From Pristiophorus japonicus (lineage: Eukaryota): a stretch of DNA of 64,000 nucleotides. The notes beneath the pieces are model-generated. The model worked only from the letters and a program-made list of their open reading frames with translations, was not told the origin of the DNA and did no database searches. Location of the stretch: positions 147,560,001-147,624,000 of the forward strand of contig NC_091984.1 in the NCBI RefSeq assembly GCF_044704955.1, in the 5' to 3' direction. The position numbers and the translations under genes are program-made. Each line of letters starts with the position of its first letter. Position 1 is the stretch's first letter. Below, piece after piece: positions 1 to 64,000 of the stretch.

Positions 1-442
1 CTGCCATTCTGAAAAGGACCCGTTTATCCCGACTCTCTGCTTCCTATCTGCCAACCAGATCTCTATCTCCGTCAGTACATTACCCCCAATACCATGCCTT
101 TTGATTTTGCACACCAATCTCTTGTGCGGAACCTTGTCAATAGCCTTTTGAATGTCCAAATACACCACATCCACTGGTTCTCCCTTCTCCACTCTGCTCG
201 TTACATCCGCAAAAAATTTCAGAAGATTTGTCAAGCTTGATTTCCCTTTCACAAATCCATGCTGACTTGGTCTGATCCTGTCATTGCTTTCCAACTGCTT
301 TGCTATTTCATCCTTAATGATTGATTCCAAAATTTTCCCGACCACTGATGTCAGGCTAACCGGTCTATAATTACCCGTTTTCTCTCTCCCTCCTTTTGTA
401 AAAAGTGGTGTTACATTAGCTACCCTCCAGTCCATAGGAATC
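1..442 (-). mobile_element. CR1 LINE ORF2 (RT) fragment, antisense
   Basis: Reverse complement matches the RT region of the plus-strand CR1 copies at 4530-4950 (HGFVKGKS, DKVPHKRL motifs). Confidence 0.85.
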
Positions 443-477
443 TTGTGCAGTAACCTTTTATGTGGCAGCTCATGGGC

Positions 478-1596
478 TCACATTAAAGCACATGGTATTG
501 GGGGTAATGTAATGACGTGGATACAGAACTGGTTGGCAGACAGGAAGCAGAGAGTCGGGATTAACGGGTCCTTTTCAGAATGGCAGGCAGTGACTAGTGG
601 AGTGCCGCAGGGCTCAGTGCTGGGACCCCAGCTCTTTACAATATATATCAATGATTTAGATGATGGAATTGAGTGTAATATGTCCAAGTTTGCAATTGAC
701 ACTAAACTGGGTGGCGGTATGTGCTGTGAGGAGATCGCTAAGAGTGATTTGGACAGGTTAGGCGAGTGGGCAAATACATGGCAGATGCAGTATAATGTGG
801 ATAAATGTTAGGTTATCCATTTTGGGGGCAAAAGCACGAAGGCAGAATATTATCTGAATGGCGGCAGATTACGAAAAGGGGAGGTGCAGCGAGACCTGGG
901 TGTCATGGTTCATCAGTCATTGACGGTTGGCATGCAGGTACAGCAGGCGGTGAAGAAGGCAAATGGTATGTTGGCCTTCATAGCTAGGGGATTTGAGTAT
1001 AAGAGCAGGGAAGTCTTACTGCAGTTGTGCAGGGCCTTGGTGAGGCCTCACCTGGAATATTGTGTTCAGTTTTGGTCTTCTAATCTGTGGAAGGACGTTC
1101 TTGCTATTGAGGGAGTGCAGCGAAGGTTCACCAGACTGATTCCAGGGATGGCTGAACTGACATATGAGGAGAGACTGGATCAACTGGACCTTTATACATT
1201 GGAGTATAGAAGGATGAGAGGGGATCTCATAGAAACATACAAGATTCTGACTGAACTGGACAGGTTAGATGCAGGAAGAATGTTTCCACTGTTGGGGAAG
1301 TCCAGATCCAGGGGACACAGTCTTAAGGGGCAGGCCATTTCGGACTGAGGTGAGGAGAAACTTCTTCACTCAGAGAGTTGTTAACCTGTGGAATTCCCTG
1401 CCACAGAGAGTTGTTGTTCATTGGATATGTTCAAGAGGGAGTTAGATATGGCCCTTGCAGCTAAAGGGATCAAGGGGTATGGAGAGAAAGCAGGAAAGGG
1501 GTACTGAAAAAATGATCAGCCATGTTCTTATTGAATGGTGGTGCAGGCTCGAAGGGCCTATTCCTGCACCTATTTTCAATGTTTCTATGTTTCTAT
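478..1596 (+). mobile_element. CR1 LINE 3' portion (degenerate RT plus 3'UTR)
   Basis: SGVPQGSVLGP and [12 protein letters not shown] motifs in ORFs 443-811 and 884-1348; ends in an (ATGTTTCT)n tail. Confidence 0.9.
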
Positions 1597-2180
1597 CCTC
1601 ATCCACCCTCTGTTACCTCATCAAAAAATGCAATCAAGTTAGTCACATGATTTGCCCGTAACCACTAGGTGCTGCCTCTCCGTTATTGGTCCGTGCTTAT
1701 CCACATGGCTGCTCATTTTCTCGTGGATTATTGACCTTGAAGCTCCCTCACCATAATGTTAAACTGCTCGGCCTGTCATTGGCAGCTTTATCCCTCTCCC
1801 CTTTTTTGAACAAGGGTGTAATATTTACAATCCTCAGTCCCCTGGCCCCTGTATCTAATGAGGATTGGACGATTGTGGTCCGCCACTCTGCACTTTCTAC
1901 CTTTCCCTCAGTACCCGAGGATGGCTCCTGTCCGCACCGGGTTACTTATCCACTTTAATTATTTCCATCCTTTCCAGTACCTCCTCTTTATCTACTTTTA
2001 TCATCCAGTATCCCAACAGCCTCCTCGTTTACTGTAGTTTGGACAAAGTCCCCTTCCTTGGTAAACACTGGTGCACAGCGTCATTCAGTACCTCAGCGAT
2101 ACCTTCTGCCTCCACCAATCGATCTGTATTGTGCTCCCTAATCGGCCCCACTGCACCTCTGACAACCCTTTCACTGTTAA
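1597..2180 (-). mobile_element. Old degenerate CR1 fragment
   Basis: Minus-strand translation gives LVEAEGIAEVLN and TPLFKKGER-like CR1 ORF2 remnants. Confidence 0.6.
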
Positions 2181-2457
2181 TATGCCGATCGCCGTCCCGT
2201 CCGTTGTTCTCCTGTCGCACCCCGTCATTTGTTTTTGACGACTTACCGGTTGGGTCTTTCTGTGCCGATGTGGTGGGGTCGATGCCGCGATGGTGCAGCC
2301 CGAAACTCGCCCCCGAGCCCACCCCCAGGGGAAGTGCAGAACGCCACATTGCGCTGCATTTCCTGTCAGGTGTCGTGACCCCAATTTCGCTTCCAGGGCG
2401 GGATTTTGGTGTGGGAAAAGTTACCGCCCCAACCGGGGCAATATGCAATTTGGGCCC

Positions 2458-2622
2458 ATTATCTGGTCATAGTCACATGTGGGAGCTTGCTGTGCACAAA
2501 CTGTCTGTCGTGTCTCCTCCATTACCGCAGTGACTATACTTCAAAAATACTTCATTGGCTGTAAAGCACTTTGGGACGTCCTGAGGTGGTCAAAGGTGCT
2601 ATATAAATGCCAGTCTTTCTTT
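2458..2622 (+). mobile_element. SacSINE1/DeuSINE-like SINE, 3' part
   Basis: GTGGGAGCTTGCTGTGC...CTTCATTGGCTGTAAAGC...CTATATAAATGC tail, shared with the copies at 47072-47525 and 53040-53230. Confidence 0.65.
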
Positions 2623-3047
2623 CCAATTCAGTTCTACATCTTTGAAACCCAAAGCCATGGAGAGTGACGGACAGGTAAAGACCCTGTGGTCCATCCAGCC
2701 CGTCCCACACAATTGTGATACCTTGTGTATCGCAGTACAGACTCTCCACCCCACCCAAAACTACCTGATCTCCTGGGAGAGGAGAAAAACCAGGAAAAAA
2801 AACCCATTGGGGGGAAATAAATCTGGGAAACTCCTCTCCGACACCCCGCCCCTGCCCCCCACACGCAGGCGATTGAAACTAGTCCAGGAGATCACTGTGG
2901 CCCTGAATTCCCTGCAGTAACTACCTTCTGTAAGTGGTGATCTCCGCACCGGCCACAATCAGGTCCTGCTCTCGCTCATGTACAGCTCATGGATTTAAAA
3001 TTACAAGTTTTCCCCACAGTGTCAAGTGCTGTAAATACTGTGTTACA

Positions 3048-6000
3048 TAGAAACACAGAAAATAGGTGCAGGAGTAGGCCATTCGGCCCTTCGAGCCTGC
3101 ACCGCCATTCAATATGATCATGGCTGATCATTCACTCAGTGCCCCTTTCCTGCTTTCTCGCCACACCCCTTGACACCTTAGCCGTAAGGGTCATATCTAA
3201 CTCCCTCTTGAATATATCCAATGAACTGGCATCAACAACTCTCTGCGGTAGGGAATTCCACAGATTAACAACTCTCTGAGTGAAGAAGTTTCTTCTCATC
3301 TCAGGCCTAAATGGCCTACCCCTTATCCTAAGACTATGTCCCCTGGTTCTGGACTTTTCCAACATCGAGAACATTCTTCCCGCATCTAACATATCCCGTC
3401 CGGTCAGAATCTTATACGTTTCTATGAGATCCCCTCTGTTGGGGAGGGCATCAAACTGGAAATTAGGGGTGCATGTAATAAAGGTGCAGCAGTTATCATG
3501 GGTGACTTCAATATGCACATAGATTGGGCTAACCAAACTGGAAACAATACGGTGGAGGAGGATTTCCTGGAGCGCATAAGGGATGGTTTTCTAGACCAAT
3601 AAGTCGAGGAACCAACTAGTGGGGAGGCCATCTTAGACTGGGTCTTGTGTAATGAGAGAGGATTAATTAGCAATCTCGTTGTGCGAGGCCCCTTGGGGTA
3701 GAGTGACCATAATATAGTGGAATTCTACATTAGGATGGAGAATGAAACAGTTAATTCAGAGACCATGGTCCAGAACTTAAAGAAGGGTAACTTTGAAGGT
3801 ATGAGGCGTGAATTGGCTAGGATAGATTGGCGAATGATACTTAAGGGGTTGACAGTGGATGGGCACTGTCAGACATTTAGAGACTGCATGGATGAACTAT
3901 AACAATTGTACATCCCTGTCTGGCATAAAAATAAAAAAGGGAACGTGGCTCAACCGTGGCTATCAAGAGAAATCAGGGATATTATTAAAGCCAAGGAAGT
4001 GACATACAAATTGGCCAGAAATAGCAGCGAAATCAGGGACTGGGAGAAATTTAGAACTCAGGAGAGGAGGACAAAGGGTTTGATTAGGGCAGGGAAAATA
4101 GAGTACGAGAGGAAGCTTACAGGGATCATTAAGATGGACTGCAAAAGCTTCTCTCGATATGTAAAGAGAAAAAGGTTAGTAAAGACAAACGTGGGTCCTC
4201 TGCAGTCAGAATCAGGAGAAGTCATAACGTAAAACAAAGAAATAGCAGACCAATTGAACAAGTACTTTGGTTCGGTATTCACTAACGAGGACACAAACAA
4301 CCTTCCGGATATAAAAGGGGTCAGAGGGTCTCGTAAGAAGGAGGAACTGAGGGAAATGCTTATTAGTCTGGAAATTGTGTTGGGGAAATTGATGGAATTG
4401 AAGGCCGATAAATCCCCAGGGCCTGATGGTCTGCATCCCAGAGTACTTAAGGAGGTGGCCTTGGAAATAGCGGATGCATTGACAGTCATTTTCCAACATT
4501 CCATAGACTCTGGATCAGTTCCTATGGAGTGGAGGGTAGCCAATGTAACCCCACTTTTTAAAAAAGGAGGGAGAAAGGAAACAGGGAATGATCGACTGGT
4601 CAGCCTGACATCGGTAGTGGGTAAAATGATGGAATCAATTATGAAGGATGTCATAGCAGCACATTTGCAAAGAGGTGACATGATAGGTCCAAGTCAGCAT
4701 GGATTTGTCAAAGGGAAATCATGCTTGACAAATCTTCTGGAATTTTTTGAGGATGTTTCCAGTAGAGTGGACAAGGGGGAACCAGTTGATGTGGTGTATT
4801 TTTACTTTCAGAAGGCTTTTGACAAGGTCCCACACAAGAGATTAATGTGCAAAGTTAAAGCACATGTGATTGGGGGTCGTGTGCTGTCATGAATTGAGAA
4901 CTGGTTGGCAGACAGGAAGCAAAGAGTAGGAGAAATGGGTATTTTCAGAATGGCAGGCAGTGACTAGTGGGGTACAACAAGGTTCTGTGCTGGGGCCCCA
5001 GCTGTTTACATTGTACATTAATCATTTAGACGAGGGGATTAAATGTAGTATCTCCAAATTTGTGGTTGACACTAAGTTGGGTGGCAGTGTGAGCTGCGAG
5101 GAGAATGCTATGAGGCTGCAGAGTGACTTGGATAGGTTAGCTGAGTGGGCAAATGCATGGCAGACGAAGTATAATGTGGATAAATGTGAGGTTATCCACT
5201 TTGGTGGTAAAAACAGAGAGACAGACTATTATATGAATGGTGACAGATTAAGGAAAGGGGAGGTGCAACGAGACCTGGGTGTTATGGTACATCAGTCATT
5301 GAAGGTTGGCATGCAGGTACAGCAGGCGGTTAAGAAAGCAAATGGCATCTTGGCCTTCATAGCGAGGGGATTTGAGTACAGGGGCAGGGAGGTGTTACTA
5401 CAGTTGTACAGGGCCTTGGTGAGGCCACACCTGGAGTATTGTGTACAGTTTTGGTCTCCTAACTTGAGGAAGGACCTTCTTGCTATTGAGGGAGCGCAGC
5501 GAAGGTTCACCAGACTGATTCCCGGGATGGCGGGACTGACATATCAAGAAAGACTGGATCAAGTAGGCTTGTATCCACTGGAGTTAAGAAGAATGAGAGG
5601 GGATCTCATAGAAACATTCAGAATTCTGACAGGTTTCGACAGGTTAGATGCAGGAAGAATGTTTCCAATTTTGAGGAAGTCCAGAACCAGGGGTCACAGT
5701 CTAAGGATAAGGGGTAAGCCATTTAGGACCGAGATAAGGAGAAACTTCTTCACTCAGAGAGTGGTGAACCTGTGGAATTCCATACCACAGAAAGTTGTTG
5801 AGGCCAATTCACTAAATATATTCAAAAAGGAGTTAGATGTAGTCCTTACTACTAGGGGGTTCAAGGGGTATGGTGAGAAAGCAGGATTGGGACACTGAAG
5901 TTGCATGTTCAGCCATGAACTCATTGAATGGCGGTGCAGGCTAGAAGGGCCGAATGGTCTAATCCTGCACCTATTTTCTATGTTTCTATGTTTCTATCCT

Positions 6001-6850
6001 TCTAAACTCCAGTGAATAAAGGCCCAGTTGATCCAGTCTCTCCTCATATAACAGTCCAGCCATCCCTGGAATTAGTCTGGTGAACTTCGCTGCACTCCCT
6101 CAATAGCAAGAACGTCCTTCCTCAGATTAGAAGACCAAACCTGAACACAATATTCCAGGTGAGGCCTCACTAATGCCTTGTACAACTGCAGTAAGACCTC
6201 CCTGCTCCTATACTAAAATCCCCTAGCTATGAAGGCCAACAAACCATTTGCCTTCTTCACCACCTGCTGTACCTGCATGCCGACCTTCAAAGACTGATGA
6301 ACCATGACACCTACTTCTCATGGCACCTCCCCTTTTACTAATCTGCCGCCATTCAGATAATATTCTGCCTTAATTTTTTTGCCTCCAAAATGAATAACCT
6401 CACATTTATCCACATTATACTGCATCTGCCATGCATTTGCCCACTCACCTAACCTGTCCAAGTCACCCTGCAGCCTCTTAGCGTCCCCCTCACAGCTCAC
6501 ACCGCCACCCAGTTTAGTGTCTTCTGCAAACTTGGAGATATTACACTCAATTCCTTCATCCAAATCGTTAATGTATATTGTAAAGAGCTGGAGTCCCAGC
6601 ACTGAGCCCTGCGGCACTCCACTAGTCACTGACTGCCATTCTGAAAAGGACCCGTTTATCCCAACACTCTGCTTCCAACCAGTTCTCTATTCACGTCAGT
6701 ACATTATCCCCAATACTATGTGCTTTAATTTTGCACAGCAATCTCTTGTGCGGGACCCTGTCAAAAAGCCTTTTGAAAGTCCAAATACACCACATCCACT
6801 GGTTCTCCCTTGTCCACTCTACAGGTTACATCCTCAAAAAATTCCAGAAT
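3048..6850 (-). mobile_element. CR1 LINE (minus strand) split by a younger CR1 insertion at 3437-5996
   Basis: The reverse-complemented tail starts at 3048. The sequence GAGATCCCCTCT (to 3436) resumes as ATCCTTCTAAACTCC at about 5995. Confidence 0.85.
3437..5996 (+). mobile_element. 5'-truncated CR1 LINE (APE C-terminus, RT, 3'UTR), pseudogenised
   Basis: ORF pieces 3717-5898 carry KSPGPDGLHPRVLKE and [11 protein letters not shown]; stops and frameshifts present; (ATGTTTCT)n tail. Confidence 0.92.
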
Positions 6851-8798
6851 TTTTTATTATCAGGATTATATTATCAGGGTTATATTCTCACTGTCTGTCA
6901 TTGTCACAACACTCGCTATATAAATGCAAGTTGTTGTTGTGTTCAGGGCCGCCGTATCTGGCTCAAGCTTCTTATCCATCCCCCCCTTCCCTTCACCCTC
7001 CATTGGGGGCCGTGCCTTCAGCTGCCTGGGCCCTAACTCCCTGCTCCCTAAACCTCTCTGCCACTCCACCCCTCTCCTCTTTTAAGACCTCCCTTCAAAC
7101 CCAATCTGTGACTGAGCATTTTGTACAACCCTCCCAGCTCCTCCCTCTTTGGCTCAGCAGCACTTTGACCAGATTACGCCTCTTTCAGCTGCCTTGGGAT
7201 GTTGTTATAATGTTCCAGTTTCTATAGCAATGCCGGTTGTTGCTGTTGTACCTGGCAACAGAGCCTCTGTGTGTGGATATACCCCATGCACCGAGCTCCG
7301 CGGTGAGGCCTTCCACAGTGGAATGGCCAGCCGATGCTCGCTGCAGTGCAGAGTGGCTGCTGCCCCGCCAATCGGTCTGAGACACCGCCTCACGAGCGGA
7401 CGAGGAGATACACGCTGAGATCCACCATCAAATGACACGTGGGGAACTGGAAATGATTCTGCAAACCTGACTGGAGGTTTGGTACAAATAGGTTTTACAA
7501 ACCAATCAATTGGGTGACACAGAAATTGTCTAAAATTGTGGTCTTTTCAGAACCAATATTGCCCTCTTTTGGTATGAAGACAGCACTGCCAATTTCCCTC
7601 ACAATTTGACTGAGCTGCAATTTTCAATGTCTCCTTACGTGGTTCGCTGTCAATCTTTATTTTACAACTGTTATGCTCATAATAAATGGTCAGATTGAGT
7701 ACTGTGTGTAATGAGCAAGTGTGACCTTAGCTCCTTTATTGTAGTTCCAGAGTGCAGGTACTTCGTGGGTGGCCTGCTTATAGACTGTACTCCCAAGGGA
7801 TGCTGGGATCCCTTGGAACTCCAACAGATCGGCACTCTAGTGGACAGGTCTGATGCAGGTTACAAGGTTACAAGGGGTTAAATACATGACATCACTCCCC
7901 CGTGAAGTCAACAATACACTTATTTACAAGGTGAGACGATCTGGGGCTCTGCGCTCCCTTGTCGATCGTCTCGGTACAAATGTTGATATGATTGGGTTGG
8001 TCAGTTCTTCATTGGACTGTTGGGCAGCCGGCCTTGGCAAGCTGCTGGTGATGACGAGTTCTGTTTACTGGTCAACTGTGATGTCAGTTGCCACTTGTGT
8101 GTGTGTTGGAAGGTCAAAGTTGGTGGTGTCCTCTTGAGGTTGTCCGTAATTGTTGGTGAACCGCAGTTTAATTTGGTCCAAATGTTTTCTGTGCATTTGT
8201 CCATTGGTCACTTTGACCTCAAACACGCTACTCCCCTCTTTGGATGTGATCGTGCCAGCAAGCCATTTGGGACCATGTCCAAAATTGAGCATAAACGCAG
8301 GATTATTGATCTCAATATCGCGTGACAAGTTTGTGAGGTCATGGTACACACTCTGTTGATGCCGCTTGTCCTTTACGTGATCATGTAGATCAGGGTGGAC
8401 CAGAGAGAGCCTTGTTTTAAGCGCCCTTTTCATGAGCAGCTCGGCTGGGGGAATCCCTGTGAGTGAGTGGGGTCTGGTGCAGTAGCTGAGTCGTACTCGG
8501 GACAACCGGTTCGGCAGGGAGCCTTCCGACACGTGTTTCAAGCTTTGCTTGATGGTCTGAACTGCCCGTTCTGCCTGGCCGTTGGATGCGGGCTTCAATG
8601 GCGGAGATGTGTCATTTTGATCCTGTTGCGGGTCATGAATTCTTTGAATACGGCACTAGTGAAGCATGGCCCATTGTCGCTGACTAGGACATTGGGAAGG
8701 CTGTGCGTGGCAAACATAGCTCTTAGACTTTCAATGGTGGCTGTGGACGTGCTTCCAGACATTACTGCACATTCAATCCATTTTGTGTAAGCATCCAC

Positions 8799-11700
8799 TG
8801 TCATATATGTAACCTTCATGTAACTGTAACCTTCATGTAATAACACTGCACACTATATATACCGAAGAAATGCACACCTTGACCACAGGGGGTGAACTTG
8901 TGGGAGACACTCCTCATCTGGTCTTCCAGGTATATAAAGGGAGGTCCCATGCAGGGTCATCACTTCTTGGTCCTGTGAATAAAGGTTCAGGTCACAGAGT
9001 GACCTTGTCTGCAGAATGTGCCTCATGTGAATTTATATTTGTGTGTAAGGACATTACATTTGGCGACGAGAAACAGGAATCAACGACTCACGAGAATGGC
9101 CACCGGTAGCACAGAGAAACGGTACTGTGTTGGTAACGACTGGGACGATTTAATTGAGAGGCTCCAGCAGAGCTTTGTCACAAAGGTCTGGCTGGGAGAT
9201 GCAGCGGCTGACAAGCGAAGGGTGCATCTACTGACCAGCTGTGGGCCTAAGACATACGCGCTGATGAAAGACATGCTCGCACCCGAGAAGCCGGCGGACA
9301 AAACCTTTGAAGAGCTCAGCAAACTGATCAGTGAGCACCTCAAACCGGCGAGCAGTATACACATGGCCCGACACCGATTCTATACACACCGACGTCGGGA
9401 AGGACAGAGCATACTGGACGTCGTTGCGGACCTTCGGTGCTCGGCCAGCCTCTGTAAGTTCACAGATGCCTGCAGGAAGGACATGTTAAGGGATTTCTTT
9501 ATTGAGGGCATTGGTCATGTCGGGATTTTCACCAAGGATTTGACCTTGGAAGTGGTGGCGTTCATGGCTCAGTCCTCCATGGCGTGTAAAATCAAGACAA
9601 TATACACGCACAACTCTGCTTCCAATGTGGCAATGGATCAGGGAGTTAATATTGCAAACGCGACTCAGAACCCTGCAGGCAGGCAAGGGCAATTCGACAC
9701 CACTCAGGCAGCAACAGACTCCAGAGTGGATCCTCAACAGAGACAATGGCAGGTTGAATGGACAGTTACGCCATCACGGTGGACAATGTGTCGAGGGATG
9801 GGGCCATTGACACCCACTAACAAAGTGCTCAAGAGTAATCAAAGAGATAATCAGAGAGGAATGCCTGGTAACAGCCCTTTTGTTCACAACAATCTCAGCT
9901 CATAAAAACATAGAAATATAGAAAATAGGTGCAGGAGTAGGCCCAAACTGGAACGCATTAACACGCAATTACGGATGTGCACCAAAGAGATCATCCCAGT
10001 GCGAGGCAATGCAATGTTGCTGGTCACACATAATGGATCAGAGAACCGGCTGCCACTCTGGATTGTCCCGGAAAATGGTCCCGCGCTTTTGGGGAGTAGC
10101 TGGCTAGCCGAGATGAACTGGAAATGGGGGGATGTGCACACCATTTCATCCGTGGAGCGAAGTTCATGCTCACAGGTCCTACAGGAATTTGAGTCACTAT
10201 TTCAACCCGGTGTCGGGACTTTGCAGGTTACCAAAGTAGTGATACGCATCACCCCGGACGCCAAACCAGTGCACCACAAAGCCAGAGCTGTGCCGTATGT
10301 GAAGCGATAGAAAATTGAGAGCGAGTTGTACAGGTTGCTAAGAGAGTGCTTCATTACGCCCATTGAATTCAGCGACTGGGCAAGCCCCATCATCCCTGTC
10401 CTAAAAAAGGATGGCTCGGTCAGGATCTGTGGCGACTATAAGGCCACTATCAACCGAGTGGTTCTACAAGACCAATACCCGCTTCCGAAAGCGGAGGAAC
10501 TTTTTGCCACGCTGGCAGGCAGCAAGCTGTTCACCAAGTAGTACCTCACTTCAGCCTACATAACCTTGGAACTGGCCAAAGAATCCAAGCTACTGACAAC
10601 CATCACCATGCACAAGGGACTGTTTGTCGACAATAGGTGTCCATTTGGCATTCGATCAGCAGCCGCTATCTTTCAAAGGAACATGGAAAGCCTGCTCAAA
10701 TCCATTCCTGGAACAATCGTATTTCATGACGACATCCTTATCACGAGTCGAGACACCGAGGAACACCTCCACAACCTGGAGGAGGTGCTACGCCGACTGG
10801 ACCGAGTAGGCCTGTGACTAAAGAAGTCCAAGTGTGTGTTTTTGGTCCCAGAGGTCGAGTTTTTGGGCAGGATGGTTGCTGCAGACTGGATCCGGCCTAC
10901 CGAAACCAAAGCGGAGGCGATTCGTCGTGCGCCCAGGCCCGGCAACACATCGGAGTTACGTGCACTTCTGGGACTCTTGAACTATTTCGGGAACTTTCTG
11001 CCGAACTTAAGCACATTGTTGGAGCCGCTACACATGCTCCTGTGTAAGGGTTGCGATTTGTTTTGGGGGTCTGTCAGGAATGGGCTTTCAACCGGGCGCG
11101 GAACCTGCTTTGTTCAAATAAGCTGTTGACCCTGTACAAACCCTGTAAGAAATTGGATTTGACATGTGATGCACCATCCTATGGGGTTGGGTGCGTGTTG
11201 CAGCAGAGTAATGATGAGGGCCAACTCCAAGCTGTGGCTTATGCCTCCAGGTCGCTCTCCCAAGCAGAACGGGGATATGGGATGGTTGAAAAGGAAGCAC
11301 TCGCATGTGCCTACGGGTTGAAAGTACATTTTTGGCAGAAGGTTTGTGTTAGAAGCGGACCACAAGCCGTTAACATCCCTGTTGTCAGACAACAAAGCTG
11401 TCAATGCCAATGTGTCAGCTCGCATGCAGCGATGGGCTCTCACACTGGCTGCGTATGACTACACCATACGGCACCGGCCAGACACCGAACATTGCGTTGA
11501 CGCGCTCTGCAGGCTTCCACTGGCCACCACAGAGGGAGCAGCAGAGCAAAGTGCTGAGATGGTCATGGCCATTGATACCTTTGACAGCGCAGGCTCCCCC
11601 ATCACAGCCTGCCAGATCAAAATCTGGACCAACAGAGATCCCCTCCTATCCTTGATTAAGAAATGTGTCCTGCCTGGGGATTGGGCGCCCGCACACGGAG

Positions 11701-13003
11701 CATGCCCGAGGAGGTCAGACCGTTTCACAGACAGATGGATGAGCTCTCCATCCAAGCCGACTACCTACTATGGGGCAGCCAGGTAGTCATGCCCCAGAGG
11801 GGCAGGGAAGCATTCATCAGAGAACTGCACAGCCATTGCCCGGTCACATGTATGGTGGCCGGGAATTGACTCGCACCTGGAACACTGTGTTCACAGGTGC
11901 ACGACGTATACCCAGCTGGGTAATGCCCCCAGTGAGGCCCCACTCAGCCCATGGCCCTTGCCCACCAGGCCATGGTCACGTATTAACCCAGACTACGCGG
12001 GCTCATTCATGGAAAAAATGTTCCTCATTGTTGTTCCTCAATGGATCGAGTGCATCATATTGAATTCGTGTACGACATCCACCACTGTGGAGAGCCTGCA
12101 TGCGGTCTTAGCGACCCACGGCTTGCCGGACATCCTGGTTAGCGACAATGGCCCGTGTTTCACTCGCTATGAATTCCGGGAGTTCATGTCGGGTAATGAC
12201 ATCAAACATGTCAGGACGGCACTACTTATGAAACGTACACTTAAAACTCGGCTGTCCTTCATTCATCCAGTCCTGTCAGACATTGTTGAGGGCAAGCGCC
12301 AGTCCCAAAATGAGTGCCATGACCGTAACTCAAAGGGGAGATATATAGAAATCGATGTCCCTGTATTTGTTCTTAATTACGCTTTGGGGCCCAAGTAGCT
12401 TGAGGGTACTGTAATTGGCAAAGAGGGGAATAGGGTCATAGTGGTCAGACTTAAAAATGGACAGATATGCCGCAAGCATGTGGACCAAGTAAAATAAAAG
12501 GTTCAGCATGGACACTGAGGAGCCTGTGGAAGATCATGAGATGTTGCCCACACCACTGCCAGTGAACGAGCAACAAGAACATTCAGCAGCATGCACAGTT
12601 CCTGTGGCCAGCCCGGACAAGCCGGAATCACCACAGGTGACAGACACGCATACCAAGGCTCAACAACTTCGGCGCTTCACGAGAGAACGTCGACCGCCTG
12701 AAAGACTTAATCTTTAACCCTGTAAGATGTTGGGGGGAGGTGATGTCATGTATGTAACCTTTATGTAACTGTAACCTTTATGTAATAACACTGCATACTA
12801 TATACACCTAAGAAATGCACACATTGACCACAGGGGCTGAACTTGTGGGAGACATTCCTCACCTGGTCTTCCAGGTATATAAAGGGAGGTCCCACGCAGG
12901 GTCATCACTTCTTGGTTCTGTGAATAAAGGTTCAGGTCACAGAGTGACCTTGTCTGCAGAATGTGCCTCTTGTGAACATATAGTAGTGTGTATGGACATT
13001 ACA
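8799..13003 (+). mobile_element. Ty3/Gypsy LTR retrotransposon B, nested in the integrase of element A
   Basis: 260-bp LTRs at 8799-9058 and 12744-13003 (about 18 differences). Perfect TSD TCCAC. PBS TGGCGACGAG at 9061-9070 (tRNA-Ser-GCT-like). PPT at 12732-12740. gag, RT (PFGIRSA, FHDD), RNase H and integrase (SDNGPCF) fragments. Confidence 0.95.
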
Positions 13004-13450
13004 TCCACGACAACCAAAAACATTTTGCCCAGGAATGGGCCTGCATAGTCTACATGGATCCTCGACCACAGTTTGGATGACCAGGACCATAAACTTAGTG
13101 GTGCCTCTCTGGGTGCATTGCTCAACGGAGAGCAAGCACTTGCGTGCACATGACTCTAAATCTGAGTCGATGTCTGACCACCACACGTGGGATCTGATAT
13201 GGCTTTCATCATTATGATGCCTGAGTGGGTACTGTGTAGTTCCCCAATAAATGTGTCTCTGCTTTTCTTGGGCAATACCACAGGATTGCCCCACAAGAGA
13301 CAGTCCGCCTGCAGGGACAGCTCATCTTTGCATCTATGGAATGGCTTAATCGCTTCCTGCATCTCCACTGGGACACTGGACCAGTTCCCATGGAGGACAC
13401 AGTTTTTTTTACCAGGGCCAGTAAAGGATCCTGGCTGGTCCAGGTCCTGA

Positions 13451-14311
13451 CTAACGTTTGGCTAAGGTTTGGCAGATGGAATACAATGTCGAAAAGTGTG
13501 AGGTCATCCACCTTGGGAAAAAAAACAGTAAAAGGGAATATTATTTGAATGGGGAGAAATTACAACATGCTGAGGTGCAGAGGGACCTGGGGGTCCTTGT
13601 GCATGAATCCCAAAAAGTTAGTTTGCAGGTGCAGCAGGTAATCAGGAAGGCGAATGGAATGTTGGCCTTCATTGCGAGAGGGATGGAGTACAATAGCAGG
13701 GAGGTCCTGCTGCAACTGTATAGGGTATTGGTGAGGCCGCACCTGGAGTACTGCGTGCAGTTTTGGTCACCTTACTTAAGGAAGGATGTACTAGCATTGG
13801 AAGGGGTACAGAGACGATTCACTCGGCTGATTCCGGAGATGAGGGGATTACCTTATGATGGTAGATTGAGTAGACTGCGTCTTTACTCGTTGGAGTTCAG
13901 AAGGATGAGGGGTGATCTTATAGAATCATTTAAAAGAATGAAAGGGATAGACAAGATAGAGGCAGAGAGGTTGTTTCCACTGGTCGGGGAGTCGAGAACT
14001 AGGGGGCACAGCCTCAAAATACGGGCCAATTTAAAACCGAGTTGAGAAGGAATTTCTTCTCCCAGAGGGTTGTGAATCTGTGGAATTCTCTGCCCAAGGA
14101 AGCAGTTGAGGCTAGCTCATTGAATGTATTCAAGTCACAGATAGATAGATTTTTAACCAATAAGGGAATTAAGGGTTATGGGGAGCGGGCGGGTAAGTGG
14201 AGCTGAGTCCACGGCCAGATGAGTCATGATCTTGTTGAATGGCGGAGCAGGCTCGAGGGGCTAGATGACCTACTCCTGTTCCTAATTCTTATGTTCTTAT
14301 GTTCTTATGTT
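13451..14311 (+). mobile_element. 5'-truncated CR1 inserted in Gypsy A pol
   Basis: ORF 13458-14045 is a CR1 C-terminus with an (ATGTTCTT)n tail; CTGA is duplicated at both junctions. Confidence 0.9.
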
Positions 14312-17300
14312 CTGATCTGGCGGGCCGTAACGGGGGATTTCTCATTCTCAAATGCCTCCATGACCATAAGCAAGTCCGCTGGCTGTGCCATTTCCACCCC
14401 AGTGGTGGGCAATGGTAGCCGACTGAGAGCATCTGTGCAGTTCTCTGTGCCCGGTCTGTGGCGAATTACACAGTTGCATGGCAACAGTATGAGCGCCTAT
14501 CTTTGGATTCGGGCAGAGGCATTGGTATTGATCCTTTGCTCTCTGAGAATAGCGAAATGAGCGGCTTGTGATCTGTTTCAAGTTCGAACGTCAGGCCAAG
14601 CAAGTACTGGTGATTTTTTTTACCCTGTAAACACACGCCAGAGTCTCTTTTTCAATCATGCTGTAGGCCCCTTCAGCCTTGGACAAACTCCTAGATGCAT
14701 ATGCAACCGGTTGCAAAATCCCCAATTCATTAGCCTGTTGTAACACACACCCAGCCCTGTATGACGACGCATCGCAAGCTAACACTAGTCGTTTCCATGG
14801 GTTATACAGGACAAGCAGTTTGTTAGAACACAGTAAATTTCTGGCTTTCTTAAAAGCAGCCTCTTGTGAATTCCCCCATACCCAGTCGTCTCCCCTGCGC
14901 AGTAGCGCATGCAAGGGTTCTAGTAGGGTGCTTAACCCAGGTAGGAAATTACCGAAGTAGTTCAGGAGTCCCAGAAACGACGGCAGTTCTGTGGTCACAG
15001 CGTGTTCTTGATGGCCTCCGTCTTGGCGTCGGTCGGTCTGATGCCATCTGCTGCGATCCTTCTTCCTAATAATTCAACCTCCTGTGCCAGGAATACACAC
15101 TTTGAGCGTTTCAACCTGAGCCCCACGCGATCCAACCGACTAAGAACCTCATCCATAGTGCTCCATAGTGTCCCAACCTGTAACCAATATGTTGTCCTGG
15201 AAGACCAGTGTACAAGGAACCGACTTTAGCAGGCTTTCCATGTTTTGCTGGAAGATTGCTGCAGCCGACCGAATCCCGAACGGGCAACCGGTTCTAAATA
15301 AATAGACCTTTGTGCGAGTTGATGCAGGTGGGGCCTTTTGAAGACTCCTCCAGCTCCTGCATCATGTAGGCCGAGGTCAGGTCCAGCTTGTGAACGTCTT
15401 CCCTCCAGCAAGGTCGCAAATAGGGCGTCTGCCTTGGGTAGCGAAAAACGGTTAATTGTTACTTTATAGTCACCGCAAATTCTAACTGTACTGTTCTCCT
15501 TGAGTATGGGAACAATCAGGCCGGCCCAGTGTTGAATCCCACCGGCGCGATGATGCCCTCACGTTACAGGTCCAGCTCGATTTCCACTTTTTCACGCTTC
15601 ACCTACGGTACCGCCTGAGCCTTGTGGTGGATCGGTCGCGTACCAGGAACCAAATGGATCTGCACTTGCGCCCCCGAGAAATTTCCAATGCCTGGCTCGA
15701 ATAATGATGAGAACTTGCTTAGAATCTGGGTACATGCGGTGTCATCAACTGACGAAAGTGCTCGGATGTCGTCCCAGTTCCAGCGGATTTTCTCCAGCCA
15801 GCTTCTGCCAAATAACGTGGGGCCATCCCCTGGCACAATCCATAGCGGGAGTTCGTGTACTGCTCCATTATAGGAGACTTTGACTTCAGCACTGTCAATT
15901 ACCGAGATTAGTTCCTTTGTATAAGTTCTTAACTTCGTGTGAATGGGGCTGAGCTTGGGCCTGTGTGCAATGGCTGCAGAACAATGGGACACTTCCAACG
16001 AATGTGCAGGTGAGCTACAAACCCTGCAAACCCTGCAAATTACCACGTTGCAGAGGAAGATCGGTCCACAGTGGAGCAGACGGATCTGGGTGCCTTCTTC
16101 CCCCACAGCCTGTCGAAGGCTGTTTTACTCATTATGGACTGACTTTCTCCCGTGTCCAGCTCCATTGACACTGGAATACCGTTCAGTTCAACTTTCAACA
16201 TTATTGGTGGGCATTGCGTCGTGAACGTGTGTAAACCATACACCTCTGCCTCCTCAGTATGAGTTTTCAATTCCATTTATCCACTGTGGACCAATCTTCC
16301 TCTGCAACGTGGTGGTTTGCAGGGTTTGCAGCTCGTCTGCACATTCGTTGGAGGTGTCCCATTGTTCTGTAACCATTGCTTACATAGTGCTTAAAGCGGC
16401 ATTGATGGGGCCGATGATCACCTCCGCAGCACCAACAGGGTGTTAACTGCCTCGCATTAACAGATGATGACGGATTCTGGGTCAATTGAGGTCAGGCCAC
16501 AGCAGCCAGTGTGTACATTCTGCCATGTACATTTCTGCTCAAAACTGACGTTACTTTATGCACAGTACTGGCCAAAACTTCTTTGTTCTGCGAAATCTGC
16601 TTGGTGTTGTCGCTGGTGGACATAAATGCTTAGGCTATCGTTATGGCTTTATTCAGATTCGCAGTTTCTACAGTCAACAAGCTTGCGAAGGATTGTTTCA
16701 TGTCCAATGCCCACCACAAAAAAGTCTCTGAGCATTTGTTCTAGGAATCCCTCAAACTCACAATGTTCTGCAAGGTGCCTTAGTTCGGTGACGTAGCTTG
16801 CCACTTCCTGGTCCCCTGATCGTTGACACGTGTAGAACCGATATCTCACCGTCAAAAGGCTTTCCTTAGGATTTAGGAACTCCCGGACCAGCGTACACAG
16901 TTCTTCATAGGATTTATCTGTTGGTTTAGCCGGGGCCAGGAGATTCTTCATGAGGCCATAGGTAGTGGCCCTACAGACGGTTAGGAGGATCGCCCTTCGT
17001 TTGGTCACGTTCTCGTCCCCTTCCAGCTTGTTGGCTAAGAAGTATTGGTCGAGTCTCTCCACATAGTCCTCCCTATCATCCCCCTCCGAGAACTTCTCCA
17101 GGGTGCCAACTGTTCTTTGCATTTACACGCGGTTCGTTATCTTGTCACCAATTGTTATGCTCATAATAAATGCTCAGACCGATTACTGCGTGTAATGAGC
17201 AAGTGTGACCTTAGCTCCTTTATTGTAGTTCCAGAGTGCAGGTACCTCGTGGGTGGCCTGCTTATATACTGTACTGCCAAGAGATGCTGGGATCCCTTGG

Positions 17301-17589
17301 GACTCCAACAGGTAGGCCCTCTGGTGGGCAGGTGTGATGCAAGTTACAATGTTAAAAGGGGTCAAATACATAACAACAATGCTCCTGTGAAGCACTCAGG
17401 GAGTTTTACTGTGTTAAAGGTGCTGTATAAAAGTTGCTGTTGTTGTTTGTTCTGAGTTAGCTGTTCCAACTGAGGTCGGGATATGACTCACAGCTCAGAC
17501 TGTGCGGCATCCAGTGATGCAATGTTGTATCGTGGGTTCAAGCCCCACTCCAGGGACCTGAGTGCAAAATAAAGACATGCACTACTGTG

Positions 17590-17831
17590 CAGTCCTGAGG
17601 GAGTGCTGCAGTGTCAGAGGGGCAGTACTGAGGGAGTGCTGCACTGTCAGAGGGGCAGTACTGAGGGAGTGCCACACTGTCGGAGGAGCAGTAATGAGGG
17701 TGTGCTGCACTGTCAGAGGGGCAGTACTGAGGGAGTGCTATATTGTCGGAGGGGCAGTTCTGAGGGAGTGCTGCACTGTCAGAGGACAGTACTGAGGGAG
17801 TGCTGCACTGTCGGCGGGGCAGTACTGAGGG
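17590..17831 (+). repeat. 33-bp minisatellite (about 7 copies) amplified inside a SacSINE1-like SINE head
   Basis: Unit CAGTACTGAGGGAGTGCTGCACTGTCRGAGGGG; the same motif is single-copy in the SINE at 38093-38388. Confidence 0.85.
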
Positions 17832-17837
17832 GTTGCC

Positions 17838-19744
17838 TGTAGGTGGTTCTCTCAGCCGTACAAAAAACGCACCTCCTACTACAAGTTCTGGACGATAGGG
17901 ATTATATGGATAGATGAGACTTGGACACACGTTTTTCGGGTTCAACCGTATTGTGTTGAATAAGATGAACAACACCACTCATAAACAGTGCAAAATAGTA
18001 CAACCCTGGCTTGTCCAATAAGCCCTGCCGTGCTAAGTTAGCACAGCTTAATAAAAGGACCCTCCCATGAAATAAACGAACACAGGACCCCCCCTTGGGT
18101 TTGGTTGGGACTTACAATCACCCCCTCACACAGTTAAGTGGTCTTGTGGATGTGTAGGCGCAGGTAATATGCTCACACGGATTGCCCGTTGTCTTGCTTG
18201 CAGCTTCTTCCTGAACATCTCACTCCTGGGCTTTTTCATGGCTTTTTCCTGGGCTTTTCTGAAGCTTTTACCTGAGCTTTTACCTGAGCTTTTTCCTGGG
18301 CTTTTTCCTGGGCTTTGTCCTGGGCTTTTTCCGGAGCGTTCTTCCTCCTGAGCTGGAGTTTGTTGCAAAGTGGCTCCTTATATCCCCAAAACTCATCACC
18401 TTTCCTCCCGCCAATACTGACCGATGGATTGACTACGGTGATTTGTCTGGATCCCCTCTCCCCGTAGAGCCTTTGATTCTTTGTGAAAAATGATGTTTTA
18501 TTTTCCCGCTCCCAGACCTTGCGTCTGGAGAGACAATGGGTGCTGATTACTGGATGTCTGTCGTTTCCTGAGTTGATGGCCCCCATTAGCAGGTAATGGG
18601 TTTCGATCACAAACCGATCTTGCTTAACCGGCTTATCTCCTGGAAGACAATGGGCCGGCCATTTCCTGCCTTGCACCAGTTTGGGTTGGGACTGAGTTGT
18701 GACTGTGCTTTAATAATGCGAAGGCACAGTGTCTCTGAGTTACCTCTCGGGGTATTGTTCCCAGGAATCACTTTAGATGGTGATGACATCAATGGGCCTG
18801 GGTTCCCTGCCACCCAGCCTGTCAGTGTGAAATGTCCGGTTGGATATGAATGCAGCTAAGTGCCACCCCACAAGCTCGCCAAACAGTACAGTTCTTTCTT
18901 GTGAATCTGGATTTAAGGATTTAAAGTATTGTTGATAGAAATAGCCAGAAAGTTGGGGCTACAATCCCCCCGCTGATATTTTGTCACCAAAACCAGAAAT
19001 ATCTCGAATTGCGTCGTCTTCTGCTGTGGGAGGTGCATTGTGGGTCCATTGCTGATCAATTACACCCGGGCTCCCGTTTCTTCTGATTTCCTGATTAAGA
19101 CAAACATAACAACACCACCGTTCTGTGAGCGGTTTTCCCCTCCACAGGTTGGGCTTTCATTATTTACATATATATACAGTTCGTTCAGGTGTTATCGAAT
19201 GCCCCAGTTAAAATCTCTCCTGTTGGGGCATCTTGCGGCTCACAGCCAGTGAGTAAGGAGGCGTCCACGGCGCCCTAGGCCATGGTATCCGACTGTTTCT
19301 CCTTACCGTCTCGCCCTCTGGGTCATCAGCATCGTCCCACACCATGGGAGGAAGACCTGCATCCACCAGGCTCATTATCATGCCCTGGTTTCTCTTTGCC
19401 TTTGTCTTCCCCCCATCGGGGTTAAACAACTTACATTGGTTGATATGGCAGCATTTTGTATGTTTCGGGAGTCTGACTGCATATCCCATGGGGCTGGCCT
19501 TATCTACGATGTTATAAGGCCCCATGTACAGTGGCTCGAATGCCCCCACTCGGGCACAGTTCCTGAACATTACCTGGTCTCCCACCTTCCACTCGTGACT
19601 TTTCCGGGGCTCGAGTAGCAACCGATGTTTCCCGGTGCTGGTTCCTCAGGTTACTGGCTGCCTGCCAGTGAATCTGTTTTCAAACATCAAACAGATTCTG
19701 GACAAACCTGTCCCGGTTTACCTCACGGTCATGAGCTCATGTGA
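17838..19744 (-). mobile_element. Retrovirus-like element X: 1.13-kb 3' LTR (17838-18963), PPT and integrase C-terminus
   Basis: Minus-strand GCGGGGGGAT|TGTAGC...CCTACA. ORF 19208-19621 (VGDQVM..EPLYMGPY..HINQCK) is paralogous to 22090-22515. Confidence 0.75.
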
Positions 19745-20798
19745 TGTAGGGGGTTGGTTTTCCATGCTACTCTGATTCATAGACCTCAGGAATTACAGGA
19801 AAGACTCCACGTAATGCAAAGTTTAGGCTTAAACCCAACTGTTATTTTGTGACACAAAAAACAGCTAAACATTACAGAACAAGACTTCTTAGAGATTGAC
19901 CGAAGACATACAATCGCCCATCCAGCCAGTTGCTACTGTTGTCCATTGTCGGCTCGTGGAGCGAGGGAAGGTGTTGTGGCCCTGCTGCTGCTTCGTGGCT
20001 TTAGTTCATTGACCTGCTGGTCTGAGAAGTTTCTTCGATCTGTTCTTCCTCTCTCTGAACCTTTGTTCTCAGCTCTTACAGATATATCCATTCGATTATA
20101 CACATCTCCTGCTGGGCTGCCTTTCAGTTAATGCAGCTGGATGAGTCTCGATGGCTGTGGTGATGGGTCTGAATCTGTTCGGACGGCTACAATTCACACA
20201 TGGAATCAACGGGGCAAAAGATAACTGCTTATCTTTTGAGCCCCGTTATCCAAGAATGCACGCCTTGTGGGATCCTTTATTGTCCTGGGTTTTTGCAGAC
20301 TTGGAGTCTCCAGAGGGAACTGGTTTTCCCCTCCGGCCAATGGGCTCCTCTGCTTGATTGTATCAAACCCTTTGTCTCGATGTTAATCGGGTCTCGCTGC
20401 TGACCCCAGAAATCACATTAATCAGTGATCAGTCACCACCTGCCCCAGGCTGGTGCTCTTTCTCCTGCCCAACAATCCCAAAAGTTTTCTTTTAAGCCAT
20501 TTTAGTCCATGGCCTCTTGCTGTACATCGATCATGAAACATATAACCTTTACACTTCCCCCTTTAATATGTCTTGTTATAAACTCAGAGATATTACACTA
20601 GGTGGCATCTTCTTCTTTCCATTGAGCTCTTTTGGGTGTATTGCAGTCTTCAGTCAAATCTCCATATTACATACCTTTTACAACAAAACAATGTTTGGCC
20701 TTAATCCATCTGACTTCAGTTTTTATTTTTACAAACACTTTTGCCTTGGTTGATTTTAATAACCCTTCAAGATTCCCTTCCCTCATCTTTTGCTTTAA

Positions 20799-21867
20799 TT
20801 AACAGGACAAGACGAATAGATACAACACTATTACCAACTGTACAATTACTAACAAGTGTGATACAATTCGAACCCAGGAGGGGATCTCAATATTGAGTCC
20901 CACATCCCACTGTGGAGGGGCAATCATTTCTTCAATTTCCGCCCTTACTTTTTCGTTCTTTTGGTGTAACATGTAATAATGTTTCTGGGACAACTCGATG
21001 TTCTTTAACAGTTCAGTCAAATATTCGGGTCACGGTGGGATATAGTATCCAACACGCGATATGTATCCCTGGAGGTTCGTAACGTATCATTGACTGTAAT
21101 ACGGATATGTTTGTGGTCTGAGATCGGAATTATTCTTTCTTGTGCTACTTGTGCCTCTACCTGGGGTTTGAAACAAAAGGATGAATCTTTCAGCATTTTA
21201 GGGAGAGGTTTTAATCTGCTTGCTATCAGTTCGGTCGCATTTACTGCCTTTGGTCAAGATCACACAGGAATCAAAACCCTGCGTCCAATTCATTCCTGAC
21301 CCGGAATCCTGCCATTGTCATTTAAAAACAATCCCCACACCTCCCCTGCACTTGTGGCTAGATCCAACCACACAGACATAAATCCCTTGTTCCTCCTTCC
21401 ACCACTTTTCCCAACACTATTTCGCCCCTTCTCTTGTTCCTGTGGTCCGCCTGTTTGAGTTATTACCCAGTTTCTCCCATTCTGTGGATGCATTAACTTT
21501 TCCCCTGTCTGTTTTCTGTAACCACCACCACCCTCCCATGGGGGTAATCCCTTTGCATTCCAGACAAACTCGTCTCCCCTCTCTCACCCGTACATTCCTG
21601 GCCGTGATGCCTGGGGCAGGACACTGACACCTCCCCAAGTTTACCCTTGGTTTGTCTGGAGTACTTGGTCGAATTTGACCTTAACCACCCTGGCCAGCTC
21701 CCAGTGTGAGCATAGGCGTTTGTGCCCTTGTTGCTCCGTATGGCTCCCCCTTGAGTTACAGTGGGACCGGTTCCTCCCATACACCCATGTGTAAGGAATG
21801 TCTCGGTGTCTCCCCGATCTCCCAATCCTTTAATAATAATGGCCATCCACAGGCCTATCCACAACAT
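20799..21867 (-). pseudogene. env: env-like membrane glycoprotein of element Y (frameshifted, probably internally deleted)
   Basis: Signal-peptide-like MLWIGLWMAIIIKGLG, heptad-like ELLKNIELSQKHYYMLHQKNEKVRAEIEEM, and TM segment WVRIVSHLLVIVQLVIVLYLFVL. Lies between integrase and PPT, with a splice acceptor at 21902. Confidence 0.72.
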
Positions 21868-22089
21868 CCACCTCCTCTCGTACCCTTGGCTCGATTCGCT
21901 CCTATAAAGACAAAAATGAAAGAAATACCTTTGCTCTGTGGGGCCTCCCCCTCACAGGTCCTCCTTCAGTTATTCACAAATGTACATAACTCCTTTTTAC
22001 AATCACTGCTTCCCTCTCCTTTTATCCCGATGCTTGGGCTTACGGAGGCTCGGGGGTGGAGATGGAGGAGGTGTCCAGGGCACCCTAGG

Positions 22090-25000
22090 TCACAGTACCT
22101 GACCACTCCACCTTACTGCTCCGTCCCTTACTTCTCCATCCTCATCATCCCACAGTATTGGTGGGAGGCTGACACTGATCAAACTCATTATTGTTCCTGG
22201 GGCCTTCGCCCGCTTTTTACTTTTCTCTCCGGGGTTGTACAGCTTACACTGGTTTATATGGAACCATTTTATATGTTTTGGCAGCTGGATCGCGTACACC
22301 ATAGGGCTTGCCTTGTCTACAATGCTATATGATCCTTTGTACAATGGTTCAAATGTCGCTATTCTGGTATAATTCCTGACCATTACCTGATCCCCTACCC
22401 TCCATTCCTGTGTAACCCGGAGTTCCAGCAGCAGTTTATCCTGCTGGTGCTCGCTGCCCATATTGTTAGCTGTTTCCCAATGCAGCCCCTTCAGAGTATC
22501 ATACAGATCTGGCAAACATGTCCTGTGTGACCTCTTTAACCTGCGTTTCAGTCAGGACTGGTGCTAGGATATGAGTCGGGATCCTCATTAGTCTCCCTGT
22601 CATCATCGCATGTGGGGAGTGTCCCGTACTCTTAGAGAGACTGGCTCGGTGGCTCATCAGTATTAGGGGTAGGGTCTCATTCCATTTCTTCAGGGTATTT
22701 CCTATCTCCTTCCTAAGCCTCTCTTTTAAGGTCCGGTTTGTCCTCGACTGGATCTAACGATTGGGGGTTATACGCCACATGAAATTTCCCCTGTATCCCT
22801 AACAGCTTTAGGGTGGCCTGCATTACTGCTCCGGTGAAATGACTCCCTTGATCTGATTCCACTATCAGGGGCAGTCCCCATTGAGAAAATACTTCTCGCA
22901 CCAGAATCTTTGCTGTGACTATCGCGGTGGCCCCGACATGGAAAAGCTTCAACCCATTTTGTAAAGAGATGTATTAACACCAAGCACTATTTATTGCCTC
23001 TGCCTGAGGTGGGCAGTGGCCCAATGAAATCTATCTGTATAGATTGCCATGGCCCCTCTACCCTCCTCGTGTGTCCCAACGGAGCCTTCCTCGGTGGGGG
23101 TGTGGATTGTTTGTGGCACATACCAGACAATTCTGGCAATAATCCCTGACATCACTTCTAAGCCCGGGCCACCATCCCACGGCTTCTACTTTATTCCACA
23201 TTGTTTCTGGCCCTGGATGACCAGCTCCTGGACCCACATGCACCAGCTGCAAGAATTCTTCCCTGCACTGCCCTGGCACGCTCCAACTATCTCCATTGAA
23301 CAACATTCCTTGCTTTACTGCTATGTCTGCAACTCCCAAAGGTCCCACTGCAGACTTCGCGTCTATTTTGTCCCTAATCGCTGCTCTAAGGTTTGCATCC
23401 CGTAGCTGAGCCTGTTTTAAATCAGGCGGCAATGGGACTTCTTTGGGCCCCTCGCTGCCTGTTACAGCCGTGATCTCTCCACAGTGACATGGGTCCCAAG
23501 GTGTCCCTTCTCCTGCCCCTGTTTTAGCCAGTGTGTCTGCTTTCTCATTGCCTTCCCACTTGGACTCTGTCTTAGATTGTGCTTTGACCTTTTGGATGTA
23601 GTCACCCTTCTGGTCCGTACCCTTGACGTCCAAAATGACTTTTAACAACAGAACCATCACCAACCATTTTCCGTTTGAGGGCTTAAACTATTGCCTCGCC
23701 AATATGGCTAAATACTCTGTACAGGAGTTAGAAATGAACATGGAGTCTGAACATATCGTATAGGGAGTTGGGAATTCGTTCGGGTGTGTGACTACATACG
23801 CTACCGCTACTAGCTCGGTCTGCTGAGTACTCAAAGTGTTGGGGATTATATGGCTTTCTCTATCACTGACTCTGGATCGTAAATCCCACAGCCTGTCTTT
23901 CTCTCTCTGTTTATTACTGAACTGGACCCATCTACACAGATGTCCCTGCCTGCCGGGTGTTCTCCTGCTCAGAACACTGAACACACATGAGCTGCCCCCG
24001 GATAAACCAGGCTCGGGGCTAGCTTTGGTTCTCCTGGCCTCTCGACCTTCAGGTCTAACTGAGTAAGCAACAATGTCCAGCGGGCAATCCTGTTACTGCT
24101 CACTGTCCCATCTTTCATTCTACCGTCCAGTAGCATTTGTGTCATTGTGTGACAGGTCAGTAAAGTTACTGTAGCTAACCCTGTGAGCGACCGAAAATGC
24201 TTCACTGCCCAAAATATTACTAACAGATGTCGTTCGCAATTCGAAAAGCTCTTTTCTACTTCGGTGAGAACTCGGGAGGCGTAGGCCACCGGTCTCAGCT
24301 TGCTGTGTCGCTCCTGGAGTAACACTGCACTCAAACTGTCCCCAGTCATTGCTACCTCCAGACTAAAGTCCTGGTCCCCATTTACTGCTCCCGATGCTGG
24401 TGCTGTCTGTAACACCTCTTTTAACCAAATGAAAGTTTCCTGACAAGTCTCACTCCATTCCCACTCTACTCCTTTCCTAAGAAGCCTCAACAAAGGAGCT
24501 GCCATGGTTACATATCCCTCTATGAATTCCCTGCAGTGACCCGTTATTCCCAGAAAGACCTTATTCCAGACACGTCCTTAGGAACAGGTAGTTCCTGGAC
24601 TGACTTTCTCTTAGCTCCATCTATGGCTCTCTCTCCTGCCCCAATGGTCAAACCTAGAAACTGCACCTCCTCTTTGCCTATTTGAGCTCTCTGGGGATTT
24701 ACTTTAAAACCTGCTTCTTTCAACAAATGCAGTAACTCACTCAATAATGGCCCGTGGTCCCCCGCACTTTCGGAGAATAACAACAGGTCGTCCACATATT
24801 GGACCAACCGATCTGGCTGACTAAAACCGTTTAATGCCTCGGCCATACTTTGGTGAAAGTTCGAGGGACTGTTGTGAAACCCTTGTGGAAGACATGTCCA
24901 CATATACTGCTGACCTTTAAAGGTAAAGGTAGATTTATACTGGTCCTCCCGTCTCAGGGGAATGGACCAAAACCCGTTTGAAATGTCCAGCACTGTGAAA

Positions 25001-25866
25001 GTTGTTGTGGCCGCAGGGATACTCCCGATCAAATCCGCTACCACTGCTACCGTGGGCGCACAGGCTGGAATATTTTTATTCAGGATTCGGTCATCTACCG
25101 TGGCCCTCCATGAGTTATCGGGCTTCTTTACTGGTCATAGGGGTGAGTTTACATGTATGGCTATGGTCCTCAACACACCTTGATCCACCAGGGAATTTAT
25201 AGCAGTTTCCAAATCCCTTTCTGCTTCCCGGGGAAAATTATACTGTTTCTGGGGTCGTGTCATCGAATCCCCATCTATCTTCACCTCTACCCGAGATACT
25301 TTCCCGCAATCGTGCTTGTGCATTGCAAACGCATCTATATTCTCCCGTACATACCCTTGATACTGGGCCGGAATGTTATCGACTAATCCTTCTAAATCAT
25401 AACTCCCTTTCGGTTTCATCGTGCAGGTGCTGCCTTTGTCTGCACTGTCGCTGGGAATCACTACGATCTCTCCCATCTTATCTGCATCAACTGCCCGCCA
25501 TAGACAATTGTTTTCCATACCCACTAAGGTGTGGTGTGCTAACATGTAGTCGGCCCCGAGAACTCCCAAACCGGGCTGTTCCCACTTCATTAAAATGCCC
25601 TCCCATTTCGTTATGTTCGGTCCTAACTTTACGGTAAAGGGTTTCCACACTGCCCCAGCCTGCTCATTACCCGTAAAACCCACCAGTGTAAATGGGACTC
25701 AGCTCGACCACGCGGAAGTGGTCAGATTCGGTGAGTGGACAACCGTGCTAGAGGCTCCTGTATCTACTAGATCCCTTCTCCTAACTGTTTCCACCTTCAC
25801 ATCCACACATGGCCTGCCCCACCCATCATATATGAGCAGACACAGGTATTCTGGCTGGGCACACCG
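22090..25866 (-). pseudogene. pol: pro-pol of element Y
   Basis: Protease LVDTGAS (about 25750-25770); RT LPQGFHNSP and YVDD (24544-25044); catalytically degenerate RNase H (23969-24505); second RNase H (CVDGSS, QQTEL, CSDS, GNEKAD; about 23530-23945); HHCC integrase and SDQGSHF core. Confidence 0.9.
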
Positions 25867-27467
25867 TCACAGTGGGGGTGCCGACACATTGGGTCCCTTT
25901 TCTCCCACTGCTGCGTCCAGCTTTCCTCCACCTGTGCCCATAACCTGCTGTAATGTGGCCACTAAAACCTGCACTGGGTCGTCGGCTACCTTCTTCTGGC
26001 CTTTTCCTGCCTCAGCACCTCGTACCCTGGCTTCCCTCCTTTAGAGAGCCTACAATCCTTGCTCCAGTGTCCCAACTTCCCACAGTTAAAACATTCACCT
26101 TCAGATCGACCCGCATTACCTCCCTCTTGTCTCCATTCTTTCTATGGCCTAACCTCTCCTTTTACTTCGTGCACCTTCCCGTTTAGTTTCTCCTCCTCCC
26201 CTTGCCTAGACTTAAAGCTAGAGTTAATCTTCTCAGCACCCCTGCCTCTGTATTCTGGAGATGGTCTGGGTCAAACCATACTTCGACCTTTGCTCTGAGC
26301 CGTGGCAAACTGTTACCATTACGGTTCTCAGCCAATGGTCCCTGGGTTCCCCTATTAAATCTGCCCGCTCCAGATTTCCTCCAGCGGCCCTTAAATAAAT
26401 CGCCCACAGTCTGTCTGCAAACGTATCGGGTGATTCGTTTAGTTGCTGCCTAGTCTGTTCTACCTGCCAGAACGGACTACCCTGACTGTACCCGAGCACT
26501 GCCATCATTTGCTCCTTTAAGCCCTGTGGGGTTTCTGCACCTAACTTGGTGGCTGTCGACAAGCTCTGATAAAGCTTCCCCTCCAGCGAGAGCAGTGTTA
26601 GCTTCACTTTCTCCTCCTCGCTGCAGTTATTGATACCCGCTATCTGCTCTATATTAGTAAAATGAACAGAGACATCTCCTCCTTGCTTTAACTGTACTAC
26701 ACCCGTCAGCATCTCCTGCAGCTGAAGCGGTGTGTATGGGATCACTAGTCGCTCTGTAATGGTGCCGGACCACCATTTGGGGGGGTGGGCTGAATTTCTG
26801 CTGTCTCAAAGGACACATAGGTTTCGGGGGTCCCGGTGCCTCGGGAGCCGGCCGATGCTCGCTATACTCGGGCCCATAATCTGACTCTTTCTCCTCTGGA
26901 TCCCAACCTTCCTCGGCTGTTCCGGGTGCCCTGAGACAAACCATCCCTTTGGCCCCGTCTAACTCTGCCGTTAATTGGTGGATCTTTTCCTTACAAGGTC
27001 CGTGATCTGTTCTCGCGTAACCCTGTTTCTGAGCTACCTGATAGGCTATCGACTCCCCTGAGCTGGTCCTCTGCCTCTTTGGCTCTTTCTAAATGCCTTT
27101 CACTTTGTTCAATGTGGATCTGCTGCTGCTTTTTGCACTCGGTCACCTGGCATTGTAAATACTCAAAGTGATTCCACGCCGTTTCTTCCTTCCTACCCTG
27201 GTCCTGCCTTTCCTTCTCCACACTGCCTACCTCGCCCTTTAACCCTTTATTCTCCTTCTCCAGCTTTCCTACCCTTTCTCTCAACAGTTGTGTCTGCTTC
27301 TGCAGGCACATGAGCCAAACCTCCTTCTCTTTTGACCCTTTGTGGTTACTACTGACTGTCCACTCTGCCGCATTTTCCTGCGGATCCCCAGAGTGCAGCA
27401 TTTCCTGTGCCCATGGCACTGAAATGTCCAATTTGTTGCCTATATATGCAGCTACCTTAGCCTCCAT
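25867..27467 (-). pseudogene. gag: gag of element Y
   Basis: Coiled-coil N-terminus (26991-27467), capsid-like region (26233-26745) and zinc knuckle CFNCGKLGHWSKDC (about 26051-26092); homologous to 61041-62640. Confidence 0.85.
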
Positions 27468-27619
27468 GGACTTCCTACAACTGCTCTAGCCGCGGACTCT
27501 GCCATGTTTTGCTGCGCTGAGTCCATTCCACTGCCTCTGGCTGAGAAATTCTCCCTGACTACCTTGGTGTCCCCTGAGACCACCTCGCAGTGACCTGTGG
27601 TTCCTGTTACTCTGGCTTC

Positions 27620-28210
27620 TCTCTGTGGCTACCCTAGTCGACCCGAGACTACTCCGGCCTGTCAGAGACTTTCTCTCCTGGTCCCCTAGTCGCCCTTGAG
27701 ATCACCCTTGGCCTCCCTGAGACTATCAGAGATGACTATTGGCTTTGCTCTGTGACTACCCCAGTCAACCGAGATTATTCCAGCCTATCCGAGACTGTTT
27801 CTCTCCTCAGGCTGCCCTGGCCGCCCGTGAGATTATCCCTGGCCTCCCTGAGACCCCTGCGCAGACTACTTGTAATTACTTCTCCCGGTGGCTGCCCTAG
27901 TCAGCCGGAGCTCTTCGGCTACCCTGGTCCCCCTTGAGATTCCCTTGGTCTCCCTGAGACCCCTTCGCAGACTACCTGCGGCTTTCTCGGTGGCTACTTT
28001 AGTCAACCCGGGATTACTCCAGCCGACTCAAGACTGTTTCCTTCCTCTGCTGGCTGCCCTAGCTGCCCTTGAGAGTACAATGGTCTCCCTCAGACCACTG
28101 CGCAACTACCTGAGACTTCTTTTCTCAGTGGCTACCCTAATCGACAGAGACGACTCAAGCCTATCAGACCCTGTTACTCTCCTTGTCGCCCTAGCCGCCC
28201 TTGAGAAGAT
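27620..28210. repeat. Degenerate 100-138-bp tandem repeat (5 copies) in the 5' leader of element Y
   Basis: GTGGCTACCCTAGTC...CCCTGAGAC recurs at about 27625, 27752, 27888, 27990 and 28128. Confidence 0.8.
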
Positions 28211-28665
28211 CCTTTTCGACTACCTTATCCGACCTTAGATGTAACCAAGCTTCCCTCGGGGTTTTTGCTCTGGTATGTGTCCGTGATACTATACCCAAAG
28301 CCGAGGTCCTGCCGCGGTCACCAATTTCTGTAGGTTGTTTGTTTTTCACTCTACTCTGATTCTTAGACCTGGGAACTTATAGTGGACAAGGACAACACGT
28401 GGCACAACATTTAGGCTTCACCCAGTGTCAGTTTTATTATGCATAAAAACCGTCGAAAACTACAGGACTAGACTTCTGAGAGAAATCGACTGAAATCATA
28501 CAATTGCCCTTCCTGGCTGTAGCTATTGTCGGTTCGTGGTCATTGGTTCCGTGACCGGTTGGTTCTTTTTGTGGCCGTTCTCTGCAGTGCTGTTCCTTCT
28601 GTGTATGTTCTGTACAACATGTCTTTCCGTTCGTTCATCTGTTCATTCTTTCATCAGAACTGAAC

Positions 28666-30629
28666 TGTCCTTCAAGGTCAAAGTCACCACGCCACTATCG
28701 TTCTATGCCTCGGGTTCTTTTCAGGCCACAGTTGGCGACATTTGCAGACTTTCTCAGCATGCCACACATTGCTGCATTAGGCAGATCACTGAAGCCCTGT
28801 ACGCACGCAGGAGGGACTTGATCAGCTTCCCTATGACCAGGGAGGCACAGAGTGAGAGGGTTCGAGGTTTCTTCAGAATTGCAAACTTCCCCAAGATGCA
28901 GGGAGCAATAGACTGTACGCACATCACGATGTGGGCACCTTTTCAGGATGCTGAGGTTTTCAGGAACCGCAAGGGTTCCACTCCCTGAATGTCCAGCTGG
29001 TTGTCGACCACCAGCAAATTACACTGGCAGTGAATGCTCAATTTCCGGGCAGCATCCATGATGCGCACATCCTGCGTGAGAGCACTGTATCTGATTTGTT
29101 TTACAATGAGCCACAAGGTTAATGCTGGATGCTTGGGTACAAAGGATATGGCCTTGCCACCTTGCTGATGACCCCCTGTGTGACACCCACACTGAGGCCG
29201 AGAGGCGATACAACGAGAGCCACAGAGCAACTCGCAATATCGTGGAGAAAAGATTGGAGTGCTGAAGCAGCGCTTCAGATGCCTGGACCACTCAGAAGGC
29301 GAGCTCTAATACCATCCTGAGCAGGTAGCTCAATTCGTGGTGATGTGCTCCATGCTGCACAACTTGGCTATCAGGAGGGGACAAGAATTGCCTGATGAGC
29401 CTGACAGTCCACCTCACCAGAGAGAGGAAGAGGAGGACGAGGAGGTGGACGCCGACATCGGGTCAGACAATCAGGCTGATGCTGAAGCCATGCTCCCGCC
29501 CTTCTGTAGATCACATGAAAGGGCCCATGGTGGCATGATAGCTGCAAGAGCCTTATGTCAGGAGCTCATCAATGATCGCTTTGCTTGAAAGAACATTGGT
29601 GTTATTTCCACTGCTGACACACTGCTAGGTGTGCAGGTCGTAAATCAATTGTGAGCATCATCTTGCTGACCGTTAAAGTTTACTTTGATTGAAGTTAAGT
29701 GTGATTATATCCTTTGATGTTAACGAATCACCAGCGTGTAACGGTACAGCTATCTGAGACAATGTGCTGCAAAGTTTTGTTAAATAAAAAACATTTAAAC
29801 CGAACATTAGTCTGAAATCATCAGTATTTCTATACAAATCAATCCTTCCTCCAACCCCCCTGCTTCTCCTCCCCAACACTACCCCTTCCTCTTCCCCTCC
29901 TGACTCCAAGCCGTCTGACCACGGAGGTTCTCAGGCGATGCTTCATTGAGAGGTGGGTGGTGACGGCCGAGGCACTGCTTGGACGGATACGGGAGATGAC
30001 GGTCCCAAGGTGGGAACGTGCTTCGAGCCAGAAGCAAGATGTTGCTCCTGGCTCTCATGTGTGGTTGGCAATGGGGTTGCGTCACCTTGGGGTGCAGTGC
30101 GGCACTCCAGGACCACTGGGAGCCCTCTGCCACCAGTGTTCCTGGCTACCAGCTTCAGGGCCTCCTCCATCCCTTCCATGTTATATGTTATTTGTGAGAC
30201 AAAAACTCGATGCCAACTATGTTCTTGGTGCTTAGTGCGCTTTTTGCTGCAGGTAAATCTCCCTCGTGCCTCCCACAACAGCCAGACAGGCACACACCAC
30301 AGCCACACACGCTTTCAGTGCCTCTGAGCTCACTCTCTCTCTGTCCCCTCTTCTGCGTATGTCATGGTTACCCTTGACCTCCAGAATCGTGGGAATGGAC
30401 CATTGCCATGCTGTTGCTAAGGACAGCCACACTTTACAACAGAAGGTCAGAAAATTTAACGCTGCCACCCATTTGATATCGTTCGCGGTAACGCCCATTT
30501 TCAAATATATAATCTAAGTGTTTTGTGAATGGGCGAGAAGCCGGTGATCTGAAAACCTTTTTTTACCGCCCGCGCTGGAAATCACGCCCATTTTTGGGCT
30601 CTCAGCTCAAAAGTGGAGCTTCTAGCCCT
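28666..30629 (+). mobile_element. PIF/Harbinger DNA transposon remnant (HARBI1-like DDE transposase pseudogene 28666-29588)
   Basis: FYASGSFQ, QGAIDCTH, NRKG, FPGSIHD, LKQRFRCLD and CSMLHNLA motifs, with frameshifts. Putative right terminus CTAGCCC at about 30629. Confidence 0.82.
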
Positions 30630-31004
30630 TGGTGTCTCCAGTGAGCTTGTTTTCCCCACCCTGGTCAATCAAGTTCAGGGCCTCACGTAACAACTCCATT
30701 CTTGTTATGCATGAAGTCAGTTTTGGTCCCTGACCACAGAATGTTATTAATTGTCCAGCTTCATTCCAAAAGCTGGTATTAAATTCCAAAAGCTTGTATT
30801 AAGCAATTTTTACTTCATGGTCTCCTTCTGTGCTTTTCTGAAGATTGGTAACCTTACACACAACACCTCACCTCTCCCACCCCCAAAACCACCCCTCTCC
30901 CAACCCCAACACCGCCCCAAACTCCCGCCCCCAAAACAACCCCTCTCCACCCCCCAAAACCCACCTTAAACTGATACTCACAGCGGGCAGGACTTATATG
31001 GGCA

Positions 31005-31243
31005 CATGTGGTGAACCTGTGGAATTCTCGACCACAGAATGTTGTTGAGGCCAATTCACTTAATATTTTAAAAAAGAGTTAAATGTAGTCCTTACAACTA
31101 GGGGATCAAGGTGTATGGCGAGAAAGCAGGAATGGGGTACTGAGGTTGCATGTTCAGCCATGAACTCATTGAATGGCGGTGCAGGCTCGAAGAGCCGAAT
31201 GGCCGACTCCTGCACCAATTTTCTATGTTTCTATGTTTCTATG
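31005..31243 (+). mobile_element. CR1 3' end
   Basis: Nearly identical to 5760-5996; (ATGTTTCT)n tail. Confidence 0.85.
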
Positions 31244-32029
31244 ACCCGCCGCGGGACACATCACCACTGAGGGCTCATGTCCCCTGGCCTCACAATGGAA
31301 ACCATGGCAACACAGAAGCCGCAGGGGTGGACCAATCACAGCAAAGTGCTACAGAATGTGCATTTGTGCCTGAGAGAGCAACGAGGAGAGAGCTTCAATC
31401 TATTTAACCCTTCGATCCCTGGCTGCCGTCTGAAAACTAAGCCCGAGTTGGGAGAGACAGTGACTACATTATTCCCGCTGTTATTCTGCACCCTGCTCAT
31501 TCATCTCAACCCCTGTGTTAATGTTTCTCTGCTCAATGGTACTGCTCCCCACGGCAAATCCAACCAGAGAGATTTCTCAGCTGGGTGTGAAACATGGAGA
31601 AGCAGAGATGGGCATGGACTGTGTGGGGGCACTAAAGGACCCACTGGCTCCGACCAATAATAAAACAGTCAGTAAGGACACGGTGAAAAGTGGGGGATGG
31701 GACCAGATGATGGACCTGGGCAAGTCCGACAAGGAGGCTGTCCTGCCGGCCAGAGCGATGGTGAAATATGCTGGCCTCAGCCTGCCTGGCATTGTGGAAG
31801 GGCAGGCAGCTCCGATCCTTACCGTCCGAGACTGTCAGCCAATCACCGTGGCTTCCTCCTTCGGAGAGCTGTTCAAATCTCCACGGGTTTCACAGCTGCA
31901 GCTCACAGACACGCTGGTGAGCAGATTGTTGGGGTGTTTGCTCTGCACGTGTCCAGTTGCTGTGTGTCATGGGCCTGGGCAACATTATAATTGGAGCCCA
32001 TTACTGGTCTCATAAAGTGACGGTCACGT

Positions 32030-32733
32030 TGATTAGTCTGAGCTTTTGACCACACATCCGCAGCATAACTAAGACCACCTATTTCCATCTCCGTAACATC
32101 GCCCGTCACCGCCCCTGCCTCAGCTCATCCGCTGCTGAAACCTTCATCCATGCCTTTGTTATCTCTGGACTCAACTATTCCAACGAACTCATGGCTGGCC
32201 TCCCACATTCTACCCTACGTTACCTAGAGGCGATCCTAAACTCGGCTGCCCGTGTCCTAACTCGCACCAAGTCCCGCTCACCCATCACCCCTGTGCTCAC
32301 TGACCTACATTGGCTCCCGGTTAAGTAACGCCTCGATTTCAAATTTCACATCCTTATTTTCGAATCGCTCCATGGCCTTGTCCCTCCCTATCTCTCTAAT
32401 CTCCTCCAGCCCCACAACACCCCCCCGCCCCCACTAGATATCTGCGTTCCCTAATTCTGCCCTCCTGAGCATCCCTGATTACAATCACTCAACCATTGGT
32501 GGCCGTGCCTTCTGTTACCTGGGCCCCAAGTTCTGGAACTCCCTCCACACACCTCTCCGCCTCTCTATCTCTCTTTCCTCCTTCAAGATGCTCCTTAAAC
32601 TCTATCTCTTTGACCAGCGCTAATTTCTACTTATGTGGCTCGGTTTCAAATTTATATCGCATAATACTCCTGTGAAGCGCTTTGGGTCATTTCACTATGT
32701 TAAAGGCACTATATAAATACAAGTTGTTGTTGT
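32030..32733 (+). mobile_element. L2-clade LINE 3' fragment
   Basis: Translates IHAFVISGLNYSN..NSAARVLTRTK..PITPVLTDLHWLPV; ends CTATATAAATACAAG(TTG)n. Confidence 0.8.
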
Positions 32734-33027
32734 TTGGGGGAACAAGGAGAACCAGAAGGAGGCGCTGTTGAGCTTCTCCAAGAACATAATCCAGTTGAGA
32801 GCAGACACTATCCAACTGTTTGTAGACAAAACCCACGCAAGGATTCAACCGCTCTGCGATGCCGCGTGATAAAGTGTGGGCTGAAGCGCTCAGTGTGCTG
32901 GGGAACTTGGCCATGGTGGGAATAGGAGGGTCCAGGTGTTGCTGCACCTGGATGGAAACAGTGAGCAGGTCACCAGGTCCTGTCGTTCAACACTGTGCTC
33001 GGTATTCCCACGTATTGGATCTGCCAA

Positions 33028-33275
33028 GACTTCCTCAGTAACTGAGAATGATCCAGGGGAATCCAAAGGGACTACATGGACTCCCTCTGTAACTGAGAAT
33101 GATCCAGGGGAACCCAACAGGGGCTAGGTGGACTTCCTCAGTAACTGAGAATGATCCAGGGGAATCCCACAGGGGCTACATAGACTTCCTCAGTAACTGA
33201 GAATGAGCCAGGGGAACCCAACAGGGGCTAGGTGGACTTCCTCAGTAACTGAGAATGATCCAGGGGAATCCCACA
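33028..33275. repeat. About 52-bp minisatellite, 5 copies
   Basis: Unit GACTTCCTCAGTAACTGAGAATGATCCAGGGGAAYCC....GGGGCTA... Confidence 0.9.
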
Positions 33276-33822
33276 GGAACATACCATTATTGTTGCCGGA
33301 GGAGAAGAGAAGAGTGAGAAGTGAGGAACATATCATTATTGTCCCCAGGGCGGGGAGAGAGGAGATGAATATACCATTATTGTACCGGGGTGCGGGGGGG
33401 GGGAGAGGAGAGGGAGAGGTGAGGAACATACCAATATTGTCCCTGGGGAGGTGTGTGGGGAGGAACCTACCATTAGTGTCCCCGGCGGGGGAGAAGAGAG
33501 GGAGAGGTGAGGAAGATGCAATTATTGTTCTGTTGGGGAGAGCGAGAGGTGAGGAACATACTACTATTGTCCATGGAGGGGGGTGGAGAGGAGAGGAACA
33601 TACCATTATTCTCCCCGGCGGGGTGGGGAGAGTTGAGGAACCTGCCATTATTGTCCCCAGGGGGAGAGCAGTGAGGAACATACCATTATTGTCCCCAGGG
33701 GTGGAGAGGAGAGGGTGAGGTGAGGAACATACCATTATTGTCCCCGGCAGGGGAGTTGGGGGGGGCGGTGGGTGCGGGGGCGAGGAGAGTGCGGGGTGAG
33801 GAATTTACCATTATATTCCCCA
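33276..33822. repeat. Array of about 12 conserved cores (GAGGAACATACCATTATTGTCCCC) with variable G/A-rich spacers
   Basis: Cores at about 33276, 33323, 33364, 33421, 33460, 33509, 33551, 33592, 33635, 33673, 33722 and 33798. Confidence 0.85.
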
Positions 33823-33842
33823 CAGGGGTAGATGTGTGGACC

Positions 33843-36800
33843 GTCGGCGAGAGATGACAGTCCGGGGTCGAGGAGGCCTATAAAGGCCGCAAGATCAGGA
33901 ATCGGGCAGCGTCGAAGAGAGGCGACAGTCCGGGGTCAGCGAGAGGCCAAGAAAGGCCGCAAGATCAGGAGTCGGGCAGCATCGGAGAGAGGTGACAGTC
34001 CGGGGTCAGCGAGAGGCCTATAAAGGCCGCAAGATCAGGAGTCGGACAGCGTCGGAGAGAGGTGACAGTCCGGGGTCAGTGAGAGGCCTATAAAGGCCCG
34101 GCTTGTACAGCTACAGGGAGAAGGCAAAAAAGAAGTAGAAAGAAATAGAAAGGTGATGTCACAGCCAAGTGGGCAAGTGTTTGGCTGGTGATTGGTTCTT
34201 ATTTCTCTTCTATATCAGTGAGTAACTTTTAGCATTATTGTTGCCAATTTAGTTTAATCTAAGGGTTAAGTCATGGCAGGAGAGCTCGGCCACGTGTTAT
34301 GCTCCTCGTGTACTATGTGGGAAATCAGGGACGCCTTCGGTGTCCCTGACGACTATGTGTGCGGGAAGTGTATCTGCCTCCAGCTCCTGACAGACCGCGT
34401 TGCAGAATTCGAGCTGAAGGTGGATTCACTCTGGAGTGATGACGTGAATAGCACGTTTAGTGAGTTAGTCTACCCCAGGTAAAGGGTCCACAGCCAGATA
34501 GGGAATGGAAAACCAACAGGAAGAGTAGTGCAAGGAAAGTAGTGCAGGGATCCCCTGCGGTCATCCCCCTGCAAAACAGATACACCGCTTTGAGTACTGT
34601 TGAGGGGGATGACTCATCAGGGGGGAACAGCAGCAGCCAAGTTCATGGCACCATGGCTGGCTCTGCTGCACAGGAGGGCAGGAAAAAGAGTAGGAGAGCG
34701 ATAATGATAGGGGATTCAATTGTATGGGGAATAGATCGGCGTTTCTGCGGCCGCAACTGAGACTCCAGGATGGTATGTTGCCTCCCAGGTGCAAGGGTCA
34801 AGGATGTCTCACAGCGGGTGCAGGACGTTCTGAAAAGGGAGGGTGAATAGCCAGTTGTCATGGTGCACATTGGTACCAACGATATAGGTAAAAAACGGGA
34901 TGAGGTCTTACGAGACGAATTTAAGGAGCTAGGAGCTAAATCAAAAAGTAGGACCTCAAAAGTAGTAATCTCGGAATGGCTACCAGTGCCACGTGTGAAT
35001 CAGAGTAGGAATTGCAGGATAGCTCAGATGAATACGTGGCTTGACCAGTGGTGCAGCAGGGAGGGATTCAAATTCCTGGGGCATTGGAACCGGTTCTGGG
35101 GGAGGTGGGACCAGTACAAACCGGACGGTCTGCACCCAGGCAAGACTGGAACCAAGGTCCTAGGAGGAGTGTTTGCTCGTGCTGTTGGGGAGGAGTTAAA
35201 CTAATATGGCACGAGGGTGGGAACCAATACAGGGAGACAGAGGGAAACAAAATGGAGACAGAAGCAAAAGACAGAAAGGAGATGAGTAAAAGTGGAGGGC
35301 AGAGAAACCCAAGGCAAAAAACAAAAAGGGCCACTTTGCAGCAAAATTCTAAAGGGTCTAAGTGTGCTAAAAAGGCAAGCCTGAAGGCTCTGTGCCTCAA
35401 TGTGAGGAGTATTCGGAATAAGGTGGACGAATTAACTGTGCAGAGAGCAGTTAACGGAAATGATGTGGTTGGCATCACGGAGACATGGCTCCAGGGTGAC
35501 CAAGGCTGGGAACTCAACATCCAAGGGTATTCAACATTTAGGAAGGATAGACAGAAAGGAAAAGCAGGCGGGGTGGCATTGCTGGTTAAAGAGGAAATTA
35601 ATGCAATTTTAAGGAAAGACATTAGCTTGGATGATGTGGAATCGGTATGGGTGAAGCTACGGAGTACCAAGGGGGAGAAAACGTTAGTGGGAGTTGTGTA
35701 CAGACCTCCAAACAGTAGTAGTGATGTTGGGGAGGGCATCAAACAGGAAATTAGGAGTGCATGCAATAAAGGTGCAGCAGTTATCATAGGTGACTTTAAT
35801 ATGCACATAGATTGGGCTAACCAAACTGGAAACAATACGGTGGAGGAGGATTTCCTGGAGTGCATAAGGGATGGTTTTCTAGACCAATATGTCGAGGAAC
35901 CAACTAGTGGGGAGGCCATCTTAGACTGGGTGTTGTACAATGAGAGAGGATTAATTAGCAATCTCGTTGTGCGAGGCCCCTTGGGGAAGAGTGACCATAA
36001 TATGGTGGAATTCTACATTAGGATGGAGAATGAAACAGTTAATTCAGAGACCATGGTCCAGAACTTAAAGAAGGGGAACTTTGAAGGTATGAGGCGTGAA
36101 TTGGTGAGGATAGATTTGCGAATGATACTTAAGGGGTTGACTGTGGATGGGCAACGGCAGACATTTAGAGACCGCATGGATGAACTACAACAATTGTACA
36201 TCTCTGTCTGGCGTAAAAATAAAAAAGGGAAGGTGGCTCAACCGTGGCTATCAAGGGAAATCAGGGATAGTATTAAAGCCAAGGAAGTGGCATACAAATT
36301 GGCCAGAAATAGCAGCGAACCCGGGGACTGGAAGAAATTTAGAACTCAGCAGAGGAGGACAAAGGGTTTGATTAGGGCAGGGAAAATAGAGTACGAGAGG
36401 AAGCTTGCAGGGAACATTAAAATGGACTGCAAAAGCTTCTATAGATATGTAAAGAGAAAAAGGTTAGTAAAGGCAAACGTAGGTCCCCTGCAGTCAGGGG
36501 AATTCATAACTGGGAACAAAGAAATGGCAGACCAATTGAACAAGTACTTTGGTTCAGTATTCACTAAGGAGGACCTTTATATACATTCCGGATATAAAAG
36601 GGGTCAGAGGGTCTAGTAAGAAGGAGGAACTGAGGGAAATCCTTATTAGGCGGGAAATTGTGTTAGGGAAATTGATGGGATTGAAGGCCGATAAATCCCC
36701 AGGGCCCTGATGGTCTGCATCCCAGAGTACTTAAGGAGGTGGCCTTGGAAATAGCGGATGCATTGACAGTCATTTTCCAACATTCCATAGACTCTGGATC

Positions 36801-37497
36801 AGTTCCTATGGAGTGGAGGGTAGCCAATGTCACCCCACTTTTTAAAAAAGGAGGGAGAGAGAAAACAGGGAATTATAGACTGGTCAGCCTGACATCGGTA
36901 GTGGGTAAAAGGTTCTGTGCTGGGGCCCCAGCTGTTTACATTGTACATTAATGATTTAGATGAGGGGATTAAATGTAGTATCTCAAAATTTGCGGATGAC
37001 ACTAAGTTGGGTGGCAGTGTGAGCTGCGAGGAGGATGTTATGAGGCTGCAGAGTGACTTGGATAGGTTAGGTGAGTGGGCAAATGCATGGTAGATGAAGT
37101 ATAATGTGGATAAATGTGAGGTTATCCACTTTGAGGGTAAAAACAGAGAGACAGACTATTATCTGAATGGTGACAGATTAGGAAAAGGGGAGGTGCAATG
37201 AGACCTGGGTGTCATGGTACATCAGTCATTGAAGGTTGGCATGCAGGTACAGCAGGCGGTTCAGAAAGCAAATGGCATGTTGGCCTTCATAGCGAGGGGA
37301 TTTGAGTACAGGGGCAGGGAGGTGTTGCTACAGTTGTACAGGGCCTTGGTGAGGCCACACCTGGAGTATTGTGTACAGTTTTGGTCTCCTAACTTGAGGA
37401 AGGACGTTGTTGCTATTGAGGGAGTGCAGCGAAGGTTCACCAGAATGATTCCCGGGATGGCGGGACTGACATATCAAGAAAGACTGGATCAACTGGG
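33843..37497 (+). mobile_element. Near-full-length CR1: monomer 5'UTR, ORF1 (zinc finger plus SGNH esterase, 34273-35204), ORF2 (APE-RT, internally deleted and 3'-truncated)
   Basis: ORF1 has CSSC..CGKC, GDSIV, HIGTND and DGLHP. ORF2 has LNVRSIRNK, ITETWL, YRPP, GDFN and SDHN. Deletion at about 36910. Confidence 0.92.
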
Positions 37498-37970
37498 CTC
37501 GGCTCATGGGACGTGGACATGGCTCACGTGGCGTGGACTCGGCCCACGGGGGGTGGACTCGGGCCACGGGGCGCGGACACGGCTCACGGGGCGCGGACTC
37601 GGCTCAAGGGGCGCGGACTCGGCTCACGGGGCGCGGACACGGCTCACGGGGTGCGGACACGGCCCACGGGGGGCGGACACGGCTCACGGGGCGCGGACTC
37701 GGCTCACGGGGCGCGGACTCGGCTCACGGGGCGCGGACACGGGGAGCGGGGAGCGGTCTCGGCTCACGGGGCGCGGACTCGGCTCACGGGGCGCGGACTC
37801 GGCTCACGGGGCGCGGACCGGACTCGGCCCACGGGGCGCGGACTCGGCCCACGGGGCGCGGACATGAGGAGTGGGGAGCGGACGCGGCTCACGGGGCGCG
37901 GACACAGCTCACGGGGAACGGACACAGCTCACGGGGAACGGACATGGCTCACGGGCGCAGCCACGGCTCA
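37498..37970. repeat. 20-bp CpG-rich minisatellite (about 23 copies)
   Basis: Unit CGGCTCACGGGGCGCGGAC(T/A). Confidence 0.93.
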
Positions 37971-38092
37971 GGGGGCGCTATCCATTTCACCCCCCGCACC
38001 ACCCCCCTTCCCAGGGAAGACAATGTCACACCCCGTCAGCGCCCCCCGGAGGCACTAAATGCAGACACACAGCGGGGGAATTTCATCCCCAA

Positions 38093-38388
38093 TCTGTTTT
38101 TGTGATGTTAATTGAGGGATAAATATTGGCCAGGACACCGGGGAGAACTCCCCTGCTCTTCTTCAAAATAGTGGCATGGGATCGTTAACACCCACCTGAG
38201 AGAGCAGACAGGGTCTCGGTTTAATCTTTCGCCTGAAAGACAGCCCCTCCGACAGTGCGGCACTCCCTCAGTACTGCACCGGAACTATCAGTTTCGATTT
38301 TGGAGCTTAGTCTCTGGAGTGGAACTTAAACCCACAACCTTCCGACTACAGAGGCAAGTGTGGTGCCCATTGAGTCACAGCTGACTGA
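38093..38388 (-). mobile_element. SacSINE1/DeuSINE-like SINE (5' and core part)
   Basis: Colinear with 47230-47525. Confidence 0.75.
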
Positions 38389-38411
38389 CCCATCCACAGA
38401 GTTCGCCCTCA

Positions 38412-41085
38412 GTGTGCAGGAAGTGTCACCAGCTACAGCAACTCGAGCTCCGCGTTTCGAAGATTGAGCGGCGGCTGGAGTTACTGCGGTGCATCCGCGA
38501 GGCTGAGAACTTCGTGGATAGCACGTATCTAGAGGTGGCCACCCCGCAGCTTAAGAGTGTGCAGGCCGAGAGGGAATGGGTGACCACCAGACAGAAGAGG
38601 AGGTCCAGGCAGGTAGTGCAGGAGTCCCCTGAGTCCATCTCACTCTCCAACCAGTATTGTGTTCTGAGTACTGGTGGGGGCGATGGTGTCTCTAGGAAGT
38701 GCAGCCAGACCCAAGTCCACGGCACCACGGGTGGCTCAGCTGCACAGGGGGGAGGAAGAAGAGTGGAAGAGCAATAGTGGTAGGGGATTCGATAGTTAGG
38801 GGAAAAGACAGGCATTTCTGCGGCTGCAGACATGACTCCAGGATGGTATGTTGCCTGCCTGGTGCCAGGGTCAAGAATGTCACTGAGTGGCTGCAGTACA
38901 TTCTGAGGGGGGAGGGTGAACAACCAGAGGTTGTGGTCCATATCAGTACCAATGACATAGGTAGAAAGAGGGATGAGGTCCTACAGGCAGAGTTTAGGGA
39001 GCAAGGGGAGAGATTAAAAAGCAAGACCTCAAAGGTAGTAATCTCCGGATTACTCCCAGTGCCACGTGCTAGTGAGTACAGAAATAGGAGGATAGAGCAG
39101 ATGAATGCGTGGCTGGAGAGATGGTGCAGGAGGGAGGGCTTTAGTTTCCTGAGGCATTGGGACTGTTTCTGTGGGAGGTGGGACCTGTACAAACCGGACG
39201 GGTTGCATCTCAACAGAGCTGGAATCAATATTCTTGCAGGGATGTTTGCTTGTGCTGTTTGGGAGGGTTTAAACTAGCTTGGCAGGGGGATGGGAACTGG
39301 AGAATAGATTCAGTGGGGAGAGAAGCAAAGCTGGAATTGGAAAGCAGAAAAGGAGAAATTGAATTTGTAAGGCAGAGGAAACAAATCTAGAAAATAGACA
39401 GCAAGGCAGTTTGGGAGTGCTCAATGGTATATACTTCAAGCAAGGAGGATAGGGAATAAGGCAGATGAGCTGAGAGCACAGATAGACACTTGGGAGTACG
39501 ATATTATAGCTATTACTGAGTCATGGCTGAAAGAAGGGCAGGTATGGCAGCTCAACATTCCTGGTTACAGGATTTCAAACGGGATAGAGAGGGGGATAAA
39601 AAAGGAGGGGGTCGCAGTTGTGAAACAATTGAAAGAAACAATTACAGCTGTGAGGAGGGATGATATGTCGGAAGGATCATCAAATGAGGCCATATAGGTC
39701 AAATTGAAGAACGAAAAAGGGGTAATCACACTGCTGGGAGTGTACTATAGACCCCCAAACAGTCAGAGGGAGAGAGAAGATCAAATATGTGGGCACATTT
39801 CTGACACGTGCAAAAACTGTAGGGCAGTTATAGCAGGGGATTTCAACTACCCTAATATTAACTGGGATAAAATTAGTGTGAAAGGTATAGAGGGTCCGGA
39901 ATTAAAAAAATGCATTCAGGAGAACTTTTTTAGCCAGTATGTAACGAGCCCAACAAGGGAGGGGACGGTTCTGGACTTGGTTTTGGGGAATGAAGAGGGG
40001 CAGGTGGAAGGGGTATCAATGGGAGAGCATTTTGGTGCCAGTGATCATAATTCAGTTAGATTTAGGGTAGTTATAGAAAAGGACAAAGATAGACCAGGAA
40101 TAAAAGTTATCAACTGGGGAAAAGCCAATTTTGCTGAGTTGAGATGAGATTTGGCCAAAGTGGACTGGAAACGGCTACTTGAAGGTAAATCAGTGTCAGA
40201 GCAGTGGGAGGCATTCAAGGGGGAAATCCTGTGGTTTCAGAGTAAGTCTGTTCCCTTAAAGAAAAAGGGTGGGACTAACAAATCTCGAGGCCCTGGATGT
40301 CAAGGGAAATACAGTGGAGGATAAAGTAAAACAGGGGAGGCTTATGGCAGATACCGAGGGTTCAATACTGCAGGAACTTTCGAGGAGTATAGATAGTGCA
40401 GGGATGCAATTAAAAAGGAAATTAGGAAAGCAAAGAGAGAGCATGAAAACTTTTTGGCAAGTAAAATCAAGGAAAACCCAAAGTTGTTTTATAAATACAT
40501 TTAGAGAAAGAGGATAATTAAAGACAGAGTCTGGCCTATTGGAGACCATAAAGGTAATCTGTGTGTGGTGCATATGATGTATGATAGGTCCCACATGGCA
40601 GATTGGTCATGAAAATAAAAGCCCATGGGATCCAGGGCAAAGTAGCAAGTTGGATCCAAAATTGTCTCAGAGGCCGGGAGCAAAGGGTAATGGCTGATGG
40701 GTGTTTTTGTGACTGGAAGGCTGTTTCCTGTGGGGTTCCACAGGGCTCAATGCTGGGCCCCTTGCTTTTTGTGGTATATATCAATCATTTAGACTTGAAG
40801 ATTGGGGATATGATAAAGAAGTTTGCAGATGATAGTAAAATCTGCTGAGTGGCTGATAATGAAGGAGAAAGCTGTAGACTGCAAGAAGATATCAATGAAA
40901 TGGTCAGGTGGGCAGAACAGTTGCAAATGGAATTTAATCCGGATAAGTGTGAGGTAATGCATTTGGGGAGGTCGAACAAGGCAAGGGAATACACATTGAA
41001 TGGCAGGACACTGAGAGGTGTAGAGGAACAAAGGGACCTTGGTCTGCATGTCCATAGATCCCTGAAGGTAGCAGGCCAGGTAGAT
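38412..41085 (+). mobile_element. CR1 LINE of a second subfamily (partial ORF1 esterase plus deleted ORF2)
   Basis: GDSIV and DGLHLN (38699-39277); YRPPN, GDFN and SDHN (39704-40147); GVPQGS and KFADD (40603-40848). Confidence 0.88.
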
Positions 41086-41519
41086 GGGTTTTTACGACAA
41101 TCCGGCGGTTTCATGGTCACCATTACTGACACTAGCTTTTTATTCCAGATTTATTGAATTAACTGAATTTAAATTTTCCAGCTGCTGTGGTGGGATTTGA
41201 ACTTGTGTCTCTGGATCATTAATCCAGGCCATAGTAGTCCATAGCTCTTTCAAAGAGCCAGCACAGGTTTGATGGGCCGAATGGCCTCCCTCTGAGCTGT
41301 GAGATGCTGTGATTAAGGAGCGGGGCTCCAACTCGCGTAGACAATGTGGGTGCAATTATTGAAAGCAGGGGTTTGGGTGGAGCACATATAGATGTACCAC
41401 AAGGGGGCGCAACAGCATTGATTGATCCAATTATTGGCAGCGGGGAAACCGGGGATGGAAATAGTTTCAATAAAATGTATGCTGCGACTTTTAAAGTGGT
41501 CAACACCACCAGCACGATC

Positions 41520-42297
41520 ATAGAATCACAGAAAATTACAGCACGGAAGGAGGCCTTTCAGCCCATCGTGTCCGTGCCGGCCAACAAAGAGCTACCCAGC
41601 CTAATCCCACTTTCCAGCTCTGGGTCCATAGCCCTGTGGGTTATGGCACTTTAAGTGCACATCCAAGTACTTTTTAAATGTGGTGAGTGTTTCTGCCTCT
41701 ACCACTCTTTCCGACAGTGAGTTCCAGACTCCCACCACCCTCTGGGTGAAGAATTGATTCCTCATCTCCCCTCTAAATCTTCCACCAATTACTTTAAATC
41801 TATGCCCCCTGGTTGTTGACCCCTCTGCTAAGGAAAATGGGTCCACTCTATCCAGGTCCCTCATCATTTTATACACCTCAATAAGTTCTCCCCTCAGCCT
41901 CCTCTGTTCCAAGGAAAACATCTCGAGCAGATCCAATCCTTCCTCATAGCTAAAATTCTCCAGTCCTGGCAACATCCTCGTGAATCTCTTCTGTACCCTC
42001 TCTCGTACAATCACATCTTTCCTGTAATGTAGTGACCAGAACTGCACGCAATACTCTAGCTGTGGCCGAACTAGTGTTTTATACATTTCAAGCATAACCT
42101 CCCGGCTCTTGTATTCTATGCCTCGGCTAACAAAGGCAAGTATTCCGTATGCCTTTTTAACCATCTTATCGACCTGGCCTGCTACCTTCAGGGATCTGTG
42201 GACCTGCACTCCAAGGTCCCTCCGTTCCTCCACCCCTCTCAGTACCCTCCCATTTATTGTGTATTCCCTTGCCTTGTTGCCCCTCCACAAATGCATT
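41520..42297 (-). mobile_element. CR1 3' fragment
   Basis: ORF 41601-42395 contains RPQLEYCVQFWS and FFTQRVVGVWNSL. Confidence 0.88.
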
Positions 42298-42984
42298 CGA
42301 ACAAGGCTGCAGTTAGAGCAGCCTTTCCACCCGCTGACAGCACTCACTGAGTCTGACTCATGGCATCGATCAGCTGGACATTGATCTGGAAACACCAGCC
42401 CCCTGTTGAGGGAATCAAGGCTCTGATGCCACTGATAAAAGTCAAGATGAGGTTGCGGAGAGGTACACAGCTGCTGCTGGACACAATGAACAGGAGGAGG
42501 CTATTCAGCCCCTCGAGCCTATTCCCCCATTCAATCAGATCACGGCTCATCTGCATCTGAACTCCATCTACCCGCCTTGGTTCCACAAGTTCCAAGGCCT
42601 ATACTCTCTAGAGTTTAGAAGAATAAGAGGTGATCCCATTGAAACATGCACAATTCTGACAGGGCTTGACAGGGTAGATGCAGGGAGGATGGTTCCTCTG
42701 GCTGGGGAGTCCAGAACCAGGGGTCACAGTCTCAGAATAAGGGGTTCGCCATTTCAGACTGAGATGAGGAGAAACCTCTTCATTCAGAGGGTGGTGAATC
42801 TCTGGAATTCTCTACCCCAGAGGGCTGTGGAGGCTCAGTCCTTGAGTATATTCAAGACGGAGATCGATAGATTTTTGAATATTAAGGGAATCAAGGGATC
42901 TGGGGGCAGTGCAGGAAAGTAGCGGGGTGGGGCGGTGTGGCAGGACACGAGGCCTATTCGTGCGGGGGAGGGATTAATTCGCAC

Positions 42985-43430
42985 CTAGTCCCGCTCACCC
43001 ATCACCCCCGCTGACCGACATTAGCTTCCGGTTAAGCAGCGCCTCGATTTTTAAATTCCCATCCTTGTTTTCAAATCCCTCCATGACCTCGCCCCTCCCT
43101 ATCTCTGTAATCTCCTCCAGCCCCACAATCCCCCGAGATGTCTGTGCTCCTCCAATTCTGCCCTCCTGAGCATCCCTGATTATAATCGCTCAACCATTGG
43201 TGGCTGTGCCTTCTGTTGCCAAGACCCTCAGCTCTGGAACTCCCTCCCTAAACCTCTCCGCCTCTCTACCTCTCTTTCCTCCTTCAAGATGCTCTTTAAA
43301 ACATACCTCTTTGGTCACCGACACTAATTTCTTCTTATGTGACTCTGTGTCAAATTTTGTGTCTCAAATTTTGTGCCTTGGGACGTTTCTCTACGTTAAA
43401 GGTGCTATATAAATACAGGTTGTTGTTGTT
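42985..43430 (+). mobile_element. L2-clade LINE 3' fragment
   Basis: Colinear with 32270-32733. Confidence 0.8.
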
Positions 43431-43494
43431 GAATTGAGGCAAAATCTGGTATTCTGGATGTCGCCGCTTCTTTTAACACCCTCTGCAAAGCACG

Positions 43495-44873
43495 CACAGC
43501 AAATGTAATGCCCCTATTTAAAAAAGGAGGCAGACAGAAAGCAGGAAACTATAGACCAGTTCGCCTAACATCTGTCGTTGGGAAAATGCTGGAGTCCATT
43601 ATTAAAGAAGCAATAGCAGGACATTTGGAAAAGCATACTTCAATCAAGCAGAGTCAGCATGGTTTTATGAAAGGGAAATCATGTTTGACACATTTGTTGG
43701 AATTCTTTGAGGATGTAACAAGCAGGGTGGATAAAGGGGAAACAGTGGATGTGGTGTATTTGGATTTCCAGAAGGCATTTGATAAGGTGCCACATAAAAG
43801 ACACAAGATAAAAGTTCACGGGGTTGGGGGTAATATATTAGCATGGATAGAGGATTGGCTAACTAACAGAAAACAGGGAGTCAGGATAAATGGGTCATTT
43901 TCCCTTTGGCAAACAGTAACTAATGAGGTGCCACAGGGATCAATGCTGGGGCCTCAATTATTTACAATCTCTATTAATGACAAAGGGACCGAGTGTAAAG
44001 TAACCAAGTTTGCTGGGAGGACAGAGGCACCAACATTATTGTCCTCGAACAGGCCAACATCCCCAGTATTGAAGCACTGACCACACTTGATCAGCTCCGC
44101 TGGGCAGGCCACATTGTCCACATGCCAGACATGAGACTCCCAAAGCAAACGCTCTCCTCGGAACTCCTTCGCGGCAAACAAGCCAAAGGTGGGCAGAGGA
44201 ATGTTACAAGGACACACTAAAAGCCTCCCTGATAACGTGCAACATCCCCACTGACACCTGGGAGTCCCTGGCCAAAGACCTCCCTAAGTGGAGGAAGTGT
44301 ATCCTGGAGGGCGCTGAGCACCTCAAGTCTCATCGCCGAGAGCATGCAGAACCCAAGCACAGGCAATGGACGGAACACGCGTAAACCTGTCCCACCCTCC
44401 CTTACCCTCAACAACTATATGTCCCACCTGTGGCAGGGACTGTGGTTCTCGTATTGGACTGTTCAGCCACCTAAGGACTCATTCTACGAGTGGAAGCAAG
44501 TCTTCCTCGATTCCGAGGGACTGCCTATGATGATGGGTGGGAAAGCAAATTGTGAGGAGGATACAAAAAATCTGCAAAAGGGATATAGACAGGCAAAATG
44601 AGTGGGCAAAACGTTGGGAGATGGAGTATATTGTGGGAAAATGTGATGTAATCCACTTTGGCAGGAAAGCAATTTATTTTTTAATTGGAGAAAAATTGCA
44701 AACTGTTGCAGTACAGAGGGACCTGGGTGTCCTGGTGCATGAAACACAAAAAGTTAGTATGCGGGTACAACAAGTGAACAGGAAGGAAAATGGAATATTA
44801 GCCTTTATTGTAAGGGGGATGGAGTATAAAAGTAGGGAAGTCCTGCTACATCTGTACAGGGTATTGGTGAGAC
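43495..44873 (+). mobile_element. CR1 RT fragment interrupted by an RTE insertion
   Basis: ORFs 43508-44080 and 44537-44989; the break falls in the KFADD motif. Confidence 0.85.
44013..44535 (+). mobile_element. RTE-clade LINE 3' end
   Basis: QLRWAGHIV..RLPKQ..KDTLKASL..WESLA motifs; (GAT)n tail. Confidence 0.8.
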
Positions 44874-45048
44874 CCCCTGAGAACCCCCCCCGATCGTCCA
44901 GATTCCCTCCCGTTCCCACAAGGTCAGCCCCCGATCACTCCCCTTGGTCTACCCCCCACTTCCCAACCCTCCTCCCCCCAACCCCCTAACGACCCCCGAC
45001 TCCCCCAGGAGCTGGAGCATCACCGCGGAGCTCTCCTCAGGCCGACAT

Positions 45049-45490
45049 AACAGTGCTGGATAACATTCACTAACACACACACACACACCTACAGACAGTG
45101 CTGGGTAACAGTCACACACGCACACGCACATACCTACAGGCGGTGCTGGGTAACAGTCTCACACATACACTCACACACACTCTCACACCTACAGGCGGTG
45201 CTGGGTAACAGTCACACACACACACACGTACACAGACAGTGCTGGGTAACAGTCACACACAGAGACACACACCTACAGACGGTACTGGGTAACAGTCACA
45301 CACACACACACACACACCCCTACAGGCGGTGCTGGGTAACACTCAAACACACACACACACACCTACAGACGGTGCAGGGTAACAGTCACACACACACACA
45401 CACACACCAACAGACGGTGCTGGGGAACAGTCACACACACACAACACACACACACACCTACAGGCGGTGCTGGGTAAGCCACACTAACAC
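45049..45490. repeat. About 40-bp minisatellite with embedded (CA)n, about 11 copies
   Basis: Unit CCTACAGRCGGTGCTGGGTAACAGT(CA)n. Confidence 0.9.
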
Positions 45491-45984
45491 TCAGGGACAT
45501 GTACACGGTGATACACTGACTGCTCCTCTCCCTAAGCTGAGGCCTCACTCGGTACAGTTTTGTGCTGCTGCCACGAGCCACACGTTAAGGAGAGAGAATG
45601 CAACGTTGTGACTGGGGCCTCCTGCCCCCAGATTGCCCCCAGCAGTCAGCACAGAGTGCACAGTGCGATCCCACCATCGGGGGCTGTCCCAACACCCCCA
45701 GTGTGCTGAGTGAGAGCCAATGCTCAGCCTGGGAGGGTTTAACCCCAGCAGCTTTTAGTGTCTCTGTGTTTAATCTTGTGCACTCCAGGGGTTCAAGGTC
45801 AAATTGGTCGTTTTAAAATGATTGAAAAATTGGCTTTGAATCAAATCTCCTGCTGATGTGCCATTGATTGACAGCCAACCCAGCCAATCAGGACAGACAC
45901 TTACTGAAATGCAGCCAATCCAGCTGAGGGGGAGGTGGGACATTTCCAAAGCACTCGCCAGACACAGACAGAATATTCTTCACG

Positions 45985-45990
45985 TTTATT
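45985..45990 (-). terminator. Candidate polyadenylation signal of the light-chain gene (alternative AATAAA at 46080-46085)
   Basis: Minus-strand AATAAA about 520 nt after the C stop, followed by a GT-rich element (TGTCTGTGTCT). Confidence 0.55.
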
Positions 45991-46512
45991 GTCTTTTACA
46001 GATACACATTTACAGAAACAAGACTTGAATAAACAGCCCAGCGAGAGCGAGCTGGAGACATTCACAGGGAGAATGCAGCTTTATTAAAACAGTTGTGGAG
46101 ATTTTCTCCACACCGTGAGAATCCTGTTCCTTTAAACGGGGACAAAACCTTGAATTGTAACAGCAGGGTGAGCAGGGAGGGGGTCTGCTTACTGAAGCGG
46201 CACTTCGCAGTTTAACATTAGTTTTACTCTGCTGACAGTCTTCAACATCTTCGAGAGGTTTTACTTGGCAGCACGAGTCAACACTGCCCCATCAAACACT
46301 CCCAGGGCAGGTACAGCACAGGTTCGATACAGAGTAAAGCTCCCTTGACACTGCCCCAATAAAGTGCCTTACCCCCTGACCCTCAGATGTTTTCCCTGAC
46401 CCAGTCCCGAGAAGGAAGAGAGTAGAAATGAAGTGCTAAAGTGACCTTTACCCTCCCAGCTCACCCCCTGTTCTATTTAAAGTTGTGTCTCCCCTGGACT
46501 GTCTCTGACACA

Positions 46513-46841
46513 CTACGCACATTCTGCTCTCCTGACTCCCTTGCTGAGGGGAGAGGAGAGGCTCTCGTGGGTGAGGCTGCAGGAGAATCTGGCGTTGGAC
46601 TCCCAGTCGGAGCCAGAGAGGGTCAGCAGGCTGCTGACACTGTAGGTGTTGTCCGAAGCTCGCAGGTAGTCGCTGGTCTGGACCCCGGCCGAAATGGTCG
46701 CCCCGTCCTTCTTCCACTCCACCTCCACCGCATCGGGGTAGAAATGATCGGCGAGGCACACCAGGGTGGCAGTGCCCTTGGTCGTGACCTCCTCCGGGGA
46801 GGGGGGCAGCAGGGTCAGCGTGGGTTGTGTATTCCCTCGGC
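46513..46841 (-). CDS. IGKC: Immunoglobulin light chain constant exon, kappa type
   Basis: Acceptor CCCTTTCAG|GC. Open frame (S)RGNTQPTLTLLPPSPEEVTTKGTATLVCLADHFYP..W..YSVSSLLTL..FSCSLTH..RRAECA*. C1-set Cys/Trp present, plus the penultimate interchain Cys. Confidence 0.96.
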
Positions 46842-47071
46842 CTGAAAGGGAGGAGAAGGATGTTTAATAGGTGTATATTAGTGTGTGTGTGTGTGTCACT
46901 GTGGGTGTTTCCGTGTGGGGATAATTCACATCTGATAACGGAGAGCTGGGTTAATGAACTCCTGGCTGGCGATTAACCATTAGAGGGGAGCAACACTAAT
47001 TCTTAATCTTATTTTCCTCGCTTGATAAGTTGAATCGAAATATAAATGCATTTGATGTTAAGGTGATTAAA

Positions 47072-47525
47072 AAAGAGTCTTGCATTTATATAGCGCCTTT
47101 CACAACCACCGGACATCTCAAAGCACTTTACAGCCAATGAAGTACAGTCACTGTTGTAATGTGGTAAACACGGCAGCCAATCTGCGCACTGCAAGCTCCC
47201 ACAAACAGCGATGTGATAACGACCTGATAATCTGTTCTTTTGTCATGTTGGTTGAGGGGTAAATATTGACCAGGACACGGGGAGAACTCCCCTGCTCATC
47301 TTCGAAATAGTGGCATGGGATCTATTACATCCACCTGAGAGGGCAGACGGGGCCTTGGTTTAATGTCTCATCCGAACGACGGCACCTTCGACAGTGCAGC
47401 GCTCCCTTAACACTGCACTGAACTGTCAGCTTAGATTTTTGTGCTCAAGTCCCTGGAGTGGAACTTGAACCCATTACCTTCTGACTCAGAGGCAAGAGTG
47501 CAACGCACTGAGCCACGGCTGGTAC
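47072..47525 (-). mobile_element. SacSINE1/DeuSINE-like SINE, near full length, in the J-C intron
   Basis: tRNA-like head (TGGCTCAGTG A box; GGTTCAAGT B box) and L2-like tail. Confidence 0.78.
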
Positions 47526-48074
47526 TCAAAATCATATTGGACTGTTGTATAAACATCTGCAGTGCAGGGTTGGCACACATTCAGCACTGAAATGGTTAAC
47601 AGTAAGAGTCGGTAAAGACTGAGTGTCCCGTTAAGACGCTGTTCACTGGCAGGAAGCTCGAACTGTAGATGGGTGGATACAGGGGAAACAGGCTCAGCAG
47701 TGAGAAAGCTCAGATCACACACAGATCGGGAGAACTTTATCCGGGAACATTGCGGCACACTTGTATAAACACACTTCAGCAAGGCTTCATGTTGGGTGTC
47801 GGTGTAGAAGCTTCTAGATTGTATTTAAAAGCTTGCTGCCCAGCACCGCGGTGAGGTCAAGGGTGAGGCTACAATTAGCCTCAGTTTACCGGGGTCAGGC
47901 AGGGTCACTGCTCCCAATGATCCCGTGACCTCCTGGAAGGTCAGAGTGCGCGGACAATGGGCGAGGGTCAGAATCAGGGCCCTCCCACTTCAATGAAAGA
48001 AAGCCTTGAATTTATATAGCGTCTTTCACAACCTCAGGACGTCCCAAGGTGCTTTACAACCAATTTGCACACAG

Positions 48075-48438
48075 GCAGATTTACGAGGATGTTGCCTGGA
48101 CTGGAAAATTTTAACCATGAGGAAAGATTGGATAGGCTGGGGGTGTTTTCCATGGAACTGAGGAGGCTGGGGGAAACCTCATTGAGGTGTATAAAATTAT
48201 GAGGGGCCGAGATAGAGTGGATAGGAAGGCTCTATTTCCCTGAGCAGAGGGGTCAACAACCAGGGGGCATAGATTTAAAGTAATTGGTGGAAGGTTTGGA
48301 GGGTATTTGAGGGGAAATATCTTCACCCAGAGGACGGTGGGGGTCTGGAACCCACTGCCTGAAAGGGTGGTAGAGGCAGAAACCCTCACCACATTTAAGA
48401 AGTACTTGGATGTACACTTGAAGTGCCGTAACCTACAA
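48075..48438 (+). mobile_element. CR1 3' fragment
   Basis: Reverse-complement homolog of 41640-41990. Confidence 0.8.
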
Positions 48439-48439
48439 G

Positions 48440-48660
48440 GCTCAGTCTCTGGGCTCACACTGAGACAATGAGCCCACTTGGGGAGCTCAGTCTCTGGGCT
48501 CACACTGGGGCAATGAGCCCACTTGGGGAGCTCAGTCTCTGGGCTCACACTGGGACAGTGAGCCCACTTGGGGAGCTCAGTCTCTGGGCTCACACTGGGA
48601 CTATGAGCCCATTTGGGGAGCTCAGTCTCTGGGCTCACACTGGGACAGTGAGCCCACGTG
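48440..48660. repeat. 45-bp hairpin-containing minisatellite, 5 copies
   Basis: Unit GCTCAGTCTCTGGGCTCACACTGGGACAGTGAGCCCACTTGGGGA. Confidence 0.92.
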
Positions 48661-49148
48661 GGGAGGGGAGCTGTGCCCCAGCCAGAGGTAGTGCCTTCAG
48701 GAGTGAGATGGGGAGCAGAACACGGGAAGCCTGTGGTGTAGAGGGGAGACATTTCACCGGCCGAGGGCAGGTGCTGAGCCCATTTACCTGTAAGAATGTG
48801 GTAAGTGGATGGGGAAAGTGGGCCGGGCACTGAGGTAACGTCCTGTGTTACTGGTGGAATTGGTCATTTTAAACATGGCATCTTCCCATTCTCCCTGCCA
48901 CATGTCTCCATGGTTGGTTTTGCAGAACCTTACAGTCCCCCGTTAAAACACTCTGTCTCAGGATGTTCTCAAAATGTGAAGCAAAACCTTTTCCCTCTCA
49001 CAGAGCCAATCTTCCCCAAATCTTACCTAAACCCACGATAAAACATTAAAATACACCAATGGTATTCATACATTTGGAATCAATACAATACTGAAAATGT
49101 AAAAATGTTTCTCACCAATACCCTTCACCAAATTCATTATAGTACATA

Positions 49149-52100
49149 TGTCAGGTTCTGCGAAACCAACCACGGAAACATGTGGCAGGGAGAATGGGAA
49201 GATGCCATGTTTAAAATGACCAACTGCAGCCAACAGCCTGTAAACCGCGGAGGATGATGGGACTCTGGCCACCCTGTACAGTAACAGACCATGTTGCATA
49301 GGCACGGAACTGGACGGGGGATGAGCCAGCTACCATGGGGGGAGAGGAGTGTACATTTGGTTCTTCCAGGAAAATGGATACAAGGCAACTTTATATTTTG
49401 AAAGGACATTTCTCCAGCTTTTTGTGTAAAAACCTCACTGAAGAGGCAACATGTCCAGGCAAAATCTCCCCAGTAATACACAAGGCAACAGAATGGGTAT
49501 CATTTGAATAATTAAACAAAGGCCCACAGGTCTGATGCAATCATTTTGGCCAGCTCAGACAGAGTGGCACATCTGTCGAGATAGTTAACAATCATCTTCA
49601 TTCACCCCATCAGCGAGCGACAGGATACAGGAGGTGTGGCTAATCTCCCATTCCAGACAGATCGATCCACATCGAACTGCCATTCACACCCCATTTTATT
49701 CAAGGAAGACCCAAGACAATGGCACGAAGATGAACGGACGATACGAAAAGCTGCAAAAACACACAAGGGTTGTTGGAGGTTGGGGTCGGAGATTGGAGGT
49801 GTTAGAGGTTGGGGGTTGGAGGTTGGAGGTTTTAGAGGTTGGAGGTTGGAGGTTGGAGTCAGCTTTTGCATTGAGTTGTAGAGTTGAGTTAAGAAGGTGG
49901 GAGTCAGTTTTCGTTGTGGATGAGTTGAGTTAAAGGGGAGTTGAGTCAGCTCTTCACAAGGCCCTCGCTCTGGGGAAAGTGTGCTTAACTCCAGCAGCTT
50001 TTTGCTTAGGAGGGCATCAAACAGTAAATTAGGGGTGCATGCAATAAAGGTGCAGCAATTATCATGGGTGACTTTGAAATGCATATAGATTGGGCTAACC
50101 AAACTGGAAGCAATACGGTGGAGGAGGATTTCCTGGAGTGCATAAGGGATGGTTTTCTAGACCAATATGTCGAGGAACCAACGAGGGGGAAGGCCATCTT
50201 AGACTGGGTGTTGTGTAATGAGAGAGGATTAATTAGCAATCTCGTTGTGCGAGGCCCCTTGGGGAAGAGTGACCATAATTTGGTGGAATTCTACATTAGG
50301 ATGGAGAATGAAACAATTAATTCAGAGACCATGGTCCAGAACTTAAAGAAGGGTAACTTTGAAGGTATGAGGCGTGAATTGGCTAGGATAGATTGGCGAA
50401 TGATACTTAATGGGTTGATAGTGGATGGACAATGGCAGACATTTAGAGACCGCATGGATGAACGACAGCAATTATACATCCCTGTCTGGCGTAACAATAA
50501 AAAAGGGAAGGTGGCTCAACCGTGGCTATCTAGGGAATTCAGGGGCAGTATTAAAGCCAAGGAAGTGGCATACAAATTGGCCAGAAATAGCAGCGAACCC
50601 GGGGACTGGGAGAAATTTAGAACTCAGCAGAGGAGGACAAAGGGTTTGATTAGGGCAGGGAAAACAGAGTACGAGAGGAAGCTTGCAGGGAACATTAAGA
50701 CGGACTGCAAAAGCTTCAATAGATATGTAAAGAGAAAAAGGTTAGCAAAGACAAACGTAGGTCCCCTGCAGTCAGAATCAGGGGAAGTCATAACTGGGAA
50801 CAAAGAAATGGCAGACCAATTGAACCAAGTATTTTGGTTCGTTAATCACTAAGGAGGACACAAACAACCTTCCGGATATAAAAGGGGTCAGAGGGTCTAG
50901 TAAGAAGAAGGAACTGAGGGAAATCCTTATTCGTCGGGAAATTGTGTTGGGAAAATTGATGGGATTGAAGGCCGATAAATCCCCAAGGTCTGATGGTCTG
51001 CATCCCAGAGTACTTAAGGAGGTGGCCTTGGAAATAGCGGATGCATTGACAGTCATTTTCCAACATTCCATAGACCTGGATCAGTTCCTATGGAGTGGAG
51101 GGTAGCCAATGTAACCCCACTTTTTAAAAAAGGAAGAAAAGAGAAAACAGGGAATTATAGACTGATCAGCCTGGTATCGGTAGTGGGTAAAATGATGGAA
51201 TCAATTATTAAGGATGTCATAGCAGCGCATTTGGAAAGAGGTGACATGATAGGTCCAAGTCAGCATGGATTTGTGAAAGGGAAATCATGCTTGACAAATC
51301 TTCTGGAATTTTTTGAGGATGTTTCCAGTAGAGTGGACAAGGAGGAACCAGTTGATGTGGTGTATTTGGACTTTGAGAAGGCTTTCGACAAGGTCCCACA
51401 CAAGAGATTAATGTGCAAAGTTAAAGCACGTGGGATTGGGGGTAGTGTGCTGACGTGGATTAAGAACTAGTTGGCAGACAGGAAGCAAAGAGTAGGAGTA
51501 AATGGGTACTTTTCAGAATGGCAGGCAGTGACTAGTGGGGTACCGCAAGGTTCTGTGCTGGGGCCCCAGCTGTTTACATTGTACATTAATGATTTAGACG
51601 AGGGGATTAAATGTAGTATCTCCAAATTTTCGGATGACATTAAGTTGGGTAGCAGTGTGAGCTGCGAGGAGGATGCTATGAGGCTGCAGAGTGACTTGGA
51701 TAGGTTTGTTGAATGGGCAAATCCATGGCAGATGAAGTATAATGTGGATAAATGTGAGGTTATCCACTTTGGTGGTAAAAACAGAGAGACAGACTATTAT
51801 CTGAATGGTGACAGATTAGGAAAAGGGGAGGTGCAACAAGACCTGGGTGTCATGGTACGTCAGTCATTGAAGGTTGGCATGCAGGTACAGCAGGCGGTTA
51901 AGAAAGCAAATGGCATGTTGGCCTTCATAGCGTGGGGATTTGAGTACAGGGGCAGGGAGGTGTTACTACAGTTGTACAGGGCCTTGGTGAGGCCACACCT
52001 GGAGTATTGTGTACAGTTTTGGTCTCCTGGCTTGAGGAAGGACATTGTAGCGATTGAGGGAGTGCAGCGAAGGTTCAACAGACTGATTCCCGGGACTGAC

Positions 52101-53035
52101 ATATCAAGAAAGTCTGGATCAACTGGGCTTGTATTCACTGGAGTTCAGAAGAATGAGAGGGAATCTCATAGAAACATTTAACATTCTGATGGGTTTAGAC
52201 AGGTTAGATGCAGGAAGAATGTTCCCAATTTTGGGGAAGTCCAGAGCCAGAAGTCACAGTCTAAGGATAAGGGGTAAGCCATTTAGGACCGAAATGAGAA
52301 GAAACATCTTCACCCAGAGAGTGATGAAGCTGTGTAATTCTCTGCCACAGAAAGTTGTTGAGGCCAATTCACTAAATATATTCAAAAAGGAGTTAGATGT
52401 AGTCCTTACGACTAGGGGGATCAAGGGGTATGGCGAGAAAGCAGGAATGGGGTACTGAAGTTGCATGTTCAGCCATGAACTCATTGAATGGCGGTGCAGG
52501 CTCGAAGGGCCGAAGGGCCTACTCCTGCACCTATTTTCTACGTTTTTATGTTTCTATGAGCCAACCGAGAGGCAACCGACGCAACATCGAGGAGGAAAAC
52601 CGAACCGACCAACAACGTAAAACCCACTCCAGTGGGACCCCGAGCTGAAATAAGTGACCCCAGAACCCCAGAGTTGATAGGATTGTGAGTGTAGCCCAAA
52701 CCCCCTCACAGACACAATTTAGGACAGGAATTGGTAAGAAGGGTGGAAGTGGGAGGTGGGGTTGTGTGTGGGTGGAATGTTTCAACCTCTTATCTTCCCC
52801 TTCCCTGTTGCGAGAATTTTTTGTGTTGTTGAGTGAGATTGTGCCATTACTGCTATTTACGACCTCTTCCTATGCCCTCTATCTTTGTGTTTACTATTCT
52901 AAATAAACAACATTAGCCATTTTGTACTCTTACCCACTGTGTCTGGTGCCTCGTTATTCACCCATCCTCATAAATCGCACGAACAGAACCTCAGGGGAGT
53001 GGGGATTCGAACCCACACCCCAAGCTCCCTTTACA
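49149..53035 (+). mobile_element. Probable solo LTR (about 1.3 kb) split by a CR1
   Basis: Begins TGTCAGG, homologous to a PPT-adjacent LTR start at 48934-48860. After the CR1 it has AATAAA at 52902 and ends TTTACA at 53035. No TSD found. Confidence 0.5.
50008..52557 (+). mobile_element. 5'-truncated CR1 in the J-C intron (antisense to the Ig gene)
   Basis: Colinear and highly similar to 3437-5996; tail at 52535-52557. Confidence 0.92.
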
Positions 53036-53754
53036 CCTGCATTTATATAGCGCCTTTCACACCTGAGGATGTCCCAAAGTGCTTCACAGACAATGAAGTA
53101 CATTTTTGAAGTGCAGTCACTGTTGTAATGTGGAAAACACAGCAACCAATTGGTGCACAGCAAGCTCCCACACACAGCAATGCGGTAATTGAGATTTTTA
53201 AGCGATGTAGGTTGCGGGATAAATATCGGCCTGAACTCGAGCTACAGAAACAGCAACTGAGAGTCTCCCCACAACCCTGGAGCACTGCAGCCGCCGGATT
53301 GCGAGCCCTGCTGCCCCTGTTTGTGATCAGAAGTTGGACAGGAGGTGAGCGGGGGCTGGACAGATCAGAGTTGGAGCTGGGGGAGGCGGGACCTCGGGAG
53401 TGTCAGTGTGCTGAGGCTGAGCTCAGTTATATCAGAGACTGTGACAGGAGCACAGACTGCCCCCAGCGAGCTCACTCACTCACACCCACACTCTGCCCGT
53501 GTCTCACACACCGTGTCTGTCACACTGAGACAGGCAGGAGGCTCGGGAGCGATTTCCGGGGATGGTGCAGGGACGGGACCGCGGTGTGTCAACGTCCAGA
53601 TCTCCTCCACACGGTGGGTAACAGTTCGTTACTTATACTTTGCTGGGTGAAGGGGGAATGTGGGTCAAGGAATACAGCCGGGCTCCCTGTCATACACAGC
53701 ACTCTTCAATTAACCCTTTCATTCACCGCAGCTCCCCACCACATTATATAACCC

Positions 53755-54180
53755 ATACAGAGGCATTGGAGAGGGTGCAGAGAAGGTTTACAAGGATGGG
53801 ACCAGAAATGCGAGGGTGTACATATCAGGAAAGGATGAACAGGCTGGGGCTCTTTTCTCTTGAGGCTGAGGGGTGACCTGATAGAGGTCTTTAACATTGG
53901 GAAAGGATTTGATAGAGTGGATACAGAGAGAGTGTTTCCACTTGTGGGGAAGAGCAGAACTAGAGGCCATCAGTATAAGATAGTCAGCAAGAAATCCAAT
54001 CGGGAATTCAGGAGAAAATCCTTTACCCAGCGAGTGGTGAGAATGTGGAGTTGGCTACAACAGGGAGTGATTGAAGTAAATAGTATCGATGTATTTAAGG
54101 GGAGGCTAGACAGCGATATGAGGGAGAAAGGAATAGAGGGTTATGCTGATAGATTTTAATGAGGAAAGATGGGAGGATCA
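53755..54180 (+). mobile_element. CR1 3' fragment
   Basis: ALERVQRRFTRM, LRGDLIEVF and FTQRVVRMW motifs. Confidence 0.82.
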
Positions 54181-54283
54181 AGTGTAATCATACGTAAACT
54201 AACACCTTCGCATATTCAGCATTTGTGTCTTAGAAAGATTCAGTATTTAAAGTGTTAATAACGGAGCATTGGGGTTTACTTAC

Positions 54284-54318
54284 TCAGTCTGAGCTTGGTT
54301 CCTTTACCGAACGTGAGC
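54284..54318 (-). CDS. IGKJ: Ig light chain J segment (LTFGKGTKLRL)
   Basis: FGxGT motif; donor A|GTAAGT; phase matches the C exon (A+GC = Ser). Confidence 0.96.
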
Positions 54319-54357
54319 CACAGTGACAGCTTCCAGTGCAGCGGCTGTACAATATCC
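54319..54357 (+). other. J recombination signal sequence, 23-bp spacer
   Basis: CACAGTG (54319-25), 23 nt, then ACAATATCC (54349-57). Confidence 0.93.
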
Positions 54358-54369
54358 TCCGTCCCTGGC

Positions 54370-54612
54370 TCACTCAGTCTCTCTCCCCCTCTCTCTGTCT
54401 GTGTGTGTGTGTCTGCGTCTTTCTCAGCGTCTCACTCTCCCTCACTTTTTCTCTCTCTTTCTCACTCTCTCTCTCTCACACATTCTGTTTCTCGCTGACT
54501 GCCTCTCACTCTTTCCCCCTCTCCCACTCCCCCTCCATCTCCCTCACTCCATCCCTCACTCACTCTCTCACTCTTTCACTGTCCCTCATACTCTCCCTCC
54601 CTCTCACTCTGT
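54370..54612. repeat. CT-rich low-complexity tract between J and V
   Basis: (CT)n and (CTCA)n runs. Confidence 0.85.
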
Positions 54613-54884
54613 GACGAGTTATCTGTGGCAGTGCCCAGGAGAGTTGGGGATCCGACGTGTTTGGGACAAATCTCCCAGCTGCCCTTCCCGCCCCATCAGA
54701 TGGTAACCCTGGGGCCACGGAATTGCTGGAGAATGAAAGTCCCCATCACACAGGGCTCACCTCTTTGTGCCCCTCGAACAACGGGCTCCGTCAGCAAGCG
54801 AGATGTTTGTGTTGCTGACATAGGCCTTTCTCGGGGATCATTATAAAATAACGAGTTTCAGGGGCTTTAGAAATCTATTTCCTC

Positions 54885-55500
54885 AGTCCGTGAATATCGT
54901 GTGTATGTGGAGTGTGAGAGGCTGCAGCCCCTCTTCCACTATTTGAAGGGGCTGCTCCTCAATTTCTGCCTCCACTTCAGTCCCATGCTCCTGGGCCTGG
55001 TCACCAGGTGCAGGGGGAGTGGGCAGGTCGGCGGGCCCCCCGTGGGTCTCCTCCTGGGCCTGGCCACCCGGTGCGTGGAGAGCGGGCAGGTCGGAGGGCC
55101 TCCCCGTGGGCCTGTTCCTGGTTCGAGCCACCCGGTGCAGGGGGAGCGGGCAGGTCGGAGGGCCTCCCCGTGGGCCTGCTCCTGGGCCTGGCCACCCGAT
55201 GTGTGGAGAGCGGGCAGGTCGGAGGGCCTCCCCGTGGGCCTGCTCCTGCGTTTGGCCAAGGTGGCCATGCACAGGTCCTAGTTGGATGGGGCCCATGGGG
55301 TGGCTGCAGTGACTGCCTGCCTCCCTTCGGGATCTTTGTCCATACCCCGGTGACCCCGGGGATAGAGCTCAAGGTAGGCCTGAGGCCTTCTGCGACGGGT
55401 GGGCACCGCAGGGCCTGGAGTGTGGGGTGGGCAGGGAAAGAGCACGACCATTTCACTTGTTCACTTTCCTTTCATGTTTATGCTTTGGGTTTAATAAGTT
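54885..55500 (+). mobile_element. L1/Tx1-clade LINE 3' fragment with an internal ~64-bp tandem amplification (x4)
   Basis: VYVECERLQPLFHYLKGLLLNFCLHFSP...LLLRLAKVAMHRS resembles a Tx1 ORF2 C-terminus; repeat spans 54987-55250. Confidence 0.68.
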
Positions 55501-55823
55501 GTGGCCCTCTCAATAGTGGGGGGTTTGTGAGATTATTTGGATTGAGGACACAGGACCACCCAGTGTCTCCGTGCTGTCTGAATGTACAGAGTAGAGCTGT
55601 GAGATTGTCAGTGATGAAGACACAGCCCCAACTCTTCTCTGACCCACTCCATACTTTTCCAATTCACTGCAGCTTCCAGCTAAATATTCCTGCCGTCACT
55701 CCCATCGAGCTGTGTGTCAGTCATGTGTAAAACCGTACAGGAGGTGGGGCTGTGTGTCCATTATTATATATTATATATAACTGTGGGGTGAGTCAGTACA
55801 GAAGGTGGGGCTGTGTATATTGA

Positions 55824-55851
55824 GGTTTTTGTCCGGCTGTGTATCACAGTG
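55824..55851 (-). other. V recombination signal sequence, 12-bp spacer
   Basis: Minus strand CACTGTG, ATACACAGCCGG, ACAAAAACC (perfect nonamer). V12/J23 is the kappa-type arrangement. Confidence 0.96.
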
Positions 55852-56150
55852 TAGAGGGAAGCTATACCCTTGCTGACAATAATAGTCCGCGACATCCTCG
55901 CTCTGCACGTTGCTGATGCTCAGGGTGAACGTGTTGGACTGGTAACTGCCGGTGAAGCGATCGGGGGTTCCAGTGAAACTAGTTGTTGCATCATAGATCA
56001 GCAGAGTGGGTTTCTGCCCAGCGTTCTGCTGGTACCAAGCAACATAATTGCTAACGGATGCACTGGCAGTACAGGAGATGGTTGCAGTCTGTCCCTCACT
56101 CACTGACAGCACCGGGGGAGACTGGGTCATGATGATGTCCCCACTGATAC
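55852..56150 (-). CDS. IGKV: Ig light chain V exon, kappa type (shark type III/NS4-like), germline unrearranged
   Basis: Acceptor CCCCCTCAG|[49 protein letters not shown], with no stops. Confidence 0.97.
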
Positions 56151-56337
56151 CTGAGGGGGAAATGGGGAAAGAAAGTGAAGTAAGCACTGTCATAGAAAGA
56201 CACTGTAAAATGAGAGATTGCTCGAGACACTGAGCTCTCCTCTAGTGTCAGCATTTGCCCTTCAATCACTGGTCAGTAGAGTTGGACAGAAATCGACAGC
56301 AGGGAGATATTAAACATGGAAGGAGAGAGATTTGTAC

Positions 56338-56386
56338 CTGCGATGCAGAATGCCAGAGGCCAGATTAGCTGGATGGGTGAAATCAT
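56338..56386 (-). CDS. IGKV: Ig light chain leader exon (MISPIQLIWPLAFCIA)
   Basis: ACCATG start, 49 nt, donor G|GTACAA, 187-bp phase-1 intron to V. Confidence 0.92.
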
Positions 56387-56445
56387 GGTGTCTGCTCCTG
56401 TCCCTGTGCCTGCTTACTGATAAACTACCCTTCACTGGGCTCTGC

Positions 56446-56525
56446 TTTATAAACCTGCAGCCTGTGAGAGTCTCACTGCCCATCCCTCAGTATGTAAATG
56501 TCTTCACCCAGATAAAGCCACGTCA
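56446..56525 (-). promoter_or_regulatory. V promoter: TATA (56446-53), variant octamer ATTTACAT (56492-99), TGACGTGG (56518-25)
   Basis: TTTATAAA about 60 nt upstream of the ATG; a one-mismatch light-chain octamer about 40 nt further upstream in light-chain orientation. Confidence 0.7.
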
Positions 56526-57249
56526 GCAACTTACACTTCCTCTTCTTCTCTCCCTCCCTCTTCACCTCCCTCTCCCTTCCTCTCTCTTTCCATTCCCCCT
56601 CTCTCTTTCCATCCCTCCCCCTCTCTCTCTCCATCCTACCTCTTTCTCCCTCTCCCATTTCCACAGACTCCCAGCTGCAGTACACTGAAATGCAGAGTAA
56701 ACCTCCCTGAGTCCTGCCCCACCAATGGATGTTAACCCTTGAGCCCAGACCATGCCTTCTCCTGGAGTAAGGCCCCATTCCCCACAGTTGGCCTCTCTCA
56801 GTACACTGGCTGTTTATTGCCCAATTGAGGGCCGTTCTGTGCTGTGGGCCTATTCTCAGTGGGGACCGGTTTGGACAGAAAGTTCATTTCGTGAAGGCCC
56901 AGCAGAGGGAGGAAATCCTCACCCCATCAGTGTGAGCTGGAGCGACAGGACAGGGTCTGACCCACTGCCCCATCCTGTCTGTCCAGAACATCTTCGAATC
57001 CCTTCCCCTCTCCTTCCCCTTCCATGGCCCCGCTCCGGGTCAGGGTGTTTTGACTGGGATCAGGTCCGACGATCCCAAATTTACAACAGGAAGGGTTCGC
57101 ACTCCACGTCGACCATGGACTCCATGTCCCACTGGTCCTCCAATAGGGCTCAGGAAACATGGCTCCTTCCGATTGGTCCCCCAACAGGGCCCAGGAAACA
57201 TGAATCCTTCCTATTGGATATATACTTGAAAAGCAACAATTTGCTGGGT

Positions 57250-58853
57250 TACGGGGGCGAGGAACTTAACACAATCACAATCACTAAGGAGGTGGTACTC
57301 AGTAAGATAATGGGACTAAAGGCGGATAAATCCCCTGGATCTGATGGCTTGCATCCCAGGGTCTTATGAAAAGTCACGGCAGGGACAGTGGATTCATTGG
57401 TTGTAATTTACCAAAATTCCCTGTATTCTTGGGAGGTCCCAGCAGATTGTAAAACTGCAAATGTATCGCTCCTATTTACAAAAGGAGGCAGACAAAAAGC
57501 AGCAATCTATAGACCAATTAACCTAACATCTGTGGTTGGGAAAATGTTGGAGTCCATTATTAAAGAAGCAGTAGCAGGACATTTGGATAAGCATAATTCA
57601 GTCAGGCAGAGTAAGCATGGAATTATGAAGGGGAAGTCATGTTTGATAAATTTGCAGAATTCTTTGAGGATGCAATGAGCAGGGTGGATAAAGGGGAACC
57701 AGTGGATGTGGTGTATTTGGACCTCCAGAAGGCATTTCACAAAATGCCACGTAAGAGGTTACTGCACAAGGGTTGGGGATAATATGTTAGCATGGATAGA
57801 TGATTGGCTAACTAACAGAAAACAGAGAGTCTGCAAAAATGGTTCATTTTCGGGTTGGGAATCAGTAACTAGTGGGGTGCCGCAGGGATCAGTGCGGGGA
57901 CCCCAACTATTTACAATAAATATTAACGACTTGGATGATGGAACCGAATATAATGTAGCCACGTTTTCTGACGATACAAAGATGGGAGGAAAAGCAATGT
58001 GTGAGGAGGACACAAAATACCTGCAAAAGGACGTAGGCAGGCTAAGTGAGTGGGCAAAAATTTGGCAGATGGTGTACAATGTTGGAAAGTGTGAGGTCAT
58101 GCATTTTGGCAGAAAAAAAAATCAAAGAGCAAGTTATTATTTAAATGGTTAAAGATTGCAAAGTGCTGTGGTGCAGCGGGTACTTGTGCATGAAACACAG
58201 AAACTGTATGCAGATACAGTAAGTGATCAGGAAGGCCAATGGAATATTGGCCTTTATTGCAAAGAGGATGGAGTCTTGCTACAGCTAAACAGGGTATTGG
58301 TGTGGACACACTAATTTTGGATTCCATATTTAAGAAAGGATATACTCGCTTTGGAGGCAGGTCAGAGAAGATTCATTAGGTTAATTCAGGAGATGAGGCG
58401 GTTGATTTATGAGGTAAGGCTGAGTAGGTTGGGCATCTGCTCATTGGAATTCAGAAGAATGAGAGGTGATCTTATCGAAACGTATCAGATTATGAGGGGG
58501 CTTGACAAAGTGAATGCAGAGAGGATGTTTCCACTGAGGGGGAGAATTGAACAAGAGGACATGATCTTAGAATAAGGGGCCTCCCATTTAAAACAGATGA
58601 GGAGGAATATCTTCTCTCTGAGGGTTGTAAATCTGTGGAATTCGCTGCCTCAGAGAGCTGTGGAAGCTGGGTCATTGAATAAATTTAAGACAGAGATAGA
58701 CAGTTTCTTAACCGACAAGGGAATAAGGGGTTATGGGGAGCGGGGAGGGAAGTGGAGCTGAATCCATGATCGGATCGGCCATGATCGTATTAAATAACGG
58801 AGCAGGCTCAAGGGGCCATGTGGCCTACTCCTGCTCCTATTTCTTATGTTCTT
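57250..58853 (+). mobile_element. Degenerate 5'-truncated CR1
   Basis: KSPGSDGLHPRVL, SGVPQGS and FSDDTK motifs; ATGTTCTT tail. Confidence 0.88.
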
Positions 58854-59199
58854 TAACTGGGGAGGAGTGGGACTAATTGGGTAATTCTTTGAAAGAGCCG
58901 GCACAGGTACGATGGGCCGAATGGCCTCCTTCTGTGCGGTAAGATTCTAGGCTGTGAGCGCAGTTCACAGTTTTCTCCTGCGTCATTAACAAAGGTACAG
59001 CTGTGACAACCTCCCTCTTTCACTTCCTCTGTGGGTGAAGTTTCATTCTTCCGATCTGACAATCTCTTCAGTTATTTTTTGCATGGGGGATTTCTGCTGT
59101 GGTCTGAGTCTCTAATAATAACCGTCCAATCAGGCAGAATAACAGCAGCTCGGACCGGCTGGGACAGTGGATCCAGGCTCAGTGCTGACCTTGCAACGT

Positions 59200-60045
59200 C
59201 CTCCTCACCAACATCTGGGGACTTGTGCCAAAAGTGGGAGAGCTGCCCCACAGACGAGTCAAGCACCAGCCTGACATAGTCCTACTCACAGAATCAGACC
59301 TTTCAGCCAATGTCCCAGACTCCTCCATCACCCGAGGTGGCAGCTCAGTGGTACACTGTCAGGAGGCAGTGGCCCTGGGAGTCCTCAACATTGACTCCGG
59401 ACCCCATGAAGTCTCATGGCATCAGGTCAAACATGGGCAATGAAACCTCCTGCTGATTACCACCTCCCGCCCTCCCTCAGCTGATGAATCAGTACTCCTC
59501 CATGTTGAACACCACTTGGAAGAAGCACTGAGAGTAGCAAGGGCACAGAATGTACTCTGGGTGGGGGACTTCACTGTCCATCACCAAGAGTAGCTCGGTA
59601 GCACCACTACTGACCAAGCTGGCCGAGAGGGGCGATGCTGAAATTGCAATCCCAGGTACCGGGGGCCTGGAGGACTGCAAACGTGGTACCTTTGTTTAAA
59701 AAGGGAGCAAGGGCTAGATCGAGTCACTACAGGTCGGTCAGCCTAACCTCGGGGGCGGGATAGGAGGAATCTTCATTTAACAAGACACGGATCAATCAAG
59801 GACAGTTAGCATGGATTCGTTAAGGGAAGGTCATGTCTGAATAACTTGATTCAATTTTTTGAGGAGATAACAAGGAGAGTCGATGAGGGCAGTGCGTATG
59901 ATGTAGTGTATATGGATTTTAACAAGGCTTTTGTTAATGTCCCACATGGCAGACTGGTCACAAAAGAAATAGCCCATGGGATCCAGAGCAAAGTGACAAG
60001 TTGGATTCAAAATTGGTTCAGAGGCAGTTAGCAAAGCGTAATGGT
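59200..60045 (+). mobile_element. LINE fragments (APE endonuclease remnant, then CR1 RT fragment)
   Basis: QPDIVLLTES and WVGDF motifs; FFEEITRRVDEG..YMDFNKAF. Confidence 0.7.
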
Positions 60046-60966
60046 TGTAAGGGGTGGTTTGCAGAGGGTCAGCTTTCCCTTCTGACCTTATATGAACGGA
60101 TCCGAATCGCTCCCACACCCTTGGTTCTAGACACTGGAATTATGAAGGGACTGTGACAGACTTGGAGAGACAATCGGTTTCAAGGTAGGAAGCAGCTATG
60201 GCTTTATTGTGTTTAAAAAGTAAAAGGCACACCTTTAAGAACACACACAGACCAATACACACTGAAGGGTACAACACATTGAATAAAATGTCAAATTACA
60301 GCCTGTGGGGAAAAGAATACAGCTTAAACTCTAAATGAGGTAAAGAGGAGAATGCAGATACATTTACACAAGTTATCCCAGCCTCCCCCCTCCCAATTCC
60401 CCTAACTAACTAAGTTATAGCTCTGAGGGTTCAGGGGCTATGCTCACCAATCCCTTCAGACAGTTGCCGGTGAATCGCGGTTTCGGGGTTCGCTGCACTT
60501 GGCCTTCTAGGCGAGCCGTACCCAGGAACCGCGATTCACCGGCAACTGTCTAAAGGGATTGGTGAGCATAGCCCCTGAACCCTCAGAGCTCTAACTTAGT
60601 TAGTTAGGGGAATTGGGAGGGGGGAGGCTGGGATAACTTGTGTAAATGTATCTGCATTCTCCTCTTCACCCCATTTAGAGTTTAAGCTGTATTCTTTTCC
60701 CCACAGGCTGTAATTTGACATTTTATTCAATGTGTTGTACCCCTCAGTGTGTATTGGTCTGTGTGTGTTATTAAAGGTGTGCCTTTTACTTCTTTTTAAA
60801 CACAATAAAGCCATACCTGCTTCCTACCTTGAAACCGATTGTCTGTCCAAGTCTGTCACAGTCCTTTCATAATTCCAGTGTCTAGAACCAAGGGTGTGGG
60901 AGCGATTCGGAACCGTTCATATAAGGTCAGAAGGGAAAGCTTACCCTCTGCAAACCACCCCTTACA
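60046..60966. repeat. Long inverted repeat made of two LTR 3' halves (arms 60046-60482 and 60527-60966; 44-bp loop)
   Basis: Arms are reverse complements with about 11 substitutions and one 3-bp indel; outer ends are TG and CA. Confidence 0.95.
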
Positions 60967-63900
60967 TAATGGCAACCCAGATGGGACACTGGTACAAGGG
61001 ACGTGATAAGAGAGAGGCTGGTTTCAGGAAACGAAGCAAAATGGAAGAGGAGATTTCCTCGTATGTGTTTAAGAGGGTAAATGTGGCTAAGGAGTGGGTA
61101 CTTGATCTATTGTATGCTGAGCATCCAGAAGATGCTGCAGCTCAATGGACCGAGAGCAAGGACCATAAAAAGTCGACAGAGAAGGCCATTTGGCTAATTT
61201 GCCTTCAGCAACAGATCCGGCTTCTAGATGAGGAGAATGAAAAATTAAAGGGAGTATTGAAACAGGCAGAAGAGAGGTCCAGCGCAAGGGCCACAGTCGG
61301 GGAAAGGCTATGGACAGAGGTGGGACAGTTAAAAGAAAGTAGAGAGCTCACTAAAGAAAGGCACAAAACCCAATTGGACCATTTACAGTGTCAGATTATT
61401 GAAGCCAAGAATAGCGAACTGGCATTGCGGGAAGAGAATTCCTGCCTCGCCAAGCAAGCTAAAGAGTACGGGCAGAGGGTGAGAAACATTCAGGTAGCCT
61501 ATAAGGTAGCCAGTACCAGGGAATTTGAGGCAGGAGACCACGGCCCCTGCCAGCAGCAGATCCAAAGCTTGAACCTTGCTCTATCCCAGGCTAAAGGCAT
61601 GGTGTGCCTGATAAACCCGGGTTTAGCCCAGAAACACCTGGTTGAGCAAGGAGAAACCCCTCAGTCACCGCCTGCAGCTCCCAGGAATGGCCCTGGGCAG
61701 CAGAGGTGTCAGCCAGAGTGCGGGGCAGGCAAGGATTACACCGGCATTCCCGAGTTTTAACTCAGCTTGGCAGCAGGGGAAAGAGGGCAAGCCAATACAA
61801 GAAGGGCCGGAACCAGGGCCAATGCACCCAGTCCGGCAGCAGAAGTTTGGCCCACCTGATGCCAATGGGGCAGCAGGACCCCTAGAAAGCAACTTCGTAG
61901 TCCCCCACGACACCCAAAAACTGAGGGCTATGATAGGCCACCTAAGTAAGCTCACCCAACAGAGGGATCCCTTGGTACACTTCCTGGAAGTGGAACACAC
62001 AGGGGATATTAATGGGTGCGATGATTCAGAGCAGGCGAAGCTGTTGCTCTTCTCACTAGACACCAAGCTGTGCCATTCCCTCTCTGCAGACAGCAGAAAG
62101 GGGCGAAACACGTACGCTACAGTTAAGGAGGAGGTTCTAGAGGCCATAGGTATGAACGACGGGAGTCCTTTCTCCCGAGTGGAGAAAACAGTGCAGCTCT
62201 ATGGGGAGACTCCACAGGCTTTCGCCGACAGGTTGTGGCCGGTCTACGAAAGGGCCTGTAGTGGGGTTCTTGACCGGGCCCACCTGACCCCTAATGAGCT
62301 GGCTCACTGGCTCCGCAGCCTGGTGGCAAACAGCTTACCTGGAGTAAAGGCAAAAGCCTAGGTCTGGTTCGATCCAAGAGATCCCAGAACCACCGAGTAG
62401 ACAGTGGTTAGACAGTTGACCCTGGCTTACTGGAACGGTGGAGGGACAGAGGAGCCCTCCTCTAAAGGGAGGGTCCATGAGATTAAACCCAGCCAAGGCA
62501 AGAGAGAGTGGCATCAGGAAGGTGGGAACCCTCCCCATAAAGGGGACAAGTGTTTTGGGTGTGGGAAAAGTGGGCACTGGAGGAAGGACTGTAGGAACCC
62601 ATGGAAAGAGACTAAGGGAGAGGCCACTTCAGCCCCAACCCATAAGGCCGGGGCAGGAACACCGAGTACGATGCCTGGACGAGACCGTGCGTTACGATGG
62701 AGGTGGAGAAAGTGAAAGGGACCTACCTGCTAGATACTGGTGCTTCCAGCACCCTTGTATATGCAGATAACCCAGCTATCTCACCTCTATCGAACGGGGT
62801 CCCGTACAGTCTCGTGGGGTTCACAGGCAATGAGAAAACTGGTTCGTTTTCCATCCTGCTCACCATTCAGTTAGGGACACTCAAAACCAAATGGAAGTGT
62901 GTCCTGATGAAATGGGAGCAGAAGGGAAAAGGGATCCTGGGGGCTGATTTTATCATTGGCCACCAGATCCTAGTGGATCTCAGGAACCACTGTCTATGGG
63001 GAGCCATAGTGACTGACAGGGAAGGTGAGGTGGCAGTGATCGCAGAAAAAGGGGCCAAGGGAACATTGTGTACCGTGAAGCCAAAGGAGGGTTATGACTT
63101 GGAATTACTGGTCAGTAACACCCCAGTGGAGTACCAGGCATATGTACGGGCACACCTTGCAGTATTCGCCACCCACAAACATGACTGTGGCAGGGTAACG
63201 GGGGTGGAAGTTAGTATAAAAGGGGACCCCATGACCCGACCACAAAAGCAATATAACTTCCCCAAGGAGGCAGAGGCAGACCTGACAACAGCGCTGGGAT
63301 TACTGGTAGAGCAAGGGGTGTTAAGACCGATAGCAACCCATGTGAACTCTCCACAACTCATGGAGGGCCACCGTGGACTATCGAGTACTAAATAAGAATA
63401 TCCCTGCCTGTGCACCCACTGTAGCAGCCGTAGCGGATCTCATGGGGAGTATTCCAGCATCCGCGACCAATTTCACAGTGCTGGACATTTCAAGTGGGTT
63501 CTGGTCCATTTCTTTAAAACGGGAGGACCAGTACAAGTTCACCTTTACCTTTAAGGGCCAACAATACATGTGGAACTGTCTTCCCCAAGGCTTCCACAAC
63601 AGCTCCAGCATTTTTCACCAATGTATGGCGAACTGTTTAAAGGGCTTTAGCAGACCCCAGCAGTTGGTGCAGTATGTGGATGACCTGCTCCTGTTCACCG
63701 ATCAGGGGGAGGAGCATGGTCCACTGCTGGCTGAGCTGCTGGAGCTGCTAAAAGAAGAAGGGTTTAAAGTAAACCCCAATAAGGCACAGGTCGGCCAGAA
63801 GGAAGTCAAATTCCTGGGGTTGACTCCGCGCTGGGGAAAGGGCCATACCGCAAGAAGGGAGGCAGTACAAGAGTTACCAGCCCCCAACACAGTGACAGGG

Positions 63901-64000
63901 GTAAGATCCTTTCTAGGACTCACCGGGTACTGCAGAGACTTCATTGAGGATTATGCAGCCACCGCAGCCCCTCTGCTCAGGCTCCTACACAAGGGTGTAG
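60527..64000 (+). mobile_element. Retrovirus-like element Z (same lineage as Y): partial 5' LTR, PBS, gag, pro, RT; runs off the window
   Basis: LTR ends TTACA at 60966; PBS TGGCAACCCAGATGGGAC at 60970-87; gag from 61041; CFGCGKSGHWRKDC, LLDTGAS, LPQGFHNS and YVDD motifs. Confidence 0.9.

Follow-up and report, generated by a model that had tools for sequence, protein, structure and literature searches.

A provirus with a broken env gene

The window, by which we mean the whole stretch of 64,000 nucleotides that was analyzed, is shark-like, LINE-rich DNA. It contains an immunoglobulin (Ig) light-chain V exon at 55771–56241 (Pfam V-set, E 2e-17) and a C exon at 46513–46863, belonging to a light chain that we take to be kappa-type. 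On the minus strand lies a provirus in the order gag and protease remnants, reverse transcriptase (RT), tether, RNase H, integrase, and env, flanked by LTR-like ends. It is one of the many copies left by a shark endogenous retrovirus (ERV), and it is dead. The gag and protease remnants (25135–27485) were placed by position and by likeness to protein P0016, with no specific Pfam match, and the leader 5ʹ of gag (27613–28214) consists of diverged repeats at a spacing of 100–140 nt. The RT (24544–25248) has a YVDD motif and matches PF00078 at E 1e-30. The tether, which is RNase H-like, and the start of a second RNase H occupy 23688–24577 (PF17919, E 6e-21), and the end of that RNase H is followed by a broken integrase with zinc-binding, core, and C-terminal SH3 parts (22090–23687; PF17921, E 9e-18; PF24626, E 1e-4). 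The second RNase H was assigned by its motif and by a PF00075 match on the 71%-identical P0016. As the LTR-like ends downstream of env (19745–19939) and upstream of gag (28329–28529) are only 70% identical over 203 nt, they are not a matched pair. A tRNA scan found no tRNA.

The plus strand carries a second retroviral element of the same broad group (60873–64000), with gag, protease, and RT, which runs off the end of the window and whose DNA is 68% identical over 941 nt to the pol of the env-bearing provirus. At its start is a large, near-perfect inverted repeat (60046–60966) that looks like a fold-back duplication; its arms match at 96% over 278 nt and at 97% over 175 nt, around a loop of 24 nt.

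The env gene, also on the minus strand, begins with a signal-peptide-like hydrophobic segment (21820–21870), placed by its sequence and by a peak in hydropathy that a sister family, described below, shows at the corresponding position. It continues with an N-segment of about 65 aa (21619–21819) that alignment shows to be kept in all relatives, and then with an Ig-like domain of about 100 aa (21321–21618), defined by translation, alignment, and profile and fold searches. In the window, this domain is broken by a frameshift near 21610, which the first Ig strand straddles, and by a stop at 21417–21419; a further stop follows directly after the domain at 21318–21320. The start of a linker from the Ig domain to the fusion core (21193–21320) then meets an internal deletion junction (21183–21192), where about 1.15 kb has been lost: copies L021, L024, L025, L028, and L029 have 1.1–1.2 kb more. 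By comparison with dispersed copies elsewhere in the genome, the cleavage site, the fusion peptide, and the greater part of the fusion core went with the deletion. What is left is a C-terminal remnant of Env (20739–21182) with a heptad-like helix, a transmembrane segment (TM) at about 20802–20873, a short tail, and several stops, 42% identical over 126 aa to the C-terminus of the sister family.

A preliminary description of this DNA had reported an Ig-like motif on the minus strand at 21366–21593, read through one stop, with two cysteines 61 residues apart. Our translation agrees with both statements: cysteines fall at residues 10, 13, 60, and 74, and the B- and F-strand cysteines are spaced by 61. 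The location stood and the size did not, since the real span of about 21321–21618 is larger. The window env frame with X at stops (330 aa) had no Pfam match at E ≤ 1. A hand-written Ig pattern matched twice in the six frames of the window, at the env site and at the real light-chain V exon, and in 0 of 100 shuffled windows; because it was composed after the sequence had been seen, it serves as a sanity check only.

Copies, relatives, and fold of the Ig-like domain

A protein search of the genome with the Ig-like domain gave 150 scored matches among 7184 candidates, at 72–100% identity and on many contigs. Natural frames of dispersed copies extend from the Ig-like domain past an RxKR site and into a helical region, over 476 aa in L064 and 345 aa in L068. 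A second, younger family, here called the sister family, is 60–66% identical to protein P0004 (150 scored of 8679 candidates) and 92% identical to a sawshark protein, which makes a sawshark the likely host; about 35 of its 150 scored copies have stop-free frames of at least 790 aa, counted by eye. All four sister-family frames that were fetched (791–840 aa) hold the Ig cysteines 61 apart, an RQ(K/R)R site, and one TM, and a hydrophobic signal-like start is present in the one frame examined. In sister copy L101, RQKR lies at 346, a cysteine cluster at 569–650, and the TM at 753–776. The natural frames of the two families establish the fusion of the Ig domain to the rest of Env; the preliminary description had proposed recovering intact copies to see whether they join it to a signal peptide and a TM, and they join it to a signal-like segment, a cleavage site, and a TM. 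The order in unbroken copies, in one reading frame, is a signal-like segment, the ~65-aa N-segment, the Ig-like domain, a linker, a core with RxKR, a hydrophobic peptide and a helical region, and a TM. Separately, we observed that the sister family (L101–L104) is young and high-copy: many of its env frames, about 800 aa long and spread over many chromosomes, are unbroken, and pS among 25 copies is about 0.04.

Beyond this genome, a representative search (1.84 billion representatives, E ≤ 0.001) returned 10 matches, seven of which carry the module or part of it: three skate proteins (P0003, P0006, P0009), sawshark P0005, whale shark P0007, and P0004 and P0008. The whole module is found in skate and sawshark proteins, and the whale-shark gene model is partial. 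The other three matches were a mollusc hemicentin (E 3e-5) and two unrelated repeats. Across the alignment of the seven (44–87% identity to the first row), five cysteines, the C-strand Trp, and G-I-Y-x-C are invariant, and the first cysteine of the Ig domain is absent in P0005 only. The Cys/Trp/Tyr motif, expected to be a family feature if the domain were real, is kept across families and species, the two Cys, a C-strand Trp, G, and Y being invariant in 7/7 rows. The P0005 model also joins nine C2H2 zinc fingers to the Env signal, N-segment, and Ig domain, which is probably a read-through annotation artefact. No related locus was confirmed in metagenome and viral contigs.

We regard it as very probable that the env domain has an immunoglobulin fold. 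Its signature is present in both families: a cysteine spacing of 61, within the 55–75 expected, a C-strand Trp, and (D/E)xGxYxC. The Pfam profile Ig_3 matched unbroken copies of the window family at E 0.0012–0.0022, below the 30-bit cut-off, and the sister-family domain at E 5.7e-5, with a best score of 24 bits against that curated cut-off; it matched 7/7 aligned rows, with a best E of 4.6e-4 and nearly full coverage of the profile, I-set matched 2/7, and V-set had no match to the env domain of either family. A PDB search with the seven-row profile found CD8-alpha best, at E 2.8e-4 over profile positions 2–91, with six sequences under 0.001 and, among the 50 rows listed, 45 that are Ig-family by name. 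A single copy of the domain matched TCR-alpha in the PDB at E 0.007, and a PDB profile of the N-segment plus Ig domain with untrimmed homologues reached its best Ig row at only E 1.1. In the Atlas, V-set, I-set, and ig clusters scored 0.91–0.93, and the ten best family matches were all in the Ig clan.

Structure prediction gave a low-confidence model (mean pLDDT 48; 46–76 across the Ig domain) in which six strands follow each other in Ig order and the F strand is preceded by a helical turn, whereas the G strand is not confidently formed. In a wide fold search with this model, 50 of the 50 matches listed were Ig-type by title, with rmsd 3.0 over 96 residues and Z up to 7.3, which is below the tool's distinctive level, as a Z under 8 may reflect a common arrangement. 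With Foldseek, neither PDB nor BFVD gave a match at E ≤ 0.001; the PDB rows listed were Ig-type chains, and the top BFVD row was a poxviral CD200-like protein (E 0.04). The support for the fold is thus consistent but moderate. The Pfam and structure-prediction checks proposed earlier gave a divided answer, with no match for the window peptide, Ig_3 below cut-off for natural copies, and a weak model whose strands are nonetheless in Ig order. Of the earlier label "V/I-set domain", the Ig-superfamily part is upheld by profiles, fold searches, and motif; as to the set, the Pfam matches were to Ig_3 (7/7) and I-set (2/7), with none to V-set. The domain carries six cysteines in unbroken copies, for which the strand positions would allow a canonical B–F bond and two extra bonds, the strand assignment of the extra cysteines being our assumption.

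The Ig domain was under purifying selection, like the integrase. In 23 of the 24 dispersed copies its pN/pS was 0.38, whereas column shuffles gave 0.72 ± 0.15, none of 200 shuffles being as low, in a set where many copies were chosen for open frames and where pairs are non-independent owing to shared ancestry. Comparison values in the dispersed copies were 0.44 for the integrase (14/24) and 0.35 for the fusion core (20/24). Among 11 copies chosen by DNA likeness alone, the Ig value was 0.44 (1/100 shuffles). In the young sister family, the Ig domain, at 0.49, was indistinguishable from shuffles (16/100), and the core was distinguishable (0/100).

The fusion core and the type of virus

Env shows the features of an F-type fusogen: a signal-like segment, a basic cleavage site, a fusion peptide, heptads, a Cys-rich region, and a TM. 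In the Atlas, the core matched Baculo_F and Fusion_gly clusters at 0.93–0.95 with low recognition (1744). Pfam and PDB sequence and profile searches of the core returned nothing relevant, and a fold model from a natural 267-aa stretch had a pLDDT of 39. On the low-recognition Atlas matches, the layout, and motif likeness judged by eye, the core is likely a paramyxovirus-F-type fusion machine. The CX6CC motif is absent, with no adjacent cysteine pair among the 23 cysteines of L101 and no TLV_coat match. Gamma-type Envs of fish and shark ERVs have a furin site and TM in common with this Env, and, in the accessible text of the three reports, surveys of them select for ISD and CX6CC (10.1101/2021.11.23.469661; 10.64898/2026.05.06.723177; PMC12813294). 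The Ig-headed shark Env, having no CC pair, would therefore be missed by such surveys, which suggests that a very abundant envelope class escapes gamma-type screens of shark genomes.

The RT looks most like that of snakehead retrovirus (SnRV). Compared by eye, the window RT shares about 64 of 140 positions with the RT of SnRV, taken as printed in the supplement of PMC7947760, the corresponding counts for feline foamy virus and Loki-Lch being 55 and 48. The nearest database Pol proteins come from amphibians and coelacanth, which are described as hosts of SnRV-like ERVs in the sections available of PMC4422223 and PMC4977317. An RT tree of 48 hand-picked sequences of the 120 matches listed plus the window RT, with one picked row dropped as too short and with no labelled SnRV, foamy, or Loki rows, places the window RT among retroviruses (100/100), with Pol proteins of amphibians and coelacanth as its neighbors (91/83, not starred). 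In their accessible portions, PMC4422223 and PMC4977317 make no mention of an Ig domain in the Env of SnRV and SnRV-like ERVs, including elephant-shark CmiERV lineage I, from which the present Env is set apart by description rather than by Env sequence. Short DNA motifs in the CmiERV supplement (PMC4422223) had 0 matches and were uninformative.

Lokiretroviruses were considered as well. As far as the available text of Wang and Han (PMC7947760) describes them, their Envs resemble the shark Env in having a signal, a similar core-start motif, RxKR, a hydrophobic fusion peptide, a coiled coil, and a TM, and their Pol likewise has a tether and RNase H. However, in 22/22 published lokiretrovirus Envs with a visible N-terminus, the core directly follows the signal (by eye), whereas in the shark Env about 225 residues intervene, including the Ig-like domain. 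In diagnostic stretches, their RT is of CPFGY type and the window RT of LPQGF type. According to the same partial source, lokiretroviruses were present in 0/6 chondrichthyan genomes screened (PMC7947760). A lokiretrovirus identity was dropped, as RT identity and motifs, judged by eye, point away from it. The best reading is an SnRV-like retrovirus with an F-type Env, and this would suggest that SnRV-like polymerases can be paired with an Env of F type.

Possible roles of the Ig-like domain

How retroviral F-type fusion proteins find a receptor, and how their scaffold acquired attachment modules, is the question on which this Env bears. On balance we lean towards the Ig-fold domain being the host-cell attachment head of a likely F-type fusion machine in the Env of shark and skate ERVs. 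In the accessible sections of PMC11468914, F is a minimal scaffold that accepts receptor-binding modules N-terminally or internally, paramyxoviruses have a separate attachment protein, and foamy Env has an inserted receptor-binding domain (RBD); the simplest reading of an Ig head at the N-terminus is therefore an attachment module. Cleavage at RxKR would leave the Ig module on the surface subunit, at the trimer tip, where it might bind a cell-surface partner, either a host Ig-family receptor or, via a basic surface, heparan sulfate, and this binding could bring the fusion core close or trigger it. The excess of K/R in the domain (21 K/R versus 9 D/E in the window family, 17 versus 12 in the sister family) would permit glycan binding. 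The N-segment, with a predicted-structure pLDDT below 50 and 29/61 positions identical between the two families, could equally be the binding part, and lokiretrovirus Envs evidently managed without such a head.

Like foamy Env and the class Ib fusogens treated in the available text of PMC11468914, the shark Env would combine an F-like scaffold with its own add-on module and no separate attachment protein. The foamy RBD, however, is large, has a novel fold, and is an insertion ahead of the furin site, whereas the shark module is small, Ig-like, and N-terminal; in being N-terminal it resembles the add-on module of the coronavirus spike (PMC11468914, same sections). Domain II of F also has an Ig-type fold, but it is part of the core and distinct from the N-terminal Ig-like domain of the shark Env. 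On a more tentative reading, in which the head is also a captured host domain, entry into cells would depend on one Ig domain recognizing another, and this Env would join foamy Env and the coronavirus spike as a third solution for equipping the F scaffold with an attachment module. With no such module in Loki Envs and an unrelated one in foamy virus, a small, separable Ig-like head offers a single-domain test case. The head is conserved in skates as well as sharks, and its presence in young copies whose frames are unbroken makes the question testable. Our search of open-access literature, which included the accessible text of 10.1101/2023.10.26.564294, PMC10072453, PMC9040795, PMC12440569, and PMC10699275, brought up no paper that describes an Env of this kind with an Ig domain; Repbase and subscription papers, outside that scope, could hold the family.

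As for origin, we propose, more tentatively, that SnRV-like elasmobranch retroviruses long ago took an adhesion or immune domain of the Ig superfamily from a host and made it the receptor-binding head of an F-type fusogen. The preliminary description had also inferred capture and proposed a search for the closest host IgSF gene; no donor was found in the representative search or in the V and C exons of the window. Among the 10 matches of the 1.84 billion-representative search, there was no host donor gene for the Ig domain, the sole host Ig match being the mollusc hemicentin, and the top PDB and Atlas matches vary between queries. Derivation from the neighboring light chain was rejected: the V exon matched at E 0.051 over 28 aa, and the C exon had no real similarity. 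For the capture of Ig domains, the closest earlier case is nectin3 of crocodilians. In CrocERV31, as described in the portions available of PMC4299795, an ERV likewise carries Ig-superfamily domains under purifying selection, but there a whole, recognizable host mRNA (about 76% identical) replaced env, whereas in the shark one highly diverged domain, with no recognizable donor, sits within a complete env.

Large DNA viruses carry Ig-domain decoys, and the shark domain, displayed on virions or infected cells, might similarly engage a host immune molecule such as MHC or an inhibitory Ig-family receptor, with entry left to another part of Env. We consider such an immune decoy or modulator unlikely. 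The best PDB matches, CD8-alpha and TCR-alpha, and the poxviral CD200-like protein at the top of BFVD would suit it, but these matches are weak and query-dependent and so mark the fold, not the partner; in every relative found, moreover, the Ig domain is fixed within the fusion protein, with no separate ORF.

Somewhat less probable again is a purely structural part, in which the domain is a spacer, a folding aid, or a shield of the pre-fusion trimer, with receptor binding left to the N-segment or the core. Between the two families, identity of the Ig domain (42–48%) is close to that of the core (42–55%), as would be expected under structural constraint; the N-segment, no less conserved, would be placed farther outward, and there are sequons in and around the Ig domain. 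Yet related F-type Envs fold without any Ig domain, as in 22/22 of the published Loki Envs with a visible N-terminus (PMC7947760, available text), and the comparable add-on of foamy virus is a receptor-binding domain (PMC11468914, accessible sections).

It is very unlikely that the domain is no true Ig at all, being a Cys- and Trp-rich viral beta-sandwich that is Ig-like by convergence or chance. This would account for Pfam scores below threshold, a low-confidence model, 8–10 Trp, four cysteines beyond the canonical pair, and no host donor, but four different methods (Pfam, PDB profile, Atlas, and fold search) give Ig and nothing else, and the canonical Cys, Trp, and acid-x-G-x-Y-x-C are kept at 44–51% identity.

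The copy in the window is itself a dead passenger, carried along when light-chain clusters were duplicated. The copies closest to it lie on C8 at 143.4–148.8 Mb and on C1231, C113, and C53, and light-chain C exons occupy the same C8 interval, C1231, and C113. Several copies keep the window's 25-kb distance, and therefore one insertion was duplicated along with the clusters. That the nearness to an Ig gene is coincidental, as first surmised, agrees with this duplication and with copies of the domain on many chromosomes. We give almost no credence to host co-option, by which the cluster copies would encode a short secreted protein of N-segment plus Ig domain used by the shark: a stop directly follows the Ig domain in 24/29 cluster-linked copies and the Ig frame is unbroken in 18/29, but the stop is shared because the copies were recently duplicated, 11/29 are broken, the window copy among them, and an Ig pN/pS of 1.63 among 20 distinct cluster copies (175/200 shuffles lower) gives no sign of co-option.

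Across C8 143.4–148.8 Mb, C1231, and C113, we also observed at least 40 light-chain C exons at 98–100% identity, many paired with a provirus copy. The light-chain cluster expansion is recent, and shared proviral lesions could date its order. On the minus strand of the window, an integrase C-terminus of a related element (19208–19744; 73% over 204 nt) adjoins the downstream LTR-like end, with an ORF region downstream of it at about 18200–19100. The same integrase C-terminus next to the LTR-like end is common to cluster copies L032 and L033.
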